A program made the translations under genes and the position numbers. From contig CM097883.1 of NCBI GenBank assembly GCA_044892505.1, positions 376,030,001 through 376,094,000 of the forward strand: a stretch of 64,000 nt of DNA. Reading direction: 5' to 3'. Origin of the DNA: Schmidtea nova. Taxonomy: Eukaryota. Below, piece by piece: positions 1 to 64,000 of this stretch. The number at the start of each line of letters is the position of its first letter. Position 1 is the stretch's first letter. The notes below the pieces were generated by a model. It did not search any database and was not told the origin of the DNA. It saw nothing but the letters and a program-made list of their open reading frames with translations.

Positions 1-321
1 GTGCTATATTATTGATTTTATTTATTTATTCTCTTTTATATATACTTCTAATTATTTATTTGTTCTTTGATTTCAACCACCCCTCTACTATTTTACTACC
101 TACTCGTCCTTTTATAGGTATTAAATTACTTAGAATTATCCTATCCGCTGGGTACGCCAGCGCTGCCGGCGGTTAGGGTAATTGGTCTTGGAGGTCCCAA
201 ATACCAAAGTTCGAAATTTGGGATTTTCAAGACTTATATTGATCACAATTTGTTTGATTATTTAAATTTAAAAATTTAGTCTAAATTTTTGCTATTTATT
301 ACCAATCGTTATATTTTATTT

Positions 322-326
<5 letters not shown>

Positions 327-378
<52 letters not shown>
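327..378. repeat. (TA)n microsatellite
   Basis: Perfect TA run. Confidence 0.95.
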
Positions 379-382
<4 letters not shown>

Positions 383-606
383 TCTGAGTCACTCCCGAGT
401 GGGTTTGTACAACAGATATAACAGAATTAAAATTTTTACTATACTTATTTTATTTATTTATTTTGTTCGTTACAACCTTTACTTATTTCTTTACGATTCA
501 TACCTATTATTTATTTATTTTAGTTTTATTCATTGTCTAATTATTTTCTTTAACTTTTGTGAGGGTGGGAGCGCAAAAGAAACATAAAACCTAAAATAAT
601 AATTTA

Positions 607-2745
607 TTAATTTAATACAATTTTGACTTTTCTATTGTCTTTTTTGTAAACTGCAACGATTTTCTCGAGTTGAAACTCTTCTCCATCAATTGAGATTTTC
701 TTTTTGGCTGCCACTATCTTTTTCGATTGTTGAATAGTTTTTTTCATGCGGTTTCAATGATCGACTAGCATATGCGATTACATGATCTTTTTCTCTTTCA
801 GCCTTTTGTCCTAATACCTCTCCCAAAGCAAAACCGCTTGCGTCTGTCATTAACATAAATGTCTTTGTGAAGTCAGGACATCGTAATATTGGGTTCATCA
901 TTAATTTTTGTTTGAGTATCTCGAAAACATCCTGCTGAGCTTTGCCCCACACGAATTTCGTAGTTTTCGTTAATAGCGTCGTTAATGGTTGAGCAACATG
1001 TACAAAGTTTCTAATAAATTTTCTGTAATAGCTTGCTAACCCGAGAAATTGTCTAATATCATCAATATTTTTTGGAGTTGGATAATCTTTAATTTTCTTA
1101 ACATTTTCTGGATTTGGTTGTAGACCTCTTCGTGAAATGATGTGTCCAACATACACTACCTCTGATTTTCCCCATTCACATTTTGATGGTTTGATTTTGA
1201 GATTTGCTTCTCTGAGCCGTTTAAATACCGTTTCCACATCTCTCATATGCTCTTCGAAATTACACGAGAAGATTATAATATCATCTATATACACCAAAGC
1301 GTGTGGAATATCTCGCAGCACAAAATTCATTCCTCTTTGAAATGTCTGGTGCACCTATTAAATCAAATGGTAAAACATTAAATTCATACAAACCTTTTCC
1401 ATCTGAAAACGCTGTTTTCCCTTTATCTGTCTATTTAACTTTGAATTGATTTATTTAAATCAATAACAGTAAAATATTGAGCTTTTCCCATTTTGTCAAA
1501 CATTTCCTGGGGAACCGGAATTGGATACGTATCTTTTCTTGTCACTTGATTCAACTTTCTATAGTCAATACAAAATCTTAGTTCACCGTCTTTCTTCTTG
1601 ACCACAACAATAGAGGAAGAAATGGTGAAAAACTCTCTCTAATAATATGAAATTCTTTCATAGCCTTTATTTGTCTATCGCTTTCGTTTTGATGTGCATA
1701 CGCAATTCTGTATGGCCGTAATTTAATTGGAGTTTCGTCAATTAATGGGATTGCATGCTCAATTATATGAGTTACTCCCAGGTCATACTCATGTTTCGCA
1801 AAAATATCTTGATATTTTCTCAACAATTTTGTAAATTTTTGTATTTGCTCTTGCGTCAACTCGTTGTGGTTATTTATATATTTTAATATTTTTTGGTAAT
1901 CTTTTATTATCGATTTTTAGGATTTTTGTTAGCTTTCCTAATTTCGTTTTTGGTTTTAATGACACTTCTTTGTCGTTATTGTTAGTGATACGAATAGGAA
2001 TTAACTGATCTTGAACTTTCACTACTTCGTCGCACATTTGAGTATCATATTTGGCAATCAATTTTTCACTTGGTTGAAATATAAATTCATCGTCTGAAAC
2101 TCCCATTGTATTCACATAACAAATAACTTCACTCTGAGGTGGAACTCTTAATGTTTGATTTAGAAATACTTCTCCCGTTTCATGAATAGCCTTTCCCGTT
2201 TTTCCTACAATTAGATTTACGTTTTTCAAATCAAGAGAGACTCCTTCCAAGTGCTCCAACACATCCATCCCCACCAAACACATTACTGGGCTATCTTTCA
2301 TTATTAGCGCATCATGAACAATTTCTTTATTTCCAATATTAAATTTTACACTGATCTGTCCAATGATATTTTACTTGTTTTTCGTCATTGATCGTACAAC
2401 TTCTTCTGTACTTTCTATCTGTGCTCTTTCCCCTGAATTTAATAATTTATCTGATAATATTGTATTACTTGCGCCTGAATCTAGTAATGCTTCGACTCTA
2501 TGTTTATTCACTTGTATCTATATTCTTGGCTGCCTTCTTTTATTTCCAACTGCCATTAACGCATAGTTTCCTGGTAGGCCTAGCATGTTTCTCCTTTCAA
2601 TTTCTGCACTAGTTGGTGCGATTTGCACATTTGTCAATTCAATGTATTCAACTCGTCTCATTTCTTTTAACTTTTCTACTGGATATATTGGTGCTGTTGG
2701 CAGAAAAGTCTGGGATGCATAATCGACTGAACGTGTCTGTTCCAC
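607..2745 (-). pseudogene. pol: Gypsy pol (protease, RT, RNase H) with stops/frameshifts and an internal deletion
   Basis: QPRI*IQVNKHRVEALLDSGASNTIL (DSG codons 2473-2481); PIKLRPYR; YIDDIIIFS; FLGLASYYRKFI; TDASGFALG...KNYSTIEK, then a switch to an unrelated frame ending at TAA 607-609. Confidence 0.9.
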
Positions 2746-2834
2746 TTGCTTGTGGTATCGATTGCAATAAATTTAGAGATTTAGATTTTTCCCGTATGTC
2801 ATTTATTTTAATTTTACTGTTTTATAATAATATA

Positions 2835-3353
2835 CGTGAGCACAGTTTTCTGATACCCATGTATTTCAATTTGGCGTGGGCTGTACCAACACTGATGTTG
2901 AGCTTCGTTGACAGCATTTTCATGGTGATTCGACGCTCTTCTTGGACAATCTTCTCCAATTTTTCATCAACTGTGTCAAAAATTTCTTGTGGCAGACCTG
3001 ATTTTTCTTGATCAAAAACGGAAGTGCGACCACCTTTAAACTCTCTGACCCAATATTTAACAGTTGTCAGAGATGGGGAGTCATGTAGGTAAGTTGACTG
3101 CAAAAGACCGTAGATTTCACTGCACGTCTTCTTCTGCAACACAAAGAACTTGATAACGCTGCGATACTCAACGTCTGAAATCATTACACCGACGAAAATT
3201 CAAAATGTCACAATAAAAATTTTAATGCGTTTGATAAAATAAAACAATAACTGAAATCAATACCTATATTTATTTATTTATTTACACAAAAAAACTAAAA
3301 TTTGTCATTAAATTTTTTTAACCTTTGGTCGGGTACTTATTGAACGCACCACG
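2835..3353 (-). mobile_element. 3'-truncated mariner inserted between env and pol
   Basis: TIR start TA|CGTGGTGCGTTCAATAAGT at 3353; transposase N-terminus (YRSVIKFF...WVREFKGGRTSV...GIRKLCSR); TA on both sides (3354-55, 2833-34). Confidence 0.85.
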
Positions 3354-3355
3354 TA

Positions 3356-5309
3356 TTGGAGGTACTTTTACTTTACCTCCATTCCCACTTTCGCTGTTCG
3401 AACTCGAATCAATTTCTGTTCCGTTATTATTTAATCGTGACTTGACTTTTCCCATTTCTTTATTGATGCTTTGTAATTACAAATCTTGGCAGAAATGGTA
3501 TACATCCGATAATCAGTTTCCAAGACAATCCCGAAATAACTTATAACTGATGAGTAGTTAGTATTGGAGATATTATCACTTTAATCACCACAAACATAAC
3601 ATAAATTCCAATTAATCCTGCACATGCTTGTCCCAAAAAACATGAATTTTCCCCATATCTTTTTCATCGTATTGTACGTTGCTTTTTTATAATGATCTGG
3701 TGTCAGTAAATAATCATAATTTACTTTGCCTTCACCACTTGGTAATATAGTATCGATCATTTTAGTAATTACTCGTTCTTCCTTTGATGGGAATAGTAGA
3801 TTTCTTCGGGCTTCTTCAACATCTTCTTGAGAATATAATCCAGTTTGCGCTAATTTGTCCAGTGATGTAAAATTTATTAAATATTCAAGTTTTGTTAATT
3901 CTAGGTTTTCTGGATTTCTCACTCCTTTATGATCTGGTAATGATATAGACGAATCTGATGTTAGTCGATATAAGGGTGTGAGCAATGGATTGCATTTCAA
4001 AATTTTAGGTTTCGCGTCTTCTTCCAACAATATTCGAGTTATTGGCTCCATGAATCTCAATTTACCATTAACACTTACTGGTAATTCATTGGTACATTGC
4101 TCGTACTTTATAATTTGCACGGGAATCTCGTTGCATTTGTAGCTATACAATGCTTCTCCAAATACTCTTGCAAACACACCGTTTTCTGATATTAACATAG
4201 GTGCTACCAAGTTTGGATTTGTGACTGCCATTGCCGTTCTGTTTCGTAGTATTTCTTTATTCAACTTACAATAGTTTAATATCATTTCTCTGTAAATATT
4301 TTCCATAATACTTTGACTATTTTGTTATTAAAATAATTTGTCAATTTGATATCCGTACTATGCATTTGGACTTGAGCTTCCTCCACTCTTTTCTTGGATA
4401 CATAAATTCCTTTATAATTGGTTTCATACACCGTTTGACACATTTATTTACCACGTTTTCCCGAATAAATCTCATACCATCATCTAATAAAGTTGACATC
4501 AATACAACTGGAGTTTTCTGGTTCTCAATGGAGTAATTCTGATTGTCATGTCCGGTTTTGCCTCCACATTTAAACTTTCCGGTCTTTCTCTCAACTGATA
4601 CTCACTCATTTCATTAAAACTCATTGTTTTTAAATGTATTAGATTACATAGATTTGTCTTAACTTCATACACCAAAATTGATTCTCCTGTTTGACAGCTA
4701 GTCTGCTTCATATTACAGAATGGATGCGTTTGTAACTTGCCTGTATCGTCATCAAAGGCTCCTTGAAATTCTCTCAATTCCGTCAAATACTCTTCCATCA
4801 CAACGACTTGATCAATAATTTCCCTATTCATTTTGTACGGTTCTCCTTTACAATCCCCACTAGCTCTTATCGTCCATTTTTCGATAATTGTTTCTCGTAT
4901 CGCATGATTCAATTTAGCTTTCAATTTAACCTCGGGACTAATTTTCACTTCCTCTGTTTGAAACGCAGCCATGCAATTTTCTGGATTTACACCAACTGGC
5001 CTCGGGATTGAATACATTTTAATTAATGGTGTGTGACTCCATTTGCCACAATAAAATACAAAGCTCGTTCTTTTGACAATGCACTCTCTTACAACTGCAT
5101 GTCTAAAGCCTGATTCTTGGTATACGTGATACTTTACGTCATTTTCCACTGTTGGATTCATCGGGTGTGCATCAGAACACTGTCATGTCCACCATGGATA
5201 AAATCTTCCCAATTTTGGTTTGAGAACAATCGCATGCAATTAAAGATGCCGTTTGTGTCGTAATCGCACATAATATTATGATCATAAACATTATAAATGG
5301 AAGTTCCAT
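3356..5309 (-). pseudogene. env: Envelope glycoprotein resembling chuvirus (Jingchuvirales)-type glycoproteins, frameshifted
   Basis: Signal peptide MELPFIMFMIIILCAITTQTAS, then LIACDC..SMVDMxQC, ECIVKRTSFVFYCGKWSH, GDCKGEPY..DQVVV, CTNELPV..RFMEPITRIL..CNPLLTPLYRL, GLYSQEDVEE..LLFP, IWGKFMFFG before a hydrophobic segment; order and Cys spacing match chuvirus-like G as I recall it. Confidence 0.85.
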
Positions 5310-5794
5310 GGGTTTGCTTCTCGGTACTCCTCCGTAACTTTCTCTCTTTTCGACTATTGATTCTGTTTTTTGTTTAACTAATTTCTCCCAGCCTCCATTC
5401 TCCTTTATCAACGTGCCCACATGTTTATAGAATACTTTGCTAGTCTTTTTAATTATTTCATCTCGTTTTTCTATGTTTAAGTAATCGTATGTTCCGATTT
5501 CTAACAAAATATAACTCGTAATTGTCAATACTAGATCACTATCCATTTTCCTGTCATCATATCGGTTATAACTCTATCATCACAGAACTCCATATTGTCT
5601 TTTGCGTATCTCAAGACTACACAAAGTCTCTTTTTCAACTTTTTTGCAATTTTCCTCACATATAATTCTACTTGTATTTTCTCTGCTGATTTACCATATA
5701 ATTCATTTGCCAGCGCACGTACAACTTTTTCCGTTTCTTTTAATTCATTCTGATTTCTATCATCTTGAAGTCTCTGTATTATTTCACATCTCAC
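5310..5794 (-). pseudogene. Bcl-2-like helical domain (BH2-type motif), one frameshift, in frame with the env signal peptide
   Basis: VGTLIKENGGWEKLV resembles BH2 (Bcl-2 LHTWIQDNGGWDAFV); amphipathic helices upstream; no clear BH1 NWGR. Confidence 0.55.
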
Positions 5795-6114
5795 TTCGTA
5801 TAAACTTTTGCGTTGTTTTTACTCCGTAGTATTATCAATCGCCATTTCTGTCATATACGCCTCATTTTTAACTCCAGTTTTTGTTACGTTGTCTTCCGCT
5901 TTCTGCTCAGTTTCATGTTTTGCTTCATCTTCTCTCATTTTTTGTTCTTGTATTTCATCCTTTTTATTCATTGTTTCACCACCAAATTCTGGTAATTCAA
6001 TTTTAAAAACTTTTCTACTCCGTCTGTCTCCACTTGTTTCACTGCAAATATATCATTAATAAAATTTTGTAGGGGATCTTGATCCGTAAAGAATCCATCT
6101 TCGTTAAGCGTTCG

Positions 6115-6300
6115 TGGTACACAGCCACAATCAAATAAATATTCATCATCATCTAACTCAAAACCTTTATACGTTAGCACCATTATTCCATCATTGCCCA
6201 TAATTTCTGTTGCTCTTCGTCGAATTTTACTCACTTTCGTGTACCAATGTTCATCCGTATATTCTACTCCTTGATCATTTATTTTTAATAGTACTACGAA
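6115..6300 (-). pseudogene. Ubiquitin-like domain 2
   Basis: TKVSKIRRR...LTYKGFELDDDEYLFDCG parallels Ubl1 and ubiquitin LIFAGKQLEDGRTLSDY. Confidence 0.55.
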
Positions 6301-6565
6301 TGGCTGATTATAAATTCCTTCTTCCCTGAATTCTTGTCCAAATTTTCGAATAAGAGTTTTTATTGTTTTACTATATTTGTTTTCCAAATTCACTAACACA
6401 GTCTAGAATTTTTAATTTGTCTTCCACTTTGAGTTCTAAATTCAAAATGTTGTTTAATTTATCAATAATGTCACCTGTATTATCTTTAAGAAATGCTTCC
6501 ACTAATTCAAATCTGGTTTCCTAAAAATCATTTGTTACTGTTTTCTCATTGGCGATCATGCTCGT

Positions 6566-6772
6566 TACTTGCATTTCATTTTCACCACCAGGAATTAATC
6601 CACAATCTACCAAAATTTCGTCATCCTCCAATACTCGACCCATAAATCTAAGTTCCACTGCCCAACTTTCACACTTGTGCATTACTTTTCTTTTTAGCTC
6701 GTGCACTTTCTCGTATGCATCGATTTTAAAGTTGGATTTTGTACCATCGAGAGCATTCATTTGGATAGATAT
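6566..6772 (-). pseudogene. Ubiquitin-like domain 1
   Basis: ISIQMNALDGTKSNFKIDAYEKVHELKRKV...LRFMGRVLEDDEILVDCGL aligns along its length with ubiquitin. Confidence 0.75.
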
Positions 6773-6793
6773 AGGATCTAGCTATTTATTTTT

Positions 6794-7168
6794 TCATAGA
6801 AATTGACCAAATATTCTCATAAGATCTTTGAATATATCCCGTTTTTCCACGCTTGCTGCATAACATTCTGCGCAAAGTTTAATAACAGTTTTAATTTTTG
6901 TCAGACTTAAAGATATTTTAGTTAGCTTTGTTAATAATTCTGTTAATTTCTGAGAATTTACATTTGGTTCTCCAACTAACTTTCTGATTTTGGCAAAAAA
7001 TACAGTACTCCTTTCACTTTGCATGCCGACTTTAGCTTTATTGATTTGTACTTTATCTGATTCTGATTCTGCTTCGCTTTCGCTCGACTCTTTCTTCGTC
7101 ATCATGTGGGTATCTGTTTCTTCATCCGATTCAAATTTGGCTATCAGTTTATTCACTTTTTGGTTCAA
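6794..7168 (-). pseudogene. Acidic linker plus helical domain (possibly TFIIS-N/LEDGF IBD-like)
   Basis: FFAKIRKLVGEPNVNSQKLTELLTKLTKISLSL...FKDLMRIFGQFL; same frame as the knuckle ORF and Ubl1. Confidence 0.35.
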
Positions 7169-7282
7169 TTTTTTAACATCGCTCTGGATCTTTTCTCGGA
7201 AATCATCTTTCTGAACATAAGCTACATTATTATTTGATGGATTTTCGTCTTGAAACCTTATTGTTCGCTTTAATATTGGCCT

Positions 7283-8420
7283 TTAAAATTTATTAGCATT
7301 TCTGGGACAGGATTTTGCAATATGTCCATAATTTCTACACAAATGGCATTGAATTTGTCCGTTCAAATTCACATTGGCTCTCTGTGGTGATGGTGAAGTT
7401 GATGGTGATCTCGATCTTGAAAAACAATTTCTGGAAACATGTCCTTTTCTGCCGCAGCGATAACATTGCACTTCATTAAAATTTGATTTAACATCAGGAA
7501 CTGCTATCCGGAAATTTGTTCCCCTATCGTTTGTACGATAATCTTGGGTGTACTATCAGAATTATTTTTGAACCAACACTGGTTTGCATAATGGCCAATC
7601 TTCTTGCAATTTTCACACTGAATCACTTTGGATCTCTCAGCGCCTTGAGAATTACGGCTTGATCTATTTATATTTACCTCGGTTCTCAATTTGGGCGATG
7701 GGCTTTCGATCGTTGGAATCTATTTTCTGGCTTCAAATTGTTTTGGGTTGGTGTGATTGATTTTTCTCTTGGAGCTGGAATAATCGCGAACATATCAGAT
7801 TTGTTTTTGGTGCTCTTTAGATTTAATTCGATTTTCATTGCCTTTTTAACTAGTTCATCAAAATTATCATAATCTACACAGCATAAAGCAGTTTTTATCT
7901 CTTTATTTATTCCTGACAAAAATTGGTCTTGGAATAGGTCTTGCATTTGTTGGGCTAGACCTGATTGTTTCAAATCTTCTTCAAATAATTTGCTTGCGAG
8001 GGTCTACAAATGATACGCGAATTCGCTCACTGTTTCATTTGGATTTTGAACTCTGCTATAAAACTTTTGACGCATTAATCTTTTGATATCTCCTCCGATA
8101 AGTTTCGCAGCTAAAGCGTCTTTCAACTTTGCCCAATCATTACTGATTAATTTCTTATCAATCTGTTGCCAAACCTCTCTAGCTGCTACTTTAAGATATA
8201 ATAGTAGTCTCTGAATCATAATCGCTTGAGACCATCCGTACGCCGTTGCATACATGTAGTAATCACTCATAAAATCTACAAAAAAACCGTATCTCCTCCA
8301 TATTGTTCCACAGGTAATTTTTGACAACTTGCAAAATCATTATTTTCTTTAACAACTAAAACTGGCAAATCTTCACTGTTTATTATGAGTTCCTTTTTAC
8401 TTTTGCTTCGTAAATTATAC
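7283..8420 (-). pseudogene. gag: Gypsy gag with three CCHC zinc knuckles
   Basis: RYNLRS start region; YGWSQ..QRLLLYLK..W..LKDAL; RVQNPNETVSEFAYHL; CENCKKIGHYANQC, CYRCGRKGHVSRNC, CHLCRNYGHIAKSC. Confidence 0.88.
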
Positions 8421-8649
8421 CGATTCACTTTAATAAATTATTTTCTCAAATTTCACAAAATCTAAATTCAAAAATTATCACAACAATCAATAATTTACCT
8501 TGTCACGATCTCGTTCAATGATTTCTCTTTATCACAATTATTTTCACTCCCTTTTTCAATAGATTTTTTTCCAATAATTCTCCACCAACTTTTATCTCGT
8601 CATATATATCACAATTATTTTTATTCAATAATCTTTTCACCAACGTTTG

Positions 8650-8667
8650 ATCACGCCGAGCTCACCA
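8650..8667 (-). promoter_or_regulatory. Primer-binding site, tRNA-Trp-like
   Basis: TGGTGAGCTCGGCGTGAT, 15/18 match to the tRNA-Trp PBS consensus TGGTGACCCCGACGTGAT, 4 nt from the LTR end. Confidence 0.8.
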
Positions 8668-8671
8668 AATA

Positions 8672-9811
8672 TGTTGGGTTCTGGAGTTGTTGGTGAAATG
8701 CTAAAAGTTACCAATCAACTATCTGACTCCAAAGCGTGCTTTTAAATGACCCCCATTAAAACTTTCAATAACACAAACTTTATTTGACTATTACAATGAT
8801 TTACACAATTCAAAATATCACGCTAAATTCAATACCTCTTTTGACAATTATACGAGCTTATTACGACACTACGTGAAGAATAGCCCACTTGTATAATGTC
8901 TAGAAAACAACAACTACTAACCACTGATTTGGATTAAATATTGGTAATGGATTTCGATTGTTTCCGCGCTTTGACTTGCTTCTTTCTCAATATTCTTTAG
9001 CTTTAAATTCTCGTCTGCTTAGCTTCCTTTGTCCTTTGCAACACAAATTCCTTTTCTGCAACTGATTCAATTAACAAATTTCTTTTCGTATTTCACTTCG
9101 AAACTTAATTTCACTTCTTTTCAAGTTCCCAATTTTCTCTTCCTACTTCAATCCAACAATTTGATTCATGTTTCTCAATATTCCACCTAAATGTTCTGTC
9201 TAAAATATTCTGCCAAAAATTCTGACCGCTTCTGCTGTGCTTCCTCCTTTTATATCTCGTCACTTTGTGGCACTTCGCCTTTGCCACTCCTGTCTCTGGC
9301 ATTTTCCATTTTTCTCCACAACTCCCATGTTGCTCCTGACAGTTCGGCACTCGTGACAACTTGCTTTTTCCCCATTTCTGCTTCTGGCATTTCCTATACT
9401 TTTTTAGAACTCCCATGCTGCCTTTGACAGCTCAGCACTCGAGCTACTTTGTTCTTTCCTTTTTCGCCGCTCCGGCCTGTTTTATTTTTTTGTTCCCGTT
9501 ATCTCTGACAAGCTGTCGAGATAAGCATATTGTTGTTGTTGTTATTTCTGTTTTTCCCGATTCTGAAATATATTCCGATTCTGAGCAATATTCCGTAACC
9601 CAATCTCATGGCTAAGCCAAAAGATATCCTAGGATCTATCCATACCATTTTGTCCCAGAACCCGGTAAATATACAATCTGACTAAACATTGGTGTCGATG
9701 ATCGAGCAAGTTTAAGGAATTTAAATATTGATGTGTTGAGTTATTTATTTTGAGCCGGTTTCTTCTCTGCCTCTTCGTGCTCCTATAATTGAAAATCACC
9801 AAAACCCAACA
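8672..9811 (-). repeat. 5' LTR (1140 bp)
   Basis: Inverted termini TGTTGGGTTTTGG...CCAGAACCCAACA; TATAAAAGG; AATAAA at 8784; homologous to the solo LTR at 42517-43597. Confidence 0.88.
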
Positions 9812-10662
9812 CACTAGATTTTATTGAATTCCACAATTTACCAACGATAAATCAATACAATTTCTAATTTCTGCAAAACATTCCGCATTCTTCTTTATTC
9901 CAAGGGTAGATTACTTTTTCTGATCCACTATTGATTGCTAATGTTGGGTTTCTGACAATCATACTCTTCCCACTTACTGAATGTATCGTATTCCCGACGA
10001 ATAATTTTACTTCGACCAAACTGGCGATCTATTGTTGTCTTGCTATTCCTTTTATAGTAATTTTATTGCGTCAACATATCAACAACTGCATTTCCAGAAT
10101 GGGGGCATAATGTAATTATCTCTCTTTATAATTGCATTTTCGCAGAATTAAGAAGATTGCTGTTTCTTATAATTTAATCATTTCGACCTGCGACTCCGAT
10201 AATTTAATTTTCCTTTTGTTCGGGTTTCTCGTTAACTCAGGTTTTTTAAATAACTAATAAATTAATTGTTATTTAATCAATATCTTTTTCTAGGAATCAC
10301 CCAATAACATTTTATTATCACATTCATACTCGTCTCTCGATTTGCCGTCCGTAAATATACCAATTTCCCCACGATATGGTAATTTTTAATTTTTCTTTAT
10401 TTTAATTAATTTTTTGTACTTATTTAACAATTGAAAATTTTACATTTTTCAGCCTTTTTATTGATTTGCCCACAATCTCTGCGCACTCTCGTTTCATGTT
10501 GAATCACTTTAGATGAGTCTCAACAAATTATATAATCTTTCCTACAAATTGATCTTATTTTAACATTCCCTGCATAAAACGCTTATTTAAAAAACTCCTA
10601 ACAAGACAATGTTCCCCCCGGTTAAATACGATTTTCAATCATCAAACTAACAATTAACTTAC

Positions 10663-10922
10663 TTGATTATCTAACAACGGTTTGCCGTACATTTTCCGTT
10701 GACTTGCATACTCCATTGTTTCCTTTATCACAAATTCTAACGATAATAAAGCGCTAGCAACAATAAACATCCGTTCTTCTTGGAATTGCATCATTTGATA
10801 AGCAAAACCCTTGCCTCGTTCTCCAATAATATGGGATTTCGGAACTCGAACATCATCAAAATATATTTGAGCAGTATCTGAGCTATTCATTCCGATTTTG
10901 TCAATTTTAGTAACTTTTATTC
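10663..10922 (-). CDS. Acyl-CoA dehydrogenase exon 6
   Basis: AG/GT bounded, phase 1 to 0; (G)IKVTKIDKIGMNSSDTAQIYFDDVRVP...QFQEERM...RKMYGKPLLDNQ. Confidence 0.9.
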
Positions 10923-11442
10923 CTGTTTAGAAATGAACTTATTCATATCTTAAGAAATGACTCTCTAGATAATGATTGCGGCAAGCAATGGCCATAATTT
11001 ATCTTATTTTAAAATAACAAAGAAATTAAAGAAATAATTTTAAATTAACAACTGGAACAAGAAACCAAGTTTTCTTTAAAAAGATTCGATTTTATCTTGA
11101 CAGTGAACTCTAATACAGAGATAATATCGGAAATAGACAGTATTTGTCTGCTAAAATCATGTCTTTGGTACACAAATCGCTAACGAGAAGTTTGCTATAT
11201 ATGAAAAGTTTATTGTTGATAAGGATTAACCCAGAAGTTCTCAGTCTTATCGCCATGCGGTTACAAATTACACGTTACAAATCTTATTTTAAATCATATT
11301 ATACCTACGTGATCCGCACAATAAGTACTTACACTCGACAGGAAATAATGGCTTTATAAAATAGATATTGTGGGGGGATTATACCTAAATATGAATAGGT
11401 AATGAGAAGTGGTTTAGGCTATTTATATTAGAAGTGGTTATA

Positions 11443-12670
11443 TTAGGTTATCCGGAATGAAATGTCCGCTAAATGGATTATAATTCAAAAGGCGTATAAA
11501 TATATTTAAACATTTATTATTTAATCAAAATATTATCCATCAACATAAATACACTCTTGCCATCTTTGCGACAGCTTTTCTCTACCTTCTTTAAAAAACG
11601 TCTCATGTCTGAAGTCCAAAAATATGATAACTGTCGATTTTATCTCCTCCAAATCTTTGATCTTCCTGCCCTTGATATAACGACATAAATGTCTGAATAA
11701 GTGGAAATCAGTTGGTGATAGATCGGGTGAGTAAGGTGGCTGCAGTAAAACTTCTAATCCTAAGCCGTATAATTTGTTTACAGTGACTTTCGATACATGA
11801 GGCCTGGTGTTATCAAGCAGGATAATTGGACCTTTCCTATTAACAATTGCGGGGTGATTAATGGTGAGTTTTTCATGCATTTGTCTAGTACTACACAGAA
11901 TTGATTGTTGTACCCATTTCAGAAACCAATAATGTATTACACCATGCTTAGGCCACCAGACTGAGAGCATGACTTTCTTTTGGTGAAGTTTCGATTTTGG
12001 AAACTGATTTGGGCATTGATGTTTATCCAACCGTTCTCCTGACTGCTTACGATTATCATATTGAATTCAAGAAATGATGACATTCGATGTTATGCTTGAA
12101 GAGATAAGCAAGTTTGTAATCTGTTTAATTTCTGCAATTCAGTCAATTCATGTGGGACCCGTTTTTGAAGTTTTTGACAATACCAATTGTCTTTTAATTG
12201 TCATGAACGGTTTTTATGAGACAGGCAGACCTATAGCGAGTTCTCGAACAGATTTTGTTGAATTTTGAGCAACTTCACGTAAATCTTCCTCTTACAGCTT
12301 GACATTGGATCTACCGCAAGGCAAATTTTCGATATCAATTTCTCTGTCATTAAATGTTTAAAACCAACGCCTAATAGTTCTTTCATTAACTGTATCGCTC
12401 CCAAAAGCATTATTAATATTCCCCTCCGCCTCAACTGAATTGTTCATTTTCCACTTATATAAATAAAGAAGTCTCAAATCATGATTTTCTAACTTGTACA
12501 CTTCTATTGGAAAATGCAATTTATAGAAATGAAATTATTATAAATCTTACTTAATATTTGAATGTGAAATAAGCGCGTTCTAATCAATTAACAAATACGT
12601 TTTATATAAAAAGTTATGATGATTTAAAGCAATTATATATTATTCGAACATTTCATTTCGGAAAACCTAA
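11443..12670 (-). mobile_element. Full-length decayed mariner
   Basis: 26-bp TIRs TTAGGTTATCCGGAATGAAATGTCCG / TTAGGTTTTCCGAAATGAAATGTTCG, TA TSD; LDNTRPH, PPYSPDLSPTDFHLF. Confidence 0.92.
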
Positions 12671-12689
12671 TATTTAGAAAAGAAATTGC

Positions 12690-13664
12690 ATTATTTCATT
12701 ATTGTGTCAGAAAATGTCAGAAAATGTCAGAAAATATTGAATTTCGAATAGTTATAGTGTTTATGCTTTTGAAGAAACTAGTAGCCAAGAAATTATTGCA
12801 CAACTGCAGGATGTTTACAATAGTGCCTTTGTAAAACAACCATTAAAAACTGTATTCGTGGTTTTAAACGTGGACGCACTGGTGTTTTTGATTTTGAAAA
12901 GCCTGGCAGACCTTTGGAAGTTTGAAATGAGAAGAAAGAAATGCTGGAGAAAGTCGTAATGAAAGACCGTCGCATTGTAACAAGAGATATGTTGCATGAC
13001 TTGCTGAATGAAATGGGCATCAGGAAGCTGTGTTCACGATTTGTGTCACAATTTCTTAAGGGTAACATGCAACAAATGCGATTTGAGTGTTGTCAGAAAT
13101 ATTTGAAAAAATTGGTGATGCCTTTCTGAAACAGAAATGCCTGATGTTCCTAATCTTTTAGGACAAAAGGCTTTCTCAAATTAGATTTCGCTGTATCAGA
13201 TGTTAATATCAACATCGAATATTATATACAACTGGTTACGGAAGCAAGAACAAAGCAGCAGAAAAGAGGAAACAATGAACTCTGCCAATTGCATGACAAT
13301 GTCCAATTCACATATTTCACCTGAAAACAGCAACAATTGACTCATGTAGATTGTCACTGGTGCGTCACCCACCTTACTGTCCCAACCTCACTCTAAGTGA
13401 TATTCACTTTTCCGACAACTGAAGAAGGATTTGCTAGGAAAATTCTTTAATTGTGTCAGTGATTTGCAGCAGCATGTCTCGTGTTTGCTGGCTTTATATT
13501 AAAATGTAATTTAAGACTTGATGTCACAATGGTGAAAATACGTGGAATATAACGAAGGTAACATTGAGAAATAAACCTTTACATGTTGCTATTTTGTTGC
13601 TGAAAGTTTAAATAAAATCGGTTTCCTATTTCTTGCCGAGTTTAAGTACTTATTGGACTCGTCA
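12690..13664 (+). mobile_element. Decayed mariner, 5' TIR missing; same family as 2835-3353
   Basis: GIRKLCSRFV; HPPYCPNLTLSDIHF; 3' TIR ...AAGTACTTATTGGACTCGTCA|TA. Confidence 0.8.
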
Positions 13665-14449
13665 TATACACACCAAGTCTCAGTGAATAACATCAATGCT
13701 GACAATTATTCATAGTAACTGAATACACTTGGAAATTTATTACATTAGAATTTTTATTTTAAAAATATTTCGCAGATTTCTTGAAAATTTTTTCTATATT
13801 TTTCTGAATTTTTTGAGTGTAAATTAATTTCTATCAAAGGGCAATTTTTTTTGCAAAAAATTTGCTGCCGTTTTAAATTTGCTCATTAATGTTTAAATTT
13901 CAAATTTTCTCCCAACTCATTGTTTGAGAACATCTGGATTAATCAATTATTGCAGAGGGTTTTCAATTCAAGTCGTAAACATTTCATTCATTTTCGTAAA
14001 TTTTTTATTAAAAGAAATTTTCATTTTATCGATAACGACTAAATAAAAATTAATTTTTTTAAAAGTACATGAATTTTTGGCACTTCATTTTGCAAACATG
14101 TAAAGGAAATAAACAGTTTTAAAAAAAAACTTGCCAAAAATGCATGTATTTTTCAAAATAAATTTGATCTAGTCTTTATAAAAAATGAAAATTTATGAAA
14201 TAGAAAAGAAAAGATCGAAGGTAAATATAAGATAATTTAATGATATAAAATTAACAATTTATGTTGATCATATATAAAAACCCTTATAAACGAGAATACT
14301 AATTTGATTTTAAGAATATTTTATGATGATATATACAGATAAAGTAGGTATCTATTTCAGGTCTGCAACATAGCCTCCCCTAAAAATTTAGGACAACTTT
14401 TTGAAAATATGCCACTGGTTGTCATGGTAACCAAAAAAGTTCGCTTTAA

Positions 14450-14630
14450 GGTCACTTAATTTTTGTATAAAATTAAGTGACCTACTTAATTTTGTAAACA
14501 TTTAATTTCACCTACATAAATTTTACATTGACCTACTTATTTTTTGTAAAGATCGCCGTGACCTACTTAATTTCTGTAAAATATAAGTGGACCTATTTAA
14601 TTATACATAAAATTTTTTTTGACTTACTAA
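14450..14630. repeat. Degenerate minisatellite with GACCTACTTAATTT core
   Basis: About five irregularly spaced copies, probably subterminal repeats of a DNA transposon. Confidence 0.55.
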
Positions 14631-15373
14631 ATCTTAGCCTCAAATTAACCTTGAATACAACCTTGAACTGCTTTTTATTCCTAAATTAGACCTTGACCTA
14701 CTTTTTCTTCTTTTTCGTGCAATATATTTATTAAATTCATCGATTCATTAACCTTTTTTGCTGCGCAACAAATGTTGAGATTTCGTGCTCGCTATGCACA
14801 CATACTTCGGTGATTGCAAGTTTATTCATGTATAGTGGTTGGTCGACACTGATTTTACTATAATAAACATTTCCTATAATAACATTGCCTCTATCTTGCT
14901 AGTAAATACTTGATTTGTTTGGGTCCCCTGTATGAATAGCCGTGTTGCTCGGGGAGCAATATAAAAACACGGCGCGAGTTAACTTGCTCAGAACTTGTGA
15001 GCCACACTTTTATTTTACGAGTATATACGGTTTGAGCAGTGAAAGGGTTAGAGTTGTAAGTATAGGATTTCACTGGAATGAATAATATAGAATCCTCTGT
15101 TTATTAATAATAAGTTGTTGTTCATTACTTGACATTTCAGCAGACAGATTTAAAACATAAATATAATTGTGAGGTATTTTCGGCAGAGTTAAATATTTCG
15201 GATAATTTGTCGGCATAATTTAAAAAGAGTTTGATATTAAAAATAAGATATTATTATAAAGCAGTTAAAAGAATAATTATTCTTTTTAAATTTTAAATAT
15301 TAAATCCTTTGGATAAATATTTTAAAGTTAGTTAAATAATGGTTATTAAAAATAAGTTTTAAATTTTAAAATA

Positions 15374-16728
15374 TAGGTTTGACCGGAAAGTTTCTGCAGT
15401 TAGAAAAATTAATGCCATTCAAGTTTCTGCAGTCACGTTGATCAATGAATATATATTTAACAATGACAAATAATGTTATGAAGCAAATTAATCATCCATA
15501 TCATCAAGGAACTCAAAATAGTTTCCACCATGTTGGATGCAACGTTACCAACGTGCAGGGAGCTTGTTAATGCCAGCTGCGAAGAAATTTTCATTTTTAT
15601 TCTCTATCCACGACTCTAGCTGCACTTGAACATCTTGTGCGCAGTTGAATGTCTTGCCATGTAGAGCTGATTTGAGTGGGGAGAAGAGGTAGAAGTCGGA
15701 TGGGGCTAGATCAGGTGAGCAGGGTGGATGTGGTACGACGTTGAGATGAAGTTCAGCCAGCTTCGCCTGAGTTAGATGAGCGGTATGTGGCTTAGCATTG
15801 TCATGCTGAAGGTAATGGCATCCATCCAACATTCTTCTGCGCCTTTATCCGGCAAAGCATCCTTCAAATTGTCAAGCAATGAGCAATAATGGTTGGCATT
15901 CATTGTTGCACCACAAGGCAAAACATCCATTAAAATGACCCCTTTTGCAGTCCCAAAAAATTGTTAACAAATGTTTCTTGCTGGTAAGACTGCCTCTCAC
16001 CTCGGTATGTGGTTCGTCACCAGCTCCTCGCCATGATCGATGGTGTTTGCTCACACTTCCATGCCAGTAGACCCAACTTTCATCAATAGTGATCATACGA
16101 TGCAGGAAATTGTTTTTTCATACATTTCCAGAAGTATTCTGCATACATCCAGTCTTTTTTCCTTTTGTGCGTCCGTTAAGAACTGTGTAATCCACACTGT
16201 TGAAAGATATCGCTTTCCCATCTTTAGTAGATGACTTCTCACTGTCTCTCTTCCAACTTGTAACTCAAAAGCAATTTCTCTAACAGAGGCATGATGATTC
16301 TCATCAAGAATTGCTTCAATCTGGTCATCTATGTCACAGGAAGGTCGTCCACTTTGGCAACCCATTCATAGCATGTTCGAATACTCACTGTTCCTTCCCC
16401 TTTTGTGTTGTTGATTTCTTTTCCGATGTCTCTGGTTGATAGGCCTCGTTTCCAGCAGTAGTAAATTAGTTTTCTAACGTCTTCGCGATTAAAATCCATG
16501 ATGTTTTCAATTTAAAGCCAAATTCTGCATAAACGCAAAAAGACAATATAAACAAATTAAACAGTTTCATTAAAATGACATTGATATTCTTAGATTTTTT
16601 AAACTAAATTTCGTTTATAACATCAAAAATTATCCTTCTTTGTGTCTACAAAATTTGAAATATATGATATGCATAGATCTTGAATGGCATTAAATTTTCT
16701 AACTGCAGAAACTTTCCGGTCAAACCTG
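15374..16728 (-). mobile_element. Full-length decayed mariner with ~50 bp TIRs
   Basis: TIR (C/T)AGGTTTGACCGGAAAGTTTCTGCAGTTAGAAAA at both ends, TA TSD; ITIDESWVY, HDNAKPH, HPPCSPDLAPSDFYLF. Confidence 0.92.
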
Positions 16729-17330
16729 TATAATTTTAAATAAAAAATTAACTCGATTTGTATTTTTGATATTGAATTCTTCTGACAAATTGTTTTGAAA
16801 TTGTTTAATTCAATGCCGAACAGTTTGTTTAAATATTAAACATTATTGTGGTATTAATAAATTTTGGAATATGAATTCATGTTTTTTCAAGCACCTTAGA
16901 AGATGCTCTCGTAACATCTAACAATAATTATTAAAAGTTCGAAATTGAATGAAACGTTTATGAATTAGTTTGAAAAATGCGTATTGGACTGAAAACCCTG
17001 CAACTGCCAATGTTATTTTACCATTATGGTAATACAAGGAGTATTGTTATAATTCAGCGCCACTAACAAAATATAACCCATTAAATATCATAGGCCAGAA
17101 ATAGACCTATAGAAAAACGGAAAACGAATGTTGGTAATTATAATGCAATTATTCAAGTGGCGGATGAAAGGTTGCTATTAAAAGGATCTCATTATTAGAT
17201 ATTTATGATAACTTCAGAGGCGTGGAAACAAGAGACGCTAAAACCGATTGAAAAGAAATTCTGATGCAAGAAATAAAAAAGATAAATCAGTCGGTTAAAG
17301 ATTCAAATTTCAGAAAGCAAGGAAACAAAC

Positions 17331-17501
17331 CCGGCAAATTCATTGGCAAGGCAATGAGAGATTTATTGGAATGGACTTTTTTGTCAACTTCCGTGTTGGC
17401 AAGTAAACACATCCAATCGGCTTGCAAGCCATTTGTAATCCACATTTTACCACCATTTATAACCAAATCGTCACCATCGAATCGTGCTGTAGTTTTGATT
17501 G
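17331..17501 (-). CDS. Acyl-CoA dehydrogenase exon 5
   Basis: AG/GT bounded, phase 1 to 1; (A)IKTTARFDGDDLVINGGKMWITNGLQADWMCLLANT...SLIALPMNLP. Confidence 0.9.
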
Positions 17502-17899
17502 CTGAAATGAAACGAGTTATTTGTTTGACTTGGATTTTCGAATATTTCATTAATATAACAAACATGACTAGTTCTCAGCAGTGTTGGATTTAAGTAAATT
17601 GTAAATTATTGATTTGTACTTTGTTCCTCTTTCTACGTGCTCAAAATATTCAGTTGTAAACTCCTTACAATATAGTAGTTTATTGTCGATATCACAATGG
17701 TCATTATTTTCCGAAAACAGTCAGTATGTTGTTATCAGTAAATTATTCTCACTTATTTTAATTAATTGATCCGTAGAAATAATTATTTGATCAATATACT
17801 AATTGAATTGTTGTTCAATAAAAAATTAATTCGTTTAATTAATATTTTAAATTAATATATTTTTTAATGAATGATCAAAATTAAATCGGTATCCAGATC

Positions 17900-19690
17900 G
17901 AAAATTTTTCTTCAACAATATTCTTCCTACGAGGATGAAGAAAGAAAAACAGCTGTAAAATAATCTAAAAAGGAAAGCAAAAAAGAAAAATCAAATGGGA
18001 TATTGAACAAAGATTTTCTAATCAGGAAGCCATGAAAACAAAAATGTTGGAGTTATCGATATTCCCATGAAATAGGTTGTAAGAAAGCATATTATCATTG
18101 CAACAAAGTCAAAAAGCCCAGATTCTCAATGTCCAGTTAGTCCAAAATTGTGTTCCATGTTTTTTTTAAAGAATATGCGACTTCTAAGATAGATATGAGA
18201 AAACATCCAAGAAAAAAGTTGTAGGCAATGACGAGACACACATTATATTTGCAAAATACTTTCATTTTGGTCAACCCAATTTATCGAAATCTCGTTCCAA
18301 AGTTTCGTCTAAAAGCACTTGTAAAAATCATATTGAATTTAAAGTGCAAATAAAGTGCAAACAAATAATCAAGTATAACATTTTATTAATAAGTGCTACT
18401 AAATATTTTCAAGTGCCAATATGTTTTAAAAAGTTTTGCACAATATTTTAAAGTGCAACTATTGATTTTTAAGTGCTAAAATGTGCAAAATGCTAATTTA
18501 TGTGCAGAAATCATAGTTTTTCATAGGGTTACTCAGTTCTTTATAGGTTTTTTGTTGCATCAACTAATGGTTATCCCCGTGACATTTTTTGTCTGAAAAA
18601 TTTAATTTTTTCAAGATTTTTCTTCAGCAAAAAATTACCATAAATTTTTTTTATGGAAATGAGTTAACGAGTCGATTATCAATCTCCATTAAACTCAAAA
18701 TTCCAAGTAAACTACTTGACTAATTTCAAGATGATGCATATCATTAGACTCTGAAACATGTGCCTCATTTTTTGGTCAAAAATATTTTGTAAAAATATCG
18801 ATTATAAATAGTTTGTTTTCTCCAGCGACAGAAACATTATATCAAAATAATTTTTACATCGTTAGACTCATAATCAAATTAACCTTAAGTTGATCTAAAA
18901 ACTATGCAAAAAAGTATTGATTTTTATTTTTTCACACACTGCACTTTTAGTTTTTCATATGTTATCTAAAGTATTTCCATGAATATTCTACATCATTCGA
19001 CTTGTAACTAAATTTTTTATAAGGATGTGTATATATTTTTGTGTAAATACTGATTTTTGAATTTTGCACATTTTGCACTAAGCCTTTTTTATAAGTTCTA
19101 TAAATATTTTTCAACATATTTTTACATCATCCAACTCGTAATCGTGTATACTACAAAGTTCTAAATAAAACAAAACCCAAAGAGGTCGTAATTTTTAGGT
19201 TTCAAAATCATTTTTGTTACGATGGTGGCAACTATCTGTGAAAAATGGTCCAAACTGTTAAAAGACAGATAGTGTTTGCAAATGGGACTTTAATTAGAGA
19301 AACAGCTTGAACTTTAGATTAAGAATGGTGCAAATCGAGCCAAGATATTGTAGAATTATTTATTACAGCTCAGAAACAATGTACAACTTATCTATTGAAG
19401 CGATTAAGAATGTGGAAGAAATGCGCTGGACATCTTTTGAACAATTCAAAAATGGAATTTTAGCGTTAACATTACAACATTGCCAAATGAAACAAAAAAA
19501 TAATCATGGAAAACAATGAGTGCATGCACTCGTGGAGATTATTTCAAAATATATTCGTGTAAGCATATTATCGGCATTGCGATTCGACAAAAGTATTCAA
19601 AGGTTCCTGAAATAGTAAAAAAGGTTGCAATTGGAAACAAACAAAAAAAGAGGACAAAAACAAAGGCAATAAAAGCTTCGTTGCATTAAA
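17900..19690 (+). mobile_element. Decayed MULE/SWIM-type transposase remnants with AAGTGC-repeat arrays
   Basis: C-terminal CxxxxYFKIYSCKHIIGIAIRQK...VAIGNKQKK (SWIM-like) at ~19520-19690; AAGTGC arrays at 18340-18520 and inverted copies at 18930-19090. Confidence 0.5.
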
Positions 19691-20151
19691 AATTTTAATT
19701 AATAATTACTTATTTATTTTAATTTCTTATCTATTTATGTTTTTATAAATTTACTGATTAATAAATACTTACTTAAAATATTAAAAATACTGTCAAATTT
19801 TAGATAAATACTGATCACTTATTTGATTTATACTGTTACATTTTAACTTTAAAATTGACGAAAGTATTAATAATAATAATTAATTTTTGTAATTGACAGA
19901 AAGTTCATATTATACTGTTTTACTTGTATTATCTTATTTTGATATACATAAGTTGATCGCCAGTTACTATAAGCTTATCTTGGAACTCTGTTTTGAATAA
20001 TATAAATTCTTGAACACATTCGATACCATGACAATCATATCGATAATACATCAAAACTGCGACCATTAGATCTGTTTTTCTGTCGTATTGATAAAGGTGA
20101 CCAGTTCTTCGGAATCGGTTTTATAGTTCGATGCACGGTTAAACATAGTGT

Positions 20152-20977
20152 TGTTGGGGTTGTTAAATAAACAGAAAATTAAAATTAAAAAGCACAAAAA
20201 CTATGTGCAAATTAATAAAATACGAAAATTGGAAAAATAATAACTTAAGTGCAAATGTTAATTTAAAATTTATAAAATTCAAAAATAAAGATTTAGAGGG
20301 GGGAAACTGGTATGGGAGGATGCCAAATTATGAGACGAATTCAGATATTGGCATATAAATTAAAAAGGGGTCCCCAGAAGAAAAGAATTAACAAATTAAT
20401 TAAGAATTTTTTGGCTAATGGGAAACCCGAGACATTGGAGAGCCCGAATAGTGAGGGAAGCCCGGGCGAGCAATATGACAGGTAATTATTCCTGAAGAAA
20501 TACCTTTAGAGGAGACCCGAAGAGCGTAGTCGACAGATAGATAATTAGTAATTTAGGAAATGTCAAATCGGGAACTACCGTTAGACAGCTTCAGCAGAGT
20601 GGAAAATCCATCACCAGAAGCAATATAAAAAGGAGCGGCAAACATCAAATTTTGCCAGAATGGTCGAAGAAAAAGTAAGTAAATTTGGAACTAGAGAACC
20701 CGATAAACGAATTAGGAGCGGCAGTTTAAAAGTTAGAAGTTAAATTCTTTCTTCAAGCGTACCAGAAAGGGAGATCTTCCTTACACTGAGTTAGAAAAGC
20801 AGTTCCATAAAAGTTATTGTGAAATTTTATACAGAGACTTGTTGTGTTAGAAATTGTGTCAGAGAATTGTCATAGTTTCGAATAAATTCTTCTGTGTTGG
20901 GTTATTTCATTGAATCTAGTTTAAATAACACCAAGGAGTCAGACTTACAGCACCGGCTAAACAAGCAATACCAAACA
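20152..20977 (+). repeat. Solo LTR
   Basis: TGTTGGGG...CCAAACA termini, TATAAAAAGG, AATAAA followed by GGAGTCAG; imperfect TSD GTGT/GAGT; similar to 34748-35560. Confidence 0.65.
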
Positions 20978-21144
20978 GAGTATTGGTGATTGCGATTGGC
21001 TAATTTTCATGATTGTCCATGCTGATTGCTTGATGACTAGCTCGAAATGAGACAGTTGTTGAGTAGTTAGTGTAGATGATTGTTGAAAGGTTAATCTAAA
21101 GTCTGTCGTGTATATGTAGGTTACCTGCTTGTAAAGTATATTGT

Positions 21145-21146
<2 letters not shown>

Positions 21147-21203
<57 letters not shown>
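21147..21203. repeat. (TA)n microsatellite
   Basis: Perfect run abutting a Tc1-like end. Confidence 0.95.
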
Positions 21204-21207
<4 letters not shown>

Positions 21208-21510
21208 GGGTGCGATAAACTGGCAATAACTTTATCTCTACTTATTTCATATGCTTCTTATTAATTTTCTTAAAATATGTTTCTAATGCTATTATTAACA
21301 TCATTATTTCAGATATAAAGTATTGAATTCTGAGAGCACTCATTATGTCAAGGAATACGACGTGAGAGCAATGATAATTTCTGGACTGTGCGTTGGGCAA
21401 ACTACTAAGGAAATAGCGGATTTTAATAACATCACTTTACGCACAGTTAACAACGTGAAGCAGGTGTATGATGCTGATTCTGTAGTCTAGCCAGCAAGAA
21501 AAGCACATAA
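21204..21510 (+). mobile_element. 5' fragment of a Tc1/maT-like transposon
   Basis: TA|GGGTGGGTGCGATAAACTGGCAATA end; HTH-like KEYDVRAMIISGLCVGQTTKEIADFNNITLRTVNNVK. Confidence 0.55.
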
Positions 21511-22182
21511 TTTGTTACTTTTTAAATTTTCATGTTTTAATTGATTTGCACTTAGTTTTGTGCGTTTTATTTTATGGCGTGCCTGTTCAGAGAAACCCCA
21601 ACATTATTATGGATAGAACTGGGCGTGCTTTGTAGCTTGCTTTTTGTGAATTTTTGAAAGACGATATAATGTTACAGTTTGCGAGCCAACTGCGTAAAGT
21701 TGCTTACGATGATCACAATTTGAATGCTTACCTTTTATCTTAAGAATGTCTTCCTCTTTTTAAGGAGGAAATTTTATATGTGTATGTAAATTGACGGCCT
21801 TCTAGTATTACAAGTCCATTTCTTTATCGAACTTACAAACCTTTACCGACTTTTTTAGAATGTGTTTTAAAAAACAGCAAAGTTAAAAGTATTTTGTAAT
21901 TTCGTTTTTCTCAAGATTCTCCTTCATAATTAACGTTAAAATTAAATCTAATTAAATCTCGCTTGCAATATAAATCACAAATAAACAGATCACATTGATA
22001 TATGTCGTAAACGAATTTTATAAACGGCTGAGTTTAAAAGTTTCCATATAATATGGTCAATTCTAAATTTGTGATTTAAAAATTGTTTATGGGAAAATTA
22101 TGAATTTTTAGTTGTTGTTATACTGAATCAATTTCGGATTCAGAATTTTCTGGTTTGTTTATATTTTAAAAGATTTTGTAGA

Positions 22183-23104
22183 ATGGATGTAAAAAGGTCT
22201 GAAAATGATGATGGGAAATTATGCCATGAGAGGTATGACATGTTGAATATGTCGAATGTTAAATTGGATTTAAAACAAATAGAGTGCATGGAAGAAATAT
22301 TCAAACGTGTTCAGTTTAAAAATCTTAATTTTGAAAATGCAAGTTTAGATGAAAAGTCTTCTGCATCATTGTTTGAGATTATTGAGTTTTATGAATCTTG
22401 TTCAAAATTGGATTGCAATGGATTTAATGCCTATTCTAGAATGCTGAAAAAAACTCCTTTTCTAGAATGTATCGAGTTGGAAGGAATAATGTCCACAGAA
22501 ACTACGATTCCACCGTTAAACAGAGCCCTACGCTGTGGCAGCAATTTGAAAATTCTATATTTAGAGAACCCTAATATATGCTTGAAAAATTTACTAATTC
22601 TAACTTCGGCACTCAAATCAAATATCCTCATGAGAGAACTTCATTTATCCAGCAATCGAAAGGTGCCTTCTGATGGAATTCAATTACGATTATTGCTCAA
22701 AGTCAACAGGCATATCGAAATACTCGATGTAGGAAATAATTCCCTGGACTGAGTCATATTTATGATCGTCTTAGTGAACAATTTCCGCCTCAACCAAGTA
22801 AAGATGATGAAAATCATGGACAAGGATTGTGTGTCTTATTTTGTGGAGTAATTCTAGTACGTACAATGGAATGCCTGCATTGGCGGAGGCCCTTAAAGTG
22901 AACAGGAGCTTGCAATCACTTAATTTAGGAAACAATCCAATTTCCAGTGAAGGTATGCACGCTCTTCACGATGGTCTTCTAGTCAATCGATCGTTATTGC
23001 GACTAAGTTTGCCCTGTTGTCGCATTACTTGTGAAGTTGGAGTAGCAATTGCTTAATATTTAGCCGAGACAAAGCAGTTAATGCGACTTGATTTACGTGA
23101 TAAT
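22183..23104 (+). pseudogene. PPP1R37: Intronless PPP1R37 (LRRC68)-like LRR fragment with stops and a deletion
   Basis: MEEIFKRVQFK..LDEKSSASLFEIIEFYES, ALRCGSNLKILYLEN, LILWSNS, LNLGNNPISSEG, NRSLLRLSL..ITCE, LMRLDLRDN match PPP1R37 in order. Confidence 0.8.
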
Positions 23105-23200
23105 GACAGTAATTCGTTAGATTTCAACGTTGAAGAGTATATGAAAGAAGCCACCGCAAGTTCCATTTGTAGATGCCATGGGAATTTCAATTCAAATTAA
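23105..23200 (+). pseudogene. Fragment of the PKA-like gene N-terminus
   Basis: gacagtaattcgttagatttcaacgttgaagagtatatgaaagaagccaccgcaag aligns with 37144 onward (gacagcaattcgttagaattcaacgtcgaagattatatgaaaaaagccacagcaag). Confidence 0.88.
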
Positions 23201-23504
23201 TGTCTTCGTGATTTAAATATGGCAATCGTGTTAATGCTTTTGCGTGTCTCTGACGGTAATCCCCCTGAAGATTGCTTCAAATCTATCTAAGTGGAAATTT
23301 CCGTAGATTATTGGTAAAAGAAGATTTACTGCAATCACTTATTTCTCACNNNNNNNNNNNNNNNNNNNNNNNNNNNNNNNNNNNNNNNNNNNNNNNNNNN
23401 NNNNNNNNNNNNNNNNNNNNNNNNNNNNNNNNNNNNNNNNNNNNNNNNNNNNNNNNNNNNNNNNNNNNNNNNNNNNNNNNNNNNNNNNNNNNNTCGTTCT
23501 CATC

Positions 23505-23966
23505 TTGGTGAAGAAGCATTATATGCAACCATTTACATTGCTTGGATGGACTTATGTGACACTGCTAATAATAGTCACTTGTTCGCATTTTATGATGATC
23601 AGTTTATTCTATGGAATTATGTGGTGTGCAGTTACAGTTTCTATGAATCTATTATTATGTATGTTTGGGTTTTTCGTCGGGAGAACTCCGCTAATTAAAT
23701 TGTCTACATTGGTCTTTGCTAATAATTTCTATCAAGCCTTGATCAACTGGCCTGGATCTAACAATATATGTGGCCCAAATCGTCTTCTGAAATCTTACCT
23801 AACAGTATTCAGCTTTGTGGGCGTCTATTCAAAGTTACTCATGTCTAGAAGTGCAGTTGTAATTTGTGATAAATTCTTGTTTCAACAAAATAAATATCAT
23901 ATTTTTTTAAATAGGTGTTTTATAATACAATTAGTGAAAAACGTAATTATTGAGAGTATTTTATAA
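23505..23966 (+). pseudogene. Hydrophobic multi-pass membrane protein-like fragment, family unidentified
   Basis: Two to three hydrophobic stretches directly after an N gap. Confidence 0.3.
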
Positions 23967-24845
23967 GAGGCAAGTACTATATTTATTTATATTTTATAGA
24001 TTTTTAAAAGGTTTTTGGCTCTGGGACATATTTGTCCCAATAGTCTTGTAAAGTTTTTAATTTTGGTTTTAGATTTAGTAATAAAAAATGAATGCAAAAG
24101 AAATTGAAGAACATTTGCTGAACTTATCGGATGGTTCAGCCTGTATTGATCCTTGAAAAAGCCATGACAATGAAAGCCGCCACGAAAGGGTTAAAGTTCA
24201 TTTAGTGCTTAATAAATTCCATTTTACAACTCGAAATTATTTTGCAAAATTAAAAAGTTCTACTTAAATGTAAATTTCATGGCAGATGGGAATTATTCTC
24301 CTCTGTAAAACTTACGTTCCAGCATTCATCTTGTTCAAAGATTGATATTACCTGATAAAAACAGAAAAGACTTCCGCCAAAATATCGCTATTTTCATAAA
24401 AGATAAATATAATGGACATTTTTAAAAAATCATTTTCGACATGTAATTATTTTTTTTTTGAAAATTATCGATTGAATTTGATTTTTCTTGATTTTATAGA
24501 GAATTAGCATTGATTTTAGAGCGTTTTCTTATAAAACATAACAATGTGCATTTTTCCATTTGGGTCACTAGGCTAATATTAGCTCGTTCCCACGGTTACC
24601 AAAATACGATGATAACCTGGCGGTGATTTATTGTGTTTTACAGAAATAAATAAATAAGTTATCAGGAAAACAGAATAAATTGATTTTTTTATAACATGAG
24701 TTATCGCGCATTTGAGGGTTAAGGGATCAATTATTCACACTGGCGCAGCAGTGACACTTTTGTCTTTAAATTAATCCAAACCTATTGTTTATATGGTCAA
24801 AAACAATTATGGTTATAAATTACAAATAATAGATTTCTAAATAAC

Positions 24846-25497
24846 CTGATACGTCTGATCCACTGCCAGTTTCACTAACACCAAGACATGAAACTAAATC
24901 ACCAGAAATTGTCGGCTCTAGAAATTCTTTTTTCAATTTATCACTACCAAATCTGATTATAAAATTGGATTAAAATTGAAAATGTGAATGTTATTCCCGC
25001 CACCATCACCTGATCAGAGAAGGTGTGGTCAGAGACATCTGTACCCCGATGCACATCCCGATGCCGCCACAGCGAATGGCTCCCAATTGCTCAGCAACAG
25101 CAATATTATATGTGTAATCCAGCCCAGATCCGCCATATTCTGCACATTAGTTTAATTATAATTGGATGTTTTATTTTGTTGTTGCTATTACCAATCGGTT
25201 TATCTATGCCGATTATGCCAGCTTTGCCTAAAATTTGTAATACTTTTTTCGCGGGAAACGCTTTTTCTTTTTCCCATTCTTCAACAAATGGATTTATATC
25301 TTTGTCGATTATCTAACCAATTGAATAATAATTATTATTACCAATGTAATTTTTTAAACTTTTTTTAATGTATTTTGAATTTCTAAATGTTCATTTTTAT
25401 AAATTATATTGGGATAATTGAAAAATAAACTATAAGACTTTTGGATTAATTTCAAACAATTAATTTGCTTAAAAATTATCTTAGGTAAAAATGGCAT
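24846..25497 (-). CDS. Mitochondrial acyl-CoA dehydrogenase (ACAD, LCAD/acdh-6-like) exons 1-4
   Basis: Exons 25497-25360, 25312-25192, 25139-25010, 24952-24846 with GT-AG introns of 47, 52 and 57 bp splice to MPFLPK...EHLEIQNTLKKIIDKDINPFVEEWEK...EYGGSGLDY...RFGSDKLKKEFL..GVSETGSGSDVS, in phase with the exon at 17501. Confidence 0.92.
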
Positions 25498-25829
25498 AAT
25501 TAATTATATAAAAAAGTTTATAAATAAAGATTAATTCGAAAAATAATTATTAATTGTTAGTCCAATAAATTAGGATAAAAAAAAAAATTATTTGAATTTC
25601 ATGTGGCTTATCGAAATAATATAAACAAATATTATTTTTATAATTATATTTGAAGATTGTTTTATTTTAAAAATTTTAATTTATGAAGTTTTATTTAAAA
25701 TTTCTTTTAAATTTGAGACGATATGGTTTAATTTAATTGATTGATTTTCAAAATTTATATTTTATGTAATTTAAAAAATGGTGGTTTTATGCTTATATTT
25801 CTGAAAATAATACAATTTTTTGACTTTAA

Positions 25830-26060
25830 CCCTTAAATGCATGATTATTCCAAAACGACACATTTGGACCAAACGAGTTTTTTAAATGCCATTTTCATGC
25901 GTACAGAGACATCTACTCGAATAATTAAAATAAACACGATGGCTAGGCGTATTGTTACACTTACGCAACACTATGCATTGCAGTTCATTTATTGCATGTA
26001 TACTGAGTTATAAGTGCTTAAATAAATTGTTTCAGATATGCAACAGAATACATTTAAAGG
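25830..26060. mobile_element. piggyBac-type MITE (231 bp)
   Basis: TTAA|CCCTTAAATGCAT ... ATACATTTAAAGG|TTAA. Confidence 0.75.
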
Positions 26061-27029
26061 TTAATTTAAATAACCCAAAGTAATAGAGTAAAATCATAAC
26101 ACAAAAGAATCATTAAACACGATAAATTAAGATAATAAAACGCAAGAGTTACAAGAACGAATATAATAGACATACAAACAGAATTTCATAAATATATCAA
26201 GATACAGAAAAACGGAAGAAATTTAACGCGGTTAATTCTGGCTCAGATTGTGAGCCTAATCATGTTTTAGTGTTTGCGTGAGTGTGTTTGTTTGTTTTTC
26301 TTTTATTGGTTGGTAGTTTTTTTGATCGATAGTATGCGAATGTTTGCAAATTAAGTTTAGCTTTTTTGGTAAATTCTGATTGGCTCCCAAAAATGGTCTT
26401 TTGAAATTGAGTTTGCCTGCATTTTTCGTGGAAGATTAGTTTTGTGTGTTTCTCAAACAATGTTTTTTAAAATTTTTTTTGTTTTAAAAGTGAAAAATGT
26501 TGGGCAAACACAAGACTCAGTCAATTTTTGTTTAATTACAGCTAGAAAATAGCATGTAAAAATCGCGCACGAAGTGAATTTAACGTGTAAACAAAGAATA
26601 TCAAATAAACAAAATTAATAATAACAACACATGTTAGATATAGGAAGAATAACAGAAACGTGTAACATATGTTATATACGTGACTTAGTAAGTTCAAAGT
26701 AAACGTAAAAGTAAAGAAATGAACAACATATGATGATGCTGAAGACAGGCAAATGCCCAACAAATTATTAGTGATTCAAGTTTGTATTGAATATTTTTCG
26801 TAAAACTGTATATTTGAAAAAAAATTAAGTTATTTCGAAAAAGTATTTTTATGTTAATTAATTTTGTTTTAAAATTATTTGGAAAATGGTATTTGGAATA
26901 TTGTTATTATTTCATTTGATATATTTGAAAATATTTTAATTAAAAGAAATAAATAATAATAATTATAATTATAATAATAATTATAATAATTGGGTACTAC
27001 ATTTGGGTACTACATTTGGGTACTACATT

Positions 27030-29750
27030 TTCTCCTTTCACACTATTTGACATTATTAAACATCAAACACATATTACACCGCTAACAACCTACCCATAAG
27101 AACTGGTGTCAGAAGAGAAAAAATCAGAATACACACTCGCAGAATTTTTGTTCGTTTCAATCACTACGCCTTTTAGAATAGCTATAGATAGAGCTATAAA
27201 GGATAGTTGACTCTGTTAGCTGAACACAGTAGGCTATATTCTTAAAAACAAACTCATTTTTTTACATCAACAAATAATTAAAAGCAACAACAAAAGAAAC
27301 TAAATGGAATCAAATCAAACAAACCCAAACTATTCACAAACACCATTTGACCCGACAACCACAATACCATAAACTCAATCATTAATCCTAAGGCAAACAT
27401 TATCAATTTTTTTACCGATGAAAACGGAACCCCGCAAAAATGGTTAGAGCTCTCCAAGTTGACATTGAATCTATCAAGAATCAAGTCATCAAAAACACTA
27501 TGCGACCACATAATCGCTGCATTGACAAGCAACATACTAAACGAAATTGGCGACAGGATAGAAGAAATAGGAAAAAAATGATGACCCCTTCGAGATATTG
27601 TACTCAACCTTAATAAATAGAAATAAGGTAAACAGGAGGGAAGTATTAGAATCTTGCCTAAAAGACATTCAGCTAGGAAACGTCAAACCTAGCGAATTTT
27701 TAAGGAACCTTTAAGCAAAACTGGAATTCCTACAACCCAAAATAACAAGCTCGGGTTCAAGTGAATTCGTAAAGGACTTATTTATGAGGGCAATGCCACA
27801 AGAAATCAGACGCATTTTGGCCGCAAGCAACTGTACAAACCTTGAGACGATTGCCGAAATAGCTGATAAAATAAACGACGAAATATACCCAACAATCTGT
27901 AAAACATACAGAAATCAAAATCCGGGACAAAACAGACGAGAAATCAGTCAAGAACAAGAGAACCCCAACAATGAAACTAACAAACTACTGAATTCATTAA
28001 TAAAAAAGTCGACAAAGTCATAACAGAGAACAAAACCCTTCGAAATGATCTGTAAGAAGCACAAACGAAAGAAGCAAGAAAAAACCAACACAAACAAAAT
28101 TACCAAAATAATTACTCCCAACAAAAACTAAACTTCAACAACCATTACAACAATTCAAACAATTCAAACAACAACAACAAGCAAAACCTCAACTGGTGTT
28201 ACTACCATAACAGATTCGGGGAAAAGCTTTTAAGTGTAACACCCCTTGCACTTTCCACCACTAAAATCCGGAAAACAATTAAAGTCACCAATGACAGCAC
28301 CAACATTTGGTGACTACGAAACATTCACGGTGCAAAGCAACAATATAAACTTTCTTGTTGATTCTGGTTCAATTATTAGTTTGTTACCAAGTTATTTATT
28401 CCAATTCTTAAAAGAAGGAAACTACAACCTGTGCGCAGCAAATGGCAGCAACATCAAAACTTACGGCAAACAACAATTAACCATTAACATAAACAAAACC
28501 AACTATAATTGGGAATTCATCATTGCTGACGTGAAACAGGCAATCTTAGGAGCCGATTTCCTGACGAAATACAATTTTGCTGGTGGACTGCCGAAATAAA
28601 AGAATTTTACAAAATAATTCCGAAACAGAAAAATACTCAAACGACAAAACTAATTACAAAAGCTCAAACAACCAACCAAATTGCGATATCGGAGTAATAA
28701 CCACAAACAAAACCAATACACAACCAAAATACATACAAACCGTAAATATAAAAAACTACGATAAAACAAACACAAACAGTCCAATACCAAAAGAAATCAT
28801 GAACTTACTCGAAAATTACCCTACAATCTCTGACAAACTAACAGCAGAAAAGACAAACAAATATATAACAGAACACGCGATCATAACAGACGGAAACCCA
28901 GTCCATGCCAAAGTCAGGCAATTAGAGAACACAAAACTCACAATAACAAAAAAGATATTCAACGAACTATTAGAAAACAAAATCATCCAACATTCAGACT
29001 CAAACTAGTCATCCGCACTGATGTTTAAAGAAAAAGCAAATGGCGAATGGAGAGCATGTGGAGACTACAGAGCATTAAACAACATTACAATACCCGATGA
29101 ATATCCAATACCAATAATCAACGACGTAATCAACAGGATATACAACCCAAAATATTTCAGCAAGACTGATCTACAAAAGGCATACCACCAAATTCCAGTA
29201 CGCGAAGAAGACATCAAAAAGATGGCAATAATCACACCGATCGGCTTATTCGAATACAACCGAATGCCTTTCGGCCTAAAAAACGCAGCCGCAGCCTTTC
29301 AAAGGTTCATGGACCAAATTCTGAGAAATCACAGAAACACAGTGGCATACTTAGACGATATCTTGATCGCATCAACAAATAGGAACGAACACTTACAAGA
29401 CATCAAAGAAGTCCTCGAAACCCTCAACAACCACAAGCTAAAGATTAATATAAAAAAATGTGAATTTTTAAAACACGAGGTAAAATTTCTCGGACACATC
29501 CTAAACGAAAACGGAACAAGACCACTAAATGACAAAATAAAAGCAATTAAAGAATTTCCACTTCCCAAAACAACAAGAGAATTGAGACGTTTTCTAGGCA
29601 TGATAAATTTCTACCACAAGCACATCCCAAAATGCAGCGAAATCCTCGCACCACTAAATGAACTAAACAAAACAAAGAGAAATATCAAAATCAACTGGAA
29701 CAAAGAACTAGAAATGGCTTTCGATAAAGCAAAAGAAAATTTCAAAAAAT
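27030..29750 (+). mobile_element. 3'-truncated Ty3/Gypsy element (CsRN1/Kabuki-like gag)
   Basis: PBS TGGTGTCAGAAG at 27104-27115 (tRNA-Leu type); gag with WCYYHNRFGEKAFKC; protease LVDSGS; RT YLDDILIAS; breaks off before RNase H. Confidence 0.88.
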
Positions 29751-29824
29751 TTCGAAAAAAAATTAAAGCCTCGAAACCAAAACAACGCAACTTCGAAAAT
29801 CTAACGACACACAGTGAAAATTAG
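29021..29824 (+). pseudogene. pol: Reverse transcriptase of the Gypsy element
   Basis: WRACGDYRALN, DLQKAYHQIPV, MPFGLKNA, YLDD, FLGMINFYHK. Confidence 0.9.
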
Positions 29825-29934
29825 TACTAATTCAGCAGCGACGCAATTTCGAAAAAACGCAAAACGAAATGACGCAAAGCGAGGTATTGGTGTATATTTG
29901 ATGCGCCTTTGTTCAGTTTAATTTTTGGCTTGTA

Positions 29935-30870
29935 TTTATTGGGTCAGTATTTTATTTATTTGGTCAGTATTTTTTTTAATAATTGGTCGGTATTTTATTA
30001 AATAAAATATCAGTATAAAATAATATTTTGGTCGGTATAAATAATTAAGTGTCAGTATATTATCCTGGCTGATAACAGTATAAATAATAAATATTAATAA
30101 AATTAATTACTTTCTTAAATTTTGAATTTTATTCTAATTTATGGCTTGTATTTATTGGGTCAGTATTATTTGGTATTATTTNNNNNNNNNNNNNNNNNNN
30201 NNNNNNNNNNNNNNNNNNNNNNNNNNNNNNNNNNNNNNNNNNNNNNNNNNNNNNNNNNNNNNNNNNNNNNNNNNNNNNNNNNNNNNNNNNNNNNNNNNNN
30301 NNNNNNNNNNNNNNNNNNNNNNNNNNNNNNNNNNNNNNNNNNNNNNNNNNNNNNNNNNNNNNNNNNNNNNNNNNNNNNNNNNNNNNNNNNNNNNNNNNNN
30401 NNNNNNNNNNNNNNNNNNNNNNNNNNNNNNNNNNNNNNNNNNNNNNNNNNNNNNNNNNNNNNNNNNNNNNNNNNNNNNNNNNNNNNNNNNNNNNNNNNNN
30501 NNNNNNNNNNNNNNNNNNNNNNNNNNNNNNNNNNNNNNNNNNNNNNNNNNNNNNNNNNNNNNNNNNNNNNNNNNNNNNNNNNNNNNNNNNNNNNNNNNNN
30601 NNNNNNAATATACTGACACTTAATTATTTATTAAATATTTATAATTATTATTAATTATTATTAATTATTATTAATTATTATTAATTATTTATAATTATTA
30701 AAAATACTGACCAAATAAATAAACCCCATCATTTTATTTTATACTGATATTTTATTTAATAAAATACCGACCAATTATTAAAAAAAATACTGACCAAATA
30801 AATAAACCCCTTAAATACTGACCAATTATTAAAAAAAATACTGACCAAATAAATAAACCCCTTAATTTTT
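29935..30870. mobile_element. Foldback-like element with modular inverted arms spanning an N gap
   Basis: 29950-30020 is the reverse complement of 30733-30810; internal TACTGACCAAATAAATAAA modules. Confidence 0.65.
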
Positions 30871-32369
30871 AAACGTGTTTTATTTAATTTTCCGATGTTT
30901 TCTGTTATTACCTTGTTTGATTGGTGTTCTTCATGATAGATTTAAAATTCACTTCTTGCTTAAAATTCACTCTCTACATGCTGTGTTATTTCTTTAGTAA
31001 AACAAATTCCAGTTTTTGCCAAACTATATCAAATTTCTAATTATTTGGTCACGATAAATATTTATTTGTGTGTATACAATTCTTTTTATTTAATAAAATT
31101 TTCTCGAACCAGTATTTGTCATATTTATTTATATCGAACATTAAGTTGAGTAAAACACCCAAAACTCAACACAAGAATAAACATTACAGAAAAGGAATAA
31201 ACAATTATAGAATTAACGTATATATGGACTGAACTGATATCAAAAATGCGATATCAATGACAATTAATTGACAATTTTTTGATGTCAACAATATTATGAT
31301 ACTGACAATAAACTGAATTTATAATTTATGTTTTTGTCATTTAATTTAATACTTGGGTTTAATTTGTTTTGTTAAATAATTAATGGGAAAACAATGTACA
31401 TAATATTCAAAGCGAAAGCTCAGATACAAAAGGGTAAAATATTCAAATATAGAATAATAAAAGCATAGAGTCATCAGACACTAGAAGTAACATAACCTAC
31501 TACTGCTGAAACAAGACAATAAATATATAAGCAACAGGCTCGAATCATTTTATCAGAGTATAAATTTCTTTGCAACTATGTTTAGGAATAAGATTACGAA
31601 CCAAATGAGAACAAATCTTTCATTGGAGAAAGTCTCGATGCGGATAATGAGCACGCTCATTTATATATTCGAGTTTCGAAGATGTTTTGGGATCTAGGCC
31701 TTGTGGTCATTCTGGAAGACGAAACAGGATATTCCATTTCAGTAGATAGTATTAACTCCAGCCCTCTTCCCAGAATAGTCATCTTAAAACGGGAATCTAC
31801 AGACAAGGAAACACCAGCAACTGTAAATGAACAAGCCGAACGGAACGAAAATCTGAGGATGAATCAGCCACTACAAGAGGTTGGAGATGGCTCACACGGA
31901 AGCAAAATGACAGCCACAGGTCCTTCCGGCAAACGTAAAAATAAACTGAGCAGCACCGACAGCGTCCTTGGCACCGCAATCTACACACATGAAAATGGAT
32001 GAATCAAATCCAGAAGGTTCAGTGACAAGAGGAAAATGACAATGAGTTAAAGAGAAGTTTTTAACGAATAACTAAATGACGAACAGTGGGGAAGAATCTT
32101 TTTTTCTGATAAAAAAGTTTTACTCTGAGTGTCCTTTAATTTTATTTCAATAATATTATAGTAAGTGGCAAGAAAGTTTTGTTTGAATCGCAGCATCGAA
32201 AAAGAGATTTTCTCAAAAAAAAACAATATTGAGTTATTTTAATTTTAGATGAACTACTAGAAGCCAAACAAGGTAGGGGAAATAAACGACGATATTCAAC
32301 TCAGATATTAGGCAGAGCGAAGACCTAACAGTTTATTGTGTTTGGCAAATAATTGATAATAAAATAATT

Positions 32370-32860
32370 GACAATAAACTTGACATGCGCAAAGCCGGTT
32401 TTACAGGAGATTATAGATGGGCCGTGTACCCATATATCGTTTCTTATATTCAGTATGGAGCAGGACGACAATTATGCTATTAATGAAGTTCAATTGAAGA
32501 GCGTCATTCTTATTTTGAAATATTCAATCGAACACGATATCATCACAGTTTGGGATGATACAGAAAAGATTTGGCGAAGAACATATATTCTCGTTGAACG
32601 AAGCTCCAATCAAACCAAAAATATTCAGAGAAAAGATTACTCAAATAATATTTGTAACTGTCAATGCTTCAACTATCTATGTTTCTATTCAAGCTGTGCT
32701 GTCATTTATGCTTCTCGAAGAACATCTGATATTAATTTAGATTCCGGAGACGGTGTAACCCATTCAGTTCTTTTTATGAAGGATTTGTATTACCTCCTGC
32801 TATTGGTCGAATTGACCGATAGGAACTTTTTATACCTTCTACCCATTTCATATCCATTGA
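32370..32860 (+). pseudogene. act: Decayed intronless actin fragment (N-terminal ~190 aa)
   Basis: [70 protein letters not shown]. Confidence 0.88.
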
Positions 32861-33506
32861 CCGACCAGAAACACCAATCATTCGGCCTCTAAATGCACGC
32901 CCATGCATTAACTAATTTGTTGTAGCATGCATGTATTTTCTTAAAGTTTTAAATTTACTATTTTTAGTAAGAGATTTCTAAGTTGCGCATATGTAGTGGT
33001 CTAAAAGGTCGATATTGAAGCTTTTCTCAAAATATTAAAGGAACATGGTCTGCCTCAAACTTTCACTTTATTCAGGGCTATTAGATTTTCAACAGTTCAT
33101 TTTAATGACGAGTTAACTCCAAAACAATCAAGGCACTAATAATTGAAGCTACAGAATGGTCTTGAAATCATGTATATTGAAAATCGAACTTATCATGATA
33201 TATTTTCTCAATTATCTTAAAATTAAGAAAATTCAAGTCAAAGAAATTTATGCAATTTAACCATAAATATTTTTCTCAAAATTTTGTATATCTTATGGAC
33301 TAACTTCTCTGGTTATGGTATTACCAGATTTAACATTTAAAATGATATAATTTTGTTTATGAATTACTTTAAAAAATAAGTAATATTGCATTATTTTTTT
33401 TCGAGGATTTAAAAATTGTAATTATTTTTTTGAGGGGAATTTTGTTGGAACAAATACATTTTTTTTGAATTATCCAATTTTTGAATATATAAATTGAATT
33501 AAGAAA

Positions 33507-34082
33507 ATGGACAAAAAGATTGTCAATTTGAAATTAGCTCTATGTCTAGCTGCTGCTGCATTTCTTTTCAACTTAGTAGCATTCGTTTCACCATGCTGGA
33601 TGATAGCTAGACCAGAACATCCTAGCCAATTTGTTAGACTAGGTTTATGGATAGCTTGTTTCGATAATTATATACACCCAGAAGATTGTGTTCCCAAAAT
33701 GTATAAAGGCTGTTGGTATGTCTACTGGCCTGAATATGACTATATTCGTGATTGTTTAAATCCTCCTTGGTCTAATGGAGTTCAAATGAGGTCATCACTA
33801 TCACTACTTTGTAACGGATTAGCTTTGATCGCCGATGATACGAGCTGGGATTTTCCGCATTTACAGGAAATTCTCAATGACAAAGATGATGTCAAACATA
33901 TTTGGCCAGAGCAATTGCTATTATCATGTCTCAGAGTCCTAGCGTTACGCAGTAATGGATTACACAATGAAGCTGTTAATCTTGCCTTATCAATTTGTCG
34001 ATATCTAATTGGTCAACGTCCGCAAATCACTACACAATCTCGGCAAACCAAAGCTATTGAGCCGACTACGCCGGCTAATTAG
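33507..34082 (+). CDS. Chimeric ORF: invertebrate claudin-like N-terminus fused to a ZSWIM4/5/6-like fragment
   Basis: FVSPCW..RLGLWIACF..HP..YKGCWYVYWPEYDYIRDCLNPPW (pickel/sinuous-type claudin), then HLQEIL..WPEQLLLSCLRVLALRSNGLHNEAVNLALSI (cf. [31 protein letters not shown]). Confidence 0.65.
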   Translation: MDKKIVNLKLALCLAAAAFLFNLVAFVSPCWMIARPEHPSQFVRLGLWIACFDNYIHPEDCVPKMYKGCWYVYWPEYDYIRDCLNPPWSNGVQMRSSLSLLCNGLALIADDTSWDFPHLQEILNDKDDVKHIWPEQLLLSCLRVLALRSNGLHNEAVNLALSICRYLIGQRPQITTQSRQTKAIEPTTPAN

Positions 34083-34747
34083 TCCTGTAGTTGTTGTCTG
34101 GATAATTCATCATCGATAGACTCTAAGTCAACTGCATATCATCATTCAATTGCCTCCTTTAAAAATACTTCAACTGTACTGATATTATGGAAAATAGTAA
34201 CGATTCCGAACGACAAACATGTCAGCTTCCTCCCCCAGAATCCTATATGAAATCGTCGGAAATTTCATCTATTGTTTTAATGTTTTCCTTCACCGATTCA
34301 TTAGTGTCTTCGCCACTTCCAACAAGTTATCCAACCATTAAAAATGTCACAATAACCTCAAATAAATCATCTTCTACCTCTACATGTTTTATGCACTCGT
34401 GCTCGCCACTGTGGTTGTCCTCGTCTAAACCTCAATGTGCCTCACCAATGTGCCAATAAATAAATTGTAATATTTCATTTGGAATTTTACTTGTTTTTTT
34501 TAGTTTTAATACTAAAAACATTTATCTTCCTTTTATACTTTATTTTCTTCCAAAATTTGGTTTTATAACAGAAAAATAACATTTGGTGAAAATGTCTCTG
34601 TCTGCTTTTCATTTTTATTTTCTTTAAATTGCTTGTATTTATAGTTAATTAATGTGCATACTTATAAATGACCCATTCAAGCTTGATAGGCCGGAACTGT
34701 GGCAAAAAATTATTTTGTATTTAATTCATTGGTGTTACACCTTAATT

Positions 34748-35560
34748 TGTTGGGGTTAGTATAAAAATCATAAAAGTAACAAGAAATAATAGTAAAAGCA
34801 AAGAAATATCGAAAACAAATAAAAGTGCAAAAATTAATTAAAATTTATCAAAACTTTTAAATTACTATTCATCGGGTGAAATGGGTATGGTTGAATGCCA
34901 AATCTAAAGACAAACCCAAAAATAATAATAGAAATTTAGTAAGGCGTCCCCAGAGAAAATTATAGAGTAAAAACAAACTAATTAAAATTAATTAATCACT
35001 CAATGGAAAGCCCGAGGCAATTGGAAACTTGAGCGATGAAGGAAATCCGAGCGCAGTAGAGACCCGTAAGATCAAAGTCGGGAGATTTGGCCATAGCAAT
35101 TAGGGAGAATCTACCCGAGCGCAAACATTGTTGATGAACCAATTAAGCCAGAGATTGGATAATTTTTTGGTTGTCGATTAAATTTAATTGCCATTTGTAT
35201 TATGTATGAAAGGCAGCGCAATGTAAAGGATGAGGCCGAAAAACCGAGAATAACGGACAGAAAGTTATTGAAATTAACGAAGAGAAAGAATAGAGAAATT
35301 TCAGAATTCGAAAAAGACAATAAACAAAGTGAGAAAATATATTTTGTAACCGTCCTAACGTGAGGATCAAATCCGATTAAGAAAGAAAGTGCAAATTGTC
35401 GAGAGTGTAAATCCTATTGATTAAAACAAGTTGGGATAAATTGTAATTTGTGGTGATCATCAAATAAATTGTTCTGTGTTGTGTTTTATTGATTTTCCAT
35501 AATTAAAGGACACGAGGAGTCAGGCCTTTGAACCAATCTTATCACTTTCACTTCAGCCAT
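34748..35560 (+). repeat. LTR-like sequence, 3' end uncertain
   Basis: TGTTGGGG start; similarity to 20400-20540; AATAAA at 35463 and GGAGTCAG at 35516. Confidence 0.6.
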
Positions 35561-35699
35561 TATTTCGGGAAAATTGAGGAAAATTGAATAATTAGATGTT
35601 TGGCATGAAATTCAGTCTAACAACCCACTGGGCACAGTCGTTTCATGCATCGTGGACATCGGATATCAAATTTGTGATAAACTACTACCTTCACAACAG

Positions 35700-35701
<2 letters not shown>

Positions 35702-35771
<70 letters not shown>
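35702..35771. repeat. (TA)n microsatellite
   Basis: Perfect run. Confidence 0.95.
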
Positions 35772-35775
<4 letters not shown>

Positions 35776-37083
35776 CTTGACCTATTTGGTGACTCAACTT
35801 CCGGTCCAACTAATTGCCCTGTGTCTGTAAGTAAGTAAGGTATATTTTGACTATTCATTTTTACATAGGCGGGTGCACTCGCGCTTGGTACACAAGTGAA
35901 AGGGTTAAACAACACAATAATAACCCAACTATGTTAATAATTATTATATGCCATTTGTTTTTAAATAAAGAAGAAGTCAGTTTATTTTTTTGTAGAATTT
36001 ATCTAGAACACTGCATGTTTGGCAACAAACTAAAAATAATAAAAAACCGTATGAACTCACCTGAGTGTCAATATTAAATAATGCAAAGTTTTACAAAAAA
36101 AATCTCTCAAAATTTTTCAATTTGATCTGGGTGCAGAAATATCATTATTATGATTCTGCTCTGATTTCATTCTTTCATATATTTACAAAAATGTTTTGTC
36201 AGTGTCTGTTACAAGGGGCCCAGAAACAATTTTTGTCACATACATTAAAATAAAGAAAATTCCAAAATATTAATTCAAATTTGAAAAATAATTTTTATAT
36301 TTAAATTAAACTAATTAAGGAACGGTTGGAGGGATATGCTATGTACGTTCGGAAAAACTTGTCAGTCCAGCACATTTTACAATTCGTTTCTTTTCCACAA
36401 TTTCCACTTGTTATTTATTATCACAACGATTACAAATTTAAACATAAACAATATTTTTGAATTTAATTAATAAATTTAATTCAATAATTAAAATTAATTA
36501 ATCATCAAATCTATAAGTTGGTAATTGTCTGAAAACTCCATTAAAGAAATCCGATTATATTACTATTTCGGCACTTCGGATTATCGATTTGTGAAATTAA
36601 TACGAAACAAAATATGATGTAACTTTTAATTGGATCAACAGCAACAATTTGCGGCCGGATTTCCGAAATTCGAATTCTTTAACAAATAATTCACAGAATT
36701 CAATTTAAATCAATTCATAAATACTTTTTTTTTAATTTTTATTCCAACAATTTTTTTCAATCTTTTCGTTGTATTTTCTCAACAGTAAAAATTAGAAAAA
36801 GAAAGTTTTTATATCTAATATTGAGATTTGACCAATAAATTTGTAACCGAAGATCTGATTTGTCTTTGTTATCGAACTGTCAAACAGACGGCAGCGAACT
36901 ATGGCACTGAACACACACAGATGCATGCAAACCAATTCTGTGGACACACTCGCACACATGCAATCAACACAGCCAATCCAAATGGTTGTAATCGCACAAA
37001 TACAAAATTTTCTTAAGACATCAGAAACAATCGTTCAATAAATTCAAATTCGACTCAAATTTCAAAAAAACGGTTTTCTTTGG

Positions 37084-38202
37084 ATGTTTTATGGCTCGAT
37101 GGGAAACAATTTATCTAATGAAGTCGATATCGGGACGGATTGTGACAGCAATTCGTTAGAATTCAACGTCGAAGATTATATGAAAAAAGCCACAGCAAGT
37201 TTCATTCGTCGATACCATGTGAATTCTTTCAATTTAAATAAATCAGCAGCAACGAAATCGTTATCAATCAAAGATTTCGTTCTTTATCAATGTCTCGGCA
37301 GTGGAGCTTTTGCAAAGGTTTATTTAGCCAATCACGTGTTGAATGAGAAAAGGTTTTATGCGATTAAACTGTTGAATAAGAAAAAAGTCGTTGCCGATCA
37401 CCAAGAGGGTCATGTGTTGTCAGAGAAGCGGTTGTTAAGTTCTGTGAATTTTCCGTTTTTAATTCGACTGAGTTCGAGTTTTCACGATGCGAGCAATTTG
37501 TATTTGGTATTGGAATTCATGCCCGGCGGAGAGCTATTTACATTGTTGAGAAGTCATTTGTGTTTTCTAGAGAGCACCGCTCGGTTCTATGCCGGACAAA
37601 TCGTGTTGGCTTTGGAATATTTGCATTGTCTTAATATTGCTTATAGGGATTTGAAACCGGAAAACATTTTGATTGGTGGTGATGGATATTTGAAAATCGC
37701 CGATTTTGGGTTTGCAAAGCTCGTACCAAATCGAACGTACACTCTGTGTGGGACACCGGAATATTTGGCGCCGGAAATCATTGGCAGCCGAGGATACAGT
37801 CGATCGGTTGATTGGTGGGCATTTGGCGTGTTGATTTACGAACTCGTGGCGGGATATTCGCCGTTTTTCTCGGAACACAGCCGACAGATTTATGAGAAAA
37901 TCTTGGCAACGAAATATTCGTTTCCGAAACACTTTTCAAAAGAATTGCGATCTCTTGTCGGTAAGTTGTTGGAGCCGGATTTGACAAAACGAATTGGAAC
38001 TTTGAAAAGTCGAGTCGAAGACGTTAAAGAACAGAAATGGTTTCGTGATCAGATTAGTTGGGCGAGTTTGTTTGAGAAGAATTTAGAGATTCCAGAGGAA
38101 ATTAGAAATAAAAAATCAAAAAAATCAATAACTCTAGGAAAGGTGACAATTTTGAATATCGATTCCGTTGATGCCTATGGAGATTTATTTGCGGGATTTT
38201 AA
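37084..38202 (+). CDS. PRKAC: cAMP-dependent protein kinase catalytic subunit-like, intronless divergent paralog
   Basis: Uninterrupted 372 aa; GSGAFAKV, YAIK, SEKRLL, YRDLKPEN, DFGFAK, RTYTLCGTPEYLAPE, DWWAFG, terminal FAGF. Confidence 0.92.
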   Translation: MFYGSMGNNLSNEVDIGTDCDSNSLEFNVEDYMKKATASFIRRYHVNSFNLNKSAATKSLSIKDFVLYQCLGSGAFAKVYLANHVLNEKRFYAIKLLNKKKVVADHQEGHVLSEKRLLSSVNFPFLIRLSSSFHDASNLYLVLEFMPGGELFTLLRSHLCFLESTARFYAGQIVLALEYLHCLNIAYRDLKPENILIGGDGYLKIADFGFAKLVPNRTYTLCGTPEYLAPEIIGSRGYSRSVDWWAFGVLIYELVAGYSPFFSEHSRQIYEKILATKYSFPKHFSKELRSLVGKLLEPDLTKRIGTLKSRVEDVKEQKWFRDQISWASLFEKNLEIPEEIRNKKSKKSITLGKVTILNIDSVDAYGDLFAGF

Positions 38203-39529
38203 AGGAAATTTTGATATGATATTTTTTTGTCTGAAGACTGCTTTAAATGATTTTGTACACTAATAGAAAAAATTCTTACTTTTTTTAAAAAAATTTTATT
38301 TTGTTTAAATACCCACATGAATTAAAACAAAATTATAATTAATTTGGTAGGTAGCAAGTAAATGAGATAGAATGAAAACATTGATGAAAAGTGAACCTGT
38401 GAAGACTTTTTCTCGCTTGGCTACGAATTGATATTGCAAACTAGAGAGCACTTTTTTATTTAACGTTGCCACCTTCATATGTTACTTAGCGATATTTCAC
38501 CACTTGTGTGAAAGTGATTTTTGTAACTGAAACCGAATTCATAATTCTCACACAATCATGTGTTTTCTGTCTTTTGTGAATGTTTTTCGATTAAAGTGCA
38601 AAATATCATACTCTAATGACACACGGACTCGTCAAAATGAAATATAATTTTATGAACTCTTTAAGGCAACACATCATGTTGTTTTATATTTCAGAGCAAA
38701 AGGTAGTAAGACCTAACCTCATTAGGATTCGCTTAGTCTCGACTTGATTAGTCTTCGAGCCATGTCGAAAGGAAAAAGAATAAATAATTAATCGGAAAAT
38801 TTCTCAACCAATGCAACGAAAAAAAATCATTCCCTTTGACCAGGGTATTGCATAATATTGAATATTGACCCGCCTCTTTTTATCAGTTTAAAAACAAGTG
38901 AAAAATTACATCATCCTGCAAAATTTCAGAAAAATGGCCTTTTCCCATGGTCACCGTAGTAGAGGACGAAAAGAAGCCAAATAGATCAAAATTTATTTTT
39001 AAAATGTGAAATTTATTGATATAATGTGCAGAAAGTCGATATCTTGCTGCAAATCAATCGATAATAAAGTGTATTAGTGTGCTTTATCGAATTTAATATC
39101 TTTGCATTGCAACAGTGGATTACCCGTTTGTATAGCCATGTCCAAAAATTATCATTTTTTGGCAAGAATTGTTTATTGGGGTAAGGGTACCTAGAACTTT
39201 AGTAAATATAATTAATTAATTACTTTTCATGCTTTCCAATGAGTAAGTTTTAACTTATTATTTTATTTAATTAAAAATATTAAGTTAATTATTTTATTTA
39301 ATTATTATTTAATTTATTAATTTTTTTAGCTTTTTATTTTTAAAAAAAAATTCTTTTCATGATCAGATATAATTATCAAAGGGGCTCTAAAATTATAAAT
39401 TTATTAAATATATTTCTTCAAAAATTACGTTTATTATTTTAAGTACCCCCAGTAAGTAAGTCTTACTTTATATTTTTCACCTTATTACCACTAAAGTTTT
39501 ACACTAATACTAAATTGTGATCTGTATTC

Positions 39530-39759
39530 CAGTGGTGGATCAAGTCAAATCGGGGCCTAAGCGGTAAAAATAACGGAGCCCTCAAAACCTCTTTTTTTAT
39601 TGGTGGAAAGACGATACTTTTTGCTTTCTGATGCTGGTAAATAGAAACCGACATAATAAAAGTGTTATTAAACAAAGTTTAACTTAAACATTTAACACAA
39701 TCGGCCTTTTTGGGGTCCCCCGTGGCCGCTTAGTACACTTACCGAATGATGCGCCACTG
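39530..39759. mobile_element. hAT-type MITE (230 bp)
   Basis: TIRs CAGTGGTGGATC / CAGTGGCGCATC; 8-bp TSD CTGTATTC / TTGTATTC. Confidence 0.8.
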
Positions 39760-42386
39760 TTGTATTCAAATAAAATATTTCATTTTTATTTATTAAAACT
39801 GATAACAACGCAATGCAATAATTTAAAGTTTATTTTTACTGCGTTTTGATTGGACGGCATATGCAAACGAATTTCTGGGACGGAGTAACTGTTACTTTGG
39901 CAGTTGATCCTGGTGACTTACCAAATGTCAGCACTTAGGCTATATTGTTGGGTTTAATAATGAAAGTCGGCAATTTTTATTTAATAGATTGGGCTACTCT
40001 GGTAAGTAACCTTCAAATTTTTTTTTCAAAAACTTCTGCTTCGAAGATGCAAGAAATGTTTTTTAAGACGAGCCACGCCTGTAGGGGCATCGACTTAACT
40101 CCGTCACTTTTCTAATTTATCTTCGTCTAGTCAGAATCTAATAATGGTTATCTGGATTGCTGGTTCAGAAATATCATGCCTTCAGGGTATTGGAACTTTG
40201 AGGAATATAAGGAATTAGGAATATCAGTAACACCAGGAACATCAGGGACTTTCGCATCGGTATACTTTGGGGACGTTGCTATATTTGGTTGATCAGCACT
40301 GGCTCACCGATAGCAGAGGCTTAGGTAGGGAACAATGGCGCATTGGTAACTTACTGATTATGTATCAAGGTATCTGTATAGCTTTAGTAGGAGTTTGTGC
40401 TTGTTTGTGCTTGTTTGTACTTGTCAGAAGTTTTGGATAATAGTGGTGATTGGTTTGTTTTTGTATTGGTACATTGGTTCATCAGTCTAAGCTCGTAGAA
40501 AGTAGAAGCATGTCAGAAACAATGGTTCATTGGTATCTTTCTGATTATCTATCTGGATATCTGTAAATATTCAGTGGTCAATATCTTGGGTAGTAGTTGT
40601 ATTTGGTTGATCATAAGGGTATCAGTATGTTGGTATTGAGGGTTTTTGTTATGGAAATATTTGTTTTCTAAAAATAAAGAGAGGGATAGAGAAAAAGAGG
40701 GGTGGAAAATATTCCATTGTATAAGTAAATAAAGAGGATTAGTAGGAAAGAGGAAAATATATGATTATTGCGTATATTGCAGAGCAAAGGGTAATTGAGA
40801 ATAGAGTCTGGTTAGGGCAAGGGTGATAAGGGAGTAGGGAAGTGAGAAGTTTTTAGTGTTCAGTAGAAATGAGATACGAATCCACCATCTGATTTAGATC
40901 TGTTTCATCTGGTGTGACAAGAGTATATCTTCTACTGAGGTATTTGAATGTATTTTTGGCTTCCAGAATCCATTATTCCATTTGCCATTTATAGTAATCA
41001 AGAATATTTTGGATTTTAATCAAGAATATTCTAGTTTAGGAAGAGAAATGGATACCATCATAGAGGATTTCAGTAGGATGACTCTAGAAAAGGCTTTGTT
41101 AATATTGTAATTTGATGTTCATATATTCAAAAAAAGAAAGGGTTTTAATCACGTCAAAGTGGGGTTAGTTGTAGGTATCATCTATGTCTTTTGGGATAAA
41201 TTTTATTAGGTATCTTTTTCAATTTCTATTTTTTACTGTAGTATTCTGCTCGTAGTTTTACTTTGTCTGGGAAGGATAGTGTTATTTTTGATTTCAGGTT
41301 TATCGTTGTTTTATGGGAGGCTATCAAAGATCAAACGGAAAGAAATCAAAAACCAAATCAACCAAACAAAACCGATCAATCACAGTTAAAAGTGTGCAAA
41401 CTAATCTCAGTTGCAAATCAAGTCACAGGTAGCGCAGCTACAACGGGATAAGGAACCATATTACGATTTGTTTTTTTTGTGAGTTATTAAATGTGATTGT
41501 TATATTAATGTGATAATAATATTATGTATTGTTTAATGATCAGAAACTTGTAAGTGCCCGAAAGAATCTCCAATTATTGTAGGGACAAACGGGGTGAATG
41601 TGTATATTTATGTGTGGTTGTGTGCGTGTGTATGTTGTAGAGACTAATTAACAATAGGAATACTAAATAACAAAACCTTTTTTTTACTTTATAAAATTTT
41701 ATTTATCAAACCAAAAAAATAGTACATTAAATACTCACAGGTAACCGTAGGATGATAGTTGAAATATAATTGTTAGGTAATTGTTGAAGAATAGTAGAAA
41801 ATCAATACCAGGATGATACTGGTTGGCTGATTGTTGTATAATACTGGAAAAATAATTGAAAAATTGGATCTCTTTCGTTTTTGCTTTCTTACAATAGGTA
41901 ATTTAGGTGTAATTGTTAGTTAATTATGGAATAATGTTTGACTCACAAAATCGAGATTATACGGTTAGCTGATTGTTGAATAGTGCTAGAAATTTAATTG
42001 CAGGATTAGGATCTCTTTCGTTTTGCTATATAGAGATGGGTAGAGATTTTCTTTAACTTCTTTAGCTATTAGATAATTTTCTTTAATAAACTTTATTAAT
42101 TGTTTTTTAATCGATATTTTTAATTTGTGATTTGGCTTACTATAGTAATTTACTATAGCAAGCCAAATTTAAACTTATTATTCAAATTTATAAAATTAGA
42201 ATGTGATGCATAAAAAAATAAAAATTAATAACGAGGGGGGAACTACAGGGGAAAATCAAGCATATGAATCGTGAACATTACAAACCAGATGGATAAACGA
42301 ATTGGTATCAGATATGTTTGCATCAGTAAATCCAGAATTATAAAGAGCGTTAAAAGAGATAATATTCAGCAAGAATCCAAACAACT

Positions 42387-43923
42387 ATGGACAAGATTAA
42401 AGAAATAATTTCAAAAATTATCGAAGGAAAAGTACGAATGACGCTAAAAAGTCCTGCAGACATGGCAAAAAATTATCTCAATATTAACAATCAATACGAA
42501 AAAACCAGTAAAGTATTGTTGAGGATACCAAAATAACAAATTTACAAATAAATAAATAAAATTACCTGGGGTAAAATCGTCATGACAAAGGAGACAGTCA
42601 ATGGGAACACGAAAAAGAAAACGGAAATAAAAAAAAAATGAGAAATGAGAAATGAGAAAGATGAATCAGAGAAAAGAAATCAGACAAGTAAACAAAAACA
42701 AAGGTCAGCACTAATTAATTAGTACAAAAGGAAAAGGAATTTCAAACTCGGGAAAAATAGACATAACAACAATGTTCTTATCTCAACAGCTTGTCAGAGA
42801 TAACGAAAACGAAAAGAAAACAGGCCGTAGCGGTGAAAAGGAAAAACAGAGAATATCTTGACAGCTGTCAGAGATAACTCTATTGCAGAAAAAAGTCGGG
42901 GAATTAAGTGAAGAAAAAATGGGAAATGAGAAATAAAACTAAGTGCCACAAAGTGTCGAGATATAAAAAGAGGAAGCACAGTAAAAGCAGTCAGAATATT
43001 TTGGACAGAACAGTTGAGAGACAGAATATTGTTAGATGGAACTTTGGAGAGGAAAACATTGTTAGAGATAATATTGTCAAAAATACTTGGAACAGAGGAT
43101 CGAATTCAGAGGAAAACAGAAGACAATACAAAGATATTTATTTGGAGAAATTGAAGAAAATCGGGAATAAAATTCGAAGCAGAAAACTTAAGAGAAAATT
43201 TAAAGAAGAGTTAAAAGGAGAAACAGAAACAAAGGGATAAACATCTGGAACCTATTCAGTTAATAACCGATTAAAGTTTGGAGTAAATCCAAGTCAAGCC
43301 AAGAAAGTAACCAGTTAAATTACCTTGTTATACCGCTCAGTAGTGAATGATTGTCTGCATCCATGTTATTCATGAGTGCTAGTCTTCACCATCGTATTGT
43401 AATAAGCTGCATAATCAGTTGTTAAATTGTTGAATTTTGATCCCCTTAGTGTAAATTGAAAATATTTGTGATACTCAATAAAGTTTTTCAGTGTTAATTG
43501 TTATTTTTGGGTCAATTAAAGGCACGCTTTGGAGTCAGATATTTGATTGATAACCTTTACCATTTCACTAACAACCCGATAACCCGATAACCCAACAGTA
43601 TCTAATAGTCTAGCGTACTTAATGTACAACATGCTTGTCTTGTACAAAAGAGAACACCCAGATACAATCCAGATGCTCACATATTTACAATTATGGAAAT
43701 CATCAGAAAGTCGGTAGAGCCGTATGTAGTGAAGCAAGGAGGTTGGAAAACATTCATCAACTCATCAGATAAACTAGTTCAACCGGAAAGAATTCAACTA
43801 AAATTGAGAGAATCGTTAACAGAATTCGAAGGATCTATGAATAGTATGTTTGTGTTGATTTCGGAAAGGAGTTCAATGTTGATGAAATTCGTTGTTGAAA
43901 TAAGGTTTGATGTATATTTTTAG
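42387..43923 (+). pseudogene. Bcl-2-like ORF interrupted by a solo LTR
   Basis: Removing 42517-43601 restores the frame ..EKTSKV|SNSLAYLMYNML..; after a frameshift, SVEPYVVKQGGWKTFI resembles Bcl-xL BH2 LEPWIQENGGWDTFV. Confidence 0.5.
42517..43597 (+). repeat. Solo LTR related to the 8672-9811 LTR
   Basis: TGTTGAGG...CCCAACA with 4-bp TSD GTAT; long similarity blocks to the reverse complement of 8672-9560. Confidence 0.9.
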
Positions 43924-45321
43924 TATTTTTCTCTAATAGTTGCAGCATGTTTTCTTTAAACTCAGTTATTCGCAATTAGATTTAATTATTTGGTTTGTCG
44001 AATAAGGACCAGTAAGCGGGAAAGTGGTGAAAGAATTTTAATAGGCGTGACGTAAGTTCTCCTGGATGTCAGGTAATGATGCATCCCTCGTCATCTATGA
44101 AGTCCTTGCTTTCAATGCTGTCGTTCTCGTTCATAGTTCACTCTTTCACGAAGCTTTTCCTTATTTCTATCAGAGTCAATGCTTTCTTTATTGCTTTATA
44201 TTGAACATTCAATATTAGTGCAGTTGTATTCAGTCCTTGGTCCAGTCAGAGTCCAATTCAAATTCCTATTCGGTTTTATCAGAGTTAGAGCTCTCTGTGG
44301 CACAACTCTCAGAGTCTTTTTAATTGTTAGTCATTTTTGTTTTTGTGTTTTTTATTTTTTTATTTGAGATGATGAGGAGTGTAGATCTTCATTGTAGTTA
44401 TCGGTATCGGTGGAGTCATTGTCATTGCTGTTAGAGTTACAGCAATCTTCATTTTCATTGTTAGGGTATATATAATCACAGTCTAACGAGTAGTCGTTGT
44501 CACTACTGCTGAAGTCTTAGTTTTCATTTTCATTGTATTTCGTTTCGGTTTTATTGGAGTCGTCGCTTTCTGAGGCGCAATTCTCTGTCTCGAGCTCTTA
44601 TTTTCATAATTCACTAATACCCAACACAATAAAATTTAGAGATTGATAAAGATTATTTTATAATCGAAAATTTTCATTTAATAAAAACTTTGACGCAAGG
44701 GATTATTTTATTGGTTAATAATTATTTAACTTTTATTTGCGTCCAACACAATTACTATAATCGGTCAATTACACTTTCTCTATGCACTTTCCTTGCTTTA
44801 GAGTTAGATTGGGACTAACTGATCTGTTTTCGTCTGAGCTTAGGTTGATGCTCCTTTTTACCGTTCTGGTTCTTGGGCCTTTGCACATTTGTTCCTAACT
44901 TCACATGATTCGATTTGAACTTGTCAACACAAGTATCTTTATGTTCTTGTTGCATAGATTTGTTGATTGATATATGGGTAAGGGTTTCAACAGACTTAGT
45001 TAACTCGTTGCTTCTACTGGCTCTCTTTTCTCAATCGCAACCTTTTTACTTACTGTACTTTTACTTTTGCTAAACAGGAAAAACACTGTACAAGAAAATG
45101 AGAAATTATTTGCTCTGTCCAAATGATTTGGTTCTTTTCCCCTTTTTATTTTATTTACTTTAATTAACTTCGCTACCAGCTAGTCTTTATTTGGTTATCT
45201 TGTAGTTTACTATCATCAATCTTATCGTCATTATCTCTTTGTCCCGTTATCTCTCTTTCTGTCCATGTTGACTTGATTCTGCTTCTGTGACTGTTTATTT
45301 ATACTTATTCGTTCGTCTTGA

Positions 45322-45756
45322 TTATCTTTGTATTGAATTTTGTTTTTGATTTCGTTCATCTCGTTTAATGTTTTCTTTTCTTTTTAATGCATTTTTATAT
45401 TCATCCGTAAACAATTCGTCTGTCATAATGTCAAAGATATCACTGTCTAACCTGAAATCATCAAAAGAAGCATTGCATTGTTGACGTATGTCAGATGTTT
45501 GAATTCTCGATATTAAAATTGACTTTGAATAACAATTAACTTTCTTAAATTGAAAAGTAGGATTGATATCACTTGGGAATATAATATTATTTCCACAATC
45601 TATAGAAATACGCTCTTTCGTTTCCAAAACATCGTCTTCAGTTTGAATGACAACCATTGAATCAGAGTCCTCTTGCGTGAAAACTTTGCGGACATGATCA
45701 AAATGTGATGCGATTAGCTCCGAATTCATTTCAATCATAGAGAAAATTTCCTTCAT
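45322..45756 (-). CDS. Unidentified ORF continuing into decayed K/N/D/S-rich coding-like sequence to ~44100
   Basis: 144-aa ORF downstream of a motif array; no family recognised. Confidence 0.35.
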   Translation of the reverse strand: MKEIFSMIEMNSELIASHFDHVRKVFTQEDSDSMVVIQTEDDVLETKERISIDCGNNIIFPSDINPTFQFKKVNCYSKSILISRIQTSDIRQQCNASFDDFRLDSDIFDIMTDELFTDEYKNALKRKENIKRDERNQKQNSIQR

Positions 45757-46055
45757 TTAAATTCACAGAAATTCAATTAAATCTTAAAAGAGCATCGACA
45801 AAACAACTCAGTTTCCTAAATGTCCAAATAAATCCAAACAATTAAACCAAATTTTAAATCACCACAAAATTCTAGAATACCAAAAACCTCGATAAAACCA
45901 AATCATCTCAGATCATAATCTTCAATTTTCAATAACTCTTACTAAGCTAAATTAAAAAAACCACGAAATTCTTATATCCAAATTGGATCGAACAAACAAA
46001 ACAGTCAAAGATTAATTTTATAAAACTTAACAATCCATAATTAGCATAATAATTA

Positions 46056-46260
46056 CGCACACAAACGCAGCAGCAATGAAATTCATAACCACGCGCACAC
46101 AGACGCGAGTCAGGAAAAAACAGGAATGCGTACACAGACGCGACATATAATACCATAGATAAGCGCACACAAACAGCCGAAACAATCAAAATTCGCACAC
46201 AGACCCATCCGACACCAGGCTGGTATAAATGCAGCGCACAACAGCCGAAACAGACATCTT
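46056..46260 (-). promoter_or_regulatory. GCGTCTGTGTGCG motif array (about 5 copies)
   Basis: + strand CGCACACA(G/A)AC(GC) at 46056, 46094, 46129, 46164, 46194; variant CCCATCCGAC at ~46204. Confidence 0.6.
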
Positions 46261-46589
46261 TCTCATAATTTTCATATCTTTCACAGACAATGCCTTTATC
46301 CAATAACATTGGTTATTTTAATCTCTATATATTTACTTTCAAATTTTTGTTTTTTCCGAATGCGATTTCTTTCTCATATCTTTATATCTCCACATTTCTC
46401 TATTCAACTTTCTAACAATAGTAAGCATCCATCTTTTATTCGCTCACACTTAACTATCTATTGACGGTATCTTCATTATAACCAGGCTAATACACAATAC
46501 TTTACAATAAATGCATTCCATTCATTGATTTCGACATTGTCTGAAAAATAATATTTATTTATTCTTTCCATTGTTTGCTATTTCAACTA

Positions 46590-47240
46590 TCAACTTTGAT
46601 GTTATTCATTGTCTTTTCGTACCACTATTGCTATGGGTGTTAATCATTGTCTTTTATCTTTAATTTTCAACACGTGCTACTCAATGTAACGCGATGAGTA
46701 TTTTCCATTTTTGGTGTTATTCATTGTCAATCAACGCATATTTTCACTTTTGATGTTAGTCATAGCGATTTCCCGCATATTTCTGCTTTTGATGTAATTC
46801 TTTGTCGCACAGCGTAATTTTCAAGTTTTGATGTTATTCACTGCAATGCAACACATATTTTCAATTTTGATTTTATTCAATGAAATACAACCCAAATTTT
46901 ATATTTTGATGTTAATCACCGAAATGTAACTTAAATTTTCACCTTTGATGTTACTTATCGCAATACAATTGTTTCTTGCCTATATTCTCACTTTTGGCAC
47001 TATTCACTGAAATGCTGCATATTTTTCCGATTTTTATGTTATTCATCGAAATACAACATTATTTTCAATTTCTGTTATTTACTGGAGTAAAATGCATTTT
47101 TCAGCTTTGGTGTTATTCACTGATTTGTTCGTTCACGTTTGTTCCAATATAATTTGTTTCGTCACTTTTGGTGTTTTTCATTGAAACACAACATATATTT
47201 TCAATTTCTATGTTATGCATTGAGTCACAAGGCATTTTCT
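46590..47240 (-). repeat. Degenerate 39-bp tandem repeat encoding 13-aa units
   Basis: Unit ttttgatgttattcactgcaatgcaacacatattttcaa; minus frame gives ENMCCIAVNNIK-like units. Confidence 0.7.
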
Positions 47241-47289
47241 TGTTGATTCTTATGAAAGTACTTTGCTAAATTCAAAAAATGACAAAACT

Positions 47290-48150
47290 CGATCTAATCG
47301 TCATGAGCCGAAATATGTGTTAGTATTGCCTTATTCTGAGAATTTAAGTATAAGATTCTCAAACACGTAGACCAATTTAGGATTGTTTCTACGTCTTGCA
47401 AAGTTAGCAATATGTTCACTAATAAATCTTCAATACCAATTGGTTTGTGTGCTGAGCTCGTGTAATAATTTTCATGTAATGGTTGTAATGCCACATACAT
47501 TAGAGAGACTACCCACTATCTCTTCACCCGAGTTCTTGAGTAGTGCCGACTAAATGAGCTGACTAATATTGGTAATCATTTTAGGAAATGTGTCAGTAAA
47601 AAATATGTATTTCTAGTTTTAAAATAATTGCAAAATGTTTGAGTAATTATTGGGAACGAGTAACTTGTGAGGCATTGTTGATTAGATATTTAAATTCAAA
47701 GATTAATGCACAAGTTGCCCGTTCCACGGATATTTTGAATGTGTTTAAGTAACTGGGTGTTGCATGTTGTGAATTGCGTTTTTGGTATAATTATGTTTGA
47801 GTTTGATAATATTTTTTATTTTTTTAAATTGTGTTTCTAAGTTTATGTTTTCAATTTTGATAAAAATTAATTAAAATTTTTGTGTTTTTTATGGATTTTT
47901 TAAAAAGAATTATGTTTTTATATATATTTTTTAAAAATTAAAAGTTTTAAGTGTAAAAAGTTATTTAAAAAATTGAATTTTGATACAATATGAGGATGCT
48001 TATTATTGATTAATTTGTTTGAATATTTAGTATTTTCTATTTATAATTGATTCCCAATGCTTGTCTGAAGATGACTGTTATTCGGACGATATTATTATGT
48101 ACAATAAAATTATTTGGCGCTTATCTATTATTAAATCATTGTCATTTTTT

Positions 48151-48158
<8 letters not shown>
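47290..48158 (+). mobile_element. Decayed Penelope-like 3' fragment (GIY-YIG region and 3' UTR)
   Basis: KVSNMFTNKSSIPIGLCAELV..FSCNGCNATYIRET homologous to 54259-54786; ends at an (ATT)n tract. Confidence 0.8.
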
Positions 48159-48189
<31 letters not shown>

Positions 48190-48402
48190 GCCACAGCACT
48201 ACGGGTATTAATTGAATCCATAAGACAAATTATAATATAACGTTTATTAATTTAAAATCCAATATTATTAAAACAAATTATAACGTTAATTTGTTTGAGG
48301 AGTTTCTAAAAATATAATTAATGTATAAGTAAGGATTTCAACATACAATCAAACATGCACAGCATCATACCATTATATTTTAATACAAATTACAAAAACG
48401 CC

Positions 48403-51400
48403 TCACATCCCCCCTTTTTTAAAAATCTTTAACCACTCAATATTTCTCGTGACGGTACTTCCGTTTTCCAATTTTATTTCATAACTTCGATCATGAATCT
48501 TTTTAGTAATTACACCTGGACCCATGTATCTATTATCACCTTTATTTCGAACATTTACTTTGATCAACACGCAATCTCCAATTTGAAATTCACGATTTGT
48601 CGTCTGATTGATTTTTTCTTCTTCCAAATTTTCTGAGAACCATTCACTAAAAATCTTTTTCCCAAACACCATTTCAGCTGGAGTCTTTCTAATAGTTTTT
48701 TGAAACGTTGAATTCATCATAAACTGTACTTCGGGAAGAACATCTACCCATGATTTATGTCTTTTATCTTTGAGTGTTATCTGTATTGCATCTCTAATTG
48801 TACGGAATTGTCTCTCAATCTGTCCATTTGCTGAATGATGATATGGACTTGAATAATTAATTTCAATATTGTGGAATTCTGCAAAATCTTTCATTAGCTT
48901 TGATTCAAATGATTTACCTCTGTCACAGTTTATTATCCTTGGTGCACCAAACTTCATTATCCACTCTTCTTTCAGTAATCTTACCACTGTTTTTTCATCT
49001 TGCGATTTTACCGCATGTAGAGAAATAAACTTACTATGATGATCTATAATCCCAAGAATATATCTTTCTCCTCTCATTGCAAGTTGTAATGGACCACAAA
49101 AATCTACATAGATTGTTTCAAATAATTTCGAATCACTTTTACAAATTATTTCTTCTTTTGTTTTAGTTGTATCAACCTTTCTTTTCTGACAGTTTTCACA
49201 GGCTTGTACAACATCACGAATAGATTCCTCCAAATCTTTCATATGAAAATTGTTTGATACGTACATTTTTACTTTTTAAACACCCGCGTGACAGAGCTTT
49301 TTATGATATTCTATGATGAATTTGGACTTGTTTTCCTCTGGAATCCAAATTTTATTATTATTGGTCATAATCACTCCGTTGACATATTTAAAAAATGTTT
49401 TATCTGGCATCATACTTATATTTTCTTTTATATTTTCAATTTCTCTTGAGTTCTTCTGCCATTTATTTTCAATATTTTCAGTCATCAGTGTCAACAATCT
49501 TGTTTTTAATTTACCCATTTTAGGATTTTCATGAATCATTTGACATTGAACACATGTTTCACATTCTTTTCTAGATAGAGCGTCGGCATTATTGTGGTTA
49601 TCACCTTTCCTGTATTGAATCTCCATGTCCAGACCACTAAGATGGTTAATCCAAGTTTGAAATTGTGGAGTAATAGCTTTCTTTGTCTTCATCATAAAAG
49701 TAATGGCTTTGTGATCCGTTCTCAAAATAAACTTTTTACCATATAAATAGTGCTTAAAATGACCAGTAAAATAAAATATATATAGTAATTCCTTTCTTGT
49801 TATACAATAGCCTAATTCGTGTTTATTCATAGCTCGGGATCCATATGCGATTACTCTTTCTTTATTTTCATCTTTTTGAGACAGTACAGCACCGATGCGG
49901 TCAAAACTTGCATCTGTATCCAAAATGAATGGTTTAGAAAAATCTGGAAACTTCAATACAGGTGTAGACGTTAATTTCAGTTTTAAATTTTGAAATGAAG
50001 TTTCACACTCATCAGTCCACATAAGCTTCTTTTGTTTACTTCCACATAACGCTTCTAATACTTTGGAATCTTTAGTGTAATTTTCTATAAATCTGCGATA
50101 GTAATTTGCCAGGCCTAAAAATCCTCTCAAGCTTTTTACGCATTTAGGTCTTTCAAAATTTTTAATAGTTTCAATCTTGCTTTCATCCGTACGTATTCCA
50201 TTTTCACTAATGATATGACCCAAAAATTTTACTTCTTTCCTTTTGAATTGACACTTTGCTGGACTTATTTTAAGATTTGCTAATTTAATCTTTTGAAAAA
50301 CCTTTTCAATGGTGCTATAATGTTCATTCAATGTCTTTGAAAATATAAGGATGTCATCCAAATATACAATTGTTCCATTCCAATTTAATTCTCCAAGAAC
50401 CAAATTCATAAGTCTTTGAAATGTTGCTGGTGCGGCGGCTATTCCAAATGGCATTCTGTTAAAGTAATATTGCTTGCTTTTTGTCGAGAATGCTGTTTTT
50501 AATTTTGAAGCCTCGTCGAGTTCTACTTGATAATAAGCATTGCCTAAATCAATTGTCGAGAAAAATTTTGCTCCATCAAGAATATCTAATAATTCATCTG
50601 TATTTGGGATGGGAAAAATCGGTCTTTCTGTTACATTATTTAAAGCACGATAATCCAAACATATTCTTATATCACTGCTGTTTTTCTTTTTAACACATAC
50701 TAATGGAGAATTCCAGGGAGATGTACATTCTGATATAATGCCATATTTCAACATTTCTTGAATATTTTCTTCAATTTTCTCTATTAAATGAATCGGTTGT
50801 CGCCTTGGGTTTATTACAATCGGGCTACCTTTAGTAAGTATTTCATGCTTTAATAATTCGGTTTTCCCAACATCCCATTTATGTTTCATAAAAATGCCGT
50901 CAAATGTGGAAATTAGATTATTTATTATCTTATCTTCACTCATGTGTTTATTAAATGAATTTTCCATAATTGCATTTATTTCGTCTTCACATTTATTAAT
51001 TTGTAATTGCATTCCAAATCTTTCGAGAAAATCTATACCTCCTATTAACTTTGGGTTTATATCTTTGGCTACAACGAATTCTACTTTTTTAATTTCAGAC
51101 ATTTTATCAATTTTTACATTTAATAAAGTTTTACCGCAAATTTCAATCGGGCTTTCATTCGCACATCTTAATTTTAAATTACTTGTAGTCATACTCAAGT
51201 TTCCAAGTTTTTTAAAAATATTATAATCAATCACACTTATTTTAGCTCCAGTATCTAATAGACATACTAATTTTACATTATTAATCATCACGGTAACACT
51301 GGGCCTTCCTTGCATTTTATCGTATACTATTATATCATTCCGTTTATCACGATTAAAAACATTTATTTCATTAGAAGTTAGAGGGGGGTCTTTAAAAAGT

Positions 51401-51504
51401 TCATCCATACAAAATTTATCAATGTATATATTAGTATAATTTCTATAATCAAAAACACAAGCACAACAGTTATCATTCAAACTATCACAATCATTCAAAG
51501 TCAT
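48403..51504 (-). CDS. pol: Pol (PR-RT-RNase H-integrase) with a single in-frame stop at 49276-49278
   Basis: LLDTGA, YLDD, TDAS..RKELL, HAGV*KV..CENC, integrase D(YVDF)..D(CDRG)..E(IERQF); the two ORFs share a frame. Confidence 0.92.
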
Positions 51505-51533
51505 ACAATCCTTACTTACATCATTAATTACCT

Positions 51534-52562
51534 TTAATTTATTGCTCCGATCACCTCCTCGTGTGGTGGAGCATTCCCGTTTGGGTACTCAAAACCAGCT
51601 CCTGGATCCTCGTCACCGAATGCGGCCACTGATTTATGGAATTTTCGTCGTCTGTCTGGAAATAACTCATGGCACTGATGTTTGAAATGTCCTGATCTTT
51701 TACAATGGGTACATTGAATATTGGGGCATTCAGATCTTCTATGACCTTCTTCGTGGCACGCCCAACATCGTAAAATTTGATTTGTTCGGGCATGATCTCG
51801 TGAATGAAATTCCCTGGTATTATAAGGCTTACTTCTATTCACAGGTTTCCATCCATTTGAAATAGTATATCGATGTTCTCTTGTAAAATCTCCTTTAAAT
51901 CTTGGATTAGGCTGAGGTTCTCTTGAATATTCATTTTTTAAACTGGGATTAGCTTCTCGTTCTCTAATTGATCTGTTTTCATAGCCATATCTTGATAAAC
52001 TCTTCTTAACAGCATCAGCATATCGTTGGGTTTTATTCATTGAAGCTACATCAGCATGAAATACATTAATTTCTTTTGAAACCTGATCGTGTTTCTTTAA
52101 TCTTTCTTTCATTTCATCAAATGATTTTAAATCTTGCATTTTCAGATCTTTTTTAACTTCTTTATCTTCAAGCGAATTGAATAGTAAAAATTTCTTTAGT
52201 TCTTCTTCATCAAGTTTATGCTTCAAAATATTTTTTGCAAGTTTCTCAATTTTTGAGCAGAATTCTTCGGCTGCATCATTTCCTTGACGATAGTTTAGTG
52301 CTTCGTTGAGATCATCGATAAGACTTTTGTTCTTAGCAAAAGCGTTTCTTAATCTTTCTGTATAATGCAGAGTTTCATTTGTCAACTCATATTTCTTCGT
52401 TGCATTGATTGATAGAAAAGCTTTGACGAATTTGCTTCTGTATTCATCGACAATATTTGTCATCTCGAAGAATCGTTCCGTTTCTAAGATGAAATCTTCC
52501 ACGTCTGAATCCATGTCATATGTTTCTGGTGGTTTGATAAAATTTGCAATCGTGGTCGCCAT
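51534..52562 (-). CDS. gag: Gag with two CCHC knuckles
   Basis: CWACHEEGHRRSEC, CTHCKRSGHFKHQC; likely start ATG at 52562. Confidence 0.9.
   Translation of the reverse strand: MATTIANFIKPPETYDMDSDVEDFILETERFFEMTNIVDEYRSKFVKAFLSINATKKYELTNETLHYTERLRNAFAKNKSLIDDLNEALNYRQGNDAAEEFCSKIEKLAKNILKHKLDEEELKKFLLFNSLEDKEVKKDLKMQDLKSFDEMKERLKKHDQVSKEINVFHADVASMNKTQRYADAVKKSLSRYGYENRSIREREANPSLKNEYSREPQPNPRFKGDFTREHRYTISNGWKPVNRSKPYNTREFHSRDHARTNQILRCWACHEEGHRRSECPNIQCTHCKRSGHFKHQCHELFPDRRRKFHKSVAAFGDEDPGAGFEYPNGNAPPHEEVIGAIN
51543..51585 (-). promoter_or_regulatory. Putative -1 ribosomal frameshift signal
   Basis: C CCA AAC in the gag frame, 5-nt spacer, stem TGCTCC...GGAGCA; the -1 frame is open from there into pol. 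Confidence 0.7.
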
Positions 52563-52816
52563 ATTAGCCACAGCACTACGGGTATTAATTGAATCCATAA
52601 GACAAATTATAATATAACGTTTATTAATTTAAAATCCAATATTATTAAAACAAATTATAACGTTAATTTGTTTGAGGAGTTTCTAAAAATATAATTAATG
52701 TATAAGTAAGGATTTCAACATACAATCAAACATGCACAGCATCATACCATTATATTTTAATACAAATTACAAAAACGCCTCACAATTATTATTATTATTA
52801 TTATTATTAATATTAT

Positions 52817-53018
52817 TATTATTATTATCAATAATTCTCATAATGACTATAGATCAAAATTTTTTTTTTATAAACAATAACACAATATTTCGGCACAGCC
52901 TTTATCAAGTGTTATCAAATACACACTTGATAAAGGCTGTGCCGAAATATTGTGTTATTGTTTATAAAAAAAAAATTTTGATCTATAGTCATTATGAGAA
53001 TTATTGATAATAATAATA
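52817..53018. repeat. Perfect inverted repeat (96-bp arms, 10-nt loop) of a Penelope-like terminus
   Basis: 52817-52912 is the reverse complement of 52923-53018. Confidence 0.9.
52923..52955 (+). ncRNA. Minimal type I hammerhead ribozyme motif, U3-A8 variant (mirror copy 52880-52912, minus)
   Basis: ACAC-UUGAUAA-A-GGC-UGU-GCC-GAAA-UAU-U-GUGU. Confidence 0.55.
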
Positions 53019-53222
53019 AAAAAAGATCAAAGGTGAAANNNNNNNNNNNNNNNNNNNNNNNNNNNNNNNNNNNNNNNNNNNNNNNNNNNNNNNNNNNNNN
53101 NNNNNNNNNNNNNNNNNNNNNNNNNNNNNNNNNNNNNNNNNNNNNNNNNNNNNNNNNNNNNNNNNNNNNNNNNNNNNNNNNNNNNNNNNNNNNNNNNNNN
53201 NNNNNNNNNNNNNNNNNNNNNA

Positions 53223-53891
53223 TTCATATAAATAAGAGAACACCATTTTTTTAATATATTAATGCATTATATTTCAACAGCTTATCTGTCATCATCAGGC
53301 TTTCACAATCTCAATAAAATAAAAATTGATCTTAATTATACGCTTAATAGTGATTACATAATTACATGTGTATAATCCAATAAAACTTTTATTTGCCCTA
53401 ATAAAATTAATTAAAAACTCTCAAAATGCATGTAGATATTGATAAGACTTTTGTTCTTAGCAAAAGCGTTTCTTAATCTTTCTGTATAATGCAGAGTTTC
53501 ATTTGTCAACTCATATTTCTTCGTTGCATTGATTGATAGAAAAGCTTTGACGAATTTGCTTCTGTATTCATCGACAATATTTGTCATCTCGAAGAATCGT
53601 TCCGTTTCTAAGATGAAATCTTCCACGTCTGAATCCATGTCATATGTTTCTGGTGGTTTGATAAAATTTGCAATCGTGGTCGCCATATTAGCCACAGCAC
53701 TACGGGTATTAATTGAATCCATAAGACAAATTATAATATAACGTTTATTAATTTAAAATCCAATATTATTAAAACAAATTATAACGTTAATTTGTTTGAG
53801 GAGTTTCTAAAAATATAATTAATGTATAAGTAAGGATTTCAACATACAATCAAACATGCACAGCATCATACCATTATATTTTAATACAAAT
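53223..53891. repeat. Gap-flanked duplicate of a Penelope pLTR (54074-54295) joined to Gypsy 5' gag/LTR (52320-52766)
   Basis: Near-identical copies bounded by N gaps. Confidence 0.8.
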
Positions 53892-54258
53892 NNNNNNNNN
53901 NNNNNNNNNNNNNNNNNNNNNNNNNNNNNNNNNNNNNNNNNNNNNNNNNNNNNNNNNNNNNNNNNNNNNNNNNNNNNNNNNNNNNNNNNNNNNNNNNNNN
54001 NNNNNNNNNNNNNNNNNNNNNNNNNNNNNNNNNNNNNNNNNNNNNNNNNNNNNNNNNNNNNNNNNNNNNNNNNATTCATATAAATAAGAGAACACCATTT
54101 TTTTAATATATTAATGCATTATATTTCAACAGCTTATCTGTCATCATCAGGCTTTCACAATCTCAATAAAATAAAAATTGATCTTAATTATACGCTTAAT
54201 AGTGATTACATAATTACATGTGTATAATCCAATAAAACTTTTATTTGCCCTAATAAAA

Positions 54259-54786
54259 TTAATTAAAAACTCTCAAAATGCATGTAGATATTGCATTTTG
54301 TATATTTATTTTTGGATTAAATGATTTTATCATCAAAGCCTCACAATTCACACGTTCATAATAATTTTTAAAACCCCTAGAAAGTATTTTGAAATTAGAA
54401 ATATCAATGCTCTTCTTGCAAGTCTTATTATGCTCAATAATGTTACTCTTTCCGCTCTTTCTGGCATGTTCTTGAACTCGTGTACAGAGATGACGGGCAG
54501 TCTCTCCAATGTATGTGGCATTACACCCATTACAAGTAAAACGAAATACGAGATCAGAACACAGACCAAATGGCGTCACAGATTTATTACTGAACATGTC
54601 CCGAACTTTGCAAGACTTAGAAATTATTTTAACATTAGTATTTCCAATATATTTTATAATAGATTTTTTTAAATTTACAAATCCCTCAGAAAACGGTAAA
54701 ACTATAACAGAACCAATGCAATCATTCAAGTTACTTTTATTTATTTCATTATTATTATTACAATCAACACCATCATTCATTCCCAT
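54259..54786 (-). CDS. Penelope GIY-YIG endonuclease region
   Basis: LVFRFTCNGCNATYIGETARHLCTRVQEH..H..FKIL..EALMIKSFNPKIN. Confidence 0.88.
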   Translation of the reverse strand: MGMNDGVDCNNNNEINKSNLNDCIGSVIVLPFSEGFVNLKKSIIKYIGNTNVKIISKSCKVRDMFSNKSVTPFGLCSDLVFRFTCNGCNATYIGETARHLCTRVQEHARKSGKSNIIEHNKTCKKSIDISNFKILSRGFKNYYERVNCEALMIKSFNPKINIQNAISTCILRVFN

Positions 54787-54907
54787 TTTGAGAGTGTTTA
54801 ATTAATTTTATTAGGGCAAATAAAGTTTTATTGGATTATACACATGTAATTATGTAATCACTATTAAGCGTATAATTAAGATCAATTTTTATTTTATTGA
54901 GATTGTG

Positions 54908-54950
54908 AAAGCCTGATGATGACAGCTAAGCTGTTGAAATATATTGCATT
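54908..54950 (+). ncRNA. Minimal hammerhead motif in the pLTR (copies on the minus strand at ~54113-54155 and ~53260-53300)
   Basis: AAAGC-CUGAUGA-U-GACAGC-UAA-GCUGUU-GAAA-UAUAU-U-GCAUU, palindromic stem III. Confidence 0.6.
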
Positions 54951-54976
54951 AATATATTTAAAAAAATGGTGTTCTC

Positions 54977-55024
<48 letters not shown>

Positions 55025-55079
55025 TATCAAATAATCAATAACTAACAAAATAATCCTTTGCTGAAAAATTTTTTATTAA

Positions 55080-55450
55080 GTGAAAATTTTAGATTATAAA
55101 AATAGTTTTTATCATTCTCGAAATATTCTCAAATTTGATATCCGAAAGAATGATTTCCGTAATTATTTAGAAATTATAATAAGCAATGGCAACCAGGAAT
55201 TTAGTAAAATGACAGAAAACATTTCAAAGGTTAAAAATATTTTATATACGGTTGCCGTTAGCAGTGCTGAAGAAGAACGAGGATTTATATCATAATCACT
55301 GATATAAAAGACAGATTAACCACCAAGAACTAATTAAATTTGATGACTTTGGACCTAATTGATCACTGACAGAAAATTTATAATGCAATTTCCAATTCAA
55401 AAATATTGGCTGAGGAACCATAACTCTGCTGATGATAACAACTTAAAAAA
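55080..55450 (+). mobile_element. hAT transposase C-terminal (dimerisation domain) remnant
   Basis: TVAVSSAEEERGF motif. Confidence 0.65.
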
Positions 55451-55945
55451 ATCTAAACCCAAGAATATTGGTCGTGCTTAGCTGCGACCATAGTAAAATT
55501 AAATTAAAATATATTTTAATTAGTAAGAGTTGATGGGATCTTGTTTATTATGAGGTATTTAGAGACAAGTGAATTTTTTAAAAATAATTAAATTAAATGG
55601 AATTTTGATTAAGAATTGAAAGACAATGTTTAGAGATAATTTTTGTTTGGTCTAGCCAGTTTAATGAATTTGGGGCATGTTTTGTTTGGTGAATTTAAAA
55701 GTGATTTGATAAATTAATAAAACTTGAAATTAATTTGAAATTTTTAAATGAATTTTGAACGAGTTTAAGTTGCAAAAAAGAACTACGAAGGAATACTTCT
55801 TGGCGTTGGCCATCCATCTATAAATTCGAATGAAGGATATGGATAATATGGAAAACTTAGGAATTCTTCCGATATCCTTTTTAATTGAAAAACAAATGAA
55901 ATTTAGACAGAATTTCTAATTTTATCAGACATAGAAACGATTTAT

Positions 55946-56590
55946 TTGAAATATGTTCATGATAGCATTAATATTAAATGTTTTGATGTAAATTCAGCTA
56001 TCAATAAAATAATAATGAAGTCATCTCAATTCGTACTTCCAAAAATTCTAAGCAAACGAACGATTAACAATGAACGGGTTAATTTCAGAGGAAATGAAAG
56101 CAGTAACAGTGGAGCCGAAACCAGTGATGCTGACGATAAAACATCTTATATTGAAACGTTGCGATGTTCTTTGAGTTCTTCTGGAATTAATAAGTTATCG
56201 GCTTACTTGAATCATGTGAAAAGTTTTCATGGCCCTGAATCATTGGAATGTATGACTTATCACCTGTTTCTTTCATTTGACAATTTTCAACGGCATGCCT
56301 CAAAATGCAAAGGTATGCACTCGAGCGATTATTGTGGAGCGAAATTTGTTCTGAGAACTTGTGGACAGATTGTGTTATCTATTAATATTTTGAAACAATT
56401 TAAATTGATTCATACATATTTAGGTACTACCCATTCATGCGTTGAAGTGTTTCAACATGGCAAAGTGGAAATTATTTCCAACGATCAAGGAAATCTTACA
56501 ACACCAAGTTATGAAGCATTTACTAATACAGAACGAACTTTGGCTATTTTTTTGGGCCTGAGTGCGCGTAGTTGGTATAATTACTATTAG
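55946..56590 (+). CDS. Chimeric ORF: unknown segment + degenerate zinc-finger-like segment + HSP70 N-terminal fragment
   Basis: [24 protein letters not shown]; [40 protein letters not shown] (56408-56538) vs HSP70 [40 protein letters not shown]. Confidence 0.8.
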
Positions 56591-56734
56591 CGCCTGTGCT
56601 CATGGATTAATAATCTTTATCAGCGTCTGTGTGCGCTGCAATTGCTAAATATCTGGTAAGCGTCTGTGTGCGCATTTTTGTCTTATAATTGTCGCGTCGG
56701 TATGGGTTTTATCCTGTACGCGTCTGTGTGTGCG
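56590..56734 (+). promoter_or_regulatory. GCGTCTGTGTGCG motif array (about 5 copies)
   Basis: Copies at 56590, 56623, 56660, 56694 (GCGTCGGTATGGG variant), 56720. Confidence 0.6.
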
Positions 56735-57012
56735 ATTTGTAATTTGGGTGATTTTTTGGCGAATAATGAATGAAATTATTCTTGAATTGTTTTCTAAGAT
56801 ATTCTAGAATTGTTTTAATAATCCAATTGGTAATTGGATTATTTGGGATCTTTTAAAATTTGGATTAAATTGATTTTCTAAATTGATTTCTAGATTAATT
56901 TTGAATTGTTTTATTTTAATTTGAGATTTTAAATTTTTGAATAGATTTCTTCAATTATTTGATAAAATTGAATGGTTATTGGTAATTACATTGGAAAGTA
57001 GTTTTTTGCTAA

Positions 57013-57946
57013 TTGAATATTACAAATATCGATCTGATGGAGAAGAATTCGAATCACAATTATTTCGTTCTATTTGAAAGTGTGTTTAATGCAATGAATT
57101 CATGCCTTATTCCCATCGAAAATATATTTATCAACACGTTTATTGAAGTCTTGAAGGATTATATCAGAAAAATATTGGCTTTATATAATACTGAATATGA
57201 TGTAAATGTTTTGGAGAAGATTTTTGACAAGAAAACATCAATAATTGAAAAAAGAGTCATTCCGAGTGTTTCCACAGACATTTAAAAATGGAAATCTCAA
57301 TTCCGTTCTGTCTAGTGAATTCTTTCATATAATTATTTTCGATACGCGAGTTGAATCAATTTTTGATATTGTGATGGATTATCCTGATTCGGTTGCTGCT
57401 ATCAATGACCTGAGGCAATGTATTCTAGTGTTAGACAATGTGATGATCATGTGCAATAAATTGAAATCTGAGATTAATTTGAGACTGCTACACCCAGCAG
57501 TCGCTACCCCTGATTTGATTTCTGGGTATATTTGCATCATCAAATCATTAAGATTACTCGACCCAACATATGTATTTGAGGAAATCGTCACTCCTGATAT
57601 TCGAAGTTATTTATTGAAACGTGAAGATACAATCAAATCAATATTAGACAAAAGTTTGACGGTTGACGAAGAAAATGACAATTGCATTTATCATGAATTA
57701 GTCCAGCCAACTCCCATTACGATTGTCCCTCAAGGTGGACTAACTGAAAGTGGTAGTGATTATTATCCATTATTCGTACGACATTGGCCAATTGCTAATG
57801 GATTCCAGCAGCAGCATGATAACAGACAGTACAACGATAATGTAAAAGTTATTGACAATAAATATCTTGATTTCGTGTTGAGTTGTCAGAACAATATATG
57901 CATACGATATAACAAATGTTCAATCTTTGCACGCAATTTATTTTGA
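57013..57946 (+). pseudogene. ANAPC2: Intronless ANAPC2 internal fragment with a frameshift and unrelated 3' tail
   Basis: RVESIFDIVMDYPDSVAAINDLRQC..RLLHPAVATPDLISGYICIIKSLRLLDPT..IRSYLLKREDTI. Confidence 0.85.
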
Positions 57947-58559
57947 TCAATCCAATTTTTAATACAATCATTTGGACCATGATATCAAAATACTTTCTTC
58001 TTCATGCTGGGCTGGCAAAATCGAAAAATAAATCTTGTTTAAATTTATCAAAAATTAAATATATACAAAAAAGGAACAAGTTTAAAAACGCATGATAAAC
58101 GTTAAGCAGTAAAATAATGCAAAAGAAAATAAAACAGTAAAGTGCAATAGTAGTCATACGAACCGCATTCTATGAATCGGTTGAGATAGGGTGAAACGAT
58201 AGAAAAGAGGCATCTGAAAAGAGTACACAACTTGAGGGCAGGTCGTATTTACATACGAAGGACCTGAGAATCTGAGAACACAATCTGACTCACATTTAGC
58301 ACAATATTCTGAAAACCACATTTAAAAATACTAAAACATTTTCTCAAGTTTAATAATTTTTACTGTGAATCACTTTTGCATTTTAATAGGGAAAATATAT
58401 TCCTAATACACTATTCAGTACAAACTTGCAAGTAAAACGGATTAGTTTTGATAAATAATATTCCTCCAATTAATGATAATTTTTTATCTTTCTCCATATC
58501 TTCTCTGATTCCAACATTTTTCTTAGCACTCTTTGATGTATTAATTGGATATTTTATTT

Positions 58560-59635
58560 CAAAGACAATCACTTAGTTTCATTTTATTTTTTATTTTTTA
58601 TATATTTCTAAGTGGGTGATATACCTTCATGAGTCTTTTGAATATATGATGAGAAGATTGATTTATCGATTGTGGTGTTTATCTTCTGCATTCAAAAATT
58701 CTGTTAAAGGTTTTGATAAATTGGTGAACTGTTAATGAAGAATGGTTATTCAAAATAGTTTGTGTTGATGATGACATGAGAAACGATTGATAAATGTACC
58801 AATAATCTTAAGAATCCTTGTATATGTGTATGTAAATTAGTTTGTAATTCAAATGATATGGTAAATAGCAGTTTTGAGTCTTTCAAACGAGAAGAGCCTA
58901 AATCTACGACTATATTACCGTATTCATATGGGTTTAAAAAGTATAAAAAATACAGGTAAGTATTTAAGTAGTTTAAACTTTAAGATTGTCTCCAATTCGT
59001 GCAAAGTAAAAGTATATTTGTTAATATTTTGAAAACTCCGGTTGGACTGTTTTCAGATCTTGTTTATCAATTTACTTGTAATGGATGTAATGCAACATAG
59101 ATTGGAGAGATTGTCCGTCATCTCTGTACTGGAGTTCTTGTTGTCTACAGAAGGGAGTGTTTAATATTAGTGAAAATTAAAGAGAAAATTAAAAATGTTT
59201 GATTTTAAAAATTTATCGAAAAATCTTAATAATCAGTATGAACGTATCATATATGAAACACTGATGAAAAGTACTTTGAATCCAAAACATTAATGTGCAG
59301 AATGTGATGAACACATGTATTTTGAATATTTTTAAAAAGTTGCGATGTTACCATGCGTGTGTAGATTTATTGAATGATAAAATTAGTTTTGCTAAAACTA
59401 AACTATTTTGAAAAAAATAATTTTTAAAATTTTAATATTTAAAACTTTTGTTAATAATTAAAATTTTGTAAATGATTTTAATAAAATTTAATTTTTATGT
59501 TGATTTTTAAATAAAAAATATATTTTTATTAAAATAATATTTAAAATTTATATTCTATTCGTATAAATTGAAATAACAGTTTGTTTCTGTGTGGCTATTA
59601 CCTGAAGATCATATGGAGTCGTCGAAATATAGTAG
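58560..59635 (+). mobile_element. Highly decayed Penelope-like fragment
   Basis: PVGLFSDLVYQFTCNGCNAT*IGEIVRHLCT at 59040-59150; degenerate CUGAAGA..GAAA at ~59602. Confidence 0.7.
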
Positions 59636-59719
59636 AAAGTTATACATTTCATTTATTATATCGTTACTGTTTATTTAAGTATTTAAATAAGAATAATATT
59701 AACAGGAGCACAATTTTAT

Positions 59720-59878
59720 TTATTTGATGTTGATCTTATCTCCATATAATGCCATTAAGAGCAGTAAAGAATATCCCAGCAACAGTCCAATATTCTGGAC
59801 GATAAATGTCTTGAATATGCCAAATTCGACCACTTCTGAGCATTCTTTATCTTCCAAGGTTGCATTCATTTCTGACAT
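59720..59878 (-). CDS. Terminal exon of a LIV-1-type ZIP (SLC39A) metal transporter
   Basis: AG acceptor then MSEMN...FIVQNIGLLLGYSLLLLMALYGDKINIK* (cf. [27 protein letters not shown]). Confidence 0.82.
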   Translation of the reverse strand: MSEMNATLEDKECSEVVEFGIFKTFIVQNIGLLLGYSLLLLMALYGDKINIK

Positions 59879-60139
59879 CTTAAAATAAAATTGACATTTA
59901 ACTTTTTAATGATGAATTCTCTGAATTTATTTCTAAAACGGAGAATAAGAAAGATCTCAGTACGACAGTTTTGAGTCTTTTATCCAGCATCAAACGCAAA
60001 TTTTTATTCTCGGAAATATTCAGGAAATTATAAATAACGCGCATACATATTCGTCGTTGTCAGTTATCACGGCCCACTGTGAAAGACCATAAAGTCTGAC
60101 CCATAGGAATTAAAGTGTAAGTGTAATAAAATGTATTTA

Positions 60140-60354
60140 CCGTATATTAGCGTATATAAGCCGCGGCCTATACAATTTTCTACTCACTCTTAACTATAAA
60201 TTTAGTGTTACTTGTTGAATTTATTTTTATAATTTCTTCGTTTGCGAATCTTGTAAAAAAAATTGTAAACGCCGCGGACGAATATAAGCCGCATGGAGGG
60301 TCTGGAGTGAGTAGAAAATTGTATAAGCCGCGACTTATATACGCTAAAATACGG
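60140..60354. mobile_element. Tc1/mariner(pogo)-type MITE
   Basis: ~27-bp TIRs CCGTAT(A/T)TTAGCGTATATAAG(C/T)CGCGG, TA TSD. Confidence 0.85.
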
Positions 60355-62099
60355 TAGTCATTTACGTATGTTAATTACGGTATTGTATTTAAGCAATGAA
60401 TATCCAAACAATTGTCATCCGATGACAACATTGACACTAAAGAAATTGTTTTTGACTGCGAATTGAAAAATATTATAATAATTTTATATTCAATAATAAA
60501 ATTCTATTTCAAGTTTTTATTTAGTATCGACTTGATGTAAAAAAGAAACTATTTTGTTTTAGTTATTATTGCTCCTAGTAAAGTCAAGACAGTAAAGCCA
60601 ATTTCGACAGAAATAGTTCCAAGTCTTTGTGGATCCTCTAATTGTATTTTGTAAGGAGCAAACTTGCGTAATCAAGATTTAATATCTTTCCGTATATTGA
60701 ATGATGCGTGTGCGATGAATTAATTGATTGTGAGTAATAGTTATTTGATTGAACGTATAACACAATGATTGCGTGTAACTGCTCAAATATTTATAAGACC
60801 AACCATACTCAAAAAGAGAAAATAATATTGTTATATTAAAAAATATTAAATGGTTGTTAAAATTTCTAATATATTTCATTCATGAAATAATTTACTACCA
60901 AAACTAAGTGTTACCAAAAAGTGATTAAATTAATAAAACATTATTGTGAAGCGATGTGTATTTCTCTTTGAAAATTTCTAATAATGAAAATTAAAAGATT
61001 TTTAAAAAATAAAATTTTTAAAAAATTAAAATTTTGAGGAAAATTGGATTGATTTGAATTAATGTCGAGAGTTTCAGAGTATACTGCTTTGTATTCAATT
61101 ATTCAGGTTGATTGTTGGGAAAATCTCGCTTTAATAAGGTGGAGCGTGATTGTTATGTCTCGAAGATATTTGAAGTTAATATGAATTATAGGTGGAACGC
61201 CTTTGAAATTTTTGAAAGGTCATTCAGCGTACAATGCAAAAGGATGAGTGTAGACGACTCTTCACTTAGTTAACTTAACTCAGAGATTTCATCGTATATA
61301 AAATAAATAGACGACGACATATAATAAGCGTACATTGATTCGTCTCATGAGATAACCTAAAAAGATGTCTTAGTGAGATTTTGCCAATGTTACAGATCTG
61401 TAATGAAATGATTTTAAATTCTTCTCGGTGTTTTCACAGTACCGACCTTGCATTCCGTTGGTTATGGTGTTTGTTCGCCGGCATTCCATCGCTCACGAAT
61501 ACTACCTTCCCAAGAGCCACAAAGCTTAGTTCACACCGCTGTACTCGTGTTCAACGAACGCGGTTTTTGTTATATGTATTAAGTTATTTAGTTGCTGTAT
61601 TTCAAAAAAAATTGTGCAACATTTTAACTTTCTGTTTGAGGTCTCTTAAAAAACAGAAAGATTTGATAATACTAATAAATACCTGTACAGATACTGTACA
61701 GTATACCAGGGAATAACGGCTACATCAAAACATCAAAACAGTGACCAGTCGGGCATTATTTGACAAGTGCTCAAAAATCTCAAAAACTCACATAAATTTT
61801 AAAATTTCAAGATGGCAATTTTGCTAATAAGTAAATGACCTTGAAATATTGATTTAAACAACTAATATTAATGCTCTAAATGTCTCATTTTAATTTTTAA
61901 TTTTTAATTTTTAATCTTAATTCTAACAAAATAATAATTTTATGATTTTTCAGTTTATTTTCAATTATTTCATAAAAATAATAATTTTATTCTTAAAATT
62001 TTATTTTTAACTTTTTATTTTAAATTAAAGATTAAAAAACTGCCGATGAAAAAGTCAACAATCAAGAAATTAGAAAAAGTGAACAAAATTATGGGTCAA

Positions 62100-63870
62100 A
62101 TTAATGTTTTGAATTAATGTTTCATCAGTCACATACAAATACATAAATTACAGATATGCTGCTTGAAGAGAATTTGCGGATGGAAACACATTAGTAGAGA
62201 ATGTCAATAGGAAAAAATAACCCAGTGCTTTGCATGCGGAGTGAAAGGGACATCTACGTCGAGAATTTCCAACAATTCAATGTCAAAGATGTCAATAGCG
62301 TGGACACAAAGAAATGATTTCTAGCCCAACTTGGAAAGAAGAAAAATTAGAATGAATCAGAATGGAGGAAACCATAATTACTATCCAAATCGATCAATTA
62401 GATATCAAAAGAGGAATCAACAGTAGCAGATATTGAAGTTAATGATGAAATGATACCAATGGACTAAACGAATGATTCAAAGGACAAATGTGTTGACGCT
62501 TAGCACCCAAAGGACACTCCTCGATACGCAGGCAATGATCGTATCAATTTATTAGGTAATTTTGATATTAATGTAGATATTAGTTATAGTTTTGATGTAA
62601 AATAATTGATGTAACTAATTCTTATAATAAAATATATAATTTAAAAAGTAATAATGTATGTAATTCTAATCTTATTAATTATTTTAATGCTGAACAAACT
62701 TTAAAATTTTAAAAATCAAACAGATAAAAATTTAAAGAATCAGAATGCAGTAATGAAATTATAGCAGAAAAAGTTAAAATTTTTTCAAAAGAAGAGAAAA
62801 CATAGAAAAATGATAAAATATGGATAGATTAAAAATTAATGTATTCAAAATTTAAGTAGCAAAATATATTGACTGAAGAAGAATTGAAAGAACCACGATT
62901 GATATATAATAAAATGCAAGGTAGACCGAGTACAACTCTTGAAATTCAGGGCAATAAAATGGAATGTTTGTTAGACACGGGAGCTAGAATTAATGTGATG
63001 ACAAAAGCCGTTGTGTATAAATTAGAAAATGTTGAAATAATAAGGACAAACGAGAAATTAAGATGTGCAAATGATAGCAAACTGGAAACAGTAGGAAAGT
63101 CACAAATTGATGTTAGAATTTGTAATATAGAAAGGAAAACAACATTTATTGTAGTTACAAACGTTGTCCCAGATATAATTGGAGGAATGGAATTGCAGAA
63201 ACAGTTTGGAATAGAATTAAGATATTTAGAGGGAAAAGGTGAAAGATTGAATATTTTTATATGTGAAATAGAAGCGACATTTGGAAGAAATATTTCAGAA
63301 TGTGAAAGACTACAGAAAGAAATAGAAACTTTAAAACTATATGAGAATAACAAACTGTTAGAAATTGTAAAAATATAAATGTTTTTATGACAGAAAAGTG
63401 GGATATTGAATGTACGGATTTAATTGAACATATAATTATAACAAAAGGTGAACCAATAATGATAAAGCCGAGAAAACAGCATATCAAGTTAGAGGAGAAA
63501 ATAAATAATGCAATAAATAATTTAGAAAATAATGATATCATAAGAATATGAAACTCATCTTGGAATACACCTTTAGTGTGTGTGTAGAAAAAAAGAAAAA
63601 AAAGAGAAAAAAAGATACTGGACTTTAGGCTACTTAATAAAATTACCGAAAAATAAGCTTTTCTAATGCCGAACGTTAAAGAAATCTTAGATTCACTACA
63701 TAGATCTAAATGCTTGAGTTCTATAGATCTCAGGAACTCTTATTATCAAGTAAGATTGGATATAAAATCTCAAGAAAAAACAGCTTTTTCTACAAAAGAT
63801 AATTTTGTTTTAATCGAATGTCATTTGACATTGCAGCTGCACCAGGTACATTTCAGTAATTTATGACAAA
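62100..63870 (+). mobile_element. Decayed Gypsy fragment related to the 48-52 kb family
   Basis: CFACGVKGHLRREF double knuckle, MQGRPS, CLLDTGARI, LDFRLLN, SSIDLRNSYYQV. Confidence 0.85.
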
Positions 63871-64000
63871 TATCTACATATATAATTTCCGACCTTAAGT
63901 TTGTTTGTTTGTTTGTGTGTAACGCTGTTTTCGCTAACTCATAACATTTTCATTTCTTAAGATAGAAAGCTCAAACAAAGTGTTTTAAAGATCTTTTCAA

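Follow-up and report, generated by a model that had tools for sequence, protein, structure and literature searches.

A dead Burro-type retroelement copy in Schmidtea nova with a predicted Bcl-2-fold domain ahead of its envelope signal peptide

The window analysed here, a stretch of 64,000 nucleotides of Schmidtea nova DNA (contig CM097883.1, positions 376,030,001 to 376,094,000), contains a dead copy of a 16.5-kb Ty3/gypsy element with a single Gag-Ubl-Bcl2-Env-Pol open reading frame. For the domain ahead of Env, the prediction is a full Bcl-2 fold. In active copies of this Burro-type element, the Env signal peptide would probably serve as the ER anchor of this domain, with a likely dampening of host cell death. 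The order Ubl-BCL2-env-protease is already published for Burro elements (PMC6431247, Burro section) and the layout itself is not new; what is added here is the support for the fold, the breadth of the families and an argument from topology.

The element in the window and its relatives

On the minus strand, the window copy reads in the order Gag with CCHC knuckles, ubiquitin-like domain (Ubl), Bcl-2-like region, Monjiviricetes-type fusion glycoprotein, protease, reverse transcriptase (RT) and part of RNase H. The features are listed below.

7286..8437, minus: Gag region, broken, with Retrotrans_gag and CCHC knuckles (Pfam PF03732, E 3e-5; PF00098, E 6e-10)
6524..6781, minus: ubiquitin/SUMO-like domain (Pfam PF00240, E 8.8e-5, below cut-off)
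5971..6402, minus: possible second ubiquitin-like region, by eye only, with no relevant Pfam match
5696..5746, minus: predicted Bcl-2 fold helix 1, the BH4 position (helix 2-18 of the sister-copy model; aligns from residue 1 with Bcl-2 family chains)
5624..5659, minus: helix 2, taken as the BH3 position (Gly-Asp is missing from the window family, which keeps the hydrophobic pattern)
5534..5573, minus: frameshift near 5550, which divides the domain immediately ahead of BH1
5511..5546, minus: BH1 position, where core helix 5 begins and NWGR is replaced (profile alignment to Bcl-xL)
5376..5408, minus: BH2 motif (GGW), IKENGGWEKLV
5244..5309, minus: putative internal signal peptide of the glycoprotein, MELPFIMFMIIILCAITTQTAS (PF24664 profile start in sister elements; -3/-1 residues T/S)
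3450..5243, minus: Env, a chuvirus-type (class III, gB-like) fusion glycoprotein, broken (PF24664, E 1e-14 and 5e-44)
3571..3627, minus: Env C-terminal transmembrane segment, a presumed stop-transfer (hydropathy in the unbroken copy)
2835..3353, minus: inserted mariner-type transposase fragment (blastn gap against the unbroken copy; PF17906, E 3e-8)
713..2834, minus: protease, RT (YIDD at 1280-1291) and the first part of RNase H, up to a truncation near 713
43583..43770, plus: second Bcl-2-like fragment, spanning helix 5 through BH2 and belonging to another element family (profile E 1e-5)

Aligned by blastn with one unbroken copy, the window copy forms two blocks, 90.5% and 92.4% identical, with a 519-bp mariner-type insertion between them. 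Relative to the unbroken copy it carries 23 frame-breaking indels, and it is truncated near 713. The frameshift near 5550 falls inside the Bcl-2-like domain and cuts off helices 1-4 (frame 5534-5818) from BH1-BH2. Because of the indels, the insertion and the truncation, the window copy is incapable of making the polyprotein product, and its expression as a polyprotein was rejected.

A search of the host genome gave 1829 candidates, of which the best 150 were scored, many of them lying inside open frames of 3232 residues. One unbroken copy spans 16.5 kb and has an ORF of 3232 residues; its 993-bp LTRs are 99.7% alike, and the window family was therefore active recently. By Pfam, this frame encodes Gag (with three CCHC knuckles), Ubl, Env, protease, RT, RNase H and integrase, with an RNase_T-type ORF following. 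The latter is a 485-codon frame (L095:236-1693) whose match to the RNase_T (DEDDh-type) exonucleases has an E-value of 1.2e-5. A hydrophobic segment after integrase (residues 3186-3204 of the L094 ORF) forms the end of the polyprotein. In a related polyprotein, P0007, several aspartyl-protease-like repeats come after Env.

Within the single ORF of unbroken copies, env sits in frame after gag and ahead of pol, and the Ubl is followed by the BCL2-like motif ahead of env. By this defining order we class the window family as Burro-type, not as Burro1 proper. The published description (PMC6431247) covers the giant gypsy-like elements Burro1-4/GYPSM1 of Schmidtea mediterranea and a Burro-like element of Dugesia tigrina; in it, Burro is a single ORF that encodes Gag, Ubi2/SUMO-like and BCL2-like regions, in-frame env, protease and RT, and interference with apoptosis is suggested. 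Burro elements and the window family are alike in their single ORF, Gag with three CCHC knuckles, Ubl, BCL2-like motif, in-frame env, protease, RT, RNase H and integrase (PMC6431247). They differ in size (the window family is about half as large, with 16.5 kb and 3232 residues measured in one unbroken copy, against >30 kb and 4873 residues in Burro1), in the RNase_T-type accessory ORF that follows the polyprotein in the window family, and in cargo, the window-family ORF giving no Pfam match for MATH, BIR, ankyrin or dUTPase whereas the published Burro calls were made partly by HHpred. The Burro section of PMC6431247 contains no fold test and no signal peptide or anchoring argument. The original prediction had noted that Burro elements were reported to carry a captured anti-apoptotic protein; a BCL2-like motif is indeed in print (PMC6431247), but the functionally tested cargo of Burro1 is an anti-apoptotic IAP, according to passages of PMC13465017 that cite another paper. 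Flatworm Gag-Env-Pol errantiviruses are listed in PMC13524379, the main text of which does not contain 'Bcl'; the Gag-Env-Pol order is common to these and the window element, and the window env is ~73% identical, counted by eye over 156 residues, to that of Smed_errantivirus_1.

Six further families share the Bcl2-signal-Env junction, so that at least seven families with this layout are present in the genome. Frames near 3401, 3393, 3427-3442, 3059-3082 and 2992 residues were measured in five of the six. When 1.84 billion proteins were searched with a profile, 15 matches came back, namely 12 element-like proteins or fragments and three cellular-type Bcl-2 proteins. The domain is present also in metagenome proteins beyond the families of this genome. 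The plus-strand fragment at 43583-43770 belongs to a high-copy family (at least 40 matches), matches open-frame copies with the Bcl2-signal-Env layout at 84-85% DNA identity, and adjoins LTR-like sequence at 42515-43585. The window holds two other Ty3/gypsy elements, one at 27715-29821 (plus) and one at 48406-53752 (minus), the latter having gag and pol frames that are nearly intact, identical repeats of 223 bp and a duplication of 1124 bp.

The Bcl-2-like domain: motifs and predicted fold

IKENGGWEKLV and MELPFIMFMIIILCAITTQTAS lie in one stop-free frame (5175-5573, minus strand), with 26 residues between the Trp of GGW and the Met of the hydrophobic stretch. The original prediction, which had placed the two about 25 residues apart in one ORF, was correct to this extent, but the domain as a whole is split by the frameshift near 5550. 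The six frames of the window contain two GGW motifs, each in a Bcl-2-like context. Profiles built from element-type rows only match Bcl-xL from helix 4 to BH2 at E-values of 1e-7 and 5e-10, which takes the resemblance to Bcl-2 beyond chance and, together with the Gag, Ubl, Env and Pol context found by Pfam, bears out the proposal of a Bcl-2-like domain in a retrotransposon. The Pfam Bcl-2 family (PF00452) is matched at E<=1 by 24 of the 27 alignment rows (best 2e-8). The window family scores 13.6-18.6 bits for PF00452, below the curated cut-off of 31.4, and copies of two sister families, inside 3000-residue frames, pass it with 31.4-34.9 bits. The window's own broken pieces gave no Pfam Bcl-2 match, and the assignment hence depends on natural sister copies, 83-89% identical here. 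Single-sequence searching of the PDB with the domain was likewise empty, the ESM Atlas search with the domain gave no usable match, and word-indexed protein searches at 'longer' lengths gave none for the domain or for the N-terminal half of Env, and two with the profile.

The GGW of BH2 is kept in 29 of the 30 window-family loci, the remaining locus being unparsed, in agreement with the conservation expected by the original prediction. A Trp five residues ahead of it (W-x5-GGW) is found in 27/29 parsed loci and is Leu in the window copy. The BH1 signature of canonical Bcl-2 proteins is NWGR, as seen in the Bcl-xL alignment. This canonical signature is lost from the window family, being replaced in all 29 parsed loci (DRDL in 27, DSDL in the window); NWGR had been called unrecognisable and is indeed absent, but the BH1 helix itself can be located at 5511-5546. 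The loss is graded, as a sister family reads GIN-R/W-DR and keeps N-x-D-R, while the Gly and Arg of BH1 are kept together in no element family examined, except in the unplaced fragment P0010. The BH3 position, which we take to be helix 2, was assigned by eye from the motif as commonly given.

In L071, L040, L101, P0009 and P0016, an AT-hook-like RGRP lies just upstream of helix 1, and some families of this set have an extra amphipathic helix ahead of helix 1 (LREIASEM, LREIANQQ), which we presume, by comparison with the general motif, to resemble BH3 without its Asp. This extra helix could occupy the groove in cis. Neither the helix nor RGRP is evident upstream of helix 1 in the window family.

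The fold was predicted for the 128-residue domain of a natural copy (L004), using 27 rows, of which four are fragments without visible element context and from which the three cellular-type Bcl-2 matches were excluded. The model has a pLDDT of 83.7 and a pTM of 0.83, and its helices pack as a bundle about a central hydrophobic helix 5, as is characteristic of the Bcl-2 fold superfamily. In a structure comparison with 48,161 chains, ranks 1-35 were all of the Bcl-2 fold, the first other fold appearing at Z 5.3; the test proposed originally, run here on a sister copy, thus came out in favour of the prediction. The best match was Bfl-1 (Z 13.2, rmsd 2.8, 126 of 128 residues aligned), and the pro-survival members (Z 11.4-13.2) were closer than A52 and B14 (Z 8.3-8.8). 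Foldseek with the same model gave nothing at E<=0.001, with best values of 2.4e-3 (Mcl-1) in the PDB and 0.023 in the viral library. The PDB rows shown were all Bcl-2 family members, with TM up to 0.73, and the first 18 named rows of the viral library were Bcl-2 homologues, two rows being unnamed. An earlier fold, of 207 residues with linker and signal included and 14 rows, had a pLDDT of 53.5 and no clear match, and was replaced by the trimmed, deeper alignment. Prediction of a complex between the domain and a host Bak-like BH3 segment, without an alignment, gave no usable answer, with a score of 0.01.

With the cellular and DNA-virus Bcl-2 proteins (Bfl-1/A1, Mcl-1, Bcl-xL, KsBcl-2, A179L, BHRF1) the window-family domain shares a predicted eight-helix-type bundle over its whole length, the GGW of BH2 and a hydrophobic segment C-terminal to BH2. 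It differs from them in its low identity (6-16%), its replaced NWGR, its embedding in a polyprotein and the nature of the segment, which appears to be a cleavable glycoprotein signal peptide.

The envelope signal peptide and membrane topology

The identification of the hydrophobic stretch as the signal peptide of Env, as originally proposed, is supported by the sequence comparisons. The segment lies 28 residues past BH2 and, in sister elements, the PF24664 profile begins (position 5-6) inside it, indicating that the segment arrived with the glycoprotein. Since the segment aligns to where the glycoprotein family begins, its origin as a captured Bcl-2 tail was rejected. We set the cut by homology, at two residues ahead of a conserved AYDC-type motif. 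Judged by hydropathy and a residue rule, the stretch has the basic n-region, hydrophobic core of about 15 residues and small -3/-1 residues of a cleavable signal peptide; position -1 is small in 16/17 rows and position -3 is small or Val in 17/17, the rows including near-copies.

The distance from BH2 to the cut is 47-76 residues across rows. It is 48 residues from the Trp of GGW in the window family, and the BH2-to-tail linker of Bcl-xL is about 45 residues. The last eight residues before the cut carry a net charge of 0 to +1 and, unlike a conserved mitochondrial tail, lack a basic C-terminal end. Between Gag and integrase of the unbroken frame, strongly hydrophobic windows occur only at residues 1052-1070 and 1615-1633, with a third at the extreme C-terminus. 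The first two flank the ectodomain, which is the pattern required for a lumenal Env and a cytosolic Pol. A Met precedes the hydrophobic segment in 29/29 parsed loci of the window family. In four lineages (L040, L065, P0003 and P0007), Met is missing from the stretch that separates BH2 from the hydrophobic core, which favours translation of their Env from upstream.

Co-translational threading of such a polyprotein would leave Gag-Ubl-Bcl2 in the cytosol, the Env ectodomain in the lumen and protease-RT-integrase again in the cytosol. Signal peptidase would then cut after the Env signal peptide, and the upstream chain would end in the Bcl-2 domain followed by the retained signal peptide, its ER membrane anchor, from where the Bcl-2-like domain would dampen host cell death. 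The topology makes plausible the original proposal that the signal peptide could double as a tail anchor. On the analogy of the rubella capsid, we lean towards such retention of the Env signal peptide on the upstream chain. That capsid retains the E2 signal peptide as a membrane anchor and is anti-apoptotic, although the signal peptide is dispensable for blocking apoptosis (PMC3040668). The likeness is one of mechanism only, as the capsid has an arginine-rich motif and not a Bcl-2 fold, and its case, unlike ours, is experimentally shown (PMC3040668). In the literature on a retroelement Bcl-2 domain anchored by an Env signal peptide, PMC6431247 and PMC13524379 were the only relevant matches, and the idea was not found in print within the available text of these.

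Selection, rival explanations and origin

The domain dN/dS could be estimated in 9 of 12 pairs and was below 1 in all nine (0.15, 0.16, 0.22, 0.26, 0.33, 0.40, 0.60, 0.77 and 0.79), with several pairs near saturation; that of the adjacent Env was 0-0.24. The Bcl-2-like domain is under purifying selection between families. Its identity between families is 23-51%, compared with 67-84% in the adjacent Env.

These data bear directly on the reading of the domain as functionless, either a passenger in decay or a helical likeness due to chance. The lack of a Pfam match for the window piece, the empty single-sequence PDB search and the pairs with dN/dS near 0.8 would suit such a reading, but the profile and fold evidence for Bcl-2, the retention of the domain by seven or more families of this genome and by other metagenome proteins, and a dN/dS that is mostly 0.15-0.40 make it very improbable, and we consider it largely refuted already. 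A functional Bcl-2 fold might instead be a repurposed scaffold, blocking innate-immune or stress signalling as A52, B14 and K7 do, or aiding particle assembly at the ER beside Env. Poxvirus Bcl-2-fold proteins of this kind act on NF-kB instead of apoptosis (PMC7022251), and the loss of the BH1 Gly and Arg, the absence of the BH3 Gly-Asp in the window family and the fast evolution of the domain relative to Env all speak for a change of role. We nevertheless hold a scaffold to be unlikely, given the nearly invariant GGW of BH2, the greater structural closeness to pro-survival members than to A52 and B14, and the IAP carried by the related Burro1 (as cited in PMC13465017).

A stronger competitor concerns the anchor, namely that the signal peptide serves Env alone, the Bcl-2 domain being soluble or Gag-bound after release by the element protease or signal peptide peptidase, or Env being made from a spliced message. 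The homology of the segment to the glycoprotein family start, the variable linker between BH2 and the cut, the Met ahead of the segment in every parsed window-family locus and the protease encoded by the element are as expected under this arrangement, which keeps an appreciable probability, clearly short of even. It accords less well with the four lineages lacking an upstream Met, with Pol in frame after Env, which requires two membrane passes, and with a window-family linker of 48 residues, close to that of Bcl-xL.

Returning to the domain as a death blocker, a putative pro-survival activity, probably through a remodelled groove given the loss of the BH1 Gly and Arg, is a tentative assignment that we place slightly under an even chance. 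It is favoured by the conserved BH2, by the closest structures being pro-survival and by the functional IAP of Burro1 (as cited in PMC13465017). More speculatively, and doubtful as a whole, Gag-Env-Pol retroelements may have captured Bcl-2 once and diversified it into a groove-remodelled family, with the Env signal peptide as the anchor that would yield one ER death blocker per Env made, by analogy with the rubella capsid. The pro-survival Bcl-2 mimics listed in PMC7022251 are from large DNA viruses; if our reading is true, this would be a Bcl-2 mimic in a reverse-transcribing element. That at least seven high-copy families have kept a Bcl-2 domain under selection points to management of host cell death by these elements, and this has a bearing on the persistence of retroelements in stem-cell-rich animals. 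The published Burro mention is a motif call, and the fold support and a defined domain of about 125 residues enable direct binding and localisation assays.

In a tree of 71 columns, a branch supported at 92/92 sets the 15 element-type rows apart, which fits a single capture without proving it. L036 and L038 are weakly placed (84/89) beside the element clade, and their position may indicate the donor gene. These two, with L050, L042, L056, L059 and L081, are compact host-type Bcl-2-like genes, partly duplicated and partly broken. Other host Bcl-2-family genes lie in L035/L097, L037, L031-L034, L039 and L052, and include a Bak/Bax-like gene with a BH3-like exon in L097. Between L065 and L068, dS is 0.56 in the Bcl-2 domain and 0.10 in the adjacent Env, which suggests module exchange between subfamilies.
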